Below are positions 1 to 64,000 of a DNA stretch of 64,000 nt, piece by piece. This DNA comes from Vulcanimicrobiota bacterium. GTDB lineage: Bacteria; Vulcanimicrobiota; Vulcanimicrobiia; Eremiobacterales; Eremiobacteraceae. The translations under genes and the position numbers were made by a program. Positions within the stretch are counted from its first letter, which is position 1; each line of letters opens with the position of its first letter. The stretch spans positions 2,016,001 through 2,080,000 of the forward strand of contig CAWETU010000001.1 in the NCBI GenBank assembly GCA_963812135.1, given 5' to 3'. The notes beneath the pieces were generated by a model. It was not told the origin of the DNA. It saw only the letters and a program-made list of their open reading frames with translations, and made no database searches.

Positions 1-286
1 CGAGCTGCGGTCCGGCGTCGCCGAACGCTACGGGGATGCCCATCGCCTCGACGGGGACCAGGATGTCGGAGAACACGATGCACGCGTCCATGCCGAAGCG
101 CTCGATCGGCTGGAGCGACACCTGCGCGGCCAGCTCGGGCGTCTTGCACAGCGTGAGGAAATCGACGCGTTCGCGCACTGCGCGATACTCCGGCAGATAG
201 CGCCCCGCTTGGCGCATCATCCAGACCGGCGTGCGATCGACCGGCTGGCGTGCACACGCGGCGAGGAATCGTTCAGGCGCGTTCAT
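1..286 (-). CDS. hemE: Uroporphyrinogen decarboxylase (N-terminal part, runs off the window)
   Basis: My translation [30 protein letters not shown] contains the PVWxMRQAGRY signature; ATG at 286-284. Confidence 0.93.
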
Positions 287-303
287 CGGTCGACGTATTT
301 GAC

Positions 304-322
304 GGGCGAGTAAACTCGACCG

Positions 323-326
<4 letters not shown>
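304..326 (-). repeat. GTAG-type REP-like palindrome, copy 1 (supplies metK TAG stop)
   Basis: Minus strand GTAGCGGTCGAGTTTACTCGCCC; one mismatch in the arm. Confidence 0.8.
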
Positions 327-1567
<1,241 letters not shown>

Positions 1568-1576
1568 TGCTTTGAT

Positions 1577-2932
<1,356 letters not shown>

Positions 2933-2960
2933 CTATGCCCGAGGGCTCGACATGGGGCGG

Positions 2961-3611
2961 ATGGAATGGCCGCTTGTGACGCTTTCGACACAACCGATCG
3001 ACGCATACGCCCGCGCGCTCGAATCGGCCGATCCCACGCCGGGCGGCGGCAGCGCGAGCGCGGTCGTCGGCGCATTGGGCGCGAGTCTCGCCGCGATGGT
3101 AGCGCGACTCACCGCTGCTTCGCCAAAATTCGCCTCCGCGGCGCCGCGCATGGAAACGATCGCGCACGAAGCGACGCAACTGCTCGACGCGATGCTCTGG
3201 GCGATCGACGCCGACGTCAAAGAGTTCGATCGCGTGAGCGCGGCATACAAGATGCCTAAATCGACCGAGCCTGAGAAGACGGCACGCACCGCTGCGATTC
3301 AGGGCGCACTCATCGGCGCCACCGATGCGCCCATGAAAGTCGTCGAGCTTGGCCTGAAGCTCGCGCGCGTGGCGGTCGAGTTGGTGGACGCGGGCAACCC
3401 GAACGCGATCAGCGACGCCGGTTGCGCGGCGCTCTTCGCCCAGACCGCCGCGCGCGGCGCGTCGCTCAACGTGCGCATCAACATCAAGGCGCTGCACAAC
3501 GCGGAGCTTGCGCGCGAGTATCAGACCAAGCTCGACGATTTGCTCGCCCAGATCGGTTTCCTGACGGAAGTCGCGATCGTCAAGGTCGAGCGCGCGACGC
3601 GGCTGGCCTGA
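2961..3611 (+). CDS. Cyclodeaminase/methenyl-THF cyclohydrolase (FTCD_C / FchA family); start uncertain (2952/2961/2976)
   Basis: PTPGGGSASA, GNPNAISDAG and LNVRIN motifs; adjacent to folD. Confidence 0.88.
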   Translation: MEWPLVTLSTQPIDAYARALESADPTPGGGSASAVVGALGASLAAMVARLTAASPKFASAAPRMETIAHEATQLLDAMLWAIDADVKEFDRVSAAYKMPKSTEPEKTARTAAIQGALIGATDAPMKVVELGLKLARVAVELVDAGNPNAISDAGCAALFAQTAARGASLNVRINIKALHNAELAREYQTKLDDLLAQIGFLTEVAIVKVERATRLA

Positions 3612-3615
3612 ACCG

Positions 3616-4470
3616 ATGGCAGGAGCGCGCGTCCTCGAAGGACGGCCGATCGCCAACCGGATCCGCGACGACGTCTTCGAGCGCGCCAAAGCGCTGCGCG
3701 AGGTCGCGATCGTGCCGCACTGCAGCACCTTCGTCGGTGAAGGCGACAAGGAAGGCGCGTTTTACGCCGAGAGCTTGCGCAAAGTGGGCACGCGGCTCGG
3801 CGTCGAGGTCTCGGTGCACACCATGTCGCTCGCCGACGGCACGCGCGGTTTCGTCAACGCGATCAGCGAGGCGGCCCGCAATCACAAAGTGCACGGTATC
3901 ATCGTTCAGCGGCCGCTGCCGCCCTCGCTCGACCTGTATGACATCAACACCGCCATCCCGGTCGAGAAAGACGTGGATTGCGCGAGCCCGCTCTCGCTCG
4001 GTTGGCTCGCGCAGGGTATGCCGCATTTTGCGCCCGCGACCGCGGCAGCTGTCATCGAGATGCTGCGCGAGCCGGGGTTGATTCCAATCGCGGGAACGCG
4101 CACGGTCGTCATCGGCCGTTCGCCGGTCGTCGGCCGGCCGGTCGCGTACATGTTGACGTCCGCCGACGCGACGGTGACGCTGTGCCATTCGAAAACGAAG
4201 GATCTCGACTCGATCTGCCGCAGCGCCGAGATCCTCGTCGCCGCCATCGGCAAGCCGCGACTCGTCGATGCGAAGATGATCAAGCGCGGCGCTGTCGTCG
4301 TCGACGTCGGCACGAATCTCGTCGACGGCCAAGTCGTGGGCGACGTCGATTTCGAGTCTGTGTCGCAGCTCGCCGGCGCAGTCACTCCGGTGCCTGGCGG
4401 GGTGGGTGTGGTCACGACGTCGATCTTGCTGCGCAACGTCGTCGCGGCGGCCGAACACGGCACCATCTGA
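3616..4470 (+). CDS. folD: Bifunctional methylene-THF dehydrogenase/cyclohydrolase
   Basis: KDVD, GRSPVVGRP, VDVG and TPVPGGVG motifs. Confidence 0.95.
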   Translation: MAGARVLEGRPIANRIRDDVFERAKALREVAIVPHCSTFVGEGDKEGAFYAESLRKVGTRLGVEVSVHTMSLADGTRGFVNAISEAARNHKVHGIIVQRPLPPSLDLYDINTAIPVEKDVDCASPLSLGWLAQGMPHFAPATAAAVIEMLREPGLIPIAGTRTVVIGRSPVVGRPVAYMLTSADATVTLCHSKTKDLDSICRSAEILVAAIGKPRLVDAKMIKRGAVVVDVGTNLVDGQVVGDVDFESVSQLAGAVTPVPGGVGVVTTSILLRNVVAAAEHGTI

Positions 4471-4573
4471 CGGGACAAGGGTTTCGCCTTCACGGCCGAC
4501 AACTTCGCAGCGTGCTCGACGCAGTCACGCATCGGCCGGCGCTGCGCATCCGGATGCGCGCGAGGCCGACGCG

Positions 4574-5149
4574 ATGAGCGCTCGCGGGGCGGGCTCGACT
4601 ATCCCACCTGTGCCGGAGCAGATCGCATTCGTCGAGGACGCGATGGCGAAGTTCGGGCGTCAGACGTACAACTACGCCTATCGCCTGACCAACAACGAAG
4701 CGGACGCCCGCGACCTCACTCAAGAAGCATTCATCCGCGTGTTCAAAGCCTGGCAATCGTTCCGGCCAGGCACGTCGTTTCTCGCGTGGATCTATCGCAT
4801 CGTCACCAACCTCTACCGCGACGAGCTGCGCAGGCGCAAAGGCGTCTTCGCGCAACCGCTGCCCGACGACAACCAAGCCCACGAGCAGTCCGCGCCGCGC
4901 CACGATCCGATCGAGACGATGCACGAGCAACAGCTCTCGGCGGGCATGGAGCGCGCGCTCGGCGGGCTCACGCCCGAGCAGCGCGCGGTGATCTTGCTCG
5001 CTGACGTCGAGGAACGCTCGTATCAGGAAATCGCCGATGTGATCGGCTGCTCGATCGGCACCGTGCGCTCGCGACTGCATCGCGCGCGTGCTCAATTGCG
5101 CCGGTTGCTTGAAAAAGAACGAGCGGCTCGGAGCGCTCAGCCATCATGA
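4574..5149 (+). CDS. ECF RNA polymerase sigma factor (RpoE/SigE/SigW-like)
   Basis: DARDLTQEAF, FLAWIYRIVTN and SYQEIA...GTVRSRLHRAR regions 2 and 4; start uncertain. Confidence 0.93.
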   Translation: MSARGAGSTIPPVPEQIAFVEDAMAKFGRQTYNYAYRLTNNEADARDLTQEAFIRVFKAWQSFRPGTSFLAWIYRIVTNLYRDELRRRKGVFAQPLPDDNQAHEQSAPRHDPIETMHEQQLSAGMERALGGLTPEQRAVILLADVEERSYQEIADVIGCSIGTVRSRLHRARAQLRRLLEKERAARSAQPS

Positions 5150-5188
5150 CCCGCATTGCGGTACGGTTTGGGCCTGTTTCGCGCCACG

Positions 5189-5214
5189 GGAACGCTTGGC
5201 ATTCCACGCTCGTT
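5189..5214 (+). promoter_or_regulatory. Putative ECF-sigma promoter GGAAC-N17-CGTT upstream of the anti-sigma gene
   Basis: GGAAC 5189-5193, 17-nt spacer, CGTT 5211-5214; resembles SigE/SigH/SigR-type consensus. Confidence 0.6.
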
Positions 5215-5297
5215 GATAAAGATGAGGGAGTTTGCGCCACGGCGCGACCCCCCGCTTTTGACGCGCATCCCGCTCGACCCGAGGAATCAACCGACTG

Positions 5298-5786
5298 ATG
5301 AACTGCAACGACTGCCGCCCACTGCTCACCGACTACGCGCATCACGAGCTTGATGCCGCGCAAGACGCGCTTGTCTTCGAGCATCTGCAGACGTGCCAGC
5401 AGTGCCGCGCGGCTTGGCAGGCGGAACTGGATCTGACCGAGTCGATCCGTTACGCGTACTCGGAAGAGCGCGATCTTCCGATGTCAGTGGTGGCCGGCGT
5501 CCGCATGTCCATGCGCGGCGCCAAAGGCGCGACGTTCTTGGACCGCGTGCGCGCCGCGCTGCGGCCGGCCGTTCTTGCGCCCGCCGCTGTCGTGGTGCTC
5601 ATCGTCGCCGGCGCGCTGCGCTATGGGCCGATGGCACTGCATCCGACGTCGTCGCAACTGTCTTCATCGTACTTCGTCCGCCAGCACGTCGCGCAGACGC
5701 TTGGCTCTCCCTCAAGCGATCGCAGCTGGTCGGCGTACGTGCTGACCTCGGAGAACGCCAAGAGCGGGCAGACCGGTGCGCCTTAG
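5298..5786 (+). CDS. Zinc-binding (ZAS, zf-HC2) anti-sigma factor with one TM helix
   Basis: N-terminal CxxC and HLQTCQQC (HxxxCxxC), hydrophobic helix, GAGG RBS. Confidence 0.9.
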   Translation: MNCNDCRPLLTDYAHHELDAAQDALVFEHLQTCQQCRAAWQAELDLTESIRYAYSEERDLPMSVVAGVRMSMRGAKGATFLDRVRAALRPAVLAPAAVVVLIVAGALRYGPMALHPTSSQLSSSYFVRQHVAQTLGSPSSDRSWSAYVLTSENAKSGQTGAP

Positions 5787-6802
5787 CTCGTTCCTTTTTC
5801 GCGCTCGCCGCAGCCGCCGTCTTAGTAGCCGGCGCGCCGCGCGATGTCCGCGCGGCTTCCGACGGCTACACGCTGCTCAAAGAAGCGGTCATCGCGGACG
5901 ACCACGTGTCGTTCTCCGGCACCGTGACCTCTTTGATTTACGGCGGCAACGCGACGAGCGCGACCGTCGTGCACATCGAGCACAAAGCGCCCAACGACTG
6001 GCGTCTTTGGTATGTCGCGCCGGCGGACGCGTACGGCCGGCTCATCATCAGCAACGAGTCAGTCGCATATCAATACGAACCGTCGAAGGGCAAAGTCTTC
6101 AGCAACGATTGGGCGTCGCTCGCACCGTTCGCCGCTACGCTCGACATCGGGCGCATCAAGCGCAACTACGCGGTGCAGGCGTCCGATCACGCCGAGGTCG
6201 CCGGCCGCCCGGCACGCACGCTTTCTCTGGTGTCGACTTATTCGCACGCCCTCGTGCTGCGCATGTGGGTCGACAACGCGACCGGCGTCATCCTGCGGCG
6301 CGAGACCTATCACGGCGACGGCACGATCGCCACTCGGACCGAATTCGACAGCATCCGCTTCGTCAAAGATCTGCCGGACGATCTCTTCAAGATGACCGTG
6401 CCCGCGGGCATGACCTTGACGCCGGGCGCGGAGTACGGCGCTTCAACCCCAGCGATGGATACGCTGACCAGCGGGTTGCCATTTAAACCCGTGGGTCCGC
6501 GCGAGCTGCCCGACGGCTTCACCTTCGAGAAGGGCTCGACCGCGCAGCGCGGCGGCGTGCAGACGGTGCAGTTCGTGTATTCGGACGGTCTACGCAGTTT
6601 GTCGCTGTTCGAGAACGCGACCGGCCGCTATCCGACGTTCGACGATCCGGCTCCCAAGGCGCTCGCGGTCGGCAAGCAAGACGGCAAGTACACGCTCGTG
6701 GACGGTCAGACGCTGTTGACGTGGAACGCGGGCGGCTTGAACTTCATCATGGTCGGCGATTTGCCGCTCAAAGAACTCGCGCACATCGGCGCATCACTCT
6801 AA
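5776..6802 (+). CDS. MucB/RseB-like periplasmic sigma regulator; apparent +1 frameshift in the T-run at 5795-5799
   Basis: GTG 5776 gives MRLSSFLF, which joins ALAAAAVLVAG (signal peptide) in the next frame; VAGRPA, MWVDNATG, LPDGF and YSDGLRSLSLFE are RseB-like. Confidence 0.8.
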
Positions 6803-7828
6803 CCAGCGAAGCACCGCGTCGGTCATCTCGCGCAGGTGGCGGTCGTGCGGCGGCGTGGCCGCGGGCACGGGTGCGCGTTTTTTAGCGTCGCCGAAGCAGA
6901 CCGCCATCGAGCGGCCGGCCGCCCGCAGGTTGGGCAACGAATAGCCGCCTTCGAGGATGAACGCCAGCGCGGCATCGTGCTCGGCGGACGTCTGCGCCAA
7001 GAGCGCGCAAAGCGCGTCGACCGCTTCCCCCGTGACCGGCAAACCCGCGATCGGGTCGCCCTCTAAGAAATCAAAACCTGTCGACACCAAGATCGTCTTG
7101 GGCTTGATCGCGCGCGCGAGCGGCGGCAGCAACTTCGTCCACGTCGCCACGAAGTCGTGGGTCGACGTCGACAAATCGAGCGGGATCTGAATCGAGAAAC
7201 CGGTGTCAACGTACCGCGATTCCGTGAACGCGCCGGTCCCTGGATACGCCGGCGAGGCATGCGTCGAGACAAAGCCAAGCGCTACGCCGGTGTCCTGCAG
7301 CGCGCGCTCCACCCAGACTTGCGTGCCGTTGCCATGATGGTAATCGAAATCGACGATCAGCGTCGCGCCCTTGTTCCGGCGCGCGTCATCCGCCGCAATG
7401 GCGATATTGTTGAGCAGGCAGAATCCCATGCCGCGATGGGGCTCGGCGTGATGGCCAGGCGGGCGGACCAGCGCGAACGCCGGATGTCCGGGCCGCGCGC
7501 CCCGCGCCGCATCGACCGCCGCGCCCGCGGCGAGCAGCGCGATTCGGAACGAATCGCGCCCGACCGTCGCGTCGCCGGTCGGCAATTCTTCGACGACGCG
7601 TTCGGGCAGCGAGTCGCAAAAGCGCTCGATCAACGCGACGTAGGCGGGTTCGTGCACGCGCTCGATCAGCTCCCGGTCGACGAGCGACGGCGAGCGGTAC
7701 GACTCTTGGGATACGCCGCCTTCGGTCAGGCCTTCGATCAGCGCGCCGAGGCGTGCGGCGCGTTCGGGATGCCCCTCGCCCGTGCGATGTTCGAGGAAAC
7801 GCGGGTCATAGATGACGTCGAGCGGCAT
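6794..7828 (-). CDS. Histone deacetylase family amidohydrolase
   Basis: HPERAARL, RPPGHHA, GFCLLNNIA, DFDYHHGNGTQ and LEGGY motifs. Confidence 0.95.
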   Translation of the reverse strand: MPLDVIYDPRFLEHRTGEGHPERAARLGALIEGLTEGGVSQESYRSPSLVDRELIERVHEPAYVALIERFCDSLPERVVEELPTGDATVGRDSFRIALLAAGAAVDAARGARPGHPAFALVRPPGHHAEPHRGMGFCLLNNIAIAADDARRNKGATLIVDFDYHHGNGTQVWVERALQDTGVALGFVSTHASPAYPGTGAFTESRYVDTGFSIQIPLDLSTSTHDFVATWTKLLPPLARAIKPKTILVSTGFDFLEGDPIAGLPVTGEAVDALCALLAQTSAEHDAALAFILEGGYSLPNLRAAGRSMAVCFGDAKKRAPVPAATPPHDRHLREMTDAVLRWLE

Positions 7829-7835
7829 CAGATTC

Positions 7836-7859
7836 CGGTCGAATAAATTCGACCGCTAC
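7836..7859 (-). repeat. GTAG-type REP-like palindrome, copy 2
   Basis: Minus strand GTAGCGGTCGAATTTATTCGACCG, immediately after the TGA of the TPR gene. Confidence 0.9.
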
Positions 7860-9365
7860 TCACTGCGAGAGTTGTTTGATGTAGGCGCGTGCCTTGTTCG
7901 CTTCGTCGCCGTTCGGCTGGATCGCGAGGAAATTGCGGTACGCCGCCACCGCGTTCTGCTTGTCCCCGAGCATCCGAGATGAGTCGCCGAGGAAGTACCA
8001 CACCTGCGCATCGGGGTGCCTGGGATCCTGATGGGTAGCGATCGCGGCGAACGCATCGCGCGCCGCGCGATAGTCTTTCAAGGTATAGAATGCGATGGCG
8101 AGATTGAACAGCGCCGTCGCCGAATGCGTCAGCTCGAACGCCTTTTGGAAATCGTCGCGTGCCTGGGGCCATTTGCCCATGGTCCCGTATGCCTGGCCGG
8201 CGAAGAACAGCGCGTCGGGATTCGACGGATCCTTCGCAAGGATCTTGTTGAATATGTCGAGCGCCTTTTGCGGGTTCTTGAGGAAGCCGAGCTGGAGACG
8301 GCCGTACTCGAACAGGACCCGCGGGTCATCGGGCGTGATCGCCAGCGCCTGCTCGAACTCTTGCGCGGATTGCGTGTAGCGCTTTTCGCCCTGATCGTAT
8401 TCGGCTTGCAGGACGTATGGCTCGATCGCCTTCGGATGGTCCTTTTCCGCGACCGCGAACTGCTTGCGCGCCTCGTCGACCATGTGCTTGTTCAGGTACA
8501 TCTCGGCGAGATCGTCTTCCGGCTCGACCGCGTCAGGTTGCATCTTGATGATCTGCGTGAGGACCGCGGCCGCTCCAGCGATGTCATTCTTCGAGGCGAG
8601 CGCTTCGGCTTTGCCGTGGAGCGCGTCCAAGTTCTTGGGATCGTCTTTGAGCACGATGTCGAACTGCGCGATTGCAAGATCGGGATTCGGCTTCTTGTCC
8701 GCCAGATACGAACGTCCGAGGATCAAGTGCGCGCGCGCGTCCTTCGGATCGATGGCCAGCGCTTTGTTGACGCTGGCGCGGCCCTCGTCGAACATGCCCT
8801 TGTCGAGCTGCACGGTGCCGAGCTCGAGATAACCGAACGATTCGGTGGGGTGCAGCGCGACGGAGCGATTGGCGACCTTGAGCGCGTCGTCGAGCCGTCC
8901 GACGGCGAGATACGCATCCGTCAAGCTTGAGAGCACCGCGACGTTGCCTGGGTCGGCGATCTCCGCCTTTTCGAACGCGGTGAGCGCGTCCGCTATGTCG
9001 TTGAGGTCGCGATTGGCGACGCCGATGTAGAACCACACCTGCGCGTCATTCGAGCCTAAGCGGACCGCTTCTTCAAGCTGATCGCGGCCGTCTTTGGGCT
9101 TGCCCTGCTCGATCAACAGCACGCCAAGCTCGGTGTGCGCGTCCTTGTCGTTCGGATTGTCTTTGACGGTCTGCTGCAGCGTGGCGATGCGCTCGAGCGG
9201 GTTCTGCGTCGGCGACGCCGAGGGCACAGGACTCGCGGTGGGGGCCGGTTTGCCTTTGGCTTGCGCCGCTGGCGATTGCCCGAACGCGACGATCGCGCAC
9301 GCGATCAGACAAAGGATGATGAATGTGGGTCGCAATGTGGCTCCTATGGTTGCAACGCTACGCAT
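7860..9365 (-). CDS. Exported tetratricopeptide-repeat protein
   Basis: Signal/TM segment followed by many TPR-like helical repeats. Confidence 0.9.
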
Positions 9366-10338
9366 TGGCGCGGCGTTCCTTCACGAGCGCCGTGAGCTCG
9401 GGAACGATTTGGAAAAGATCGCCGACGACGCCGAGGTCGGAGAATTCGAAGATCGGCGCGTTCGCATCCTTATTGATGGCGATGATGGTGCCCGACGAGC
9501 GCATGCCGACTTTGTGTTGGATCGCGCCCGAGATGCCGACGGCGATGTAGAGCTGCGGCGACACCGTCTTGCCGGTCTGGCCCACCTGATGCGAGTGCGC
9601 GATCCAGCCCGCGTCCACCGCGGCGCGCGACGCGCCGACGGCACCGCCGAGCGCATCGGCGAGCGCCTCGATGATGTCGAAGTGTTCGGGACCCCCTAGC
9701 CCTCGTCCGCCTGAAACGACGATGCCGGCCTCCTCGACGCTCAGCTTGCCCGCTTCTTGCGAGACCTTCTCCTCGATCGTGGCCTTGTACGTCTTGCCCG
9801 TGGGGCTCGCAAGCTGCTTGATCTCACCTTTACCCGGCTCTTGGCGCGCGATGAAGCTGTTCGCACGGCACGTGATGACGCCATACTCGGAGTTCTTGAA
9901 TCCGATCGTCGAGATGACCGAGCCGCCGAACTTCGGCGATTGGACGTGCACCACACCGTCCTTGACCGAGATGTCGGTCGCGTCGGTGATCACGCCGCTG
10001 TTGAGACGCACGCCGATACGCGCCGCGATGTCTTTCCCGAGATTGGTCAGCGGGGAGAGCAAGATCGTCGGGCCGAGCTCGCGCAACAGCGCTTCGACCG
10101 CATCGACAGCGGGATCGTTGAGGAAGGCGTCGAGTTGGTTGTCTTCGCCGACGTAGATCGCGTTGATGGGCGCTGACTTGAGCAGTTCGGCCGCTTTGCC
10201 AGCGCCTTTTCCGAGCACGACGGCGGCGGATGGCACGCCGAGATCTTTGGCGATGTCGGCGCCGCGCGTGCACATCTCGAGGCCGATGCGCCGGATCGCG
10301 CCATCCTCATGTTCGACGAAAACGAGCACGGATTTCAT
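9358..10338 (-). CDS. etfA: Electron transfer flavoprotein alpha subunit
   Basis: [21 protein letters not shown] and [12 protein letters not shown] motifs; start MKSVLVF. Confidence 0.96.
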
Positions 10339-10340
10339 GC

Positions 10341-11132
10341 TCAGACGACCTTCTTCGCGATGAGGAAATCGAGGATCTGTTTGGCGCCTTCCTTGGGATC
10401 GGTCGCGGTGATGACCGTGCCCTTTTGGCGCGCGCCGACCGGCGCGAACGCTTCCACTTGCGTCTTGGCGCCCGCGTCGCCGAGTTTGGCCGGATCGGCG
10501 CCGATGTCGGCGAGCGCCGGCGTTTTGATCTCCTTTTTCTTCGCGCCCATGATGCCTTTGAGGGTTGGGTAACGCGGCTCGTTGATCGACTTGGTCACCG
10601 AGACGAGCGCGGGCAGCGGCGCTTTCACTTTCAGGTAGCCGCTTTCGGTTTCGCGTTGCGCTTCGATCGCGCCGTCGGCCACGGTCAACTTCTTCACGTA
10701 GGTGACGCACGGGACGCCGAGATGCTCCGCGATGGCCGCAGGCACGACGCTGCAGGCCGCGTCGGTGCTCTGCGTGCCCGAGAGCACGAGATCGAAGCCG
10801 ACGCTCTTGATCGCCAGCGCGAGCGCGTAGGCGGTCGCCATCGTGTCGCTGCCGCCGATCGCATCGTCAGAGAGCAGCACCGCATTGTCGGCGCCCATGC
10901 CAAGCGCTTTGCGCACGACGTCGGTGCCGCTGGCGGGCGCCATCGTGAGGATGGTGACGGTGGTGTCGCCACCAATCGCTTCCTTTATCCTGAGGGCTTC
11001 CTCGATCGCATATTCGTCAAAGGGGTTGAGCACGTTCTCGATCGACGTGCGGTTGAGGCGCTTGGTGGCCGGGTCGAACGTCTTTTCGGCGTTCGTGTCG
11101 GGCACTTGTTTGACGGTAACGACGATCTTCAA
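10341..11132 (-). CDS. etfB: Electron transfer flavoprotein beta subunit
   Basis: KQVPD, NPFDEYAIEEA and INEPRYP motifs; TTG start. Confidence 0.96.
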   Translation of the reverse strand: MKIVVTVKQVPDTNAEKTFDPATKRLNRTSIENVLNPFDEYAIEEALRIKEAIGGDTTVTILTMAPASGTDVVRKALGMGADNAVLLSDDAIGGSDTMATAYALALAIKSVGFDLVLSGTQSTDAACSVVPAAIAEHLGVPCVTYVKKLTVADGAIEAQRETESGYLKVKAPLPALVSVTKSINEPRYPTLKGIMGAKKKEIKTPALADIGADPAKLGDAGAKTQVEAFAPVGARQKGTVITATDPKEGAKQILDFLIAKKVV

Positions 11133-11272
11133 CGGGCGGCTGCTCCAGAATGAAGGCGACCTCGCGGTCGCCGGATGTGGACGGAGTCGGGAACATACTG
11201 GGTTTCTTGGCCCGGCTGTCCCGAACCCTGCCGCCGGGCGGTATGCGGGCGGGCGTCTGAGAAGCTCGCAGC

Positions 11273-11900
11273 ATGCTTACGCACACGTTTTCAAAACTAG
11301 GGCGCAATTTCATCGGTCTCGCTTGGGACGGCGAAGCGCTGTGGGCGGGCGACTGGGATTCGCAGACGCTCTTGCGCTTAGCCGCGAATGGCTCGGTTGG
11401 AGAATCGTATCCGGCGCCCGGCAGGCCGGTCGGCCTGTACGTTTCGCGAGGGCACGATCACGGCGGTGATCGGCAATCCTGAGACCGACGACCGGTCGAT
11501 CCATCAGTTTGACGCGTCGCGCCACGTGTGGTCGGACGAAAGTATCCGCTGTCCGGACGACACCGGATCTCACCTATCGTGGAGTGGAAGCAAGTTGTGG
11601 CTGAGTCAACGCTATAACAAGCGCGTTTTGCAGCTCGGCGCCGACGGCTCGGTGGAACGCACGATTGAGATGCCGAGTGAGGTCGTCGGAATCCATTGGA
11701 TGGGACCGACGTTGTGGACGAACTTGCGGATCAGTAAAGGCACGTCCGATATCGGACGACTGGAACCTAATGCGGAGAAACCCGAACTGGTCGATCACTA
11801 CGACCAGGGGTTCGTTTCGCTGGGCTATGACGGCGGTGGTTTTTGGATGAGCGATCTGCGCGGCACCACCATCGCGCGCGCGGTGCCGCCGGGTCTCTAG
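11273..11900 (+). CDS. Beta-propeller protein (glutamine cyclotransferase-like repeats); apparent +1 frameshift near 11438
   Basis: Repeated GLAWDGEALW / LSWSGSKLW / LGYDGGGFW blades across two frames; removing one T gives GRPVGLTFREG. Confidence 0.65.
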
Positions 11901-11906
11901 CCGGCG

Positions 11907-12713
11907 TCATGCGTGGTTGACGAGCATCCCAAGCGCCTCGAGCTGGACGCCATCTGGTCCGCGAATGTCCGGCGATCGATAACGTGCGTGCAGAAGCGTC
12001 TCTCGCCACGCGCTGATAGCAGCGACCCGCTGGCCTTCTATATACAAAGCGTTTCCAAGGTAGAAATACACCTCTTGAAAATCCGGCTGCTCCGAGACGA
12101 TGGCGCGCAGACCATTGATCGCGCGTTGGAAGTCGCCAAGGCTGGCTTGGTGCAACGCGGCAAGAAGTCGTGGACTGGCTGCTTGAGCTGAATCGGAATT
12201 GAAGCCTACACCCCATTGAGGATTACGAACATTCGAATCGTAATATGCGGCGAATGCCGCGCGGTATTTGCCCTGGCGAAAGAGCGGATCACCATCGGGG
12301 TTGCTCGTGTCGCGATGCGGCAGGCCATCCGTGGCGAAATGATCCCACGTCTCGCGCCACAAATGCCGCGCCTCGTCTACATCGCCAACCTCGTAGAGAT
12401 CGTCGCTTAGGTGGAAGATGAGGTCCGTGTAGGTGCGATAGCGTTCTGGAGAGTTCGTCGGCAGCAGATGCAGTGCAGTCCGAGCCTCGGCGATCGCGTT
12501 GCGAAGGTCGCCGTAGCGCTCATAGCACAGGGCCATCACCTCGTGCCCATACGGCTGACCGATTGCGGGATCGACGATCATCGGCGGCGGCGTGCAAGGG
12601 ATGCGCGGCGGTGGCGGTTCGGTTGCTGAACGCGCGTCCTTGCTAAAAACGACAAGAACCGAGAGTGCCGCCAGCCCCGCGAGGCACAAACGGGCAGTCG
12701 ATGCGCGCTGCAC
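11907..12713 (-). CDS. Hypothetical exported protein with TPR-like segments
   Basis: Signal peptide; YFYLGNALY TPR-like helix. Confidence 0.65.
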   Translation of the reverse strand: MQRASTARLCLAGLAALSVLVVFSKDARSATEPPPPRIPCTPPPMIVDPAIGQPYGHEVMALCYERYGDLRNAIAEARTALHLLPTNSPERYRTYTDLIFHLSDDLYEVGDVDEARHLWRETWDHFATDGLPHRDTSNPDGDPLFRQGKYRAAFAAYYDSNVRNPQWGVGFNSDSAQAASPRLLAALHQASLGDFQRAINGLRAIVSEQPDFQEVYFYLGNALYIEGQRVAAISAWRETLLHARYRSPDIRGPDGVQLEALGMLVNHA

Positions 12714-12719
12714 CCGTGC

Positions 12720-13667
12720 CTACTGAGCGGCCGGAGGCCTGGTCACAACCGTCAGGAAGTTCTTGATCGCGGCGTTGAGCGCGCCTGGCTGGTCGAGCAT
12801 GATGAAATGCTTCGAGTTGGCGATCGTCTCTACGGTGACGGTCTTGGCGCCCGCGTATTGCGACGCATAGTAGTCGTGGATGGTGGCGGCCAGTTGAGCG
12901 GGAGTCAACCCGCGCAGCTGGTTATTCATGTAGGGGGCGTCCGCCGACACGGGCGCAATGACGAGTAGCGGCGCGGTTATTTTATCGAGGCCAGGCCTCA
13001 GGTCCTCAAGCGACATCTCGGTTGTCGCGCCTGCGAGCGTCGTCCGATCGCTGCGTAATGAATGATCGGCGACGATCTGCGCTTGCGTGGCGTCCGTGAC
13101 CATGGTCGCCGCGGTCGAGCGCGTTTGGTTCTCGTACAACCAATCGGGTGCGGATGCAATCCCATCCGCGAGTTGCGAGACGTTCTGCGCCCGCTGTTGT
13201 AGAGTCTGTCCGGGCTGCAGCGGCGGGAAGTATGGCGTTTCGTCGACGATCACCGCGCCGGCAAACAGGTCGGGATGCTCTTCGAGCAACCGTAGCGCGA
13301 TATGGCCGCCGAGGCTGTGACCGACGAGCACGGGCGATTTGAGGTTCTCTTGGCGGATCAGGTTCATGATCGCCGCATCGGCCTGCTGGATGTAGGGCGG
13401 GGGCGACGGCGGCAGTCCGTCAAAACCGGCCATGTTACCGGCATAGATCGTGTGATCCGCGGACATCTCCGCGATGGTGCTCGACCACGTCCACGAATTC
13501 ACTGAGAGGCTAGGCAACATGATGATGGCGGGTTCGCCTTGGCCGTAGCGATCGAAATGCATGTTGCCGATAACAAAGCTTTTCGCCGGCGTCGGGATCG
13601 GCTGCGCGTTGGCGCGTGTGAGACCGGTGATCAAACAGAGCACGACGAACAGGGCGATACGAATCAT
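12720..13667 (-). CDS. Secreted alpha/beta hydrolase
   Basis: Signal peptide, GHSLGG nucleophile elbow, HFIMLDQP. Confidence 0.92.
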   Translation of the reverse strand: MIRIALFVVLCLITGLTRANAQPIPTPAKSFVIGNMHFDRYGQGEPAIIMLPSLSVNSWTWSSTIAEMSADHTIYAGNMAGFDGLPPSPPPYIQQADAAIMNLIRQENLKSPVLVGHSLGGHIALRLLEEHPDLFAGAVIVDETPYFPPLQPGQTLQQRAQNVSQLADGIASAPDWLYENQTRSTAATMVTDATQAQIVADHSLRSDRTTLAGATTEMSLEDLRPGLDKITAPLLVIAPVSADAPYMNNQLRGLTPAQLAATIHDYYASQYAGAKTVTVETIANSKHFIMLDQPGALNAAIKNFLTVVTRPPAAQ

Positions 13668-13745
13668 ATGTGTCGTTTTGGCTTTTGCGCGTGGGGGTGC
13701 CTCTCGAACAGGGCCATGCCACTGCCACTTTGAATGCAGCCCGCC

Positions 13746-14882
13746 ATGAAGATCGCGGTCATCGGCGCGGGCATCAACGGTCTCTCATCTGCGTGGGGGC
13801 TCGCGCGCGATGGCCACGAGGTGAGCGTCTTCGAGCAAGGTCCGATCCCGAATCCGCTTGGTTCATCGTACGACCAGAACCGCCTCATCCGCTATCCGTA
13901 CGGCGCAAATCTTGGATACACGCGCTTGGTCGCCGCCGCATACGAGGCGTGGGATCGCCTGTGGTCCGATCTCGGAGAGACGTTCTACGTCCGCACGGGC
14001 ACGCTGGCGATCGCGCGCGACGAGACCAGTTGGACCGATCAATCCGCCCAGACGTTGACGCAAGCCGGCGTCGAAACGCGACGGCTCCCGCCGGCCGACA
14101 TCGAACGCATCTTCCCGATGCTACGCACCGAAGGCATCCGCTACGCGTTGTACCTGGAATCTGGCGGCGAATTGTTCCCGACGCGCATCATCGAGGCGCT
14201 GGCGCGCCACTTGCGCAAACTCGGCGTGAGTATCTCAGAGAACACGCCGGTGAAATCCATCGATGTCGAGCGGGCGCGTGCAGTCCTATACGATGGATCC
14301 GTAGTCGACGTGGACGCGCTGGTCGTGGCCGCAGGGCCATGGGTGGCGCGCCTGCTGCCTGAGATGGCGAGCCGCGTCACGCCGTCGCGCCAAGTGCTCG
14401 CGTATGCAGAACCCCCGCGACAATATGCAGAGCATTGGAAGCATGGACCGATGCTCATGGACCTTGACGGCGCTGGATTCTATCTCGTGCCTCCCGCGGG
14501 CGGCACGGATCTGAAGGTCGGCGACCATCGCTTTAGCCTGACCGGGCAACCCGACGCCGATCGCGATCCGTCACCGGCTGAAACGCAGGCGGTGTTCGAG
14601 CAGGCGCGACGCGTGCTGCGCGATTTTGATCAATATAAGATCAAAGCGACGCGGACGTGCTTTTACACGGTCGAGTCCGGGGAGCGCTTTCTGGTCGAAC
14701 GCCAAGGGCGTTCGTGGCTGGTCAGTGCGTGCTCGGGCCACGGGTTCAAGTTCGGTGCGCTGACTGGGCTCGCCGTCGCCGACGGCATCGCTGGTAGACG
14801 TTCCGCCGACGAGATCGCGCGCACGTCCGCCGGAGAGAGTCCCGGGGTCACGATCCCAGGGCGCCATTCGGAGATCGCATGA
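13746..14882 (+). CDS. FAD-dependent oxidoreductase (sarcosine oxidase / SolA-like)
   Basis: VIGAGING and C-terminal SGHGFKFG motifs. Confidence 0.9.
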   Translation: MKIAVIGAGINGLSSAWGLARDGHEVSVFEQGPIPNPLGSSYDQNRLIRYPYGANLGYTRLVAAAYEAWDRLWSDLGETFYVRTGTLAIARDETSWTDQSAQTLTQAGVETRRLPPADIERIFPMLRTEGIRYALYLESGGELFPTRIIEALARHLRKLGVSISENTPVKSIDVERARAVLYDGSVVDVDALVVAAGPWVARLLPEMASRVTPSRQVLAYAEPPRQYAEHWKHGPMLMDLDGAGFYLVPPAGGTDLKVGDHRFSLTGQPDADRDPSPAETQAVFEQARRVLRDFDQYKIKATRTCFYTVESGERFLVERQGRSWLVSACSGHGFKFGALTGLAVADGIAGRRSADEIARTSAGESPGVTIPGRHSEIA

Positions 14883-15961
14883 CGGTTCTCGAGTGGGTTG
14901 AGGTGGCGGCCGGCATCGCACTTGTCTGCCTCATGCTCTATGATATTTTCGCCTCGGTTGTTGTGCCCAGAGCGGTGTCGGCGACGTTCCGCACGAGCGT
15001 TCTCGTCGTGCGGGGCTCGTGGCGGCTCTGGCGCGACTACGCGGTCACGATCAAAGACGCCGACAAGCGCGAGGACTTCCTCGGACGCTTCGCGCCGGGC
15101 GTCTTGATCGGATTGCTGATCGTATGGCTCAGCGGCCTGTTGCTCGGATATGGCTTGATCTTCTATGGGCTCCGCGGCCACACCCAACCGCCGCTGCACT
15201 CATACATCGATGCGGTGTATTTCGCCGGGACCTCGCTGCTGACGATCGGCTACGGCGACATCGTCGCCACCGATACGATCGCCCGTCTCTTCACGCTCGC
15301 CGCCGGCGCCACGGGGCTCGCGCTGTTCGCGCTGACCATCTCGTTCATCTTCTCAATCTTCGGATCGTTTCAGAATCGCGAGGTCTTCATCGTCATGATG
15401 GGCGGTCGCGCCGGTGCGCCGCCCTCGGGCGTGACACTGCTCGAGACCGTTTCGAAATACAAAATCTTTGAGGATTTCGCGCAGAGCATGCGCGAGGGCG
15501 AACGCTGGGCGGCGTCGGTGCTCGAGTCACATCTCGCCTATCCGGTGCTCGCGTATTTCCGCTCGAGCCACGATGACGAGTCGTGGATCGGTACGCTCGG
15601 CGCCTTGCTCGACGCGTCGACCATGCTCATCACGCTGACCGACAGTCCGCTCGTCGGGCGCGCGAAACTGCTGCACCTTATCGGCGTGCATCTCGTGCGC
15701 GACCTCACCCGCTATTTCCGCGTTGCTGTGATCGAGACGGCGGGCATCGAGCGTGGCGAATTCGACCAAGCGTGTGCTCAATTGACCGCGGCGGGCTGGG
15801 AAGTGCGATGCGACGACGCGGCATGGAAGAGCTTTTCAGAGTTGCGCATGCAGTACGCCGGCCCGCTCAACGAAATGGCGAAGTTCTGGATGACACCGCC
15901 GTCGCGCTGGATCGGGGATCGCTCGGAGATCGGCAAGCGCATGATGCACGCGGCTTCGTAG
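14879..15961 (+). CDS. Potassium channel family protein
   Basis: TIGYGD selectivity filter flanked by TM helices. Confidence 0.88.
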   Translation: MTVLEWVEVAAGIALVCLMLYDIFASVVVPRAVSATFRTSVLVVRGSWRLWRDYAVTIKDADKREDFLGRFAPGVLIGLLIVWLSGLLLGYGLIFYGLRGHTQPPLHSYIDAVYFAGTSLLTIGYGDIVATDTIARLFTLAAGATGLALFALTISFIFSIFGSFQNREVFIVMMGGRAGAPPSGVTLLETVSKYKIFEDFAQSMREGERWAASVLESHLAYPVLAYFRSSHDDESWIGTLGALLDASTMLITLTDSPLVGRAKLLHLIGVHLVRDLTRYFRVAVIETAGIERGEFDQACAQLTAAGWEVRCDDAAWKSFSELRMQYAGPLNEMAKFWMTPPSRWIGDRSEIGKRMMHAAS

Positions 15962-16032
15962 GGCAAACCGGCGGGCACCCTGAAGTCTGACACCTCACGG
16001 GGCATCACTCATCCCACATCGGAGTTTCACTC

Positions 16033-16638
16033 ATGCACGTACGTTTTGTCGCGGCGTTGTCGGCGGTCGCCCTCATTTCGGCATTGGCATGCCTGCCCGC
16101 ACCGGCCGCAGCCGACACCACATGGGCAGCCGATCCGGGCCATTCCCTGGCCGAATTCAGCGTGCTCCATCTAGGCGTCACGCATGTGCGCGGCTCAATC
16201 CTTATCAGCCAAGCGAGCGTCGTCACGCCGAGCGGCACTAATGTGCCGTCCTCGATCGTCGCGGCACTCGACCCCGCGAGCATCGATACGCGCAATTCGG
16301 ATCGCGATAACGATCTGCGAGGCCCTGATTGGCTCGATGTCACGCGCTTCAAGACGATGTCGTTCAAGAGCGCGTCAGTGACTGCGGGGCCGAACGACAC
16401 ATTCACCGCGGCTGGCGATTTGACGATTCATGGCGTGACTAAACCCGTGACGCTCGCGGGCCATATCGACGGCACGACCGTTGACGGCAGGGGACATAAT
16501 CGCGTGTCGTACTCAGCGACGACGACGATCAAGCGTCAGGACTTCGGTTTGAGCTGGGCGCAGCAGACGCCGGGCGGCACGTTCGTCGCGGGCGACAACG
16601 TGGACATCTCGATCACCATCGAAGCCGTCGCCCGCTAA
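16033..16638 (+). CDS. YceI family periplasmic lipid/polyisoprenoid-binding protein
   Basis: Signal peptide, DPGHS, SIDTRNSDRDNDL and GDLTIHGVTKPV motifs. Confidence 0.93.
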   Translation: MHVRFVAALSAVALISALACLPAPAAADTTWAADPGHSLAEFSVLHLGVTHVRGSILISQASVVTPSGTNVPSSIVAALDPASIDTRNSDRDNDLRGPDWLDVTRFKTMSFKSASVTAGPNDTFTAAGDLTIHGVTKPVTLAGHIDGTTVDGRGHNRVSYSATTTIKRQDFGLSWAQQTPGGTFVAGDNVDISITIEAVAR

Positions 16639-16692
16639 GCGGTGTGTCGAGGGATTAAAACCTGCGAGGGCAAACGGAAACATCGTCATCGT

Positions 16693-16994
16693 GGGATGAT
16701 GGTGAAATCGGAAGACACAACGGACTTCCAATTGGAGCCGGGGGCCGGGAAACCACCTCTGGGATGCGCTCAAAGTCGGTGAACTCTCTGCTCGAAAGAG
16801 CGTGACAACGCCGAGCCAAGCTCCCGAGACGGAGAAGGTGTAGAGACTGGACGGGCGCGACCTACGGCGTGATAGACGCTACGGTCAAGGCACAGTCCGG
16901 ACCACACAAATGCCGTCAGGCAGTGGCGAAAGCCATAGTGGTGCGAAAATCCGTTGCCCGCAAGGGCGTCCGGGTTCGAGTCCCGGTCATCCCA
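16693..16994 (+). tRNA. trnL: tRNA-Leu(UAA) interrupted by a group I intron; exons 16693-16727 and 16946-16994; CCA not encoded
   Basis: Acceptor GGGATGA/TCATCCC, anticodon arm ACGGA-CTT^AAAA-TCCGT, long variable arm GCCC-GCAA-GGGC, T arm CCGGG-TTCGAGT-CCCGG. Confidence 0.93.
16728..16945 (+). ncRNA. Group I self-splicing intron (218 nt, IC3-like) in the tRNA-Leu anticodon
   Basis: Exon ends in U with a P1 U.G pair (CUU^C...GGAG); core AAAGTCGGTGAA, AACGCCGAGCCAAG, GTAGAGACTG and CACAGTCC; P9 GGCGAAAGCC; terminal G at 16945. Confidence 0.9.
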
Positions 16995-17924
16995 TGTTGA
17001 TCTTCTCGCGTAGATAGCCGATCAGTAGGTCGGCTTCGCTGACCAGAGTTGACCGCTTTTGTAGCGGCGCGCGATCTCGTCGAGGATGATAAGCCCGGCC
17101 GGCATGATGTCGGCCCGGAACTCCGGCAATCCATGCAACTGTTTGCGCTGTTCGATCGGCAACGACACCGTCAGCCGAAAAAGATCCTCCAGATCCGCGC
17201 GACGCAACGCTGCGACGTGCACGTCGGAGGCGGCATCGTACGCGTTTAGCATGCGCGCCGCGGTGTCAGCGGTTCCGCCGACAAAGACGAGCTGAGCGTC
17301 CGAGCTTCGCTCGGGTTCTACATCAAACTCAAGCCTTACGGCGGTGCGGCACGCGCTAATCTCTTCCGCCGTCGGCGGATCGTGCTTGAAGAAGCGTTCG
17401 GTCATGCCCACCGCGCCAACCGGCAACGAGCTCACCAGAACGTCGTTGTTCGGGGTGGTTCTGGTCGCGATCTCAGTGCTGCCGCCCCCGATATCGACGA
17501 CCGTGAGCGGTCCGAGCGGCGCGTGACCGGTCTGCTCGAGCGCCCAGCACGCGCCGTCGAACGACGCGCGGGCTTCTTCTTCTCCCGTGAGGATGTGCAG
17601 CTCTGTTCCGGTGATCGCGTGGACCTGCTCGGCGAACTCAGCTGCATTGGTCGCCTCGCGAAGCGCGGCCGTGCCGATGACAAAGCGGCGATCGGCGCGC
17701 CTTGCCAGCCCGGCGAATTCCGCGATGGCGGCGGCGGTCCGCTCCATCGCCTGAGGCGCGAGCAGCTTCGACGCGCTGACGCCTTCACCCAACCGAGTGC
17801 CGCGAATCGCGTGATGTTCGACCGTGATCGGTCGAATAAATTCGACCGCTACATTCTTTTCTGGGACTTGGGCGATCAAGAGCCTGCACGAGTTGCTGCC
17901 GGCGGCGATCACGGCGCAGCGCAT
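16987..17924 (-). CDS. ppx: Ppx/GppA exopolyphosphatase; apparent 1-nt deletion near 17045, corrected C-terminus VSEADLLIGYLREKINMG
   Basis: GSNSCRLLI, RLGEG, GTAALREA, EEEAR, DIGGGSTE and RADIMPAG motifs. Confidence 0.88.
17829..17852 (-). repeat. GTAG-type REP-like palindrome, copy 3 (in-frame inside ppx, encodes VAVEFIRP)
   Basis: Exact consensus 24-mer inside the CDS. Confidence 0.9.
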
Positions 17925-17927
17925 GGC

Positions 17928-18374
17928 TCAGCGCTTCTTTCGCGGCGGTTTCTTCGGCGACTCCCGGTACTGCCGGCGCGCGCGCATCTCAAACGGAAGC
18001 AGCCGGTCGGCGCGCGGCTCTTTCGCCTCGTGCGCGCGGCTAGCGATGGCGCCCTTGGGATCCCAGTCTTCGGTCTGGCGCAGATAGTCGATGATCTTCT
18101 CGTCCAAGTTGGAGTCGTCGGCAGGCCGGACTTCCGAAGCAGGCGCGGCTTGTTCAGGTTGCTCGGTCAGCGCCCCGTCAGCCAGGCGCAGCGTCAGCCA
18201 ACCATCCTTCTCGGAAACGATAAACGGCAGGTTTGGCCGGCGCTTGCGCGACGCGGCACGACGAACATCGCCGTGACCGGGTTCCGACGAGGGAAGATTC
18301 GCGATGCGGCCGTCATCGAGACGCACAACGCAGCCGTAGCGTCCGCACGACAGAACCGTTCCGTTGATCTGCAC
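17928..18374 (-). CDS. Hypothetical protein with degenerate S1-like N-terminus (YabR/YugI-like context)
   Basis: GTV...YGCVVRL..G OB-fold-like start; lies directly after ftsB. Confidence 0.55.
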   Translation of the reverse strand: MQINGTVLSCGRYGCVVRLDDGRIANLPSSEPGHGDVRRAASRKRRPNLPFIVSEKDGWLTLRLADGALTEQPEQAAPASEVRPADDSNLDEKIIDYLRQTEDWDPKGAIASRAHEAKEPRADRLLPFEMRARRQYRESPKKPPRKKR

Positions 18375-18790
18375 TAGGGAGATGCTGGGGCCGGCGTCGC
18401 GATCTGAATGAAGACTTCGTGCGGCTTCGTGAGACCCAGCTGCTCGTGGATGAGCGGCACGAGGTACTCGGGATCGCGCGACAGGATGATGTCGCGGCGC
18501 AGCTTGACCGAGCTCGCGCTCAGCTGCTGGTTCTGATCCTCGACCGCATCGATCTGTTTGTGCAGCTGATAGTTCTGGTAGCCGACCCGCCAGGCTTGGC
18601 CCGTGAACGACGCGACGACCAGCAGCACCGCGGCCAATCCGACCAAACGGCCGGCGGTCGACATCACGCGCATCATCGTGCGCTCGCGCTTCTTGCGGGC
18701 GGCGCCGCCGAGCGGCTTGTTCGCCAGCCGGCTGATCTTGAAACCGAGGCTACCGCGCCGCACGGTCCAGCGCCATCTCTTCGTGCGCAC
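18374..18790 (-). CDS. ftsB: Septum formation initiator (FtsB/DivIC family); start uncertain
   Basis: TM helix, coiled coil, then DPEYL...EQLGLTKPHE. Confidence 0.8.
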   Translation of the reverse strand: MRTKRWRWTVRRGSLGFKISRLANKPLGGAARKKRERTMMRVMSTAGRLVGLAAVLLVVASFTGQAWRVGYQNYQLHKQIDAVEDQNQQLSASSVKLRRDIILSRDPEYLVPLIHEQLGLTKPHEVFIQIATPAPASP

Positions 18791-19724
18791 CGATTTTGCG
18801 ATACTTCTCGTACCGCCGATCGATGAGTTGCTCGGGCGAGAGCTTGATGAGCTGCGCCAACGCTTGTTTGTCCGCCTCGAGCACCGAGTGTATCGTGGTC
18901 ACAGGGTCGCGATGCGCGCCGCCCATCGTCTCCATGACGACCGTGTCGACGATGCCGAATTCGAACAGATCTTCCGACGTCAGACGCAGACGTGACGCGG
19001 CTTCGTCGGCCTTGCCAGCGTCGCGCCACAGGATGGTCGCGGCGGCCTCAGGCGACGCGACCGAATACACCGCATGCTGCAGCATGAGGACGGTGTCGCC
19101 GACGCCGATCGCGAGCGCGCCGCCGCTGCCGCCTTCGCCGATCACGTTGACCACGATCGGCACGCCCAGTCCAGCCATCAACTTGATGTTCGTCGCGATC
19201 GCTTCTGACTGGCCGCGCTCCTCGGCGCCGATGCCCGGATAGGCGCCCGGCGTATCGATGAACGTGAGCAGCGGCTTGTGGAACTTCTGGGCGAGCCGCA
19301 TGATGCGCGCCGCCTTACGATACCCTTCCGGATGCGCCATGCCGAAACTGCGATACAGATTCTCTTTCGTATCGCGGCCCTTTTGCTGGCCGAGCACGAA
19401 CACGGGCACGCCATCCAAATACGCATAGCCGGCGACGAGCGCCGGATCGTCACGGAACGCGCGGTCGCCGTGCAGTTCGACGAAGCCGTCGAGCTTGCTG
19501 ATATAGTCCATCGCCAACGGCCGGCGCGGATGGCGCGCGAGATGCACGCGTTGCCATGGCGTGAGATTGCCGAAGATCTCGAGCTCGAGCGCAACCGCTT
19601 TTTCTTCGAGCGCTCTGATCTCGGCGGAGAAATCGACGCGCTGCGTCTCGTTGAGCTTCTTGAGCCCGTCGATCTTCGCTTCGAGCTCGAGCAGCGGCTT
19701 TTCCAGCTCGACGATGACGTTCAT
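18750..19724 (-). CDS. accA: Acetyl-CoA carboxylase carboxyltransferase alpha
   Basis: LARHPRRP, ELHGDR, PEGYRKA, IDTPGAYPG and GEGGSGGAL motifs. Confidence 0.97.
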   Translation of the reverse strand: MNVIVELEKPLLELEAKIDGLKKLNETQRVDFSAEIRALEEKAVALELEIFGNLTPWQRVHLARHPRRPLAMDYISKLDGFVELHGDRAFRDDPALVAGYAYLDGVPVFVLGQQKGRDTKENLYRSFGMAHPEGYRKAARIMRLAQKFHKPLLTFIDTPGAYPGIGAEERGQSEAIATNIKLMAGLGVPIVVNVIGEGGSGGALAIGVGDTVLMLQHAVYSVASPEAAATILWRDAGKADEAASRLRLTSEDLFEFGIVDTVVMETMGGAHRDPVTTIHSVLEADKQALAQLIKLSPEQLIDRRYEKYRKIGAHEEMALDRAAR

Positions 19725-20617
19725 GAAGCTTTCGATTTCGGGCGGCGGATTGCCGGAGTCGGTCGACTGAAGTCGACCGCTACAGGGGTGGTGAAAAAGC
19801 GCAGCGCGTTCGCGAGCGCGGCCTTCATGTCGGCGCGACGCACGACCATGTCAACCTGACCGTGTTCGAGCAAGAACTCGGCCGTCTGGAATCCGTCGGG
19901 CAGCTTCTGCCTGATGGTCTGATCGATGACGCGCCGTCCGGCGAAGCCGATCGCCGCGCCGCTCTCGGCGATGATCACATCTGCTTGGAAACCGAAGGAA
20001 GCCGAGACGCCGCCGGTCGTGGGATCGGTCAAGATCGTGATCAACGGGAGCCCGAGCGTGCCGAAGCGTTCGACCGCAGCGCTCGTCTTGGCGAGCTGCA
20101 TGAGGCCGATCATACCTTCTTCCATGCGCGCGCCGCCCGATGTCGTCACGATGACGCATGGCACGCGCCGGCGCGCGCACTCCTCGATGAGTAACGTGAC
20201 TTTCTCGCCGACGACCCCGCCCATAGTGCCGCCGCGGAAGTTGAAATCCATGACGCCGAGCCCGACCGGAATCTGCTCGACCGTGCAAAATCCGACGATG
20301 ATGGCTTCGAGCAATCCCGATTTGGCGCGATCGCGTTCGGTCTTCTCTGGATAGGTGGTGCGGTCGGACCATTGGAGCGGATCGCCGGTGACCAGATTCT
20401 CCGCGATCTCGTCAAAGTCGCCGTCGGCGAGCAACGCGATGCGGTCGAGCGCCGGCAGCCGGAAATTATGGCCGCATTTGGGGCAGACGCGCAACTTCGC
20501 CTCGAGGTCCTTGATGAAGAGGCGGTCGCCGCAGGATGGGCAGATCTCCCAGAGCTTGTCGTCGGAGGGTTGCGGTCGTGCGCCGCGCCGGCGTAGCCAA
20601 TTCGGTGTTGGCATCAT
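19721..20617 (-). CDS. accD: Acetyl-CoA carboxylase carboxyltransferase beta
   Basis: CPSC/CPKC zinc ribbon, SGGARMEEG, DPTTGGVSASF and FQTAEFLLEHG motifs. Confidence 0.96.
   Translation of the reverse strand: MMPTPNWLRRRGARPQPSDDKLWEICPSCGDRLFIKDLEAKLRVCPKCGHNFRLPALDRIALLADGDFDEIAENLVTGDPLQWSDRTTYPEKTERDRAKSGLLEAIIVGFCTVEQIPVGLGVMDFNFRGGTMGGVVGEKVTLLIEECARRRVPCVIVTTSGGARMEEGMIGLMQLAKTSAAVERFGTLGLPLITILTDPTTGGVSASFGFQADVIIAESGAAIGFAGRRVIDQTIRQKLPDGFQTAEFLLEHGQVDMVVRRADMKAALANALRFFTTPVAVDFSRPTPAIRRPKSKAS
19760..19783 (-). repeat. GTAG-type REP-like palindrome, copy 4 (in-frame in the accD C-terminal tail, VAVDFSRP)
   Basis: GTAGCGGTCGACTTCAGTCGACCG with a compensatory arm change. Confidence 0.85.
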
Positions 20618-21315
20618 GCGCGGCCTCCGAAATAGACTTTGGATAGCTGCTTCAGATAATTGACGATCTCCCCGCTGTTGAGTTTGCTCGTCCCCGCAGT
20701 CCGATCCGTGAAAACATATGGAAATTCTTTGACGTGCGAATACTTCCCTTTGAGTATCACCTCGAGCCCGATCTTGAATCCGATCGGATCGAGCTTCACG
20801 CCGTCGATGACGCTGCGTTTGCAGAAGAAAAACCCAGACGTGATATCTCTCACTCGCGTCAATGGCCGCGCGAGCGCGATCGCTACGCGCGACGTGATCT
20901 TGCGCCGCCACGGCCAGTTGGTGATGCCGCCGCCTTTGACGTAGCGGCTGCCGATCGCCAACTCGCATTCGCCGCGTTGGATGGCGCCCACGAGCAGCGG
21001 CACGATCGCCGGATCGTGGCTGAAGTCGGCATCCATCACGCCGATGATCGGCGATGTGCATGTCGCCCAGCCGTCGATCACGGCGGACGAGAGCCCGAGT
21101 TTGCCGGCGCGATGGACGCAGCGCACGGGATACTTCGCCGCAAGCGAGTCGACGAGCGCGCCCGTGCCGTCGGGCGAGTTGTCGTCCACGATGACGATCT
21201 CGCCGTTGATGCTGTTGGCTTTGAACACGCCGGTCAAGGCGTCGATCAGCTTTTCGATGCCGAGCGCTTCATTATATGTGGGGACGACGACCGAGACGTC
21301 ATAGGGCGTAGTCAT
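20614..21315 (-). CDS. Polyprenol-phosphate mannosyltransferase (GT2, Ppm1/DPM1-like)
   Basis: VVPTYNE, VDDNSPDGT, MDADFSHDP and GSRY motifs. Confidence 0.92.
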   Translation of the reverse strand: MTTPYDVSVVVPTYNEALGIEKLIDALTGVFKANSINGEIVIVDDNSPDGTGALVDSLAAKYPVRCVHRAGKLGLSSAVIDGWATCTSPIIGVMDADFSHDPAIVPLLVGAIQRGECELAIGSRYVKGGGITNWPWRRKITSRVAIALARPLTRVRDITSGFFFCKRSVIDGVKLDPIGFKIGLEVILKGKYSHVKEFPYVFTDRTAGTSKLNSGEIVNYLKQLSKVYFGGRA

Positions 21316-21372
21316 GTGAATATTGCGTTCTTTGCGTCGAAAAGTGTCACCTGGGCGCGAGCCGGCGCTTGC

Positions 21373-22104
21373 TCACCACCAGCCTCGGCGTGCCGCCAGT
21401 GCGGCGAGCATCGCGGACGCAGCGGTCTCCGTGCGCAGAATAGTCGGGCCCAGCGATACGAGCGGGCAACCGCTCTCTTTCGCGGCCGCGACCTCGGCGT
21501 CGGTGAGCCCGCCCTCGGGCCCGATCGCGATCGCGATGCTGCGCGCCTCACCGATCCCGTCGACCGCCGCGGCAAACGAACCGGGCGCGGCGTTCTCGTA
21601 TGCGACGAGCGGCGGCGTGTCGAGGTCCGACGCGCAAAGGGCGTCGACCCAGGCTGTCGGCTCCGCGACTTCGGGAAGGTAGCGGCGGCGCGACTGCTGC
21701 GCTGCCGACCGAGCGATGCGCCGCCAGCGTTCGATCTTCGCATCGTTCGCCTGGGCGTAGCTGCGTTCGCAGATCACGGGTACGATGCGGCGCGCACCGA
21801 GCTCGACCGCTTTCTCGACGACCTCGTCGAACTTCGCGCCTTTGGCAATCGCCTGCAGCACGGATACCACGACCGGCAATTCGCCGCCGGTCTCCGCACG
21901 CGGTGTGATGATGCGCGCTTGGACATGCCCGCGCGCGACGTCGCTGAGCGTCGCGTCCCACGCGGTGCCATCTCGCACGATCACAAGCGGATCGCCGCTG
22001 CGCATTCGCAAGACCTCGATGGCGTGATGCGCGTCGTCGTGGCGCAACTCGATGTGTTCCCCGGCTTTGCATTCGCCATCGGCAAAAAACCGCGGCGCGC
22101 TCAT
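21373..22104 (-). CDS. rsmE: 16S rRNA m3U1498 methyltransferase
   Basis: KAVELG, IGPEGG and LGPTILRTETA motifs. Confidence 0.96.
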   Translation of the reverse strand: MSAPRFFADGECKAGEHIELRHDDAHHAIEVLRMRSGDPLVIVRDGTAWDATLSDVARGHVQARIITPRAETGGELPVVVSVLQAIAKGAKFDEVVEKAVELGARRIVPVICERSYAQANDAKIERWRRIARSAAQQSRRRYLPEVAEPTAWVDALCASDLDTPPLVAYENAAPGSFAAAVDGIGEARSIAIAIGPEGGLTDAEVAAAKESGCPLVSLGPTILRTETAASAMLAALAARRGWW

Positions 22105-22979
22105 GGCTTGCGGTGCTCGTAGGCGAACCAGGGACCGCGGCGGCGCTCGGACACAAATTCAAGGCGGGCTTGTGCGAACGCGGCGAGCGTGGCGAGTCTA
22201 CCTCGAGCGGCGATGCCGCTGGTGATGAGGTAGCCACCGCGCACGAGTTTTGCGGCGAACGCGCGAGCCATCTTCTGAAGAACCTCTGCAGTGATGTTCG
22301 CGACGATGAACGCGGCGCGCGGAAAAGCGGCCGGCGTCCGATCGGAGCGCACCAGCGCACGCGCACGAAGTGCGTTCGCCTTAAAGTTGTCCTTCGCCAC
22401 ACGCACGGCGATGGGATCGTCGTCGAAGGCGTAGGCGAGCGCGCCACGCTGCACCGCCGCGAGCGCGAGAATGCCCGATCCACATCCCGCGTCGATGACG
22501 ACGTCGCCGGGCGCGATACGTGCGAGCAGCAGCTCCGCCGCCGCAGCGGTCGTCGCGTGGCGTCCGGTGCCGAATGCCATGCCGGGATCGAGCCACAGAA
22601 CATCCGCGCCGTGCGGCGGACGAAAACTCCGCGCCCATGACGGAGCCACCCACAGGCCGGCGGCGAGGCGCAGCGGCCGATAGTGCCGTTTCATCTCGGC
22701 GGCCCAGTCGCGCTCGGCGACGCGCGCGTGACTCAATAAAGCGCCCCGCAAAATCGACTCTGATTGCAGCGATCTCAGACGCCGGCGTAAGCTCTGGAAC
22801 AGCGCGACAGCTTGCACGCCGTCGCGCACGAACGCGCTGGCCGTCACGAACCGTGATGCTTCGCGCTGCTCGAGAGCGATGGGAGCGCCCGTCACGTCGT
22901 TCAACAGGGCGCGCGCGGGTTCGGCGTCGGCCGCCCGAGCCTCAAGCGACAGGCGTCGCCATACCGGCTGCGCCATCAC
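22101..22979 (-). CDS. prmA: Ribosomal protein L11 methyltransferase
   Basis: LDPGMAFGTGRHATT, DAGCGSGIL and VANI motifs. Confidence 0.94.
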   Translation of the reverse strand: MMAQPVWRRLSLEARAADAEPARALLNDVTGAPIALEQREASRFVTASAFVRDGVQAVALFQSLRRRLRSLQSESILRGALLSHARVAERDWAAEMKRHYRPLRLAAGLWVAPSWARSFRPPHGADVLWLDPGMAFGTGRHATTAAAAELLLARIAPGDVVIDAGCGSGILALAAVQRGALAYAFDDDPIAVRVAKDNFKANALRARALVRSDRTPAAFPRAAFIVANITAEVLQKMARAFAAKLVRGGYLITSGIAARGRLATLAAFAQARLEFVSERRRGPWFAYEHRKP

Positions 22980-24079
22980 TCGTTGCCGAGCGCGCGTTTG
23001 ACTTTCTTGAAAAGGTTCGGTTCTTGGATCTCTTCACCGCCGGCTTTGGCGTATGATTCGAGCAGTTCGCGCTGCTTGCGCGTCAGGCGCGAAGGCACGA
23101 CGACATTGATGTCGACGATGAGATCGCCGCGGCCGCTCGCGCGGAATCGCGGCAGACCGCGACCCGGAATGCGAAAGCGCGTGCCGCCCTGCGTACCGGC
23201 AGGCAGCTCGAGCGATGCGGCGCCGTCAAGGCCTTCCACCTCGAGCCGTGCGCCCAGCGCCGCCTGCGTGAACGACACGTCCGTGTCGCAGTGCAGATCC
23301 GCGCCGTCGCGTTCGAAGGTGTCGTGCGGCTCCATCGCGAGAAAGACGTACAGATCGCCGCTCGGCGCGCCGCGCTCGCCGGCCTCGCCCAACCCGGCGA
23401 AGCGCAAACGCGTGCCCTCATCCACGCCGGCGGGCACCTTGACCGAAAGCTTCTTCTTCAGCTCGCGCCGCCCGCGACCGCGACATGATTTGCATGGATC
23501 GGTGATGACGCCGCCCGAGCCGCCGCAGCGCGGGCAAACGCCTGTCGTCACGAACTGCCCGAGCATCGTGTTTCGCATGGACCGCACTTGACCGCTGCCC
23601 CGGCACTGCGGACACGTCGTGGGCGCGCTCTTGTCGGCCGAGCCGGTGCCCGCGCAGACGTCGCAGCGGCCCAGATGCGTGTAGGTTATCTCGTGTTCGG
23701 CGCCCGTCATCACATCGTCGAGCGTGACGGAAAGGTCGTAGCGCAGGTCGGCACCGCGTTGCGGCTGCGTTCGCCCGCGTTGACCGCCGAAGAACGCTTC
23801 GAAGAGATCGCCGAATGGCGCGAAGTCGCCGAAGTTAGGCACGCCCTGCGTGTCCGTGTGGCCGAACCGGTCGTATTGCGCCCGGCGCTGGATGTCCGAG
23901 AGCACGACGTACGCCTCGTTGATCTCTTTGAACCGCGTTTCCGCCGCGCCCTTATCGCTCGCGCCGACGACGTCAGGGTGATGGCGGCGTGCCAGATCGC
24001 GATACGCGCGCTTGATCTCCGCATCCGTCGCGGTGCGGGAGACCCCGAGCACTTCGTAATAGTCGCGTTTGACCGGCAC
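22976..24079 (-). CDS. dnaJ: Chaperone DnaJ
   Basis: J-domain HPD motif and four CxxCxGxG repeats. Confidence 0.98.
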   Translation of the reverse strand: MPVKRDYYEVLGVSRTATDAEIKRAYRDLARRHHPDVVGASDKGAAETRFKEINEAYVVLSDIQRRAQYDRFGHTDTQGVPNFGDFAPFGDLFEAFFGGQRGRTQPQRGADLRYDLSVTLDDVMTGAEHEITYTHLGRCDVCAGTGSADKSAPTTCPQCRGSGQVRSMRNTMLGQFVTTGVCPRCGGSGGVITDPCKSCRGRGRRELKKKLSVKVPAGVDEGTRLRFAGLGEAGERGAPSGDLYVFLAMEPHDTFERDGADLHCDTDVSFTQAALGARLEVEGLDGAASLELPAGTQGGTRFRIPGRGLPRFRASGRGDLIVDINVVVPSRLTRKQRELLESYAKAGGEEIQEPNLFKKVKRALGNE

Positions 24080-24081
24080 TG

Positions 24082-25161
24082 TTAGACTTGCGCTTCGTCT
24101 TGGAAGAGCGTATTGAGACTCTCAGCCACGTGGTTGACGAGCGCGAGCAGCCGAGCGTACTGCATGCGCCGCGGACCTAAGATGCCGAGCGCGCCCGCGT
24201 TGCGGTCGCCCACTCGATACGGCACGGTCACGACGCTACACTCGTTCATGTCTGCACTCCCGAGCTCGCGCCCGATGCTTACCGTCGCGCCTTCGTGCTG
24301 CAGCGATTCTTGCAGCCACCGATAGATCGTCTGCTGGTCCTCCAGTAGCTCGAGGATCGCGCGCAGCTTGCGGAAATCGCGGAACTCTTGCTGGTCGAGC
24401 AGGTTGTTCGCACCGCCCGAGAACAAGCGCCGATCGATCTCGGCGTCGCCATGTTCTGCGACGATGCCGGCGATCGCGCGCAGCAGGTCTTGGGGCAACG
24501 CTGTCTCGCGCGCGAGCTCCGCGAGCGTGCCGCTCGATATATCGCTCAGCCTGCGGCCGGCGAGGCGGGCGTTGAAATTGTTGCAGGCGCGCGTGAGTTG
24601 ATCGGGATCGACGTCGGTGGCGACTTCGATGGTCGCTTGCGCGGCGATGCCGAGATTGGTGACGAGCACGACGTGCACGTGGCGCGCGTTCACCCAGATG
24701 AGCTGCAAGTGTCGAAACGTCTGGCTGTCGAGCCGCGGCGCGACGGCGAACGCGATGTTGCGCGTCAGGTTGGAGAGCACGTGCGACGCGTGGTCGACCG
24801 CGCTGTCGAGCTGCGTCCGCGCACGATGGATCTCGGTGTTGATCAGCTCGCGCTCTTCCGCGCTCAGTATCTCGGGTTGGATGAGACGATCGACGTAATA
24901 GCGATAACCGCGATCCGATGGAACTCGCCCAGCTGAGGTGTGCGGCTGGTCGAGGTAGCCTTCGTCTTCGAGCGCGGCCATCTCGGCGCGCACGGTCGCG
25001 GGGCTGACTCCGAGATTGTATTTTTGGGTGAGCGTCGCCGACCCGACCGGCTCGCCGGTCGCGATGTATTCGTACACGACGGTACCCAGGATCGAGTGCT
25101 TCCGACGGTCCAGCTGCGGACCATCCGGCGGGGCAGGTTTCTTCTTCTCTTCTTTTGCCAT
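24082..25161 (-). CDS. hrcA: Heat-inducible transcription repressor
   Basis: SPATVRAEM, QPHTSAGRVPS and LGPRRMQY motifs. Confidence 0.97.
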   Translation of the reverse strand: MAKEEKKKPAPPDGPQLDRRKHSILGTVVYEYIATGEPVGSATLTQKYNLGVSPATVRAEMAALEDEGYLDQPHTSAGRVPSDRGYRYYVDRLIQPEILSAEERELINTEIHRARTQLDSAVDHASHVLSNLTRNIAFAVAPRLDSQTFRHLQLIWVNARHVHVVLVTNLGIAAQATIEVATDVDPDQLTRACNNFNARLAGRRLSDISSGTLAELARETALPQDLLRAIAGIVAEHGDAEIDRRLFSGGANNLLDQQEFRDFRKLRAILELLEDQQTIYRWLQESLQHEGATVSIGRELGSADMNECSVVTVPYRVGDRNAGALGILGPRRMQYARLLALVNHVAESLNTLFQDEAQV

Positions 25162-25187
25162 TAGCAGTCAGCACAGGAGAGTGCTAA
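25161..25187. promoter_or_regulatory. CIRCE operator abutting the hrcA start codon
   Basis: TTAGCAGTC-N9-GAGTGCTAA, one mismatch to TTAGCACTC-N9-GAGTGCTAA. Confidence 0.93.
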
Positions 25188-25304
25188 TCCTCGGATACGC
25201 CGCCACGAGGACGCACCCCTCCCGCGGGACGGTTTCATCCGCGGCTCATGCGCTTCTCACGCGGCTTTCCGGCGGCTTGGAGCTGCCGGCGAGACAATAG
25301 GACC

Positions 25305-26240
25305 ATGTTCCGCGCTGTCACCATCGCAACGTTGCTCTCGTTCTTCTCGGGCTGCGCGCTCGCGGGCGCATCGGCTGCCAACGACGCGCCAGCTTCGATC
25401 GTGTCCGGCGGCATCACGCGTGACTATTTCGTGCACGTGCCGGCGTCGTACGATGCGACCCGCCCGACCGCGCTCGTTCTCATCTTTCACGGTGGCGGCG
25501 GCGAAGCGCGTGGCATGGCTCGCCTTTCCGGCATGGACGACGTGTCCGATCGTCACGGTTTCATCGCGGTGTACCCGCAGGGCATCAACCGCCAGTGGAA
25601 AGATGGGCGCACCCAAGTCTTGAGCGGCAATGACGACGTCGCGTTTATCTCGTCGTTGATCAGTGCGCTCGAAACAAGATACCGCATCGACCCGAAACGC
25701 GTCTACGCGACCGGCATCTCGAACGGCGCCTTCTTCTCGTTCCGGCTCGCATGCGACTTAGGCAGTGAGATCGCAGCCATTGCACCGGTCGCCGGATCAA
25801 CGCCGGTCGGCTTTCACGACGCGTGCAAGAGCCAACCCGTTTCGGTGCTCATGATCAACGGCACTGACGATAAACTCGTGATGTTCGACGGCGGCCGCGT
25901 CGGCGGGCCGTTCGTCAATCAGGGCGAGTCCATTCCGGTCGCGCAGACGTTCGCGCAGTGGTTGAAAACCGACGCCTGCTCGGCGCCGCCACGCCAAACG
26001 ACGCTCCAAGATGCGGATCCGTTGGATGGCACGACGACGATGGTGCAAGCGTACGACCGCTGCCGCGAGGGTTCTGCGGTGTGGCTTTACACGATCGAGG
26101 GCGGCGGCCACACCTGGCCCGACGGGCCGCAGTATCTTCCGAAATCGATCATCGGAAAAGTCAGCTATGACTTTGACGCGAGCGAGACGATCTGGCAGTT
26201 CTTCGAATCGCATCCAGCACGCCAAGCCGTCACATATTAA
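25305..26240 (+). CDS. Exported esterase, PHB depolymerase/LpqC family
   Basis: FHGGGG, VYATGISNGA and GGGHTWP motifs; signal peptide. Confidence 0.9.
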   Translation: MFRAVTIATLLSFFSGCALAGASAANDAPASIVSGGITRDYFVHVPASYDATRPTALVLIFHGGGGEARGMARLSGMDDVSDRHGFIAVYPQGINRQWKDGRTQVLSGNDDVAFISSLISALETRYRIDPKRVYATGISNGAFFSFRLACDLGSEIAAIAPVAGSTPVGFHDACKSQPVSVLMINGTDDKLVMFDGGRVGGPFVNQGESIPVAQTFAQWLKTDACSAPPRQTTLQDADPLDGTTTMVQAYDRCREGSAVWLYTIEGGGHTWPDGPQYLPKSIIGKVSYDFDASETIWQFFESHPARQAVTY

Positions 26241-26363
26241 CCTTTCTTCATTATTCGTCCCGTAATGTGGCACAAACGCTTGTTCGTAGCTGCTACTAGC
26301 TGTAAGCTGTTTGGGACACGGCGGCTTCGTGGAACGTTAAGTGAACGACGGAGGTTCTGCGAG

Positions 26364-26594
26364 TTGAAGAAATACGAATGCGGACGGTGCTCGTACTCCT
26401 GCGATGGATTGCAAGAGTTCGGCGATCATCCGTGTTTGGGAACGAACCCCGTGCTTGCGTCGCTCAGTCGCGTGTTCTATTTCCCGGATTTCAAAATCGA
26501 CCTGAGAGCGGTCGTCAGAGAGAGCATCCAGAAGGCCCGGCTCCGCCTTGCCGTAGACGGCATCGAAGACTCGCTGCGACGGGGCGAGCTCTAA
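26364..26594 (+). CDS. Small hypothetical protein with a putative zinc finger
   Basis: GGAGG at 26350-26354, TTG start, YECGRC...HPC pattern. Confidence 0.5.
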   Translation: MKKYECGRCSYSCDGLQEFGDHPCLGTNPVLASLSRVFYFPDFKIDLRAVVRESIQKARLRLAVDGIEDSLRRGEL

Positions 26595-26598
26595 GCGG

Positions 26599-27855
26599 TC
26601 AGGCGTCGGCCGCGCCCTTCTTGAGAGAGAACACCACTTGGTCCCATTGCCACAGTCGCTGAAAGAACTCGCGAGCGCCATCGCGTTCGCCTGACTCGAG
26701 GCAGATTTCTTCGATCGTGCGCTTGCCATCGATCGCGGCCAATAACCGCTCCTCGCGCGCGTCGATTGGCAGATAGAGATCGTTGTCCGTGTGGTTGCGG
26801 TTGATGACCACGGCCGACGCTCCCGTAGGAAGCCGGTCTCGGTCTCGCACCGCAAGCGTATCGGGTAAGCGAATCGGCGTGTAACCAAGCCACTCGTCGC
26901 CAGCGAAATCGACCGACGCGTCCTTTGATGGTCGATCCGCTCTATATGCCACGACGCTGTGACGGACCATGGTGCCACGGAACAGTTCCATGACGGCGTA
27001 TTGCTCGTGCGGCGGCAGTGCAGTGAGCTTTGCCGCATGCGGTGTCGACATAATCGCGCCGCACGAAGGAAGGTACGGCGCCTGGCGCACCCAGCGCCCG
27101 AACTGCAAATCGGCGCGAGCGAGGAACTCCATAAGCTGTGGAACCGAGTACGCTCGGTCCTGAGGATGAAGCAGTGCGTCGGCAACGCCATCGGCGTTTG
27201 CAAAGTCTGGCGATGCGCGTAGGAGCGGCGCAAGCGGATGGTCCGCCGGGAGGGCGCGCAGCGTAGCCGCGAGCTCGCGGATCTCTGATGTGGTCGAGCC
27301 GATGCGCAGGCGGCGACAATACTCTTGAAGCATGTAGACGCCCGCTCGACCGTAGGGCGCGTAGACCATCAGGCTGATCGCGCCGGCCGGCTGGAGCACG
27401 TCGCGCAACGCTCGCAGACCTGCATCGGGGTCGACCAAGTGATGCAGCACGCCGGTGCATACCACGTGCTCGAACGACCGTCCAAGTTCGGCGACGCGCT
27501 CCACTGGGAGCTCGTGCACTTCGAGATTGTCGAGCGCATGCTTGCGCTTCAACTCGCGCGTGTGCGCGATGCTTGTCGCGCTTACATCGATTCCGATCAC
27601 TTCGGCGCGAGGCCAGCGCAGTGCGTAATGCGCTGCCTGGATCGTACCGCAGCCGGCCACAAGTATGCTTCGGTCTTCGCGGTAAGGCTCGGCGGGCCAA
27701 AAGAGATATGCTTCGACGCGACGGCGCTGGTCATCCCACGAACGGCGATATGCTTCGAGGTCGTCTATGGGCGGCGGGTAGGGGTGATTTTCATAGAATG
27801 CGCTCACCTGCGCGGCGATTGCATTGTCTGAGCCTTCCATGCTCCGTTGATTCAA
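26599..27855 (-). CDS. Class I SAM-dependent methyltransferase with C-terminal extension
   Basis: LVAGCGT, GIDVS and CTGVLHHL motifs. Confidence 0.9.
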   Translation of the reverse strand: MNQRSMEGSDNAIAAQVSAFYENHPYPPPIDDLEAYRRSWDDQRRRVEAYLFWPAEPYREDRSILVAGCGTIQAAHYALRWPRAEVIGIDVSATSIAHTRELKRKHALDNLEVHELPVERVAELGRSFEHVVCTGVLHHLVDPDAGLRALRDVLQPAGAISLMVYAPYGRAGVYMLQEYCRRLRIGSTTSEIRELAATLRALPADHPLAPLLRASPDFANADGVADALLHPQDRAYSVPQLMEFLARADLQFGRWVRQAPYLPSCGAIMSTPHAAKLTALPPHEQYAVMELFRGTMVRHSVVAYRADRPSKDASVDFAGDEWLGYTPIRLPDTLAVRDRDRLPTGASAVVINRNHTDNDLYLPIDAREERLLAAIDGKRTIEEICLESGERDGAREFFQRLWQWDQVVFSLKKGAADA

Positions 27856-27897
27856 TTAGGTCCTTAAAAAAGCTCTGTGGGTCGGAACAAAATGCGA

Positions 27898-27920
27898 AGG
27901 GGCGCGCCGAGCGCGCCCCT
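27898..27920 (-). terminator. GC-rich hairpin after the sulfatase gene (possible terminator)
   Basis: AGGGGCGCGC-CGA-GCGCGCCCCT; weak U-tract. Confidence 0.5.
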
Positions 27921-27946
27921 CCACGTCCGTTCGCCGAATGCGAATC

Positions 27947-29464
<1,518 letters not shown>

Positions 29465-29558
29465 TTTGGCCTTTCCTTATGGTTAGGTGGTCAGAGTTAG
29501 AGTCCGAGGGGCTTCGTCAAAGGCGTTTCGTACCTTCGTTAAAGTCCTTAATAATAGG

Positions 29559-30314
29559 TCATACCTGCGAGGAGTCTTTGGGTTTGAGTTCAGCGCGTAG
29601 GCCCTCACCCAGCGTCGTATGCGCCTTTTCGCCCGCTTTGAGCTCAGCGGGTTCCCAGGGTTCCCACTCTTCCCAGCCGAGCGCCTGCGCGGTCAACCGG
29701 AAGCCGAACCCAAAGATCCACGCGATGCCAGTCGACACGATGACCGACAACCCCATGGCATCTTTGAGGATCAGATAGAGCGCCGCAGTCATCGCTGCGG
29801 TGAGCACGAAGAACCCGCCTCGAACCAGCTGCTGCGGAATCACGCCGCACGAAATATCGATTATATATCGTCCGCCGGTGGTGCCAATCACGCCAATCAG
29901 AATCGCCGCGCCGTATCCCAGGTGGGCCGTGACGGCTGCGTCCGCTCCGACGATCGCATACCACGGCAGCGAGAATGCCGTCATAAACTGGAACAGGCCG
30001 TCCTGGAACTTTATCTCGGCACGCAGGGTGATGAGCAGTGCCACTCCCGCGGCTGCGAAGCACGCGATCAGATACCAAGGATTTACGAGTGGCGACGGTA
30101 CCTTGTTGAGGAGTACGTCGCGCAAAACGCCGCCGCCGATTCCTCCGGCGTATGCCAGCAGGAGGACGCCCACCATAGTGAAGTGCTTGTAATGGCTCGG
30201 CCTACGAGCCAAGAGCGCACCGTTAAACGCGTTGGTCGTCGCAGCGATCAGGTCGATGTAGCCGAGCGTCCCAAGCGTCAAGAATCCGAACTGGGTGAGG
30301 ATGAGCGGCGTCAT
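29559..30314 (-). CDS. TRIC/UPF0126 (YadS-like) membrane protein
   Basis: GIGGGVLRDVLL and GTTGGRYIIDI twin repeats. Confidence 0.88.
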   Translation of the reverse strand: MTPLILTQFGFLTLGTLGYIDLIAATTNAFNGALLARRPSHYKHFTMVGVLLLAYAGGIGGGVLRDVLLNKVPSPLVNPWYLIACFAAAGVALLITLRAEIKFQDGLFQFMTAFSLPWYAIVGADAAVTAHLGYGAAILIGVIGTTGGRYIIDISCGVIPQQLVRGGFFVLTAAMTAALYLILKDAMGLSVIVSTGIAWIFGFGFRLTAQALGWEEWEPWEPAELKAGEKAHTTLGEGLRAELKPKDSSQV

Positions 30315-30315
30315 G

Positions 30316-31176
30316 CTATGCTTTCGAAGCCCCCGCGGCCGGCGCGGCCGAACGATGGAAATAGATGCGGAAGATGACAGTCACCACGAATTGTATGATG
30401 AGATAGGTCAGTACGGCGGCGCCGACGAGCGTACCCGGAAAGCTCGCCGTGGCAATCACTGCACACGACCCGACGTTGCGCAGTGCCGTCGCGATACTGA
30501 GCGTCCGCCGATACTCGAGCTCCGGACCACCAAGCAGCCAACCAGTGAAAACCGCGAGAATCGAGATGACGAGCGCCGCAAGCATGCCATGCGAACCATA
30601 GACAGACGAAACGGATTCGACGATCGTCTTCCCAAGCAAGACGAGCAGCGCGATCACCGCCAATGCGAACAGCACGGTGAGCGGACGCTGCAGCTTCTCG
30701 GCGAGCGCCGGAGCTCGATCCGCCACGAGCATCCCTATCAGCAGCGGCACGAGTTGGAAGACAACAAGCGTCACCACGAGCTGCACGGCCGGCAGATGGG
30801 CTTGCGCGTCCGGCGGGAGCACGAGGCGAGCGGTCAGCGGGATCGTGATGATGGAAAGCGCTGGCATGATGAACGCGAGCGCCGCCGCGAAGCCAAGACT
30901 GCCGCCAGACTTGCGCGCCGCCGCTCGCACCAAAAACGGGACGCCGGGCGCAATGGCCATCAGCAAGATACCGATCGCGATGTCGCCTTCCACATGGAAT
31001 AAGCGCACGGTGACGACACCGAACAACGGAACGATGATGAAATTCGCAAGCACGGCGCGTGCGATCAGGCCGAAGTCTTTCAGCGCCGCCATGAGATGCG
31101 CGCGGTTGATCTCCATCCCCGCGCCCAGCATCAGCGAGACGAGCATCACGACCGCGATGATCTTCTGCGGACTCAT
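30316..31176 (-). CDS. Bile acid:sodium symporter (BASS) family transporter
   Basis: ANFIIVP, APGVPF and ALRNVG motifs; about 9 TM helices. Confidence 0.88.
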   Translation of the reverse strand: MSPQKIIAVVMLVSLMLGAGMEINRAHLMAALKDFGLIARAVLANFIIVPLFGVVTVRLFHVEGDIAIGILLMAIAPGVPFLVRAAARKSGGSLGFAAALAFIMPALSIITIPLTARLVLPPDAQAHLPAVQLVVTLVVFQLVPLLIGMLVADRAPALAEKLQRPLTVLFALAVIALLVLLGKTIVESVSSVYGSHGMLAALVISILAVFTGWLLGGPELEYRRTLSIATALRNVGSCAVIATASFPGTLVGAAVLTYLIIQFVVTVIFRIYFHRSAAPAAGASKA

Positions 31177-31283
31177 CCACACGCTCCTTAACTCTACGAG
31201 CTGAGGCATTCGTCAGGTCCCCGCCATTCCCGCGCGGATTCTCAAAAAGTAATAGATGCGACCTCGCACCTACGAATAGCCGG

Positions 31284-33191
31284 CTATCTAAGGAAGGCCG
31301 AGACCTCTTCGAGCGAGTGGACGCGCCGGGCCGGCGGCAGCGATGCCATGATGCGCCTGCCATACGCCATCGTCTCCAGCCGCCCGTCGAGCACGCACAT
31401 CAGCCCCTTGTCCGAGCGGCTGCGGATGAGCCTTCCGAGGCCTTGTTTGAGCCGCGTGATCGCGGCAGGCACCATGAGCGCGTCGAACGATCCGACGCCG
31501 CGCGCTTCCAGCATTTGCGCGCGCGCCGCGATGATGGGGTCGTCGGGCGGCGGGAACGGGATGCGGTCGATGATGACGCACGACAGCGCTTTGCCGATCA
31601 CGTCGACGCCTTCCCAAAACGATGCGGTTGCGAACAGTACCGGGTGCTCCTCGGCCCGGAACCACTCGAGGATCTGCGATTTGGGCGATTCGCCCTGCAC
31701 GCGGTATGGGAAGGGAAGCGTCGGCCCTAGCGTCGCGGCGACCTCGCGCATCACCGCATACGAGGTGAAGAGCACAAATGCGCGGCCCTGGGTGGCGTGA
31801 AGCACGCCGTCGATGATCTGCGTCGCGCGTTGCGCGAAACGCGGATCCTTCGGGTTCGGCTTTTCAGGCGGCAGATAGAGCATCGCCTGTCGTTCGAAAT
31901 CGAACGGCGACTCGAGCGCAAGCTCGTCAACCGGCGTGTTGTCGAGCCCGACCTGGCGCTTGAGATAGTCAAACGTGTCTCCCGTGGCGATCGTGGCCGA
32001 CGTCATGACGACGCTGCGCGTGTTGTCGAAGAGCCGTTCGCGCAGGGTCGGCGCGACCGTCACCGGCGCGCAGATCGCCGCGTATGAATCTCGCCGCTCG
32101 CTCTCGCGCTCGACCCAGCAGATCCAACCGTCCAGGTTGAGCCGCAGCCGCTCGATCGTCTGAGCCGTCGCGGAGACCGAGGCCGCGAGCAGATCGCGGC
32201 GGCGTTCGAGTGCGGCCTCGCCCAGCTGCGGGAACCGCGCGGCGCGCGACCAGTTCTCGGCGATCCAGTTCTCGACGCGATAGAGCGCGCGCTGCAGCGG
32301 ATCCATCAGCTCGATGGCGCGCGGATTCTTCTCCAGTGGATACCGGCCGGCCGGCCCGTCGGCGAGCGCAGCGCTGAAGTCGTCGGCCGCCGCAGCGAGC
32401 TCATCGCGTAGCAACTCTTTGAAGATGTAGGCGCGGTCGATCTTCTGCAGCAGCCGGCCGACGATCGCGCGCGAGAGCGATGATGAGAATGCGGCCGTCG
32501 CCCATTCTTCGATCTGGTGTGCTTCGTCGAGCACCGCGTAGTCGTACGGCGGGATCAGGCCGCCGCCGCTCGCCAGGTCGATGAAGAAAAGCGCGTGGTT
32601 GACGACGACGATGTCGGCGTGCCGCGCGCTTTCGCGGGCACGCATGTGGAAGCAGCGCTCGGGGCCGAAGAACTGGCATGCTTCCATGATGCAATCGTCG
32701 GCGTCGGTGTCGACCTCGCGCCACAATGCGTCCGGCGGGATGAAGTCAAGCTCCGCGCGATCGCCGGTATCCGTGTGGCCGGCCCAACGGAACAGCTTGC
32801 GATCGTGCTCGCCATGCGCGAGGACGAGACGCTTACGCAGCGTCTCCAACTTGTCGCGGCACAAATAGTTGTGCCGGCCTTTGAGCACGACGACGCGCGC
32901 TTCGCTGGCGAGCGCGTCGAGGATCATCGGGATGTCTTTGGTCAGCAGCTGCTCTTGCAGCGCGAGCGTGGCCGTGGAAATGACGATGCGCTGGCCCGAC
33001 AGCAGGGCGGGCACGAGGTAGCCGAGCGACTTGCCCGTGCCGGTGCCGGCTTCGACCATGACGTGGACGTGTTCGAGCAGCCCGCGATTGACGAGTTTGG
33101 CCATGCCGATCTGCGCCGGCCGGCATTCATAGCCCGGTAGCGTGCGTGCGACAAGGCCACCTGGGCCGAGTACATCCTCGATCGTCAGCAT
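31284..33191 (-). CDS. DinG/YoaA-family Fe-S ATP-dependent helicase
   Basis: EAGTGTGKS, DEAH, SAT, FWEGVD and QGLGRLIR motifs; four Fe-S cysteines. Confidence 0.95.
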   Translation of the reverse strand: MLTIEDVLGPGGLVARTLPGYECRPAQIGMAKLVNRGLLEHVHVMVEAGTGTGKSLGYLVPALLSGQRIVISTATLALQEQLLTKDIPMILDALASEARVVVLKGRHNYLCRDKLETLRKRLVLAHGEHDRKLFRWAGHTDTGDRAELDFIPPDALWREVDTDADDCIMEACQFFGPERCFHMRARESARHADIVVVNHALFFIDLASGGGLIPPYDYAVLDEAHQIEEWATAAFSSSLSRAIVGRLLQKIDRAYIFKELLRDELAAAADDFSAALADGPAGRYPLEKNPRAIELMDPLQRALYRVENWIAENWSRAARFPQLGEAALERRRDLLAASVSATAQTIERLRLNLDGWICWVERESERRDSYAAICAPVTVAPTLRERLFDNTRSVVMTSATIATGDTFDYLKRQVGLDNTPVDELALESPFDFERQAMLYLPPEKPNPKDPRFAQRATQIIDGVLHATQGRAFVLFTSYAVMREVAATLGPTLPFPYRVQGESPKSQILEWFRAEEHPVLFATASFWEGVDVIGKALSCVIIDRIPFPPPDDPIIAARAQMLEARGVGSFDALMVPAAITRLKQGLGRLIRSRSDKGLMCVLDGRLETMAYGRRIMASLPPARRVHSLEEVSAFLR

Positions 33192-33318
33192 GCGAACAGG
33201 TGTTCGTTTCGAGAGGGTCTGGGCCGGGACCCTTGAGTTGCGGATGATAACTAGGCCGACTCAGTCTGGCTCGCGAAACGGCCGCCTTCGAGTTCCCTTC
33301 ATCTCTTGGAGGACTGCA

Positions 33319-33627
33319 ATGCGTTCAATCGCCATCCTCACGTGCGCGTTCATCTTAGCGACCGTCGCCATAGCCGTCACGTCATCGCAGGCCAGCGCGG
33401 ACACGTACACTGGTCATGTGACACACGTTTCGACCGGCAATATCAAGGTCAAAGACAGCAGCGGCAAGGAGCTCAGTTTCCTTCTCGCGCCCTCGTTCGA
33501 TCAGATCTTCTCATCGGATGGGAAGACGACGTATCAGATGAAGGACATCACACCGGGCAGACACGTCAAGATCGTGTATCACCAGCAGCTTGGCATCCGC
33601 TACGCGGACAAGATCATCTTCTTATAG
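33319..33627 (+). CDS. Small exported hypothetical protein
   Basis: GGAGG RBS, signal peptide ending ASA, beta-rich mature part. Confidence 0.75.
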   Translation: MRSIAILTCAFILATVAIAVTSSQASADTYTGHVTHVSTGNIKVKDSSGKELSFLLAPSFDQIFSSDGKTTYQMKDITPGRHVKIVYHQQLGIRYADKIIFL

Positions 33628-33651
33628 CCGTAAGGACTCAGCAAAAGCGCG

Positions 33652-33861
33652 CTAGATCTCATCCCAGTCGCGTTTTTGTTTGCGCCGGCGCTCGGCTTTT
33701 CGCTTGCGCTCGGCCAGCGTCTCGCTCACCCGAACCTGCGTGTTCACCGGCAACGTCGGCCGGACAGCACGACGGCGCTGCGCCTCGATCTTCTGCTTGA
33801 TCTCCGTCAGGCGCTTGGCGCTCGCTTTCTTCGGGTTTTTCCGCTTCTTGCTGCGCGACAT
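33652..33861 (-). CDS. Small very basic hypothetical protein (69 aa)
   Basis: MSRSKKRKNPKK...RDWDEI fills the gap between convergent/divergent neighbours. Confidence 0.55.
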   Translation of the reverse strand: MSRSKKRKNPKKASAKRLTEIKQKIEAQRRRAVRPTLPVNTQVRVSETLAERKRKAERRRKQKRDWDEI

Positions 33862-33918
33862 GCGCGCGGCTTTTCGGGCCGGAGGCGCGCGCGCCTGCCC
33901 GTGAGAATAGACCGGGCG

Positions 33919-35019
33919 ATGAAGACCACGACGGCGGCGCTCGCGCAGCCGACGAGCGGCTCGATCCCGACGACGATGCGAGCGCTTGTCAAAGAGCGGC
34001 CCGGCCCCGGCATGTCGTTGCGCGAAGTCCCCGTGCCCTCGATCGGCCCGAGCGACGTGCTGATCCGCGTCCACAAGGCAGGCATCTGCGGCACCGATCA
34101 GCACATCTGGAACTGGGACCCCTGGGCGGCCGGGCGGGTCCATCCGCCGTGCATCATCGGTCACGAATTCATGGGCGTTGTGGCGGCGGCCGGCGATCTG
34201 GTCAAGACCGTTGCGGTCGGCGAGCGCGTGTCGGCCGAGGGGCATATCGCCGATGGAACGTGCTTCTTGTGCCGCACCGGCCAACCGCACATCTGCGTCG
34301 CCGTGAAGGTCATCGGCGTCGATCGCGACGGCTGCTTCGCTGATTACATCGCGATGCCGGAGAGCAATGTTTGGAAACTTGACCCATCCGTGCCGGACAC
34401 GTGGGCCGCGATCTTCGATCCCTTCGGCAACGCGGTGCACACGGTCAGCGAGGCGCACGTCAGCCTCAAGTCGGTGCTCATCACCGGTGCGGGTTCGATC
34501 GGTCTGATGGCGGTTGCTGTAGCGGCGGCGGCCGGCGCGTCACGGGTCATCGCAGTCGATCCCAACCCGCACAAACGCGCGTTGGCGAAACAGCTGGGCG
34601 CGCACGCGGTCTTCGATCCTTCCGATCGCGGCATGCGCCGTGCGATCCTCGATCTCACCAGCGACACCGGTCCTGACGTGTTCTTGGAGATGAGCGGTAG
34701 CGGGGCGGCGCTAGAATCCGGTCTTTCGATGTTGCGCCATGGCGGGCGCGCAGCCATCCTGGGCATCTCCGCGGGCAAGGTCACCCTCGACGTGTCGGAG
34801 CTCATCGTGCTCAAAGGCATCACCGTGCTCGGGATCTTTGGACGCAAGATCTGGGAGACATGGTATCAGATGCAGCAGCTGGTGAAAGACAAGCGCGTCG
34901 ATCTTGCGCCCGTCATCTCGCACGTGGTTCCATTCGAGCGATTTGAAGAATGCTTCACGACGTTGAAGCAGCACGACGCGGTGAAGATCGTCTTGGACAT
35001 CGCCGGGCCGGCGTCGTGA
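33919..35019 (+). CDS. tdh: L-threonine 3-dehydrogenase
   Basis: GICGTD, GHEF, SAEGH and DPFGNAVHT motifs; paired with kbl. Confidence 0.95.
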   Translation: MKTTTAALAQPTSGSIPTTMRALVKERPGPGMSLREVPVPSIGPSDVLIRVHKAGICGTDQHIWNWDPWAAGRVHPPCIIGHEFMGVVAAAGDLVKTVAVGERVSAEGHIADGTCFLCRTGQPHICVAVKVIGVDRDGCFADYIAMPESNVWKLDPSVPDTWAAIFDPFGNAVHTVSEAHVSLKSVLITGAGSIGLMAVAVAAAAGASRVIAVDPNPHKRALAKQLGAHAVFDPSDRGMRRAILDLTSDTGPDVFLEMSGSGAALESGLSMLRHGGRAAILGISAGKVTLDVSELIVLKGITVLGIFGRKIWETWYQMQQLVKDKRVDLAPVISHVVPFERFEECFTTLKQHDAVKIVLDIAGPAS

Positions 35020-36209
35020 ATCAGGTCTTCAACCGCAAACTCAAATCGGAACTTGACGCGCTGCGCGAGGCGGGTACGTTCAAGCATCTACGGCACATCA
35101 CGACGCCGATGGCGGCAACCGTGCACATGGCTGAGACGGGCGACGCCATCGTCTTGTCGAGCAACAACTACCTGGGGCTCGCCGACAATCCGCGAGTCGT
35201 GCAAGCCGGCATCGATGGGCTGAAGCATTACGGAGCCGGTACGGCGAGCGTGCGTTTCATCTGCGGCACGTTGGATATACACAAGCGTTTGGAAGAGCGG
35301 ATCGCGCGCTTTTTGGGGACCGCGAATTCGCTGACCTATGTCTCGTGCTGGGCCGCGAACACCGGTCTCATCCCGACGATCGCGGTCGAAGGGACCGCTA
35401 TCGTGTCGGACGAGCTCAACCATGCGTCCATCATCGATGGTTGCCGGATGGCGACGCAAGCGCAGCGCCTGCGCTACAAGCACTCCGACATGGCGGATCT
35501 CGAAGCCAAGCTCGCGGATCTCCCGCCGGATATGATCAAGTTCATCATCACGGACGGCGTCTTCTCGATGGAAGGCGACCTCGCCAAGCTCCCGCAGATC
35601 GTCGCCTTGGCGAAACGCTATAACGCGGTGACCATCGTGGACGACAGCCACGGCACCGGCGTAATGGGAAAGACCGGCCGCGGCACGATCGAGCACTTCG
35701 GGCTCACTGGGCAGATCGATATCATCACCGGCACGTTAGGCAAGGCTCTGGGCGGCGCAGCGGGCGGATTCGTGGCCGGCTCGGACGATCTGATCGAAAC
35801 GCTCATCCAAAAATCGCGGCCGCAACTGTTCTCCAACGCGCTGCCGGCGACCGTCGCGTGCAGCGCGCTTGCCGCGATCGAGGAGCTCGACAGCCAGCCC
35901 GAGATGCTCACGAAGCAGCGCGATAACATCGCGTATTTTCGCGCGGGTCTGGCTCGGCTCGGCTACAAGCCGATCGAAGGCGATAGCGCGATCATCCCCA
36001 TCATCGTCGGCGAGACCTCGTTCGCCATAAAAATGAGCGACATGCTCTTAAAGGAAGGCGTGTTCGTCACCGGTTTCGGCTTCCCGGTCGTGCCTGAAGG
36101 CACGGCGCGCATCCGCGTGCAGATGAGCGCGGCGCTCGAGCGCGAGCACCTCGATCGCGCGCTGGCGGCGTTCCAACGCGTCGGACGCGAACTAGGTCTG
36201 ATAAAGTAG
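35016..36209 (+). CDS. kbl: Glycine C-acetyltransferase
   Basis: NNYLGLA, SVRFICGT, DGVFSMEG, TLGKALGG and ARIRVQMSA motifs. Confidence 0.95.
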   Translation: MNQVFNRKLKSELDALREAGTFKHLRHITTPMAATVHMAETGDAIVLSSNNYLGLADNPRVVQAGIDGLKHYGAGTASVRFICGTLDIHKRLEERIARFLGTANSLTYVSCWAANTGLIPTIAVEGTAIVSDELNHASIIDGCRMATQAQRLRYKHSDMADLEAKLADLPPDMIKFIITDGVFSMEGDLAKLPQIVALAKRYNAVTIVDDSHGTGVMGKTGRGTIEHFGLTGQIDIITGTLGKALGGAAGGFVAGSDDLIETLIQKSRPQLFSNALPATVACSALAAIEELDSQPEMLTKQRDNIAYFRAGLARLGYKPIEGDSAIIPIIVGETSFAIKMSDMLLKEGVFVTGFGFPVVPEGTARIRVQMSAALEREHLDRALAAFQRVGRELGLIK

Positions 36210-36271
36210 GAACTATTCGGCCCGCCGAAGCGTTGCACGGGTAGCGTTCTTCGCTTTTTGGAGGATGGCTT

Positions 36272-37816
36272 ATGCGTTGGCATTCGATCGTCATCGCCTT
36301 TTCTCTCGCTCTTGCTTCGATTGCCGGCCCCAGCACGGGCTTGCCGGCAGCCACGTCCGCAACGACCACGATGAGCCGGCCCGTGCTTGCGGCAGCGCCT
36401 TCAGGCCTTCAGGTTTTCACGTCGCCGAGCGCTTGCGCCTCACACCCGGGCATGCCGAACTGCGCGAACGCGCTCTCGGGCGGTCTGGTGCTCTTCGCTT
36501 GGACCTGCGCCGGCTGCGATCCGAAATGGTCAGCGCTCTTCGTCGTCAACGGGCAAGCCTCGCCTGCAACCGATATCACGCTCGCTCCTTCAAAAGTGCT
36601 CGGTCTCACGGTCCGCAAGAATCAATTCAAGCCGGCAGACTGCGTCGCGATCCGGATCTACAATCCGGCGAACGCCGCGCAAAACGCGACGAGCAATGCG
36701 GTCTGCCTGACCTCAGCGCTCGCGGTGCATGCGATGACACCGGTTATGCCAGCTGGGCCAGGTACTTTAAAACCAGGAACGGTGCAGAGCAGCACGACGT
36801 CCGCGCACGCAGGCGCTGTCAACCCCGCGCTCACGATGGTCAATCCGAACTTTGTGCCGGCGCCGAGCGGCATGGGCATCACGCACGACACGCCGACCTG
36901 CACCGCGCACGGCGGGTTCGGCGGCGGCTTGGCGTGCACGGCAGGACTGCAGGCCGGGATGCTCGCGTTGGTCTGGAACTGCGCTAATTGCAAGGTCGAT
37001 GGTTATCGGCTCTACCGCGTAGACGGTGGCCGGCACGATTTGCAGCCGTCCGGTGGGGCGTACGCCAGCGACGCGACCGTCACACTCGCGCTGCTGAGTG
37101 CGCCCAGCGATGGCTTCAACGGCAAGTGCTACGCGGTGACCGCGTATAAGGGTGCAAACGAGTCAGCGCTCAGCAACTGGGGATGCGCCGGCGCCGGGAG
37201 CACGGCCACGACGACGACCCTGTCGGCGGCGCACGTGCTGCATTGGTACCATTCTCGCGAGAGCAGAACCGGGACGATCGGATGGACGCACTCGCCCTAC
37301 GACAATTACGATTCCAGCCTCTACGTCGGCTACGCTGATCATTACGGCGAGAACACGTTCGGCGATCTTTATTTCGACCAATTCAATCGCCTCGGCCTCA
37401 TGTACGACCTCTCGCCGCTGTCAGGCCACCCGATTAGCAAGGCGATCCTCAAGCTCTCCGCACTCTCGTCGTGGCATGACTTCGACAGCACGGACTATGT
37501 GAAGGTCGAGACGGCAAACCTGTCGTCGCAAAGCCCGGAGGCCTGCGTCACGATCGTCGACGTCGCCACCGACCACTGGTGGCTCAACAACGACATGAAC
37601 AGCACGGTCAGCTATCTCTCGCCCGGCGCATTCATGGGTCCGGATTTCAGCATCGACGTCACGAGCGAAGTGCAGAAATGGCTCGGGTTGGCAGCGCCGC
37701 CGAATTTCGGCTTCGTGCTGCGCGGTGACGATGAGAACGACCTGTGGCATGGCAACACCAACCACGTGTGTCTGACGCAGCTGCAATCCGCCTCGCTCGT
37801 GGTCACGTATTATTAG
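36272..37816 (+). CDS. Secreted Cys-rich multidomain hypothetical protein
   Basis: Signal peptide; two related Cys modules; C-terminal DVTSEVQKW...NFGFVL domain. Confidence 0.8.
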   Translation: MRWHSIVIAFSLALASIAGPSTGLPAATSATTTMSRPVLAAAPSGLQVFTSPSACASHPGMPNCANALSGGLVLFAWTCAGCDPKWSALFVVNGQASPATDITLAPSKVLGLTVRKNQFKPADCVAIRIYNPANAAQNATSNAVCLTSALAVHAMTPVMPAGPGTLKPGTVQSSTTSAHAGAVNPALTMVNPNFVPAPSGMGITHDTPTCTAHGGFGGGLACTAGLQAGMLALVWNCANCKVDGYRLYRVDGGRHDLQPSGGAYASDATVTLALLSAPSDGFNGKCYAVTAYKGANESALSNWGCAGAGSTATTTTLSAAHVLHWYHSRESRTGTIGWTHSPYDNYDSSLYVGYADHYGENTFGDLYFDQFNRLGLMYDLSPLSGHPISKAILKLSALSSWHDFDSTDYVKVETANLSSQSPEACVTIVDVATDHWWLNNDMNSTVSYLSPGAFMGPDFSIDVTSEVQKWLGLAAPPNFGFVLRGDDENDLWHGNTNHVCLTQLQSASLVVTYY

Positions 37817-39228
37817 AGATGCTCGTCTTGGAGCAGCCAGGTCATGGCCTGGACGCACGTGCCCCAGTTCATCCATAGCTGCGGCGGCCGGACGAGGATG
37901 GGCGTCTGTTGGATAGCGTTCTCCAGATTCGAGTCCGGTATGGGCGGCAGCGGATCTGCGTCGAATCCGCCAGCGCTTCGGAAGATCAATTCGGCGAACA
38001 TCGCGTCTGCCCAACCGAAGGACGTTCGTGTGAACCGGCTTGGGTCGTCCGGATCGAAACTTTCGTGGAATAGCGCCCCGATGCGCATCGCGGACGCGAC
38101 CTGGCGGATGGCGGTCATCGTCTCAGCATCTGATTCACCAGTGATGCCCTGCGCCGCGATACCGAGCGGCCACACGTAGCCGGTCGGCGTGTGCGGGCTA
38201 CCCAGACCCGCGGCGTACTTTCCGGTGTAGAAGTACGGGTTGCTCTTCGAGAGCGCGAAGCGGCGCGTGTTCGTGTAGAAAGGATCATCGGCGGCCGCGT
38301 ATCCGTAATACGTCGCGGAGATAAGATTTGGAAGGTTCGCGTCGTCCATGAACAGCGTGTGCCCGAGACCATCGACCTCATATGCATACATCCAGCCGAA
38401 CGTGACGTTGTACACCCTGCCGTAGCGCTTGATGCCATCGTCGACGTCGTTCGCGAGCTTCGCCGCCTGTGCTGCGAGGTTCGTGTCGCTGTACCCCTGC
38501 GTCGCGAGGTCGGCCGCTTCGCGCATCGCCACGACCGCGAACATGTTCTGCGGCACGTTGTACGAGTACCTGACCGGATCGTCTGACGGCCGGAAAGCGG
38601 ACCAGATCATCCCCGTGTAGGCGAAGTCGGCGCCTCGGCCACTCATAAGAAAGCGCGAGCGGTAGTGCGAGCACGTCGCGTGGTGCTGCTCGCACACAAG
38701 CGTCGCCACGCTGTGCTGCAGCGCCCAATGCAGCCGTGGCGTGAACATCGCGCGATCGCCGGTGCGTCGCCAGTATGTGTAGGCGAGCGTCACCGGATAT
38801 GCGAGCGAATCGACCTCCCACTTCTCCTCCCATATCTTGTAGCCGGCGGTGAACGCGTTGGCGTAAGGATCGGTCAGCACGTTCTTGGCATTGCGCTCGA
38901 TCACGCCTCTGATGAGCGGCCCCGTCTTCGGAAGCTGCGCGACGAATCGCACGTACGGCTTGGCCTGCGCGGAGGAATCGCGCAGCCACATCGCCGGGAT
39001 GTCGCCTGTCTGGACATAGATAGTGCCGTCGTTCTGCAAGAAAAAATCGGCACCCAGCGTTTGGAAGAGCACCGCAGCGGGGATTTGAACCGGATCCGGA
39101 TTGATCCGCGACTTCGGAATGGCGACGTATTGCAGGCTAGGACCGTGAAAGGCCAGCGCCATCGCCGGCGAGAGCGACACCGCCAGCGAGATCGCGATCG
39201 CGCGCGCCAGTCGGTGCAGCAAAGTCAC
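37813..39228 (-). CDS. Glycoside hydrolase family 125 (exo-alpha-1,6-mannosidase-like), exported; start uncertain
   Basis: TGDIPAMWLRDS, EKWEVDSL, FRPSDD, MDDANLP and GSPHT motifs. Confidence 0.92.
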   Translation of the reverse strand: MTLLHRLARAIAISLAVSLSPAMALAFHGPSLQYVAIPKSRINPDPVQIPAAVLFQTLGADFFLQNDGTIYVQTGDIPAMWLRDSSAQAKPYVRFVAQLPKTGPLIRGVIERNAKNVLTDPYANAFTAGYKIWEEKWEVDSLAYPVTLAYTYWRRTGDRAMFTPRLHWALQHSVATLVCEQHHATCSHYRSRFLMSGRGADFAYTGMIWSAFRPSDDPVRYSYNVPQNMFAVVAMREAADLATQGYSDTNLAAQAAKLANDVDDGIKRYGRVYNVTFGWMYAYEVDGLGHTLFMDDANLPNLISATYYGYAAADDPFYTNTRRFALSKSNPYFYTGKYAAGLGSPHTPTGYVWPLGIAAQGITGESDAETMTAIRQVASAMRIGALFHESFDPDDPSRFTRTSFGWADAMFAELIFRSAGGFDADPLPPIPDSNLENAIQQTPILVRPPQLWMNWGTCVQAMTWLLQDEHL

Positions 39229-39314
39229 GTCCCGCTGGTTCGCAAAAGCGCTCCGTATTCCCGCCCGCGATATGTCGGAGGTTATCAACCCGCTGCAAAA
39301 CGAAGCGGGAGCCA

Positions 39315-40526
39315 ATGGTCGCTCGTATCCTGCCCATCCTCGGCATCACGTTCATCGACATCTTCGGCTTCTCGATCCTCATCCCGATCATGCCGTATTT
39401 CGTCACCAGTTTCGGCGCGTCGGATCTGACGGTCGGCCTGTTGTTCTCGACGTTCGCCGCGTGCCAGTTCGTCGCCGGGCCGGTCTGGGGCAATGTCAGC
39501 GACCGCTATGGCCGAAAACGCGTGCTCATCATCAGCCAGATCGGCGCGATCATCGGCTGGACGATGCTCGCGTTCGCGAATACGCTCAATCTCGTGTTCA
39601 TCGCACGCATCATCGAAGGCACGTCGGGCGGCAACATCAGCGTGACGCAAGCATACGTCGCCGATCTCGTCGAGCCCAAGGACCGTGCGCGTGCGTTCGG
39701 TTATGTTGGCGCAGCCTTCAGCGTCGGCTTTGTGTTCGGGCCGTTGCTCGGAGGATTCTTGCTGCGGTACGGCTACGCTTGGCCCTTTCTGGCCGCCGCC
39801 GCGCTCCAACTACTCACGTTGTTGTTGACGATCTTCATGCTGCCCGAGTCGACGACCAAAGACGAGCGCTCGAAGGTCGCCACGCTCGCCGACATCTGGA
39901 CATCGTTGACGAATCGAGACTTGTCGCCGCTGCTCATCCAGCTTTGGGCGGTGTCGCTGGCGCTGTATGCGTGGTTTGCCGTGGTGACGCTCCTGCTCAA
40001 AGAGGCTGTCGGCTTTAGCGCGATCTCAAGCAGTTTCTTCTTCGCGGCCTTCGGCGTGATCAGCGTGCTTTTCCAAGTGTTGGCGGTCGGAGAGACCAAC
40101 GACCGGCTCGGGGCCCGCAACACGGCCAATCTCGGCATCGGCTGCTTGCTGCTCGGCTTCTTGCTCGTGCCGCTGGTCCACGGCGTGTGGACCGTGCTGC
40201 CGACGATGGTGCTCTTCGGATTCGGAATGGCGATCGCTCGGCCGAGCCTCACCGCGTTGTTGACCGATCGCACTCCTGAGAATCAGCGCGGCACGATCTT
40301 GGGCGTCAATTCAGCGTTGGACAACCTTTCAGGCATCCTCATGCCGCCACTGTCGACCGGCGTGCTCGGTCGATTCGGCCCAGCGTGGGCCGGCGCTCCG
40401 TCCGCGTTCTGGTCAGCGATCGCGTTGGCGCTCGGATTGAACGCCCGCCGCAAAGAGCGAATGACAGAGGTGAAGCTTGATCCGCGCACGGCCCCACTCG
40501 GGCCGACGCCTGAAACGGCCGAATAA
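39315..40526 (+). CDS. MFS transporter (TetA-like)
   Basis: GNVSDRYGRKR motif A; about 12 TM helices. Confidence 0.93.
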   Translation: MVARILPILGITFIDIFGFSILIPIMPYFVTSFGASDLTVGLLFSTFAACQFVAGPVWGNVSDRYGRKRVLIISQIGAIIGWTMLAFANTLNLVFIARIIEGTSGGNISVTQAYVADLVEPKDRARAFGYVGAAFSVGFVFGPLLGGFLLRYGYAWPFLAAAALQLLTLLLTIFMLPESTTKDERSKVATLADIWTSLTNRDLSPLLIQLWAVSLALYAWFAVVTLLLKEAVGFSAISSSFFFAAFGVISVLFQVLAVGETNDRLGARNTANLGIGCLLLGFLLVPLVHGVWTVLPTMVLFGFGMAIARPSLTALLTDRTPENQRGTILGVNSALDNLSGILMPPLSTGVLGRFGPAWAGAPSAFWSAIALALGLNARRKERMTEVKLDPRTAPLGPTPETAE

Positions 40527-40541
40527 ATATTCGGCCGCTAC
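40516..40541 (-). repeat. GTAG-type REP-like palindrome, copy 5 (supplies stops to both convergent genes)
   Basis: GTAGCGGCCGAATATTTATTCGGCCG; TAA of MFS at 40524-40526 and TAG of GNAT at 40540-40538. Confidence 0.85.
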
Positions 40542-40984
40542 GATATCTCGAGGCGCATACGAATGCCGGGGCCGAAACGCGTCGGCACGTGACCTGATCC
40601 CGTGAAGCCGACCTTCGTATAGAAATCCTCGGCGCGTGGGTTGGCGATAACGTCGATCGCGCGCACGCCTTCATGCCGAGCGAGCTCCATTGCGTCGAGC
40701 ACCAACGCCCGGCCGATGCCTTTACCCCAATGCGACGGCTCGACGAAAAGGCCATCGAGCTCCCACGCACCTGACGTTTGCGGTAAGGTCACCGAAAAGC
40801 CGACCGGCTGATTTTCGATCTCGGCCACTCGCACTCGGCGCTCTTCAAGCTGACTCCCGGGCAGCTCGATCGCATCGGGATGCGCTAAGAGATCCTCGCG
40901 CGTCTCTTCATAGACGAGTGAAGCGCGCCGCTGAAGGTCTTCCAGCGTTACGCGCTCCGAGACAATACCGTATCGGATATGCAC
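40538..40984 (-). CDS. GNAT acetyltransferase
   Basis: LFVEPSHWGKGIG and NPRAEDFYTKVGF motifs. Confidence 0.9.
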   Translation of the reverse strand: MHIRYGIVSERVTLEDLQRRASLVYEETREDLLAHPDAIELPGSQLEERRVRVAEIENQPVGFSVTLPQTSGAWELDGLFVEPSHWGKGIGRALVLDAMELARHEGVRAIDVIANPRAEDFYTKVGFTGSGHVPTRFGPGIRMRLEIS

Positions 40985-41000
40985 GCCCGATATTATAGCA

Positions 41001-41024
41001 CGGTCGAATAAATTCGACCGCTAC
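41001..41024 (-). repeat. GTAG-type REP-like palindrome, copy 6 (supplies TAG stop to the TPR gene)
   Basis: Exact consensus 24-mer. Confidence 0.9.
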
Positions 41025-42331
41025 ATTTGGCTTAGGAGGCGGCGGGCGTCGTCCGCGTACAGGGGATGGAACTGCGGATTAAGCTCGAGCGCGCGCGAGA
41101 GGCGGCGCTTTGCTTCCGCGCTGTCGCCGTTGCGCAGCGCGATGACGCCCGCATGGTACTGCAGGCGGGCATCTTGCGTGTCTAACGCGATGGCCCGGCG
41201 GGCATGAAGCTGTGCTTCGCGCCATTGCCCGGCCTGCGCAAGCGCCCAGGCTAGCGTGTCCTCGGCGAAGACGTCGTCGCGTACGATCACATCGCGGCGC
41301 GCGATCGCGATCGCGTCGGCGGTGCGGATGCCGTGCTCAGAATAGTAGACGGCGAGCGCCCGATCGTTGACGCGCTGCGCGTTGCCGATGCGCTCGATCG
41401 CGAGAATCGTGTCCTGCGTGACCTTTGCGCCTTGCAGATCGCCGAGCGCCCGCTGGGCATCGGCCTTGTAGCCGAGCGTCTCGGGCAACGGCAGGATGTC
41501 GGCAGCACGCGTGGCTGCGTCGAGCGCCTCGCGCCAGCGCTTTTGCCCGAGGTACATGCGCGCGAGCGCGTTGTACGCGCGCGGATACGCAGGGAAGATG
41601 GCCAACGCTTCGTTGAAACGCCGCTCTGCGGTGGAGACATCGCCGACCGCCCAAGCGAGCTCGCCGTCGCGGAAGTGGTACCAGGCGCGCGCCTCTGCAG
41701 GCGAGTCGATGATCGAGTCGACCGAGGCCATGGAGCGTTGGGTCAGACGGCGCGCCTCTGAGATATCGCCGCTCAATTCATCGTAGCGGGCCTGGGCGGT
41801 GTAGAGCGCGACATCGACCTCAGGGCCAGGGTGGGCCGAGCGAAGCAATCGCTCCGCGTCGTCGTAGCGCCCGAGTTCCGTGTCGATGCTCGCAACCTGT
41901 GCGATGGCGCCCGAGTTCCACGGCTCGATGGCGTGCGCGTCGAGCGCATAGGTCAGCGCGCTCTTGAAGCGATGCAGCGAGAGCAGCGCCGACGCGAGCG
42001 TCATGTCCGCGGTGACGTTGTTGCGCGGTTGATACACGAGCGAGCGGCGCGCGACGTTTTCCGCGCGTAGCAGATCGCCGATGTCGCCTGTTTCGCGAAA
42101 GCGCATGAGATATTGCGTTGCGAGCATGCGCGTGATCAGCTGGTCAGGATTCTTCTTGACGTCGCGTTCGAACACCGCGACGATCGCGTCGCGATGCAGA
42201 TAGTCGGCCATCACCGGCGCGGGTGACGGCGCTGCCGCCATCGCGCGGTTCTGGCTGAGGATGAACGCCGGCCACGCAGCGATGGCCACGAAGGCCACCG
42301 CTGCAAGGACGACGAGTGTTCGGACGTTCAC
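41021..42331 (-). CDS. Exported TPR protein (DUF4331-associated type)
   Basis: GTG start overlapping the upstream TAG, N-terminal TM, TPRs, DTLAWAL and ALELNPQF. Confidence 0.87.
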   Translation of the reverse strand: MNVRTLVVLAAVAFVAIAAWPAFILSQNRAMAAAPSPAPVMADYLHRDAIVAVFERDVKKNPDQLITRMLATQYLMRFRETGDIGDLLRAENVARRSLVYQPRNNVTADMTLASALLSLHRFKSALTYALDAHAIEPWNSGAIAQVASIDTELGRYDDAERLLRSAHPGPEVDVALYTAQARYDELSGDISEARRLTQRSMASVDSIIDSPAEARAWYHFRDGELAWAVGDVSTAERRFNEALAIFPAYPRAYNALARMYLGQKRWREALDAATRAADILPLPETLGYKADAQRALGDLQGAKVTQDTILAIERIGNAQRVNDRALAVYYSEHGIRTADAIAIARRDVIVRDDVFAEDTLAWALAQAGQWREAQLHARRAIALDTQDARLQYHAGVIALRNGDSAEAKRRLSRALELNPQFHPLYADDARRLLSQM

Positions 42332-43587
42332 TAGTTCGGGATGCCCACGTACGGGAACGAACCGAGATAGTGATGCCCATCGGGTCCAACGTTGTCGGTC
42401 GTCAAGCACTTGGATTCTTTCCCGTCGTCGGGGGTCAGCTTGAGCGCCGGCAACGTGCCGCCGAAGATCGCGCCGAGCGAGATGTCGATGACATCGTCAT
42501 TCAGTCCGCGGCCCCCGAACGTGCTGCCTGTCGCGCCACCGGTCTCGGTGCCGAGATAAGCGGCTTTGACGCCCATCTTCGAAAGGTCCACGAGGATCTC
42601 GTCGGGGATGAGCACGGCTTTGAGTGTGTTGGCAATCGCGTCCGACCGGCCGGCGACGGTCTTCGTGAAGCTCACGATGTCGTCAGGCAGATACGGATCG
42701 CTCGTCGGAGTGCTGCGGTTGGTCTTGTCGTGGCGTTCGAATGACTCGAACGCCTCTTTGACCGCGGGCCGGCCCAGGCGCTCGATCTGCGTGTAGGTGC
42801 CGCCGTACGGTGAGGCGGAGTTGCTGATCGATGTCGAAGCCCACACGTTGATCTTGCCGGGCGTGCCGCCGGCCGAAGCCAGCGCCGTGCGCGGCAACTC
42901 GATCACGAGCGACAGCACATTGAACTTGTTGGCTGACAAGAAGTCCTGCGATGGCGTCGTGTCGCAGCTGCTGCCCGCTGCAAATCCGCGGAAACCGGTA
43001 GCCGTCGCCGCCGGCACTGTCTTCCCATTGAGGTGGTAGCCGAAGTTGCGGTCTGGGATGATCGCGAAGAAGCGCGCGAGGTCGAAGAAGAACGGATCCT
43101 CACGCGGGCCTGCGAAGACGGTGACGCCGCCTTTGAGCTTCGAGACCGTGTTGTACTTGAACGTGCCCGATGAGCCGATCCACGTGTTCTCTGTGCCGAC
43201 CTGATTCGGTTTGCCCGGGCCGTGGAGCGTGATCATCTGCGAACCGTCCTTCGGCTCGCTCGCCGAGAACTGGATCACCAGATCCTCGACATGGTCGCCG
43301 GTGTTGTCGATGCGCAGCTGATACATCACGCCGGGGTCGAAGAACGTCGAGGGGCCTTGACCCGCAGGGATGAGCGGGTGCACGTCCATCGCGAGCACGA
43401 CGTTGTTCGTGTCGGCTGCGGGGAACACGTACACGTCGGTGATGTCCGCGCCGGGTCGCGCGAGCACTGCCGGCGAGTCGGCGTGGTCCGAGCTGACGCC
43501 CGGGCGTGCGCCGTAGAGCGAGAACGCCGTGCCGAGTCCGGCAAGCACGGCGACGGCGGCGACGATGCCGATGGCTTTCCGATTCAT
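42331..43587 (-). CDS. DUF4331 family exported protein (in frame with the upstream NiCoT gene as sequenced)
   Basis: GGAGG at 43599-43595, MNRKAIG signal peptide, SDHADSP, DITDVY, FAGPREDPFFFD, QIERLGRP and GRGLNDDVID motifs. Confidence 0.85.
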   Translation of the reverse strand: MNRKAIGIVAAVAVLAGLGTAFSLYGARPGVSSDHADSPAVLARPGADITDVYVFPAADTNNVVLAMDVHPLIPAGQGPSTFFDPGVMYQLRIDNTGDHVEDLVIQFSASEPKDGSQMITLHGPGKPNQVGTENTWIGSSGTFKYNTVSKLKGGVTVFAGPREDPFFFDLARFFAIIPDRNFGYHLNGKTVPAATATGFRGFAAGSSCDTTPSQDFLSANKFNVLSLVIELPRTALASAGGTPGKINVWASTSISNSASPYGGTYTQIERLGRPAVKEAFESFERHDKTNRSTPTSDPYLPDDIVSFTKTVAGRSDAIANTLKAVLIPDEILVDLSKMGVKAAYLGTETGGATGSTFGGRGLNDDVIDISLGAIFGGTLPALKLTPDDGKESKCLTTDNVGPDGHHYLGSFPYVGIPN

Positions 43588-44409
43588 CTTGAAACCTCCA
43601 GTAGAGCCGGCGCCTTCGGGATCTCGGGCCGACCAGGTGAACGTCCATGCGAAGACGAGTAGGAGCGCGCCGACGAGGACCGCGCTCACCGCGAGGTCCG
43701 GCACCGGCGATTCCCATCCCAGCGCCTGCGCCATTTCGTAGCTTGCTACGAACAGCGCGAGCGCCGTGACGGCAATGATCCACACGCGGGTCGCGCGCAC
43801 GAGTTCGAGCGGCTGGCGCGTGCACAGTTTGTAGACCAGCAGGCTGTCGAGCGTGTCGGTGACGGCCATGCCGAACGAGAATAGCGCGCCGATCAGCAGG
43901 CCAAGCAGGATGCCGCCGCCCGCGGTCAGCGCGAGCGCGTACGTCGCGACTTGACTCGACGTGTCAAAACCAAGGCCGAAGAGGAGTCCGATCGGGATCG
44001 CGGCCAGCGGACTGGTGGCGGCGCGCAACGATTTGGGGAGCAGCGCGTTCTTCAGACCGGCGATCGGGCCGGTGCGGTGCAGGATCAGCTGGCGGATGTT
44101 CAAGCCGGCGATCGCGAGCAGCGTCACGATGCTCACCCACGTGCCGATCGTCTCGAGCAGCGCGCCATGGAGCGCGAGCCGGCTGCCGAACAGGCCCGCG
44201 AGCGCCGCGATCGAGAGCACCATCACGGAGTGGCCGCCGGCGAACAGGGTTCCCACGAATCTGCTGAGCCGTTCTTTGGCGCCGAGGCTGTTGCGCGTCA
44301 GGTTATCGATGGCGGCGAGATGGTCGGGATCGGCGCCGTGGCGCAGGCCCAGCACGAAAACCGTGAACGCGATGACCCCGATCGACAACGGCGCTGCGTG
44401 GGGGATCAT
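43584..44409 (-). CDS. HoxN/HupN/NixA (NiCoT) high-affinity Ni/Co transporter
   Basis: GLRHGADPDHLAAID and LFGLGFDT signatures. Confidence 0.88.
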
Positions 44410-45977
44410 GAGGCGTTTCCTTCGGTCGAATAAATTCGACCGCTACTGATGTCGTGGGTGTGGTCGTGCGAGTGAACATGGCCCGGCGAGAACGCAAACC
44501 CGGCGATCGCCGCGATCACCAGCGTGGTGACGATGATCGCGGGCGCGTGGAGCGTCGACGCGGCGGCGCCCTGGCCGAGCATCAACGCGCCGATCGCCGC
44601 GATCACCGTCGCCGAGACGAGCGGGCCGTATCGGACGAAGCGATCGAGGCTGGGCCGGCCGGACAACCACGACGCGCCATGAACGAGCGCGATGCCAAGG
44701 CCCGTGAGCACGCCCGCAAGGCCGACGCTGAACGCGATGATGACCAGCAGGCCGTACGCGAGCTGATGGAGCGTGAGCGCGGCGAGCAACACGACCAGCG
44801 CCGCCGGACAGGGCGCGATGTTGCCGCTCATCGCGACCAGCACGACGCTGCCGAACGAGAGCGGTGCGTTGCCGGCCGGCACGTGGTCGTGGCCGTGCGG
44901 GTGGTCGTGGTCGGTCGAATGGATTTGACCGCTACTTTCGCCGTGAGCGTGCGCGTGGGCGTGTGCGCCGCCGCGGCGTATCTTAATGAAGCGCGACAGC
45001 GCGTTTGCGCCAAGGACGGCCACCATCGCGCCCGACGCCAGCGTGATCCATGGGTAGACGTTCTCGGGAACGATCCATTGGGCGGCGGCGAGCATGAGCA
45101 GGCCGAGCGCGAGCACCCCGGCGGTGTGTGCGAACGTCAAGCCGACCGCCAAGATGAGCGCCTGCTTCGAGGTCGCGCGCGCGCCGACCAGCGACACCGC
45201 GAGCAGCGTCTTGCCGTGACCGGGTTCGAGGGCGTGCAGCGCACCGAGCCCGACGGCCATGATCATCGTGAGCAACACGAGCCATGGACTGGACGCGCCT
45301 TTCGCGAGCATGTCGGAGAGCGCGTTGGAACGGAATTGGGGAGCAGCCGGTGCCATTGTCGCCGGGCGCTCGCTGGTGGTCACGCTGGCCAACACTGAGC
45401 CGCTCGATGCGAGCGTGAGCTGCACGCCGCTCACCTCGCGCGGCGAGCCGAGCAGCGCGCTCGGGTAGGCGCGCAGTTCTTGCGTCGGCTCGCGTTGCGG
45501 ATAGACGACGACGTCTTTCCAACCGATGCGCCCCGGATATGCGAGATCGAGCACGGTGAGATGACGCTGGGCTGCCGCGGCCGAGCGCGGCAACGCCGCA
45601 TGGAACTCGTCGACCCAATACAGCGTCGGCAGTCCGCCGGCGCCAGGGCGAGTCGAGGCGTGCGGTTGACCGGCTTGGAGCTGGAGCGCGCTTCCGTCGA
45701 GCGTGACGGAGAGGCTTGGTTGGATGACCGCTACTTCATCGGACGCCCAGCGGTCGAGCAGCGCTTGCGGGTCGGGACCGTCGATACCGCGCGCGTGCAT
45801 GATCTGGAACGTGGGGATCTCGGCGATGTCGAGGACATATCGAATGGTGAGGTCGGTCGCGCCGACGCGGACTTTCGTGAGATGGTTGATCGTGAAATTG
45901 CCGAGCGGGTGCGCGTCCGCCGGCACTGCGGATGCCAGGACGAATAGAAACGCGACCAACGCCAGAACTCGACGCAC
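44406..45977 (-). CDS. RcnA-like Ni/Co transporter with exported N-terminal domain and His-rich loops
   Basis: AHPLGNFTINH N-terminus, HALEPGHGK, HAHAHAH loop, PCPAAL. Confidence 0.88.
   Translation of the reverse strand: MRRVLALVAFLFVLASAVPADAHPLGNFTINHLTKVRVGATDLTIRYVLDIAEIPTFQIMHARGIDGPDPQALLDRWASDEVAVIQPSLSVTLDGSALQLQAGQPHASTRPGAGGLPTLYWVDEFHAALPRSAAAAQRHLTVLDLAYPGRIGWKDVVVYPQREPTQELRAYPSALLGSPREVSGVQLTLASSGSVLASVTTSERPATMAPAAPQFRSNALSDMLAKGASSPWLVLLTMIMAVGLGALHALEPGHGKTLLAVSLVGARATSKQALILAVGLTFAHTAGVLALGLLMLAAAQWIVPENVYPWITLASGAMVAVLGANALSRFIKIRRGGAHAHAHAHGESSGQIHSTDHDHPHGHDHVPAGNAPLSFGSVVLVAMSGNIAPCPAALVVLLAALTLHQLAYGLLVIIAFSVGLAGVLTGLGIALVHGASWLSGRPSLDRFVRYGPLVSATVIAAIGALMLGQGAAASTLHAPAIIVTTLVIAAIAGFAFSPGHVHSHDHTHDISSGRIYSTEGNAS
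44423..44446 (-). repeat. GTAG-type REP-like palindrome, copy 7 (in-frame, SSGRIYST)
   Basis: Exact consensus 24-mer in the C-terminal tail of the RcnA-like protein. Confidence 0.9.
44912..44935 (-). repeat. GTAG-type REP-like palindrome, copy 8 (in-frame in the His-rich loop, SSGQIHST)
   Basis: GTAGCGGTCAAATCCATTCGACCG, decayed copy. Confidence 0.8.
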
Positions 45978-46043
45978 TCCACCGGCCTCCTTCGGCTGGC
46001 CTTTTGCATTCGAGTCTGTAACGGCCTGGCGCCGCGAACGGAT

Positions 46044-47927
46044 TTACTTGAGCGTGTGAGGCTTGTCTATGTAGTCCTGATAGATCAGGCCTTGGGCGAT
46101 CTCCATCGATTCGGTGAGCAGGCCACGCGCGAGCGCCATGTCCTCACACGTCTCGCCCGTCGCCTGCGCCTGCGAGACGATCGCATCGACCGGCTGTTTG
46201 GTCTCGAACGACAGCCAGGCTGCGCAGCTGATCTCCCCGGGCGGGAGGCCGCTGCTCACGGCGGCTGCGTATTCGGGCGTGGCGACGCCGTTGAACCGGT
46301 ACGCCATGGCATGACGGAAGTCGTTATAGCGCTGGGGCGAAGAGGTCAGGTCGAGCATGGTGATGTGCGCCGAAAGCCACCGGCTTTGCGCGGTGTAGAC
46401 CTCGTCATCGGCCTGGAGCGCAAGCGCCTTGACCTGATCCCAGCTCGTCTGGGCCGCGTCTAAGGCGGCTTTGACTTTCGGCATATCGGCTTCTTTGATG
46501 TCGCCCGACGTCGTGTCGATCGTGTCGAGCACGAGGAAGTAATCCTTGAGCAGCTTGACGCTGTCGCCCGCCGCGCTGACCGATCCGCGCGCGTGGTCGA
46601 TGGCGCGCACCAGCTCGTCCGACGACGTCGTGAGCTGCGCGGCGATCGCGGGATAGTACCCGATCACCGGCTGTGCTGCCGGCGCGGTCGAGCTCAGCTG
46701 CGCAGCCATCTCGTGCAGCATCGAACGATTGTCCGCGAACAGGCCAGGAGCCGAGGACATCACGTCAGCGCTCAGGTCGAGCGAACCGTTGACATCGACG
46801 ACCATGCGGTCCAATGCGGCGATCGCGGTCGCGAGATTGTTGGTCGGCGTCTTGGGGTGGCCGAGGTTCGGCACGCCGCCGGAGAGGGAGTTGAGCTGCG
46901 TGTAGAGCGCCTCGGCGTCGCGATTGCCCCACTTCTCCTGCTCCGCCGCCGCAAGCGCGTCGTCGTGCGTGATGTTGAGCGCCTGTTGGATCAGCGAGGC
47001 GGTCGATGCCCGCCCAGCCGGATCGAGCGCAAACGCGAACTGCATCTGGCCCGCGGGCACGACATCTTTGAGCGCGACCTCAACGGCGGCAAGATGCTGG
47101 GCGGCCTGCGGCTCGTTGGGCTGGACGCGCAGCGCTTGCTGGAAGCGGACTTGCGCGTACGAAAAACGTCCCTCGGTCTCGTCGTGGATCGCGTCGGCGG
47201 TGATCTGCGTGGCGCTGGGATTGTCCAGCTGCGGATAGCCCATGAGGTGCGAGATGCGATCGCTTGGGACCGGATGATCCTGGAACGCCTTGTCGGCCTT
47301 GCTCTCGGGCATTGTTTCGGAGAGCTGGCGCAATTGGTCCATGAAGTCGACCATCGATTGCGGGTCGTAGCCCGCGCGCGACATCAGCTGCAACCCGTAT
47401 TGGTCCGCCTGCAACTCGTCTTGCCGAGAGAATTTGTTCATCGCGAGATCGCCGCCGTAGCCGCCGAGCAGCGACGTCAGCGGAGACAAGATCGAGAGGA
47501 TGCCGATCAGGATGCCGAGGATGTTGCCCTTCTCCTCCAACGTGACGACATGGCCGCGCTCGACGTGGCCCATCTCGTGCGCCATCACGCCGGCCAGCTC
47601 GTCATCCGACGAGACCGTGTTAAGCAGCCCCATGTCGACGTGGAGGAATCCGCCGGGCAGCGCGAACGCGTTGATCTCGTTCGAGTTGATGATCTTGAAC
47701 GAATACGTGATGTCTTGGCGCGCGCGGTACTTGGCGAGGTTGTCGCCGACGCCGTTCACCCAGGTCGTCAGGAATGGATCGTCGACGAGCAGGCTCTGCC
47801 GGTCGATCTGCTTGGAGATGTCGGCGCCTTTAGCGATCTCGGCTTGGGTGCTCATGGCGAGCACCGGCAATGGAGATGCGACGTTGCACAGGAACGCGGC
47901 GAGCACGATCGCGGAGACGAGGCGCAT
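46044..47927 (-). CDS. M48-family zinc metalloprotease with long helical C-terminus
   Basis: INAFALPGG, AHEMGH, SRQDELQAD and HP motifs; signal peptide. Confidence 0.9.
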   Translation of the reverse strand: MRLVSAIVLAAFLCNVASPLPVLAMSTQAEIAKGADISKQIDRQSLLVDDPFLTTWVNGVGDNLAKYRARQDITYSFKIINSNEINAFALPGGFLHVDMGLLNTVSSDDELAGVMAHEMGHVERGHVVTLEEKGNILGILIGILSILSPLTSLLGGYGGDLAMNKFSRQDELQADQYGLQLMSRAGYDPQSMVDFMDQLRQLSETMPESKADKAFQDHPVPSDRISHLMGYPQLDNPSATQITADAIHDETEGRFSYAQVRFQQALRVQPNEPQAAQHLAAVEVALKDVVPAGQMQFAFALDPAGRASTASLIQQALNITHDDALAAAEQEKWGNRDAEALYTQLNSLSGGVPNLGHPKTPTNNLATAIAALDRMVVDVNGSLDLSADVMSSAPGLFADNRSMLHEMAAQLSSTAPAAQPVIGYYPAIAAQLTTSSDELVRAIDHARGSVSAAGDSVKLLKDYFLVLDTIDTTSGDIKEADMPKVKAALDAAQTSWDQVKALALQADDEVYTAQSRWLSAHITMLDLTSSPQRYNDFRHAMAYRFNGVATPEYAAAVSSGLPPGEISCAAWLSFETKQPVDAIVSQAQATGETCEDMALARGLLTESMEIAQGLIYQDYIDKPHTLK

Positions 47928-47929
47928 GC

Positions 47930-48445
47930 TTAGCCTTTGTAAATCGTCGCGATGTTATCCTTGAACGCGTCGGGCGTCATGAAGCCGCGGTAGACTTTGC
48001 GCACGATCCCGTCCTTGTCGATGAAAAAACTCGCCGGCAGCGAGCTGACTTCATACGTGTCCGCGAAGCTGCCTGGGTCGAGCGCCACCTGGTAGACGAT
48101 GCCGAATCTTTTCAGGAAGGGAAGCACGAGCTCGGCGTCCTCTTGCTCGTCGATCCCGAGGAAGACGACCTTTCCTTTATATTCAGGATAGCTCTTCACG
48201 AGGCCGGGCAGCTCTTGCTTGCACGGCGGGCACCACGTGGCGAACGCGTTGATGAAAACCGGCTGGCCGCGGAACTGGGCGAGCGTCACGGGTTTGCCGT
48301 CGACATCCTTGAGGGCGATCGGCGGGGCCGGCTCGCCGACGACCACGCCATGGGCAGGATGGTTCGTGCTGCCTTGCTTGGCGCTGCAGCCGGTCGCGAT
48401 GACGGCCAGGAGCGGTAGTAAAAGGAAGAAACGCGTTTTTGTCAT
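47930..48445 (-). CDS. TlpA/ResA thioredoxin-like lipoprotein
   Basis: Lipobox IATGC; ATWCPPCKQELP. Confidence 0.92.
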   Translation of the reverse strand: MTKTRFFLLLPLLAVIATGCSAKQGSTNHPAHGVVVGEPAPPIALKDVDGKPVTLAQFRGQPVFINAFATWCPPCKQELPGLVKSYPEYKGKVVFLGIDEQEDAELVLPFLKRFGIVYQVALDPGSFADTYEVSSLPASFFIDKDGIVRKVYRGFMTPDAFKDNIATIYKG

Positions 48446-48453
48446 GTCCTGTG

Positions 48454-50359
48454 CTATGCGCCTGCGGCGGTGAGGATGAGGTCGGTGCCCCACCCGAGCA
48501 TGAATCCTAAGAACACGCCGATCGTGGCGAATTCCTTATAGCCGATGCGGCCGCCGGCCTTCGTCATCTCCGTGATGACGTAGATGATGGCGCCCGCGGC
48601 CAGCGTGAGGAACAGCACCGACAGCGTCGGCGAGACGAAGTGGTAGCCGATGACCGTGCCGAGGAATGTGGGGCCGCCGCCGATGAGGCCCAAAATAACG
48701 ATCTCGCGCAGACCGATGCGGTGCTCCGCGCCCACGAGCGGCGCGGCGATGCCGAACCCTTCGGTCATGTTGTGCAATCCGAAACCGATGATGAGCAGCA
48801 CGGCGAGCTCGATCGCGCCGGTCGCGGCGGATTGGCCGATCGCCAGCCCTTCGCTGAAGTTGTGCAGGCCGATGCCGAGCGCGATGGTCGTCGCCAACGC
48901 CATCGGACTCAAGATGCCGCCTTCGGCCACCGCTTCACGCTGCTTTGCCAGCACGATCCGCGAGAAATACACGAGACCGATAAGACCGAGCCCGAATCCC
49001 GCGAGATAGACAAACGCGAGCCAGACGAATGGTCCGGCGCCGGCGCCTTGCTGCATTTTGCCGAGTGCTTCGACGATTGGTTCGCCGGCTTGGCGCAAGA
49101 TGTCGAACAAGAGGAAGAACAACACGCCGATCGCGACGGCGTTGAGAAACGCGATCCATCGTCTGGACACGCCGCGCATCGTCGCAAAGGGTAGGCCCAA
49201 GAAGATCGTCAGGCCGGCGATGGCGCCGAGGATCAGCGTCTCGGTTTGCGTCATCTTCGGGCCGCTCGCGCCGGAGCCGTTCTGGGGCGCTGCGGCCATC
49301 TGGTCTTCCATGGCCATCGAAGCGAATCGATCGGGCGCGCCTTCGTATTGGACCGCGGAGACCAGTCCCCCGGGACCGCGGTCGCCGTTCATCATGTGGT
49401 CGGCGACATGGCAATGGAACATCCACGTGCCCGGCTGCGCGTCGGCGATGAATTCGATGTCGCGCGTCTCACCCGGACCAAGCGTGACCGTGTCCATCAT
49501 CTGGCGCGCGTTAGCGGCGACCGGTTGACCGTCGAATGCGACGATCTGGAAATGGTGGCCATGCAGGTGCATCGTGTGGAATTCGGTGCCGCTGATGTCG
49601 ATCTCGCGCACGCGGATGCGCTGGCCGCGCTTGACCGTCGAAGGGCTTGCCGAGCGGATAGCTCTTGCCGTTGATGCTGAAGTAATTCTCGGTCGAGCTG
49701 AAGACTTTCCACGACGAGATCAGCATGAGATAGTCGCGGTCAGGCTTGGGACCGGTTGCTGGAGTACGCGGCTCGACGACTACGGCGCCATACAGGCCGC
49801 GGTCGAGTTGATTCAGATCGTCGACGTGCGTGTGATAGATGTACGTGCCGGGCTGCTGCACGACGAACTGATAGATGAAGCTTTGCCCTGGCGGCACCGG
49901 CGCTTGGCTGAATCCCGGCGAGCCGTCCATCGCAGCGGGTACATTCATGCCGTGCCAGTGGATGGTCGTCGGCGCCGGCAGATGGTTGGTGAGGATGACG
50001 CGTAGCGTGTCGCCTTGGCGAACGTGGATGGTCGGACCCGGCACGGTGCCGTTGAACGTCCACGCTTCGACGGTGACGTTTGGCGCCGGCGTCCACGGCT
50101 TGACTTCGGCGATGAGATGAATCGTTTTTGTCGAGCCGGTGGTCAGCGGCGGGAGCAACGGCAGCAGCGAGTAGTCGCGCTGCGCGTCGGCCTCGGCTTG
50201 CGCGACGATCGACTGCGAAACGTCGGCGGCGAGCGGGCCCGCCGGGGCGCTGCTGAACGCATCGTCCGCTCTCGCCTGTTGCGTCGCGGGCGTCAGGCAT
50301 GCGGCACTGAAGGCGATGGCGATGCCGGCGAGCGCGAACCGCCGCGCGAAGTCGTGCAT
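48454..50359 (-). CDS. Two-domain multicopper oxidase fused to a ZIP metal transporter; apparent +1 frameshift at ~49639
   Basis: ARRFAL Tat-like signal; HWHG, YHTH, HTMHLHGH and HCHVADH Cu motifs; GLHNFSEG and GLHNMTEG ZIP motifs. Confidence 0.82.
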
Positions 50360-50366
50360 GGGTCCG

Positions 50367-51113
50367 CTATTTGCCTTTCGCCGGTTTTTGGTGCGGATGT
50401 TTGACGGTGATCGCGCCGGCGAGCTGCGTGCTCACCGAGTGCGTCTTGCCGTTGACTTTGAGGGTGAGCAGGCCGACGGCGCGCTCGAACTTTTCGACCA
50501 TGACGGTGGTGCCTGGGCGCAGGCCGAGTTGCGCGAGGTACTTCAAGAGCTCGGGCATGTCGTGCTTGACTTCGAGCACCTTGGCGCTCACGCCGAGCGG
50601 CAGCTCGACCAGACCGATCGCGTCCTCGTGGTCCCAGAGCGAGCCGTCTTCACGCGGGATCGCGTGGCCGTGCGGGCACGTCGTCGGCTCGCCCGTAAAA
50701 CGGTAGAGATGTTGTTCGACCAGCGGCGAGATCGCGTGCTCGAGTCTGCACGCCTCTGCGTAGGCGAACTCCCATGGGATTTGGAGATGATCGACCAGCA
50801 ATCGTTCGGCGAGCCGCTGACGTCGCAGCGTGAGCGCGCCGATGCGCGCGCCGGACGACGTGGGCATCACGCCGTGGCGTCCTTCGTGTTTGACGTAGCC
50901 GTCGGCATCGAGTTTCTTAAGCATCGCCGACGCGGATGCGGCTGAGACGGAGAGCTCGGCGGCGATCGCCGACGTGGAGACGGGGTCGCTATCGCGTTGC
51001 AAGCGCACGATCGTCTTCAGATACATCTCGACGTTCGGGCTGACCTCAGGCTCTGAGGTCGGCTCGACGAGCGGAGTGCGCAAGGCGGAGTTGACGCTGC
51101 GTTGTGTGGCCAT
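50367..51113 (-). CDS. DtxR/MntR-family metal-dependent repressor with FeoA-like C-terminal domain
   Basis: EMYLKTI, RLAERLL, EACRLEH and CPHGHAIP motifs. Confidence 0.93.
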   Translation of the reverse strand: MATQRSVNSALRTPLVEPTSEPEVSPNVEMYLKTIVRLQRDSDPVSTSAIAAELSVSAASASAMLKKLDADGYVKHEGRHGVMPTSSGARIGALTLRRQRLAERLLVDHLQIPWEFAYAEACRLEHAISPLVEQHLYRFTGEPTTCPHGHAIPREDGSLWDHEDAIGLVELPLGVSAKVLEVKHDMPELLKYLAQLGLRPGTTVMVEKFERAVGLLTLKVNGKTHSVSTQLAGAITVKHPHQKPAKGK

Positions 51114-51128
51114 GTTAGCCTTGCCTAA
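51110..51128 (-). promoter_or_regulatory. DtxR/IdeR-like operator overlapping the repressor start codon
   Basis: TTAGGCAAGGCTAACATGG matches 14/19 of TTAGGTTAGGCTAACCTAA; core inverted repeat TTAG-N6-CTAA. Confidence 0.7.
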
Positions 51129-51273
51129 TTCGGGGCCTCAGGCTTGGTTATCCTGTGCCATGAGGCGGGACTTAATGGCCTTAGGGGTTGTACCGGCGCT
51201 TCGAGGGGTAAATCGGAGATAGCGAAACATTGTATGCTCTTACGTACGTTCAGTGTTAGGGGTATCAAACTCA

Positions 51274-51738
51274 ATGAAAACAACGAAATTTATCGCAGCC
51301 GGCCTGATCGCCGCCTTCATGCTTGCCATGGCTCCGAAGCCTATGGCGTTAGCAGACGGCGCGGCCAGCACCCGTAACATCCTGTTGGGCGGCGCAGCTG
51401 CGGCCGCGGCAGCGATCATCATCATCAACCACAACAAGCAAGTCCACGCGAAATACGCCGCGGACGCGCAGCAGCAAGCCGCGCTCGCCGAACAGGCCAA
51501 CAACGCGCAGGCGGCCGCGAAGCAGTACAAGCTCGCGTATACACATGAAGTGGCCGTCGCCGACTCGCTGAAGCAGGAAGTGGCGCTCCAGCAAACCCAG
51601 ATCAACAAGCTGAACGCGGCGGTCGCTGCGATCAGCCCTCCTGGCTCGAACTTCGTCGCTTCGAAACCGGTCGCGGTGGTTCCAGCATCAGGCGCTAACG
51701 CGCCTCAGGTGGTCTCGTACGGCTGGGGTACGTTTTGA
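51274..51738 (+). CDS. Exported coiled-coil hypothetical protein
   Basis: Signal peptide, hydrophobic Ala/Ile segment, Q/A-rich coil, aromatic C-terminus YGWGTF. Confidence 0.75.
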   Translation: MKTTKFIAAGLIAAFMLAMAPKPMALADGAASTRNILLGGAAAAAAAIIIINHNKQVHAKYAADAQQQAALAEQANNAQAAAKQYKLAYTHEVAVADSLKQEVALQQTQINKLNAAVAAISPPGSNFVASKPVAVVPASGANAPQVVSYGWGTF

Positions 51739-52106
51739 TCGCCCGTAGACTGATCATCGCATGCGTGCTGGCTGTGGGCCTGGTGGCCTGCAGCCAGTCG
51801 CACGCCAATGACCCGACAGCGGTGGCGACGTCGGCCGCGCAGGCCCTGTACAACAACGACTACAGCGGCGCCACGGCGAATTTCGACGATGCGCTGAAGG
51901 GCCAAGCGACGCGCACGCAAGTCGCGGTGATCTCCGACAAGATGCACACGCTTGGCGATTTCCAAGGCCTGACGCTGACCAAGAGCGACGAAGACACGCG
52001 CCGCTATTGGTTCGACGCCAAGTTCAGCAAAGGCACGATGACCGTCGAGATGAAGCTGCACGCGAACGGGCAGATCGCGGCCTATCGGATCGTCCCCGCC
52101 TCATAA
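51735..52106 (+). CDS. Lipoprotein (DUF3887-like)
   Basis: Lipobox LVAC; TTG start overlapping the upstream stop. Confidence 0.75.
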   Translation: MIARRLIIACVLAVGLVACSQSHANDPTAVATSAAQALYNNDYSGATANFDDALKGQATRTQVAVISDKMHTLGDFQGLTLTKSDEDTRRYWFDAKFSKGTMTVEMKLHANGQIAAYRIVPAS

Positions 52107-52107
52107 T

Positions 52108-52162
52108 GTAGCGGTCGAGTTTACTCGACCGAGTGGATGTAGCGGCCGAATTCATTCGGCCG
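52108..52162 (+). repeat. Tandem GTAG-type REP-like palindromes, copies 9 (52108-52131) and 10 (52139-52162; supplies the add TGA stop)
   Basis: GTAGCGGTCGAGTTTACTCGACCG and GTAGCGGCCGAATTCATTCGGCCG. Confidence 0.88.
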
Positions 52163-53168
52163 TTCTTTTTTCGTACGCATCGACCTCGGCGATCCAGCGA
52201 CGCTTGTCTTCTTCTCTTGCAAAGGAGGCTTTGAAGCCATTGCGCGCTAGATGGGCAAGCTCTACTTTGGGAAAACCATGTCGCGCGAGGCTTGCGTATT
52301 CGTCCACGAGCGTCGCGCCGAAGAACGTCGGATCATCCGAGCTGAGTGTCACAGTCAGGCCTTCGCTCAAGAATTCGTAGAGCGGATGCGCCTTGACGTG
52401 GCGGACGGCGCCGGTTATTACGTTGCTCGTGGGGCATGCATCTATGGCTACCCCGCGCTCGCGTAGTAGCTCCATGACATCTCGGCGGCCACGCGCGCTC
52501 ACCCCGTGACCGATGCGCTCCGCGTGGAGCAATTCCACCGCGTCGACGATGCTTTCCGCGCCGGCCGCCTCGCCCGCGTGAACAGTGCGACGAAGACCAA
52601 CTTCTTCTGCTTTTCGAAATGCTGCTTGGAAGTCGCGCGCGGGAAAGTTTCGTTCATCGCCGCCGAGCCCTACGCCGATCACACCTTGCGCCCGCCAGCG
52701 TTGCGCTAGCGCGATATCTTCAAACGCATCGCCTTCGCCGAGGTTGCGCACCAGGTCGAAGATCAGGAGCGACGAGATACCGGACTCGCGATGCGCCCGA
52801 TCGCAGGCCTCGCACACGGCACCCACCAGCTGCTCAAGGTTAATTCCAGGCACGAACTTGCGCTGCGTCGCCGGTGAAAGGAAGATTTCGACATGGCGGA
52901 CCCCATCGGCGGCGGAGGATGTAAGATATTCGCTTGCAAGCTCGGCAAAATCACGCGGCTCTTTGAGAACCCGAACGACTTTGAGAAACGCCCGTAGGAA
53001 CGAGTCAAAGTCGCGGCAGTGGAACAGCGCAGCCGGATCTTCTGCCGGTTCGATGCCGTTGCGTCTGGCGATCCGGACATATGCCTGCGGTGTGATGGTC
53101 CCTTCGAGATGCACGTGGAGTTCAGGCTTGGGAAGGCCCTTGATCCAAGCGTGGTCGCTTTCGCTCAC
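52152..53168 (-). CDS. add: Adenosine/adenine deaminase
   Basis: PKPELHVHLEG, HAGE, RIGHG, CPTSN and SDDP motifs. Confidence 0.94.
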   Translation of the reverse strand: MSESDHAWIKGLPKPELHVHLEGTITPQAYVRIARRNGIEPAEDPAALFHCRDFDSFLRAFLKVVRVLKEPRDFAELASEYLTSSAADGVRHVEIFLSPATQRKFVPGINLEQLVGAVCEACDRAHRESGISSLLIFDLVRNLGEGDAFEDIALAQRWRAQGVIGVGLGGDERNFPARDFQAAFRKAEEVGLRRTVHAGEAAGAESIVDAVELLHAERIGHGVSARGRRDVMELLRERGVAIDACPTSNVITGAVRHVKAHPLYEFLSEGLTVTLSSDDPTFFGATLVDEYASLARHGFPKVELAHLARNGFKASFAREEDKRRWIAEVDAYEKRTAE

Positions 53169-54028
53169 TGCGCCGAGAACGTGCGTAAGTACTCGAGCGT
53201 TTGGAGATCGATGCAGCCGTCGTCGCGAACGCGGTCTTCAAGGTTTTCGCGATGCATGAACGAGACGAGCGCTTTACGCGCGTTGTCGTCGAATCGACTA
53301 CCTTGGGGTAACTCGCGCGCTTTGGTAAGCAGTTCCGCCAGTTGGGCTCCGAGCTTGTCGTCGATCGGTAAGATCTCGTCGGGCAATGGCTTGAAGTAGT
53401 ACAGCTTATGGATCTCGAGGATTCGCGCAAGTTCTTCAATGGGCCGCGGATTGTCGTCGACCCTCAGATCGACATACCGATCGTTGAAACCGGCGTATCC
53501 GCCGCCTGGTTTTGCGATGTAAAGCGCAGCGCTTTGCTGGCCGCGCTTGTCGCCGCCGGCGGCCTGACCCGCGCGCAATGCGGCCACTAATCGGTCCGCA
53601 AGATGCCCTTTGGTTTGATGGAAAGCGCTCACCATCGAGTCGACGACGGCTTGGCCCACGAGAATGTTTCCTTGAGCGGCGAAGTTTGGTCCGTTCTCTC
53701 CGCCTGCCCAATCCTTGCATTTCTCGCCAGTGTACGTGGCGGAGCGGCCCTTGGCATCGACGATTCCGACCTGACGTTCATCGGCGTGTTCGTCATCGCC
53801 AGTCAGCGTGCGCATTGTCTCTTCGGGGGTCGCCCCTTTGCGTAGTAAATCAAGACCACGGGGTCCATATGTCGTGTTCGCCCACGATTGCGTGGCGATC
53901 GCGCCGACGCCGCCCTCGACCCACGGAACGGCTGACCCCACGGAGAGGAATTTGGATTCCACTGCGACGCCGAGTTCGTTCTTTTCTGGATCGAACGCGA
54001 CGATGGAAAATGTCGATGGCACCAACAT
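53165..54028 (-). CDS. DUF1028 (Ntn-hydrolase-like) protein with C-terminal peptidoglycan-binding-like domain
   Basis: TFSIVA, GAIATQS, AQGNIL, GGDKRG and DLRVDD motifs. Confidence 0.9.
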   Translation of the reverse strand: MLVPSTFSIVAFDPEKNELGVAVESKFLSVGSAVPWVEGGVGAIATQSWANTTYGPRGLDLLRKGATPEETMRTLTGDDEHADERQVGIVDAKGRSATYTGEKCKDWAGGENGPNFAAQGNILVGQAVVDSMVSAFHQTKGHLADRLVAALRAGQAAGGDKRGQQSAALYIAKPGGGYAGFNDRYVDLRVDDNPRPIEELARILEIHKLYYFKPLPDEILPIDDKLGAQLAELLTKARELPQGSRFDDNARKALVSFMHRENLEDRVRDDGCIDLQTLEYLRTFSAQ

Positions 54029-54067
54029 GCGGGCAGGTACGCGACGTAGTCTCGACGTACCTATCAG

Positions 54068-54453
<386 letters not shown>

Positions 54454-54470
54454 ATTTTCAGGATAAAGAA

Positions 54471-54507
54471 AACGCGCAATCTTCTGTCGGACGAGAGATT
54501 GCGCGTT
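54471..54507. terminator. Bidirectional intrinsic terminator between tRNA-fMet and the sulfatase gene
   Basis: 12-bp stem AACGCGCAATCT/AGATTGCGCGTT with A-rich and T-rich flanks. Confidence 0.75.
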
Positions 54508-54526
54508 CTTGTTTACGTCGCCGAGT

Positions 54527-56908
54527 TTAGACGTTGAGCGCTTTCTTCATATGCAGTTCTTGGATAGCTTTCTGCGCCTCCTCGCTGAGGTTTGACTTTC
54601 CGACCTGGACGGTCACCTTGTGAATCTTGCCGGTGAACTTGTTGTCGCCCGCTTTGTAGTCGTCGCTGACACACGTGTAGAGGTTCTCGCCCACGTCCGT
54701 CGTCTCCGCACCGAATGCGAACGGCTGAGTGTGTTCGATCCGCCCCGTGCCGACTTGTGCACCATTGACGAAGAGCACGCCGTCACCGCCCGCGCCGAGC
54801 TTGCCGCCACCATCGTACGCGAACTCGAAACGCAATGTCACCCGCCCAGCCGGCAGACGAGCGGATCCGACAATCTTGTAAATCTCGCGGCCGAGAAAGT
54901 TCCAGGCAAACCGGGGTGCGCCGTCCTTGACGTACAGGCTCCAGCCTCCCATATCCCCGCCTTGGGCGATGACCACTCCCTCCGCGCCAGCCTTCGGGAC
55001 CTCGATGTCGGCCGTAATGACGAAAGATCGGTTCTTGATGTTGATGAAGCCATTTTCGGGAATCCCTTTCATCCCCTCATAGACCGTCATCTCGGTACGA
55101 CCTTCCATCAGGTCCGGACGGCCTGCCAGAGCGGCGTTGAAGCGCTCCCAAGCGCGATCGTCAAGCGGAAGCACATGGTACTTGACGGCCTCTTCCAGGA
55201 AGACTCCCTTTAGCTTCTCAAGTTTGTCCGGATACTTCGCGGCAAGGTCGTGCGCGCAACTGAAATCTTCCTCGACGTTGTAAAGCTCCCACTTGTCGTT
55301 TTCAAACGTAGCTCGCGGCTTGGGCTCCCACGGCGGGCGATGCACCGTGGTGGCGAACCAGCCGTCTTGGTAGATCCCCCGGTTGCCCGCCATCTCGAAG
55401 TACTGCGTGGTGTGGCGAGATTTCGCATCGGGGTTATTCAGGGTGTCGAGCACGCTCACGCCTTCGAGGGGCTTCTGCTCGACGCCATAGACGACCGCGG
55501 GCTCGGGCACACCAACTGCCTCCAACACCGTCGGCGCGATATCGATCATGTGCATCCATTGCGTACGTAGACCGCCCTTCTCCGCAATGCCCTTCGGCCA
55601 GTTGACGACCATGGATTGGCAGACGCCGCCGTACGAGGCGACTTGGTGGCCCCATCCAAACGGCGTGGCGCCGGCAAAAGCCCAGCCATTGTTGTACAGA
55701 ATATGGGACTTGGGGCCGCCGATTTCGTCGAAATTCTTGAGCGCAACCTCCAGCGGCTCTGGCAGCCCGTTAAACACGGACAGCTCATTGAAGGCGCCAT
55801 TCAGGCCGCCTTGAAAAACCGAACCGTTGTCGCCCGTGATGTACACGATCAGCGTGTTGTCCATTTCGCCAAGGGCCTCAATCTCATCCAGGAACCGGCC
55901 GACTTCGTAGTCGGTCACCTCGGCAAAGGCGGCATAGATCTCCATATATCTAGCAAAGACTTTTTTCTCGTCGGCTGTCAATTGGTCCCATTCCTGAATC
56001 CCCGGCGGCTTCGGCGCGGCATCGGTGCCCGGGGGCACGACGCCGAGCTCGATTTGGCGGGCCAGCGTCTCCTTACGTACCTGGTCCCACCCCTGGTCGA
56101 ACTTGCCCTTGTACCTGTCGCGCCACGAATCGGGCACCTGGAACGGGCCGTGTGTACCGATCGCGGAGTAGTAGACGAAGAATGGTTTGTCGGGCGCCAA
56201 CGAACGCTGCGAACGCAGCCAGAGGATAGCCTTGTCGGTGATGTCGGTACTCGCGTAGTAATCGGGATCGGGGCGTATGTCCACCCTCGTCATGTTGTCG
56301 TAAATGACAGGATGGAAGAGGTCAGCCTCTCCAGACATGAAGCCGTAGAACTTCTCAAACCCGCTATGCACGGGCCAGCGATCGAACGGCCCGACCACAC
56401 TCGCTTCCCAGGGTCCCAGCTCGTGACATTTGCCGAACATGGCAGTGCTATAGCCGTTGAGTCGCAAGATCTGGGGCAACATTGTGATGCTGTCGGGACG
56501 CATCGCGGTGTACCCCGGAAAACCGGTCGCAATTTCCGAGATCACGCCGAAGTTCGCGCTATGATTGTTGCGGCCAGTGAGCAGGGCCACGCGGGCCGGC
56601 GAACACAACGGGGGGACTTTGAGGTTATTGTAGCGCAGCCCGGTCTTGGCCAGCCGGTCCAGCGTCGGCATCTGTATCGGCCCTCCGAACGTCGATATGT
56701 CGCCGAAGCCCATGTTGTCGAGAAGGATGACTACCACGTTCGGCGCACCTTTGGGCGCCTTTACCTCGAATCGCGGCGGAGCTTTCGCGTTGTGCGCATC
56801 AAGCTCGGTGATCGGCGGATACTCAGGGGGTTGGATGGGCAGCACGGTGCGGTCCATAGATGCGGCTGCCCCTGGCTTGCCGCTTTGCGCCGCGGAATCG
56901 TTTGTCAT
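54527..56908 (-). CDS. Large arylsulfatase (AtsA/AtsD-like, Cys-type) with C-terminal beta-sandwich domain
   Basis: PNVVVILLDN, LCSPARVALLTGR (CxPxR), FGKCH and GDNG motifs. Confidence 0.94.
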   Translation of the reverse strand: MTNDSAAQSGKPGAAASMDRTVLPIQPPEYPPITELDAHNAKAPPRFEVKAPKGAPNVVVILLDNMGFGDISTFGGPIQMPTLDRLAKTGLRYNNLKVPPLCSPARVALLTGRNNHSANFGVISEIATGFPGYTAMRPDSITMLPQILRLNGYSTAMFGKCHELGPWEASVVGPFDRWPVHSGFEKFYGFMSGEADLFHPVIYDNMTRVDIRPDPDYYASTDITDKAILWLRSQRSLAPDKPFFVYYSAIGTHGPFQVPDSWRDRYKGKFDQGWDQVRKETLARQIELGVVPPGTDAAPKPPGIQEWDQLTADEKKVFARYMEIYAAFAEVTDYEVGRFLDEIEALGEMDNTLIVYITGDNGSVFQGGLNGAFNELSVFNGLPEPLEVALKNFDEIGGPKSHILYNNGWAFAGATPFGWGHQVASYGGVCQSMVVNWPKGIAEKGGLRTQWMHMIDIAPTVLEAVGVPEPAVVYGVEQKPLEGVSVLDTLNNPDAKSRHTTQYFEMAGNRGIYQDGWFATTVHRPPWEPKPRATFENDKWELYNVEEDFSCAHDLAAKYPDKLEKLKGVFLEEAVKYHVLPLDDRAWERFNAALAGRPDLMEGRTEMTVYEGMKGIPENGFINIKNRSFVITADIEVPKAGAEGVVIAQGGDMGGWSLYVKDGAPRFAWNFLGREIYKIVGSARLPAGRVTLRFEFAYDGGGKLGAGGDGVLFVNGAQVGTGRIEHTQPFAFGAETTDVGENLYTCVSDDYKAGDNKFTGKIHKVTVQVGKSNLSEEAQKAIQELHMKKALNV

Positions 56909-57094
56909 GGATTTTTCCCCCTATCGCCCGATCGAAGACGTATGGCTTTATCGAAGAGAAGATATGTCGCCACGTTCACGCCCGAGCCCTTCTCCTGCCC
57001 GCGGTCTCTCTAGGCCGTCGACTTCGCCGAGTGCGTCATCTTAACGGAAGGTAAAGAATGCCGGAATCGTTGGCTCATGGCTGCTGCGACGAGC

Positions 57095-57124
57095 TCAAAT
57101 CAATCCCCGCAAATTTCCGGGACA
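57095..57124 (+). repeat. Degenerate direct repeat of the tRNA-fMet 3' end (att-like)
   Basis: TCAAATCAAT-CCCCGCAAATTTCCGGGACA vs 54435-54465 TCAAATCCATCCCCCGCAAATTTTCAGGATA, 26/31 by manual alignment. Confidence 0.75.
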
Positions 57125-57188
57125 TAGATAGTTACGATCGCATCTCCGCGGACAAGCGCGACTTGATGCGTTATGAGGAGGTACGGAC

Positions 57189-57578
57189 GTGAAAGTACAG
57201 CTTGGCGCGGTCTGGCATTTCAGCCTTGCCGTCAGAGACCCGGAGAAGAGCGCGCAGTTTTGGACCAAGAACTTCGATCTGCAGGAAATGTTTCGGTCCG
57301 ACGAGGCCATCGCGCTGACGAACGACGCGATGATCATCGGGTTCTTCAAAGGCATACCACATCCGGACGCGATCGACCACATGTCGTTTCACCTCGACAG
57401 TATGCGCGCGCTGCGCGAAGCGTTCGAGATGTTGAAGAAAAACGGCGTAGAACTGGAAGATCCGGGCGACGAGATCGGCCCCACATCGCCGGGCTCGCCG
57501 CATATGGGCCTGTGGTTTCACGATCCGGACGGGTATCGCTGGGAGCTCGCGGTTCAGAACGGTGCCCGCGAGCGCTAA
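57189..57578 (+). CDS. VOC/glyoxalase family protein
   Basis: HFSLAVRD, DHMSF and FHDPDGYRWEL motifs; GAGGAGG RBS. Confidence 0.92.
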   Translation: MKVQLGAVWHFSLAVRDPEKSAQFWTKNFDLQEMFRSDEAIALTNDAMIIGFFKGIPHPDAIDHMSFHLDSMRALREAFEMLKKNGVELEDPGDEIGPTSPGSPHMGLWFHDPDGYRWELAVQNGARER

Positions 57579-57669
57579 CCGTGCAGCTCGGCTCAGTTCC
57601 TAATTTGCCAGCGCGCCTCTATGTGAATGACACAAGTTGTCAAGGTTTTGTTATCCGATCATTTGTGCG

Positions 57670-57680
57670 CCCCCGCAAAT
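57670..57680 (+). repeat. Short copy of the tRNA-fMet 3' end (CCCCCGCAAAT)
   Basis: 11/11 identical to 54445-54455; intergenic. Confidence 0.5.
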
Positions 57681-57720
57681 GCAATATTCGCCGCCCTCTC
57701 ACTCATTAGGGAGGGCGATC

Positions 57721-58917
57721 TTATTTTGCGCGGTACAGTGAGTGGCCGCCCAGATTGATCCAGTCAAACGTCCGGTTGTTTTCCTGAGCTTTCGGCGCAT
57801 AAAAGGTGCGCATAGCGCGCCGTCCATCAGCGAAGGTGAAGATCATCGTCTGGTTCTGGATGGAGTAGGTACCTTGCTGTATTCGAGGATGTTCATAGAA
57901 GGCGCTAGGCACAATCATCTGGTCCATGACCTGGTGATCAATAAACGTCCCATCTGCCGAAAACTGCAAGTACTGGCCTGCGCCGGTGACGCCCCAGTTA
58001 TAGCTCCCGGAGAATCTCTTTCCTGTGCAGCGGCACATCGGAACATAGACGTCGAGCCCCGGATTTGCGGAGCTCTCGTTCCGCGTGATGACTTGGCGGT
58101 CCCCAGCGTAATCCTGCCACTGGATGCTGATCTGGTTGCCATCCACGCGATATCGGCCGACCCAACTACGGTTGGTATTGGGATCGTTGCGATTTGCGGT
58201 GAAATCGAACCCGATCATGCCATCCTTAGGCACATTCTTGACGACCCAACCATCCGGACTGAAAAGCAAAGGCTTGGCTCCAAGCCCGCCGCTCGCGTCG
58301 AGACTGAAGCTGACATAGATTCCCTCGAGCGCTCCCGGCGGCAGCTTGTGTGGTGCTTCCGCAACCGGGCCTGAGCCGGCAGGTGGGGGAGTCTTCGAAC
58401 CAGGGAGCGCGTCACCGAAGCTCAGACTGGCGAGAAAAGTCTGCTGAAAGACCTGCTCGTATGCGGAAAGCATGGTGCCCGAAGGCACGTTGCTCATGAA
58501 CATCACGGTCTGGATGCGCTTCTTGTACTGCGCTCCCATCAGGAACGCGTTCCACTGGACGCCGTTGCGATCACGCGCGATACCCGTTGCGTAGTACGCG
58601 TCGTAGCCGTTAGCGTGCATCTGCGTGATTTGTCCGCCTTGCAATATCTGGTACGAGCTCGTGAAGCCCTGCCAGAGCTCGCCGAACGATTTCGCTAGGT
58701 CGCCGTCAATATTGTCGGCGGCGATCGCGATGTACGTCACCGTGCCCGGCGGAGGTGCCGGGGCGTAGATGATCGTCGTGTCTCCCTTTTGAATCGGATT
58801 CCAGCCGTTAGGCATCTTGAAAAGGAAGTTGCCGACCTGCGTGTCCGGAGCGAGCTGCGCTGCCGCAGCCGGCATTGCGGCAAGCAGGGCAAGAAGAAGC
58901 GCTCCAAGACGAATCAT
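57721..58917 (-). CDS. Secreted hypothetical protein with repeated beta-rich (lipocalin-like) modules
   Basis: Signal peptide MIRLG..AAA; two FSxDG..G.Y.I units; ATGA overlap with the upstream gene. Confidence 0.78.
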   Translation of the reverse strand: MIRLGALLLALLAAMPAAAAQLAPDTQVGNFLFKMPNGWNPIQKGDTTIIYAPAPPPGTVTYIAIAADNIDGDLAKSFGELWQGFTSSYQILQGGQITQMHANGYDAYYATGIARDRNGVQWNAFLMGAQYKKRIQTVMFMSNVPSGTMLSAYEQVFQQTFLASLSFGDALPGSKTPPPAGSGPVAEAPHKLPPGALEGIYVSFSLDASGGLGAKPLLFSPDGWVVKNVPKDGMIGFDFTANRNDPNTNRSWVGRYRVDGNQISIQWQDYAGDRQVITRNESSANPGLDVYVPMCRCTGKRFSGSYNWGVTGAGQYLQFSADGTFIDHQVMDQMIVPSAFYEHPRIQQGTYSIQNQTMIFTFADGRRAMRTFYAPKAQENNRTFDWINLGGHSLYRAK

Positions 58918-61005
58918 TTCAGCGGTGCGGGATTTTCCTGCGGCGTCGTGCGCCGCAACTCCAGCACCGTATGCTCGTGCGCTTGGCATGGTAGGCCGGG
59001 CGAAGAACCGCAATCGCTTTCTCGATCGTAGACCTTGCGCGCAAGTATCCCACCGCTGCCGCGCTGCCAGTCGGTGATCGTGAACGCGACACCGGCGATC
59101 ACGCCCGGGCGGGCGAGGTACAGTTCCGACATGTGCGCTTGCATAAAGAGGCGGCCAGTGAAGACCGTCGACGTTATGTCAGACCCATTCTCCGGTCCAC
59201 ACCGGGCCCACAAAACGTCGTGCGATTGCGACATGCCTAGCACCAGGGTCACTCCGAAGTTCTGCCCCAGCCGGACCTTCATCGGATCGGCGACGACGAG
59301 CACATAGCCCGGGAATTCCCCGTGAAAGCGCGATTGACACGAGCATTCAATCAACTTGGCGGTGTACGCGTCTGGCGAGGCTTGACCAAGCAATGCGTAC
59401 GACCGGTTCTGCATGCCTTGCACCGTCTCGAGCGAGATCGGCACGTCGGCGCTCATATGGTAGTGCATCGTATAGTCCCACCCACCCGGCCCGACGATCG
59501 CCTGATGGTAATCGAATGTGGAGTTCATCAAGAGCTCGAGGTTGACGTCGTAGTCGATCACGGCAAACGTGTATGACGCCACTTTGGTGAGCAGCGTCGT
59601 CCGTTTGATCAGCTCGACCGGGACGGTGAGAAAAGCGAGGATGCTGCGCGGCTGGCCGATCGCCGAGACGAAGTCTTCCTTGATGTTCGCGCGCTGCAGC
59701 TGCAGTAGGCCGACGACCGTCGCCTGCTTCTCGACCTCGGTGGAGAAATCAGGCAGATCATCGGGCCGAGCTTTACCCTCGACGATGACGTGCGACTCGC
59801 CCGCCTCGTCGGTGGGCACGCGTGCGGTCTCGATGCCGCGGTAGTCCACCAGCGCTTGACCGTCGGTGATCCTCCAATCAACGGCGGCATCGCCGACCGG
59901 GCCATCGTGGAAAATATCGCCCGTATCAAGCCCAACGGTGGCCAGCGCGTTCTTGAGGCAGTTCGTCCAGGTCCAATTCTTCGCGTTGATGCGCACCGAG
60001 CCGATAAGCTCGCGCTGCTCGCCCGCGGCTCGCGTCCTGTTGCGCCGCAGCGGTGGCTTATCCATCGTGATCTTGAACTCGAGCAGCGACTAGGTAGGTG
60101 AGCAACAGCTGCGCCCACGCCACGATAACGTTGAAGGCTGCCGAAATCGCTTGCGCTTTCGAGATCCCCGGCTCAGCCGCGTGGATGTGTTCCGCCACGT
60201 ATTCGAGCAGCTTATCGAAACCTTGGCTCTCGACAGATCCGCCCAGTTCCATGATCTGCCCCGCGCCTTCTGACGGATCGCAGGGAGGCTTGGCATCGGC
60301 GACGCGCACCGGCCCGAAATCGAGCGTTCCGATCTCGGCAACGCGCACGGACCTCGGGGCTGATGCGGCCGCACTGCGCGACGCGGCGAACAAGTCAGCC
60401 GCGAGCCTGCGCAAGACCAACGCTGTTTGGATCGCATCAAGATCGATCTTGCTCGTATCGGATTCGGTGGAAAGATCGTAGTGCTGCGTGCCTTCGCGGC
60501 CGAGCGCGATGATGAACTGCGCCCAGAAGCGCAGCGCGGGATCTGCGCTTTGCGCATCCGTGCGGATCCCGGCGGTGATGAGCCCGGCGACATCCGCACC
60601 TTTGAAAGGCGCCAGCTCATCTTGCATAGCGGCTCCAAGCGAAGACAACGGCGCCAGCGCGACGCCGTGTTCCATCGCCTTCAGCATCGCCTCGATCTCC
60701 CAAGAGGAAAAGCCCACGTGCTGATTCGCTCCCGCGGGCTGGACGAGATAGGAGCCGTCGGCGTTGCGCACCGGCATGCCGGCCAGTCCGAGCGCCTGCA
60801 ACAATCCTTGTCGCGCTCCAGGGCCACCGGCGAGGACTTGGCGAGCAAGCACCGTCGCTTGATCGCTGACGGGGGCGGGCGATACCGCCGCCGGCGCGGG
60901 CTGCGCGGAGGTTGGCGCGGAGGTTGTCGCGGACGCGCTCGCCAGGGGCATGACCGCGAGATTGAACGCCAGCAGGACGGCGACGCAGCTTCTCACGTTC
61001 ATCAT
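58914..61005 (-). CDS. Large secreted hypothetical protein; apparent +1 frameshift near 60090 joining ORFs 60058-61005 and 58914-60065
   Basis: Signal peptide; the downstream frame is open upstream of its ATG (SLLEFKITMDKPPL). Confidence 0.65.
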
Positions 61006-61008
61006 CGG

Positions 61009-62034
61009 CTACGATTGCGCTTGCGGTGGCGCGGCGGGCGTCGCGCTCGGCTGTGGCGGCGGGCCGCTAGCCGACGGCGACGGCCTGCCAGTCGGCGGTC
61101 CCGGCGGCGCGAGGCTTGGCGGCGGCACTTGCGTGTAACCGGAAGGCACGTCGAAGAAGGCCGGATCGTAGGCGATCTTGCTGATGGATGTCGTCTCGAT
61201 GCGCGTAGTTAGTAATGAAGCGAAATCGAGTCCCGGCATCGTCGGGAGTTGGAACGGCATCGTGGACAGGTCGACCTTTCGCTCTAAGCGCAGGGGTATC
61301 TCGATATTCCCGGCCATGATCTGCCCTGACTGGCTGCAGCTGTTGGGCATGTCGGAGAGCGCATACCACTTGTCGGTGGTCGCGCTCGGGATACCCGGCG
61401 CAGAAAAAGTTTCGACTTCGTGGTGCGCCTGCATGCCGGCGATCGTCTGGACCTGATCATCCTTTTGGCGGTCGATGTGCACCTGGGCTTGCGAAGCGTT
61501 CTGGTGGACCGCCGCCGCGATGAGTGCGTCGCTGGAATCGAGCGTCGTCACGAAATAGGTCTTCGCGTCGTGATTCAGCGTGATGATCTTGCCGGCGTCG
61601 CACTGGGCGATGAGCGAGATGTGTTCGTAATCAACACGCGCGCGCTGCGGCGAGATGGTTGTGGTCGAGCTGATCGTTTTGTCTTTTATGATAACGGTAG
61701 GCATCACGTGCCCCATCACGTTCTTCTCGAGCTTGCTCGCGACGGTGTCCGCGAGCGAACCGAGGATCGGCGACGCGCGGCTCAATGCGGCGCGGATGAC
61801 TCCGGTGAGGAAGTCGTGGATCCGGTCTTGGATCTGCGCTTGGAACGCCTGCGCCATCACCTGCGCCGGGTTGAACCCCGGCTTGCTCGGCATCCCCCCA
61901 GGCGCCGTGGGCACCTTCACGTGCGTGACCTGCACGTACTGCAGCACCTGTTCATCTGCGCGTGCGCTCACCGGCGTCGCGGCGAGCGATGCCGCGAGCA
62001 GCGCGCATATCAATGGAATGCATATGTGCTTCAT
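61009..62034 (-). CDS. Secreted hypothetical protein (DUF4412-like) with Pro-rich tail
   Basis: Signal peptide; TLNHDAKTY, TIAG and FFDVPSGY pattern. Confidence 0.75.
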   Translation of the reverse strand: MKHICIPLICALLAASLAATPVSARADEQVLQYVQVTHVKVPTAPGGMPSKPGFNPAQVMAQAFQAQIQDRIHDFLTGVIRAALSRASPILGSLADTVASKLEKNVMGHVMPTVIIKDKTISSTTTISPQRARVDYEHISLIAQCDAGKIITLNHDAKTYFVTTLDSSDALIAAAVHQNASQAQVHIDRQKDDQVQTIAGMQAHHEVETFSAPGIPSATTDKWYALSDMPNSCSQSGQIMAGNIEIPLRLERKVDLSTMPFQLPTMPGLDFASLLTTRIETTSISKIAYDPAFFDVPSGYTQVPPPSLAPPGPPTGRPSPSASGPPPQPSATPAAPPQAQS

Positions 62035-62035
62035 A

Positions 62036-63091
62036 TTAATGAGCCGCCGCGAAATCCGGCGGCGGCGCGAACAGCGATGCGTCGTCCGGACCGAGCTGCT
62101 TGATGTTGGAGCGCATCGAAACCGCGATCAACGGTCCATCGACGTTTGCGGCCTCGCTGTCGACACGGACCAGCCGGTACAGATAGAGATGAGCGCTTGG
62201 ATCGTCGCCACTGTTATGATGGTCGATCGTCGGCGCGCATCCCGTCGGCAGCGCGAGGGACTCGAGCCCGCCGGCGAGCGGCGCCGGTTCGGGCAGATCC
62301 GTCACGTACTCGGTCACAGATTCGCGGGTCTCGCCATCTTCGCAAGCGCCGCGGGCTTCGCTCACCAGTAGCATCGCGGTGCCCTCGTAATGCGTCGCCG
62401 TCTGCCCGTCAATGACGAGCGGGTCTTTGAGCGTCCATGATGCCGTTGTTTGGAGCTGCGCCGTGCTCGACGCAGTCAGCGTCTTCGAGCCCGCGACGGC
62501 GGTGCCGTAGGCGGTCGTCGAAAACAACTTATTCTGGAGATCGAGCGTGTACTTCTTGCCGAGATCGGGGCGCGTGATGATCGCATACTCGCCCGGCACT
62601 TCGACGCGCGTCCACCCGTTGTAGAACGCGTAGCGGGTGAGCACGCCGGCGTTCATGACGTTGCGCATCTCGGCGGCGGCTTGCTCCGCCTTCCTCTCCT
62701 GCGCGTGTGAACCCAGGCTTGTGATCCAGCTTCCGACGAACGGAATCGGGATCTCGCTGGCGGCGATGTTCGCAAGCGTATCCGTGATCGACTCACCGTG
62801 CGCGGCCGATGTCGTCTGACTGTTCTTCGCGATCGCTTGGCGTTTCTTGATCAGCTCCAGCTCAACCGCGAACGAGCCCGGCGGCGGAGGCGTCGCAGTG
62901 CCGGCGACCGTCCGGTCGATCTGATCGAACATCACGCCGACGGGAGGGGATTTCGGCGGCGCGATCGTCGCGGTCGAAGAGGACGCGGCCGGCAGCCTGG
63001 CAACTGCCACGGCGGCGACCACCGCGAACAGTCCCGCGGCGACAGCAGCTGGCCACGGTCGCCAGAGCTGTTTGAAAGTTGGATGTTGCAC
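62036..63091 (-). CDS. Membrane-anchored/secreted hypothetical protein (DUF4412-like); start uncertain
   Basis: N-terminal TM; YTLDLQNK, IDG and LFAPPPDF pattern similar to the neighbour. Confidence 0.7.
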   Translation of the reverse strand: MQHPTFKQLWRPWPAAVAAGLFAVVAAVAVARLPAASSSTATIAPPKSPPVGVMFDQIDRTVAGTATPPPPGSFAVELELIKKRQAIAKNSQTTSAAHGESITDTLANIAASEIPIPFVGSWITSLGSHAQERKAEQAAAEMRNVMNAGVLTRYAFYNGWTRVEVPGEYAIITRPDLGKKYTLDLQNKLFSTTAYGTAVAGSKTLTASSTAQLQTTASWTLKDPLVIDGQTATHYEGTAMLLVSEARGACEDGETRESVTEYVTDLPEPAPLAGGLESLALPTGCAPTIDHHNSGDDPSAHLYLYRLVRVDSEAANVDGPLIAVSMRSNIKQLGPDDASLFAPPPDFAAAH

Positions 63092-63311
63092 GAGCCCACC
63101 TTGCCGGTCGCCGAAAGTTCGTCGAGTTACCTTGCGCAGCGACGGTCGCGACCGTGGCGTCTGGAGTCGTGGCGGTGAAGATCTTGTCGCCGTTGTTCTC
63201 CGACGCTGCGAGCGTCCCCCCACTGCGAAGGGCTCGTCAACACCCTACGCCTGGACCGCAAATCAATCGTGAAATGGACGACTGGCTGCCCGTCGAACTA
63301 TGTCCCGCTTG

Positions 63312-64000
63312 TCAAGGTCGTTTGTTGAAGACGTCATCGCCGAATGCCGCGAGCCCAGTCGCCCCAGAATAGCCGAGGTGTGGGAGTTCGAAGATGTCTT
63401 CGATCGTTTTGAGCGTCGAGTAGTGGTTGTACGGTTGTTTGGACACCGTGCCTGGCTTGATGAACGGTGACACTGCGATGGCGCCGGTGTTGCCGCCGCC
63501 CGGACCGATCTGACCGGCTAGTCCCGTGTTCGGACCGCTTTGTTCGTTGCAACACGCGGTCGCATCACCGATCATCGTGAATTGACCGTTGACCATCTTC
63601 CCTTCAACCTCGGTCTCGTCGAAAAGGATCAAGCAGCAGGCCGTCACGCGAGTACGCGGGTGATGCCAAGATCATCGGTACCCAGAGCGCAAGCCACGCA
63701 TTCGCGGATATCAAGCCGCCCGGCTGTCGCGTCACGCACGGGGCGTCGTGCCCATCGTCGCACAAGTTGGGTGTGATGAATGTGAGGTTGGCAGTGGTCT
63801 CGTACGAGGCGAGATCGCGCGGCAGCTGGCGGAAGTTGACGACGTGCGCCGCGCAATCCGGCGAGTCGATCACCGAGTGGAAATACATGAATGGATTGTG
63901 CCGCGTCGCGTATTGATCGCCTTGCGGTGCCGCGGCCGACGGCGCCTGTGCTTTTTGCGTGTTGTCCGGGGCGCCAAGCGGGGGGTGTCCGCAGGTCGAG
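63312..64000 (-). CDS. Phosphoesterase/acid phosphatase family protein (C-terminal part); apparent +1 frameshift near 63634
   Basis: YATRHNPF, FITPNLCDDGHD, FDE and YNHYSTLKTIEDIF motifs. Confidence 0.85.

Follow-up and report, generated by a model that had tools for sequence, protein, structure and literature searches.

A Conserved Multicopper Oxidase–ZIP Fusion under DtxR/IdeR-Type Control in Eremiobacteria, with a Likely Role in Iron Uptake

The Fusion Locus

The window, that is, the whole stretch of 64,000 nucleotides analyzed here, contains a gene in which a two-domain multicopper oxidase is joined to a ZIP transporter domain. A repressor gene of the DtxR/IdeR family and its operator precede it, and a gene for a TlpA/ResA-like lipoprotein follows it. 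The features are collected in Table 1.

Table 1. Features of the oxidase–ZIP locus (positions in the window)
Feature	Position	Strand	Basis or remark
Weaker operator-like site ATAACCAAGCCTGA	51138..51151	minus	23 bp before main operator
Main operator TTAGGCAAGGCTAA, 14-bp DtxR/IdeR-type palindrome	51115..51128	minus	ends just before dtxR start codon
DtxR/IdeR-family repressor: HTH, dimerization, FeoA/SH3 domains	50367..51113	minus	Pfam
Oxidase–ZIP fusion gene	50359-48454	minus	two frames in the assembly, break at 49639
N-terminal signal peptide, about residues 1-31, AxA cleavage motif	50267..50359	minus	sequence
Oxidase domain 1; T2/T3 ligands H134, H136, H176, H178	49766..50131	minus	Pfam Cu-oxidase_3, alignment with 2ZWN/3G5W, 130 homologues
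Oxidase domain 2; T1 ligands H261/C316/H321; T2/T3 ligands H264, H266, H315, H317	49339..49738	minus	alignment, 130 homologues
Single extra base splitting the gene	49639..49639	.	missing from contigs of 4/4 runs
Flexible Met-containing linker	49255..49338	minus	homologue comparison; low pLDDT at 350-367
ZIP domain, 8 helices, HNFSEG/HNMTEG site	48454..49254	minus	Pfam Zip, model helices, BbZIP match
TlpA/ResA-like lipoprotein gene	47930..48445	minus	Pfam, sequence

In the assembly, the fusion gene is divided between two frames. Translation and Pfam place a signal-like N-terminus and the first cupredoxin domain (HWHG, YHTH) in the frame that opens at 50359, and the second domain (HTMHLH, HCHVADH), the linker and a full ZIP domain in the frame that begins at 49638 and stops at 48454. 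The junction between oxidase and ZIP lies within this second frame, where it is interrupted by no stop codon. The sequence-only reading had pointed to linker codons rich in G/C at the third position and to the lack of a ribosome-binding site ahead of MTQTE, and both points hold: GC3 over the linker remains at 0.75-0.95, and no Shine–Dalgarno-like run was seen when the sequence preceding MTQTE was read.

Contigs from all four sequencing runs compared (X1 may be the source sample, and X2–X4 are separate studies) are one base shorter at 49638/49639. In each run, a contig spans the linker with no further gap. The extra base at 49639 is an assembly error or a private variant, and a pseudogene as the general state is ruled out because the base is missing in all four runs. 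The database protein P0001, which is 96% identical over the domain-2/ZIP part, is a single open reading frame of 634 residues. An unbroken domain-2-to-ZIP match is found in 47 of 60 relatives (29/31 in family f1, 18/28 in f2 and 0/1 in f3), or in 44 of 57 once the unpublished genomes G010, G013 and G016 are left out. These relatives, P0001 and the four runs rule out two genes merged through an assembly error. The fusion is therefore real and conserved, and the initial claims that oxidase and ZIP share one chain, and that this does not depend on the frameshift, are borne out.

The N-terminal leader had been read as a Tat signal. The twin arginine is indeed present in this protein (ARRFAL), and it is not a conserved Tat motif: P0001 has AQRLAL instead, the pattern RRxF[LIV] occurs in 0 of 113 homologues, so that the S/T-R-R-x-F-L-K leader is not conserved, and RR appears anywhere within the first 40 residues in 35 of the 113. 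Judged from these sequences, export by Sec is likelier than export by Tat. Both termini of an eight-helix ZIP point outward; thus, fusion at either end places the oxidase outside. The linker is 25-44 residues long in the homologues and always contains Met (1-7).

The TlpA gene is probably cotranscribed with the fusion in this genus. However, of 40 loci only 5 have a TlpA reading frame downstream of the fusion, and in 3 of these it is the immediate neighbor, so TlpA is not a conserved part of the system, and the earlier suggestion that it serves as a redox partner loses its ground. The next gene in 17 of the 40 loci encodes acetyl-CoA synthetase on the opposite strand.

The Oxidase Domains

Domain 1 carries no T1 site, the His, Cys and His ligands being replaced by Thr, Thr and Gln. 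The T1 ligands of domain 2 are conserved in 130 of 130 homologues (113 from databases, each of 560 residues or more, and 17 from f2 loci), and all eight T2/T3 histidines in 129-130 of 130, which upholds the complete ligand set read at the outset. Leu332 likely occupies the T1 axial position. Having lost the T1 ligands of domain 1, the enzyme shows the type B layout as defined in PMC13151041 (in part), and by its ligands it is classed as a type B two-domain multicopper oxidase. Its closest relatives of known structure, 2ZWN, 3G5W and 3GDC, are two-domain enzymes of type C. O2-reducing oxidase activity is predicted.

The sequence-only reading also described a trimer-type enzyme, and the modeled oxidase agrees with it. 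The trimer model scored 0.96 against 0.00 for the best of three controls, a score that shows likeness and not binding because like trimers have already been solved; among solved homo-pairs 20 of 30 attain the score mark, and among single chains 1 of 23. At least 97% of contacts are reproduced between runs, pLDDT is at least 94, and H134/H136 of one subunit meet H264/H266 of its neighbor. A homotrimer with an intersubunit copper cluster is thus predicted. The full-length model, with a pTM of 0.51, says nothing about the geometry between oxidase and ZIP.

Three carboxylates flank the T1 ligands in sequence, namely E224 (130/130), D320 (130/130) and E259 (122/130). They are also present in most fusions of the reverse domain order and in Bacillota-type lipoprotein oxidases, and three other close oxidases that were read lack them. 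These residues bear on the idea that the enzyme is a laccase destroying catechol or humic ligands at the cell surface, thereby freeing iron for the ZIP. The closest solved relatives are two-domain laccases, and type B enzymes oxidize phenols (PMC13151041, in part). Yet conserved carboxylates beside T1 suggest a cation as the substrate, and the freed Fe(III) would still require either reduction or a pore that carries Fe(III); we regard this role as highly improbable.

The ZIP Domain

Model, HMM and BbZIP comparisons agree on the eight-helix fold and the TM4/TM5 metal site of the ZIP (SLC39) family. Superposition on BbZIP (7z6m) gives Z 18.2 and rmsd 3.5 over 234 aligned residues, and the HMM match to BbZIP has an E-value of about 1e-11; the Pfam Zip match (E 1e-7, 31.6 bits) lies below the cut-off of 35.1. 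BbZIP and ZupT share the fold and the TM4/TM5 ligands with the domain studied here, whereas the latter has no Pro in its TM4/TM5 motifs (HN-x-S/A/G-EG and HN-x-TEG), has Thr in place of the TM6 Glu and lacks the His-rich cytoplasmic loop. Its score against the ZupT NCBIfam model is 50 bits, compared with a cut-off of 252. Neither a REXLE motif nor an FTR1 Pfam match was found in the ZIP part. Zinc uptake is unlikely, given the missing His-rich loop and the separate, single Fur-family gene that adjoins znuA.

The metal-site residues are identical in 130 N-terminal fusions, 107 C-terminal fusions and 76 stand-alone ZIPs. An Fe(III)-specific change was sought in the two sets of fusions against the stand-alone proteins, and none was found among them. 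The site therefore gives no sign of remodeling for Fe(III), which is the chief finding that speaks against Fe(III) transport.

Distribution and Related Fusions

The homologues carry the NCBI name Eremiobacterota. In a phylum-wide sample of 151 genomes, a strong match to the ZIP part (E below 1e-49) was obtained in 58, all of this class, and the matches are open frames of at least 566 residues, the exceptions being at a contig end and in the window. A search of 1.84 billion cluster representatives gave, among its best 150 matches, two full-length clusters and two fragments that cross the oxidase–ZIP junction in the same order.

ZIPs of the same clade also bear partners at the C-terminus. These include two-domain oxidases (P0122, P0124, P0382 and others, and Deinococcus WP_239052023), an EfeO-type cupredoxin with a helical domain, a cupredoxin with a DyP peroxidase, cytochrome c and a single cupredoxin. 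Cupredoxin, DyP peroxidase and cytochrome c are the accessory types of Ftr1/EfeU permeases, as in EfeUOB/FtrABCD, where an Ftr1-type permease is served by one of these modules. In a ZIP tree of 42 rows, the C-terminal fusions group on a branch of their own (99/95); the N-terminal fusions (80/83) fall outside it, in the midst of stand-alone ZIPs. The opposite domain order indicates at least two separate oxidase–ZIP fusions. The reverse fusion of Deinococcus lies among CDF, P-type ATPase and copper-binding genes, and Deinococcus sp. KNUC1210 is a cultured source of it.

No oxidase was found near the stand-alone ZIPs in any of 76 loci, covering up to 5 kb on each side and less in many of them. 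A metagenome scan of the closest stand-alone oxidases located ZIP, FTR1 or DtxR nearby in 0 of 80 loci, many of which are short contigs.

Operator and Repressor

The operator TTAGG-N4-CCTAA, with at most one mismatch to TTAGGNNNNCCTAA, stands at the head of the operon or gene in all 38 fusion loci with upstream DNA. These loci cover two families, including f2, in which the repressor gene lies elsewhere. A weak tandem site 22-23 bp upstream recurs in most relatives. In G000, the main operator is the sole site within the range of the training scores (22.9; the next scores 11.7). Genome-wide counts of the pattern did not exceed those of a reversed-pattern control; therefore, only the position and recurrence of the operator are used here. 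TTAGGNNNNCCTAA is the single-dimer IdeR consensus (PMC8464063, in part), and the operator of the fusion matches the iron motif of TroR, the Haloferax iron regulator, TTTAGGC-NNN-CCTAAAANAN (PMC10783522, in part).

Among the 35 sites away from the fusion, 33 were read: 12 precede a Cyc2-like gene, 2 an FTR1/receptor pair, 1 an NRAMP gene (in G035) and 18 other genes, among them nifH/reductase, pitA and atpC. Many of these 18 are probably due to chance. A Cyc2-like gene has been noted in an Eremiobacterota MAG (PMC8357290, in part), and an Atlas search with the Cyc2-like protein returned only unnamed clusters, one with Porin_O_P in 20% of its members. In G040, a genome that lacks the fusion, tandem sites precede an FTR1 permease with a TonB-receptor-like gene, and also feoAB. 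FTR1 and FeoB each occur in 1 of the 61 genomes searched, in both cases G040, so that the operator shared with feoAB and FTR1 comes from this one genome.

The operator is also found ahead of oxidase-free relatives. Stand-alone ZIPs of Actinomycetota and Chloroflexota have a site with at most two mismatches upstream in 45 of 76 loci, compared with 20 of 1961 background windows, and in 10 of 14 hand-picked actinomycete loci the site forms part of a 19-bp IdeR box that has 3-5 mismatches. DtxR neighbors of stand-alone ZIPs have the Cys in 0 of 8 parsed cases.

In 20 of 20 f1 loci with upstream DNA, the gene immediately ahead of the fusion is that of the repressor; this is so in 0 of 18 f2 fusion loci, and a match to the repressor is present in 60 of 61 genomes. 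The DtxR-family control proposed from the sequence is supported. Met10 and Cys102 of the primary site are retained (EMYL, EACRLEH), as they are in all 18 aligned f1 orthologues; in f2, Glu takes the place of Met10 (6 of 6 orthologues read) and the Cys is kept, so that Cys102 is conserved in every orthologue of the class that was read. The ancillary histidines are lost in f1, with H79 changed to Gln and H98 variable. Met10 and Cys102 are linked to Fe(II) selectivity in the DtxR family of Fe(II)/Mn(II) sensors (PMC11672702, in part). The NCBIfam MntR model scores 124 bits (cut-off 350) and exceeds the DtxR model at 96 bits (cut-off 290), both cut-offs being missed; by score, the repressor is IdeR-like and not an IdeR orthologue.

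Metal and Direction of Transport

The operator ahead of feoAB and FTR1 in G040, combined with a Met/Cys-type repressor, makes iron uptake likely. On this sequence evidence, we consider iron import in some form probable.

A manganese importer under an MntR-like repressor, in which the oxidase clears away competing Fe(II) by turning it into Fe(III) and the ZIP thereby selects Mn(II), would fit the MntR-leaning score, the Arthrobacter operon discussed below, where an oxidase and a ZIP accompany an Asp/Glu repressor, the one-operon regulon of G000 and the operator ahead of NRAMP in G035. It is nevertheless quite unlikely, because the same operator precedes feoAB and FTR1 in G040, Cys102 is kept throughout the class, and manganese appears to be served elsewhere. 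A second DtxR paralogue, of Asp/Glu type, lies beside NRAMP in 23 of the best 30 NRAMP loci and has the same place in G000; the NRAMP next to it is MntH-like. With Fur beside znuA and this paralogue beside NRAMP, zinc and manganese would have their own systems.

Copper import is a further alternative, in which the oxidase converts Cu(I) to Cu(II) and the ZIP carries Cu(II) inward. In yeast, a ferroxidase short of copper leads to secondary iron starvation, and by analogy a copper-starved ferroxidase would produce the same induction as copper regulation would. The Met residues of the linker could suit copper, and the hypothesis has been published for archaeal MCO1/ZIP, both genes of which rise modestly under copper limitation (log2 FC 0.81 and 1.33; PMC7785015, in part). 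The operator is, however, common to iron-uptake genes, and proteins of the DtxR family sense Fe(II)/Mn(II) (PMC11672702, in part); copper import is very unlikely in our assessment. Of the metals named in the sequence-only reading, iron is thus favored by operator and regulator, while Cu(I) and Mn are less favored.

The direction of transport also needs to be considered. An exporter or detoxification unit analogous to ferroportin with hephaestin, in which Fe(II) leaves through the ZIP and is trapped outside as Fe(III) by the oxidase, would have precedents in the ferroxidase-coupled efflux of mammals (PMC11817551, in part) and in the export of iron by ZIP13 (PMC12406047, in part). But the operator abuts the start codon in both f1 and f2, so a metal-loaded repressor would shut the gene, as at uptake genes, and the operator is shared with feoAB and FTR1. 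We consider export extremely improbable.

Proposed Mechanism

A ferroxidase made under iron shortage is useful only if the permease takes its product, so a hand-over like that of Fet3/Ftr1 is the simplest reading. We propose that the repressor senses Fe(II) and would free the promoter as iron falls. The oxidase would be exported by Sec, trimerize and set three ZIPs beneath it, and the conserved carboxylates beside the T1 copper would bind Fe(II). The periplasmic oxidase would then turn Fe(II) to Fe(III) with O2 and pass the Fe(III) to the tethered ZIP. The weakest step is the last, in which a ZIP would have to carry Fe(III); we place the chance of this oxidize-and-hand-over mechanism a little below even. 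The presence of E224, E259 and D320 in ZIP-fused oxidases of both domain orders, and their absence from three close oxidases, suggests such a mechanism, as does, by analogy, the recruitment of Ftr1/EfeU-type accessory modules by the ZIP clade. The redox-coupled metal import proposed earlier is supported.

Other observations count against the hand-over. As far as sequences tell, the ZIP site is unchanged, and none of the 76 stand-alone loci has an oxidase nearby. ZIPs are listed among ferrous transporters (PMC11817551, in part), and the T1 sites of type B trimers face a central tunnel (PMC13151041, in part), which also weighs against it, together with the MntR-leaning score and the lost ancillary histidines. 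The Glu at the Met10 position in f2, the Cys-less neighbors of stand-alone ZIPs and the Mn-type repressor of Arthrobacter point the same way. In addition, G000 encodes three NRAMPs as well as FecCD-type ABC parts, all of them lacking the operator, and neither FTR1 nor FeoB was found in ten near-complete fusion-less genomes besides G040. Other iron routes therefore exist, and the fusion need not be the only one.

Since the ZIP site is unchanged, the ZIP may instead import Fe(II), with the oxidase as a guard that oxidizes Cu(I) at the entrance to a promiscuous channel opened in iron starvation. The operator of the oxidase-free stand-alone relatives, the Met present in every linker, the copper-related neighbors of the Deinococcus reverse fusion and the Mn-regulated oxidase/ZIP pair of Arthrobacter are all consistent with it. 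In CueO, binding of Cu(I) is associated with a Met two residues ahead of the first T1 His; the residue at this place is Met in the stand-alone paralogue of G000 but Glu in 122 of 130 homologues of the fused oxidase. Moreover, a guard would not require fusion, and the fusions with DyP peroxidase, cupredoxin and cytochrome c would be left unexplained. We therefore judge a guard role unlikely and retain the hand-over of Fe(III) as the working proposal.

Relation to Known Systems

We found no published description of an oxidase–ZIP fusion in the full-text literature searched, which covers few subscription papers, and the portions of PMC9240420 and PMC12406047 available hold nothing on an oxidase–ZIP link. 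The fusion is thus apparently undescribed, and in this sense the novelty claimed from the sequence stands; it does not extend to the adjacent gene pair, which has been published for ammonia-oxidizing archaea (PMC7785015, in part). There, MCO1 adjoins a ZIP gene (NVIE_000600/NVIE_000590), and Cu(I) oxidation with uptake was proposed and left unvalidated. By its published description, the archaeal pair resembles the present system in having a two-domain oxidase with an axial Leu beside a ZIP and in the Fet3-like coupling proposed for it; it differs in that the genes are separate and copper is the proposed metal (same source).

The yeast Fet3p/Ftr1p system likewise combines a multicopper oxidase outside the membrane with a permease, and its acidic residues beside T1 and its control by iron shortage probably have counterparts here; for Fe(II), Fet3 relies on an acidic pocket (PMC11817551, in part). 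Unlike the yeast proteins, the fusion is one chain, with a two-domain, trimer-type oxidase and a ZIP fold without REXLE motifs, as known from its sequence. It may work like Fet3/Ftr1 (OFeT), but it is not a member, the permease being a ZIP. The ZIP clade recruits by fusion the same set of modules as EfeUOB/FtrABCD, which differ in having an Ftr1-type permease, not found in 60 of the 61 genomes searched.

A plasmid operon of Arthrobacter sp. FB24 contains a DtxR-family gene, a two-domain oxidase (PDB 3GDC) and a ZIP with the same His/Asn/Glu site. In contrast to the fusion, the genes are separate, the oxidase is type C (T1 in domain 1) with a twin-arginine leader, the ZIP is distant and has an N-terminal soluble domain, and the repressor is of the Asp/Glu (Mn) type. 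Similar oxidase and ZIP pairs occur on Rhodococcus plasmids. Among characterized oxidases, mgLAC (2ZWN), BCO (3G5W), SLAC and CjMCO share the fold (Z 28) and have the intersubunit copper cluster predicted here, and the type B layout is that of SLAC and CjMCO (PMC13151041, in part). mgLAC and BCO are the closest in sequence, but they carry T1 in the other domain (type C), and none of the four is fused to a transporter. Overall, the fusion is most likely a variant of oxidase-coupled metal uptake, for iron.

Implications

The established cases of coupling between an oxidase and a permease involve only Ftr1-type permeases and ferroportin, and the accepted cargo of ZIPs is divalent ions. An oxidase–ZIP that occurs naturally on one chain makes the question of coupling directly testable in a single gene, and it poses a structural puzzle, namely a trimeric head atop an elevator-type transporter. 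We suggest, tentatively and with some doubt, that the widespread ZIP clade is a second, unrelated family of oxidase-fed iron permeases that carries Fe(III) received from a fused or partner oxidase, has recruited the helper modules known from Ftr1/EfeU several times independently and provides the main iron entry of Eremiobacteria. If the Fe(III) reading is true, transport of a trivalent ion would be shown for a ZIP for the first time, and the archaeal MCO1/ZIP pair would be recast as a system for uptake of iron and not of copper. The proposed role would also give a physiological job to a two-domain oxidase, a group whose roles are called poorly understood (PMC13151041, in part), and it would offer the abundant Eremiobacteria of acid soils a way to obtain iron without FeoB or Ftr1.

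Oxidases and ZIP transporters outside the fusion

Besides the fusion, the genome bearing the window (G000) encodes another two-domain oxidase, whose leader is Tat-like (SRKDVLK) and which has Met beside T1. Its locus lacks the operator found before the fusion genes, and 5' of it are the start of a Cyc2-like gene and a gene for cytochrome c, which both look frameshifted. Two oxidase-only relatives occur within the class: one, in the relative G032, has no operator, and the other, P0140, lacks the T1 cysteine.

Oxidase and ZIP also occur as neighboring genes on plasmids. In Arthrobacter sp. FB24, the gene of a structurally solved oxidase lies directly 5' of a ZIP gene and opposite a DtxR-family gene of the Asp/Glu type; Rhodococcus plasmids carry an oxidase-ZIP-Rieske cluster. 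Among other ZIP fusions, a large family of ~590 aa (P0282, P0307, P0368 and relatives), whose named members are Acidobacteria, combines ZIP with a cupredoxin-like and a helical His/Glu-rich domain.

Coordinates of the features discussed
Feature	Locus or protein	Location
Second two-domain oxidase	L326:7067-9440	G000:C1, about 1339000-1341500
Oxidase-only relatives	L068:5832-7049; P0140	G032 (L068)
Oxidase (PDB 3GDC), ZIP, DtxR-family gene	L315:5869-8982	Arthrobacter sp. FB24 plasmid 1
ZIP-cupredoxin-DyP fusions	P0383, P0391	
ZIP-cytochrome c fusion	P0398	
Repeat at second DtxR gene	L110	G000:C1:2215590-2215620
Joined NicO/DUF4331 ORF		window 42331-44409
Operator at nifH	L071:3502	G040
Cyc2-like genes with operator	L075:3534-4667, L077, L079, L080, L082-L088, L090	

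Second DtxR gene and the NicO/DUF4331 frame

The second DtxR gene, which is of the Asp/Glu type, precedes an NRAMP. Its start overlaps with the repeat GTTAACCATGGTT, likely the gene's own operator; repeats of this type are also present in L123 and L125. In the window, NicO and DUF4331 share a single ORF. Because NicO ends at ~aa 269 in relatives (L033, L034) and GGAGG stands before MNRK, the joining probably reflects a lost stop or a local artefact.

Operators at other genes

In G040, a relative without the fusion, nifH and a ferredoxin-NADP-reductase-like gene have a perfect operator between them, a hint of iron control over nitrogen fixation in this genome. In 12 genomes of the class, a fusion-type operator stands at the start of a gene, usually followed by YceI, whose product begins AIPxFAHQY-x3-CxxCH and presumably resembles Cyc2; this protein has no matches in Pfam or NCBIfam. 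If iron-repressed, the gene points to iron scavenging, not Fe(II) lithotrophy; the latter was suggested for an Eremiobacterota MAG (PMC8357290), whose Cyc2-like gene may differ from the operator-headed one.
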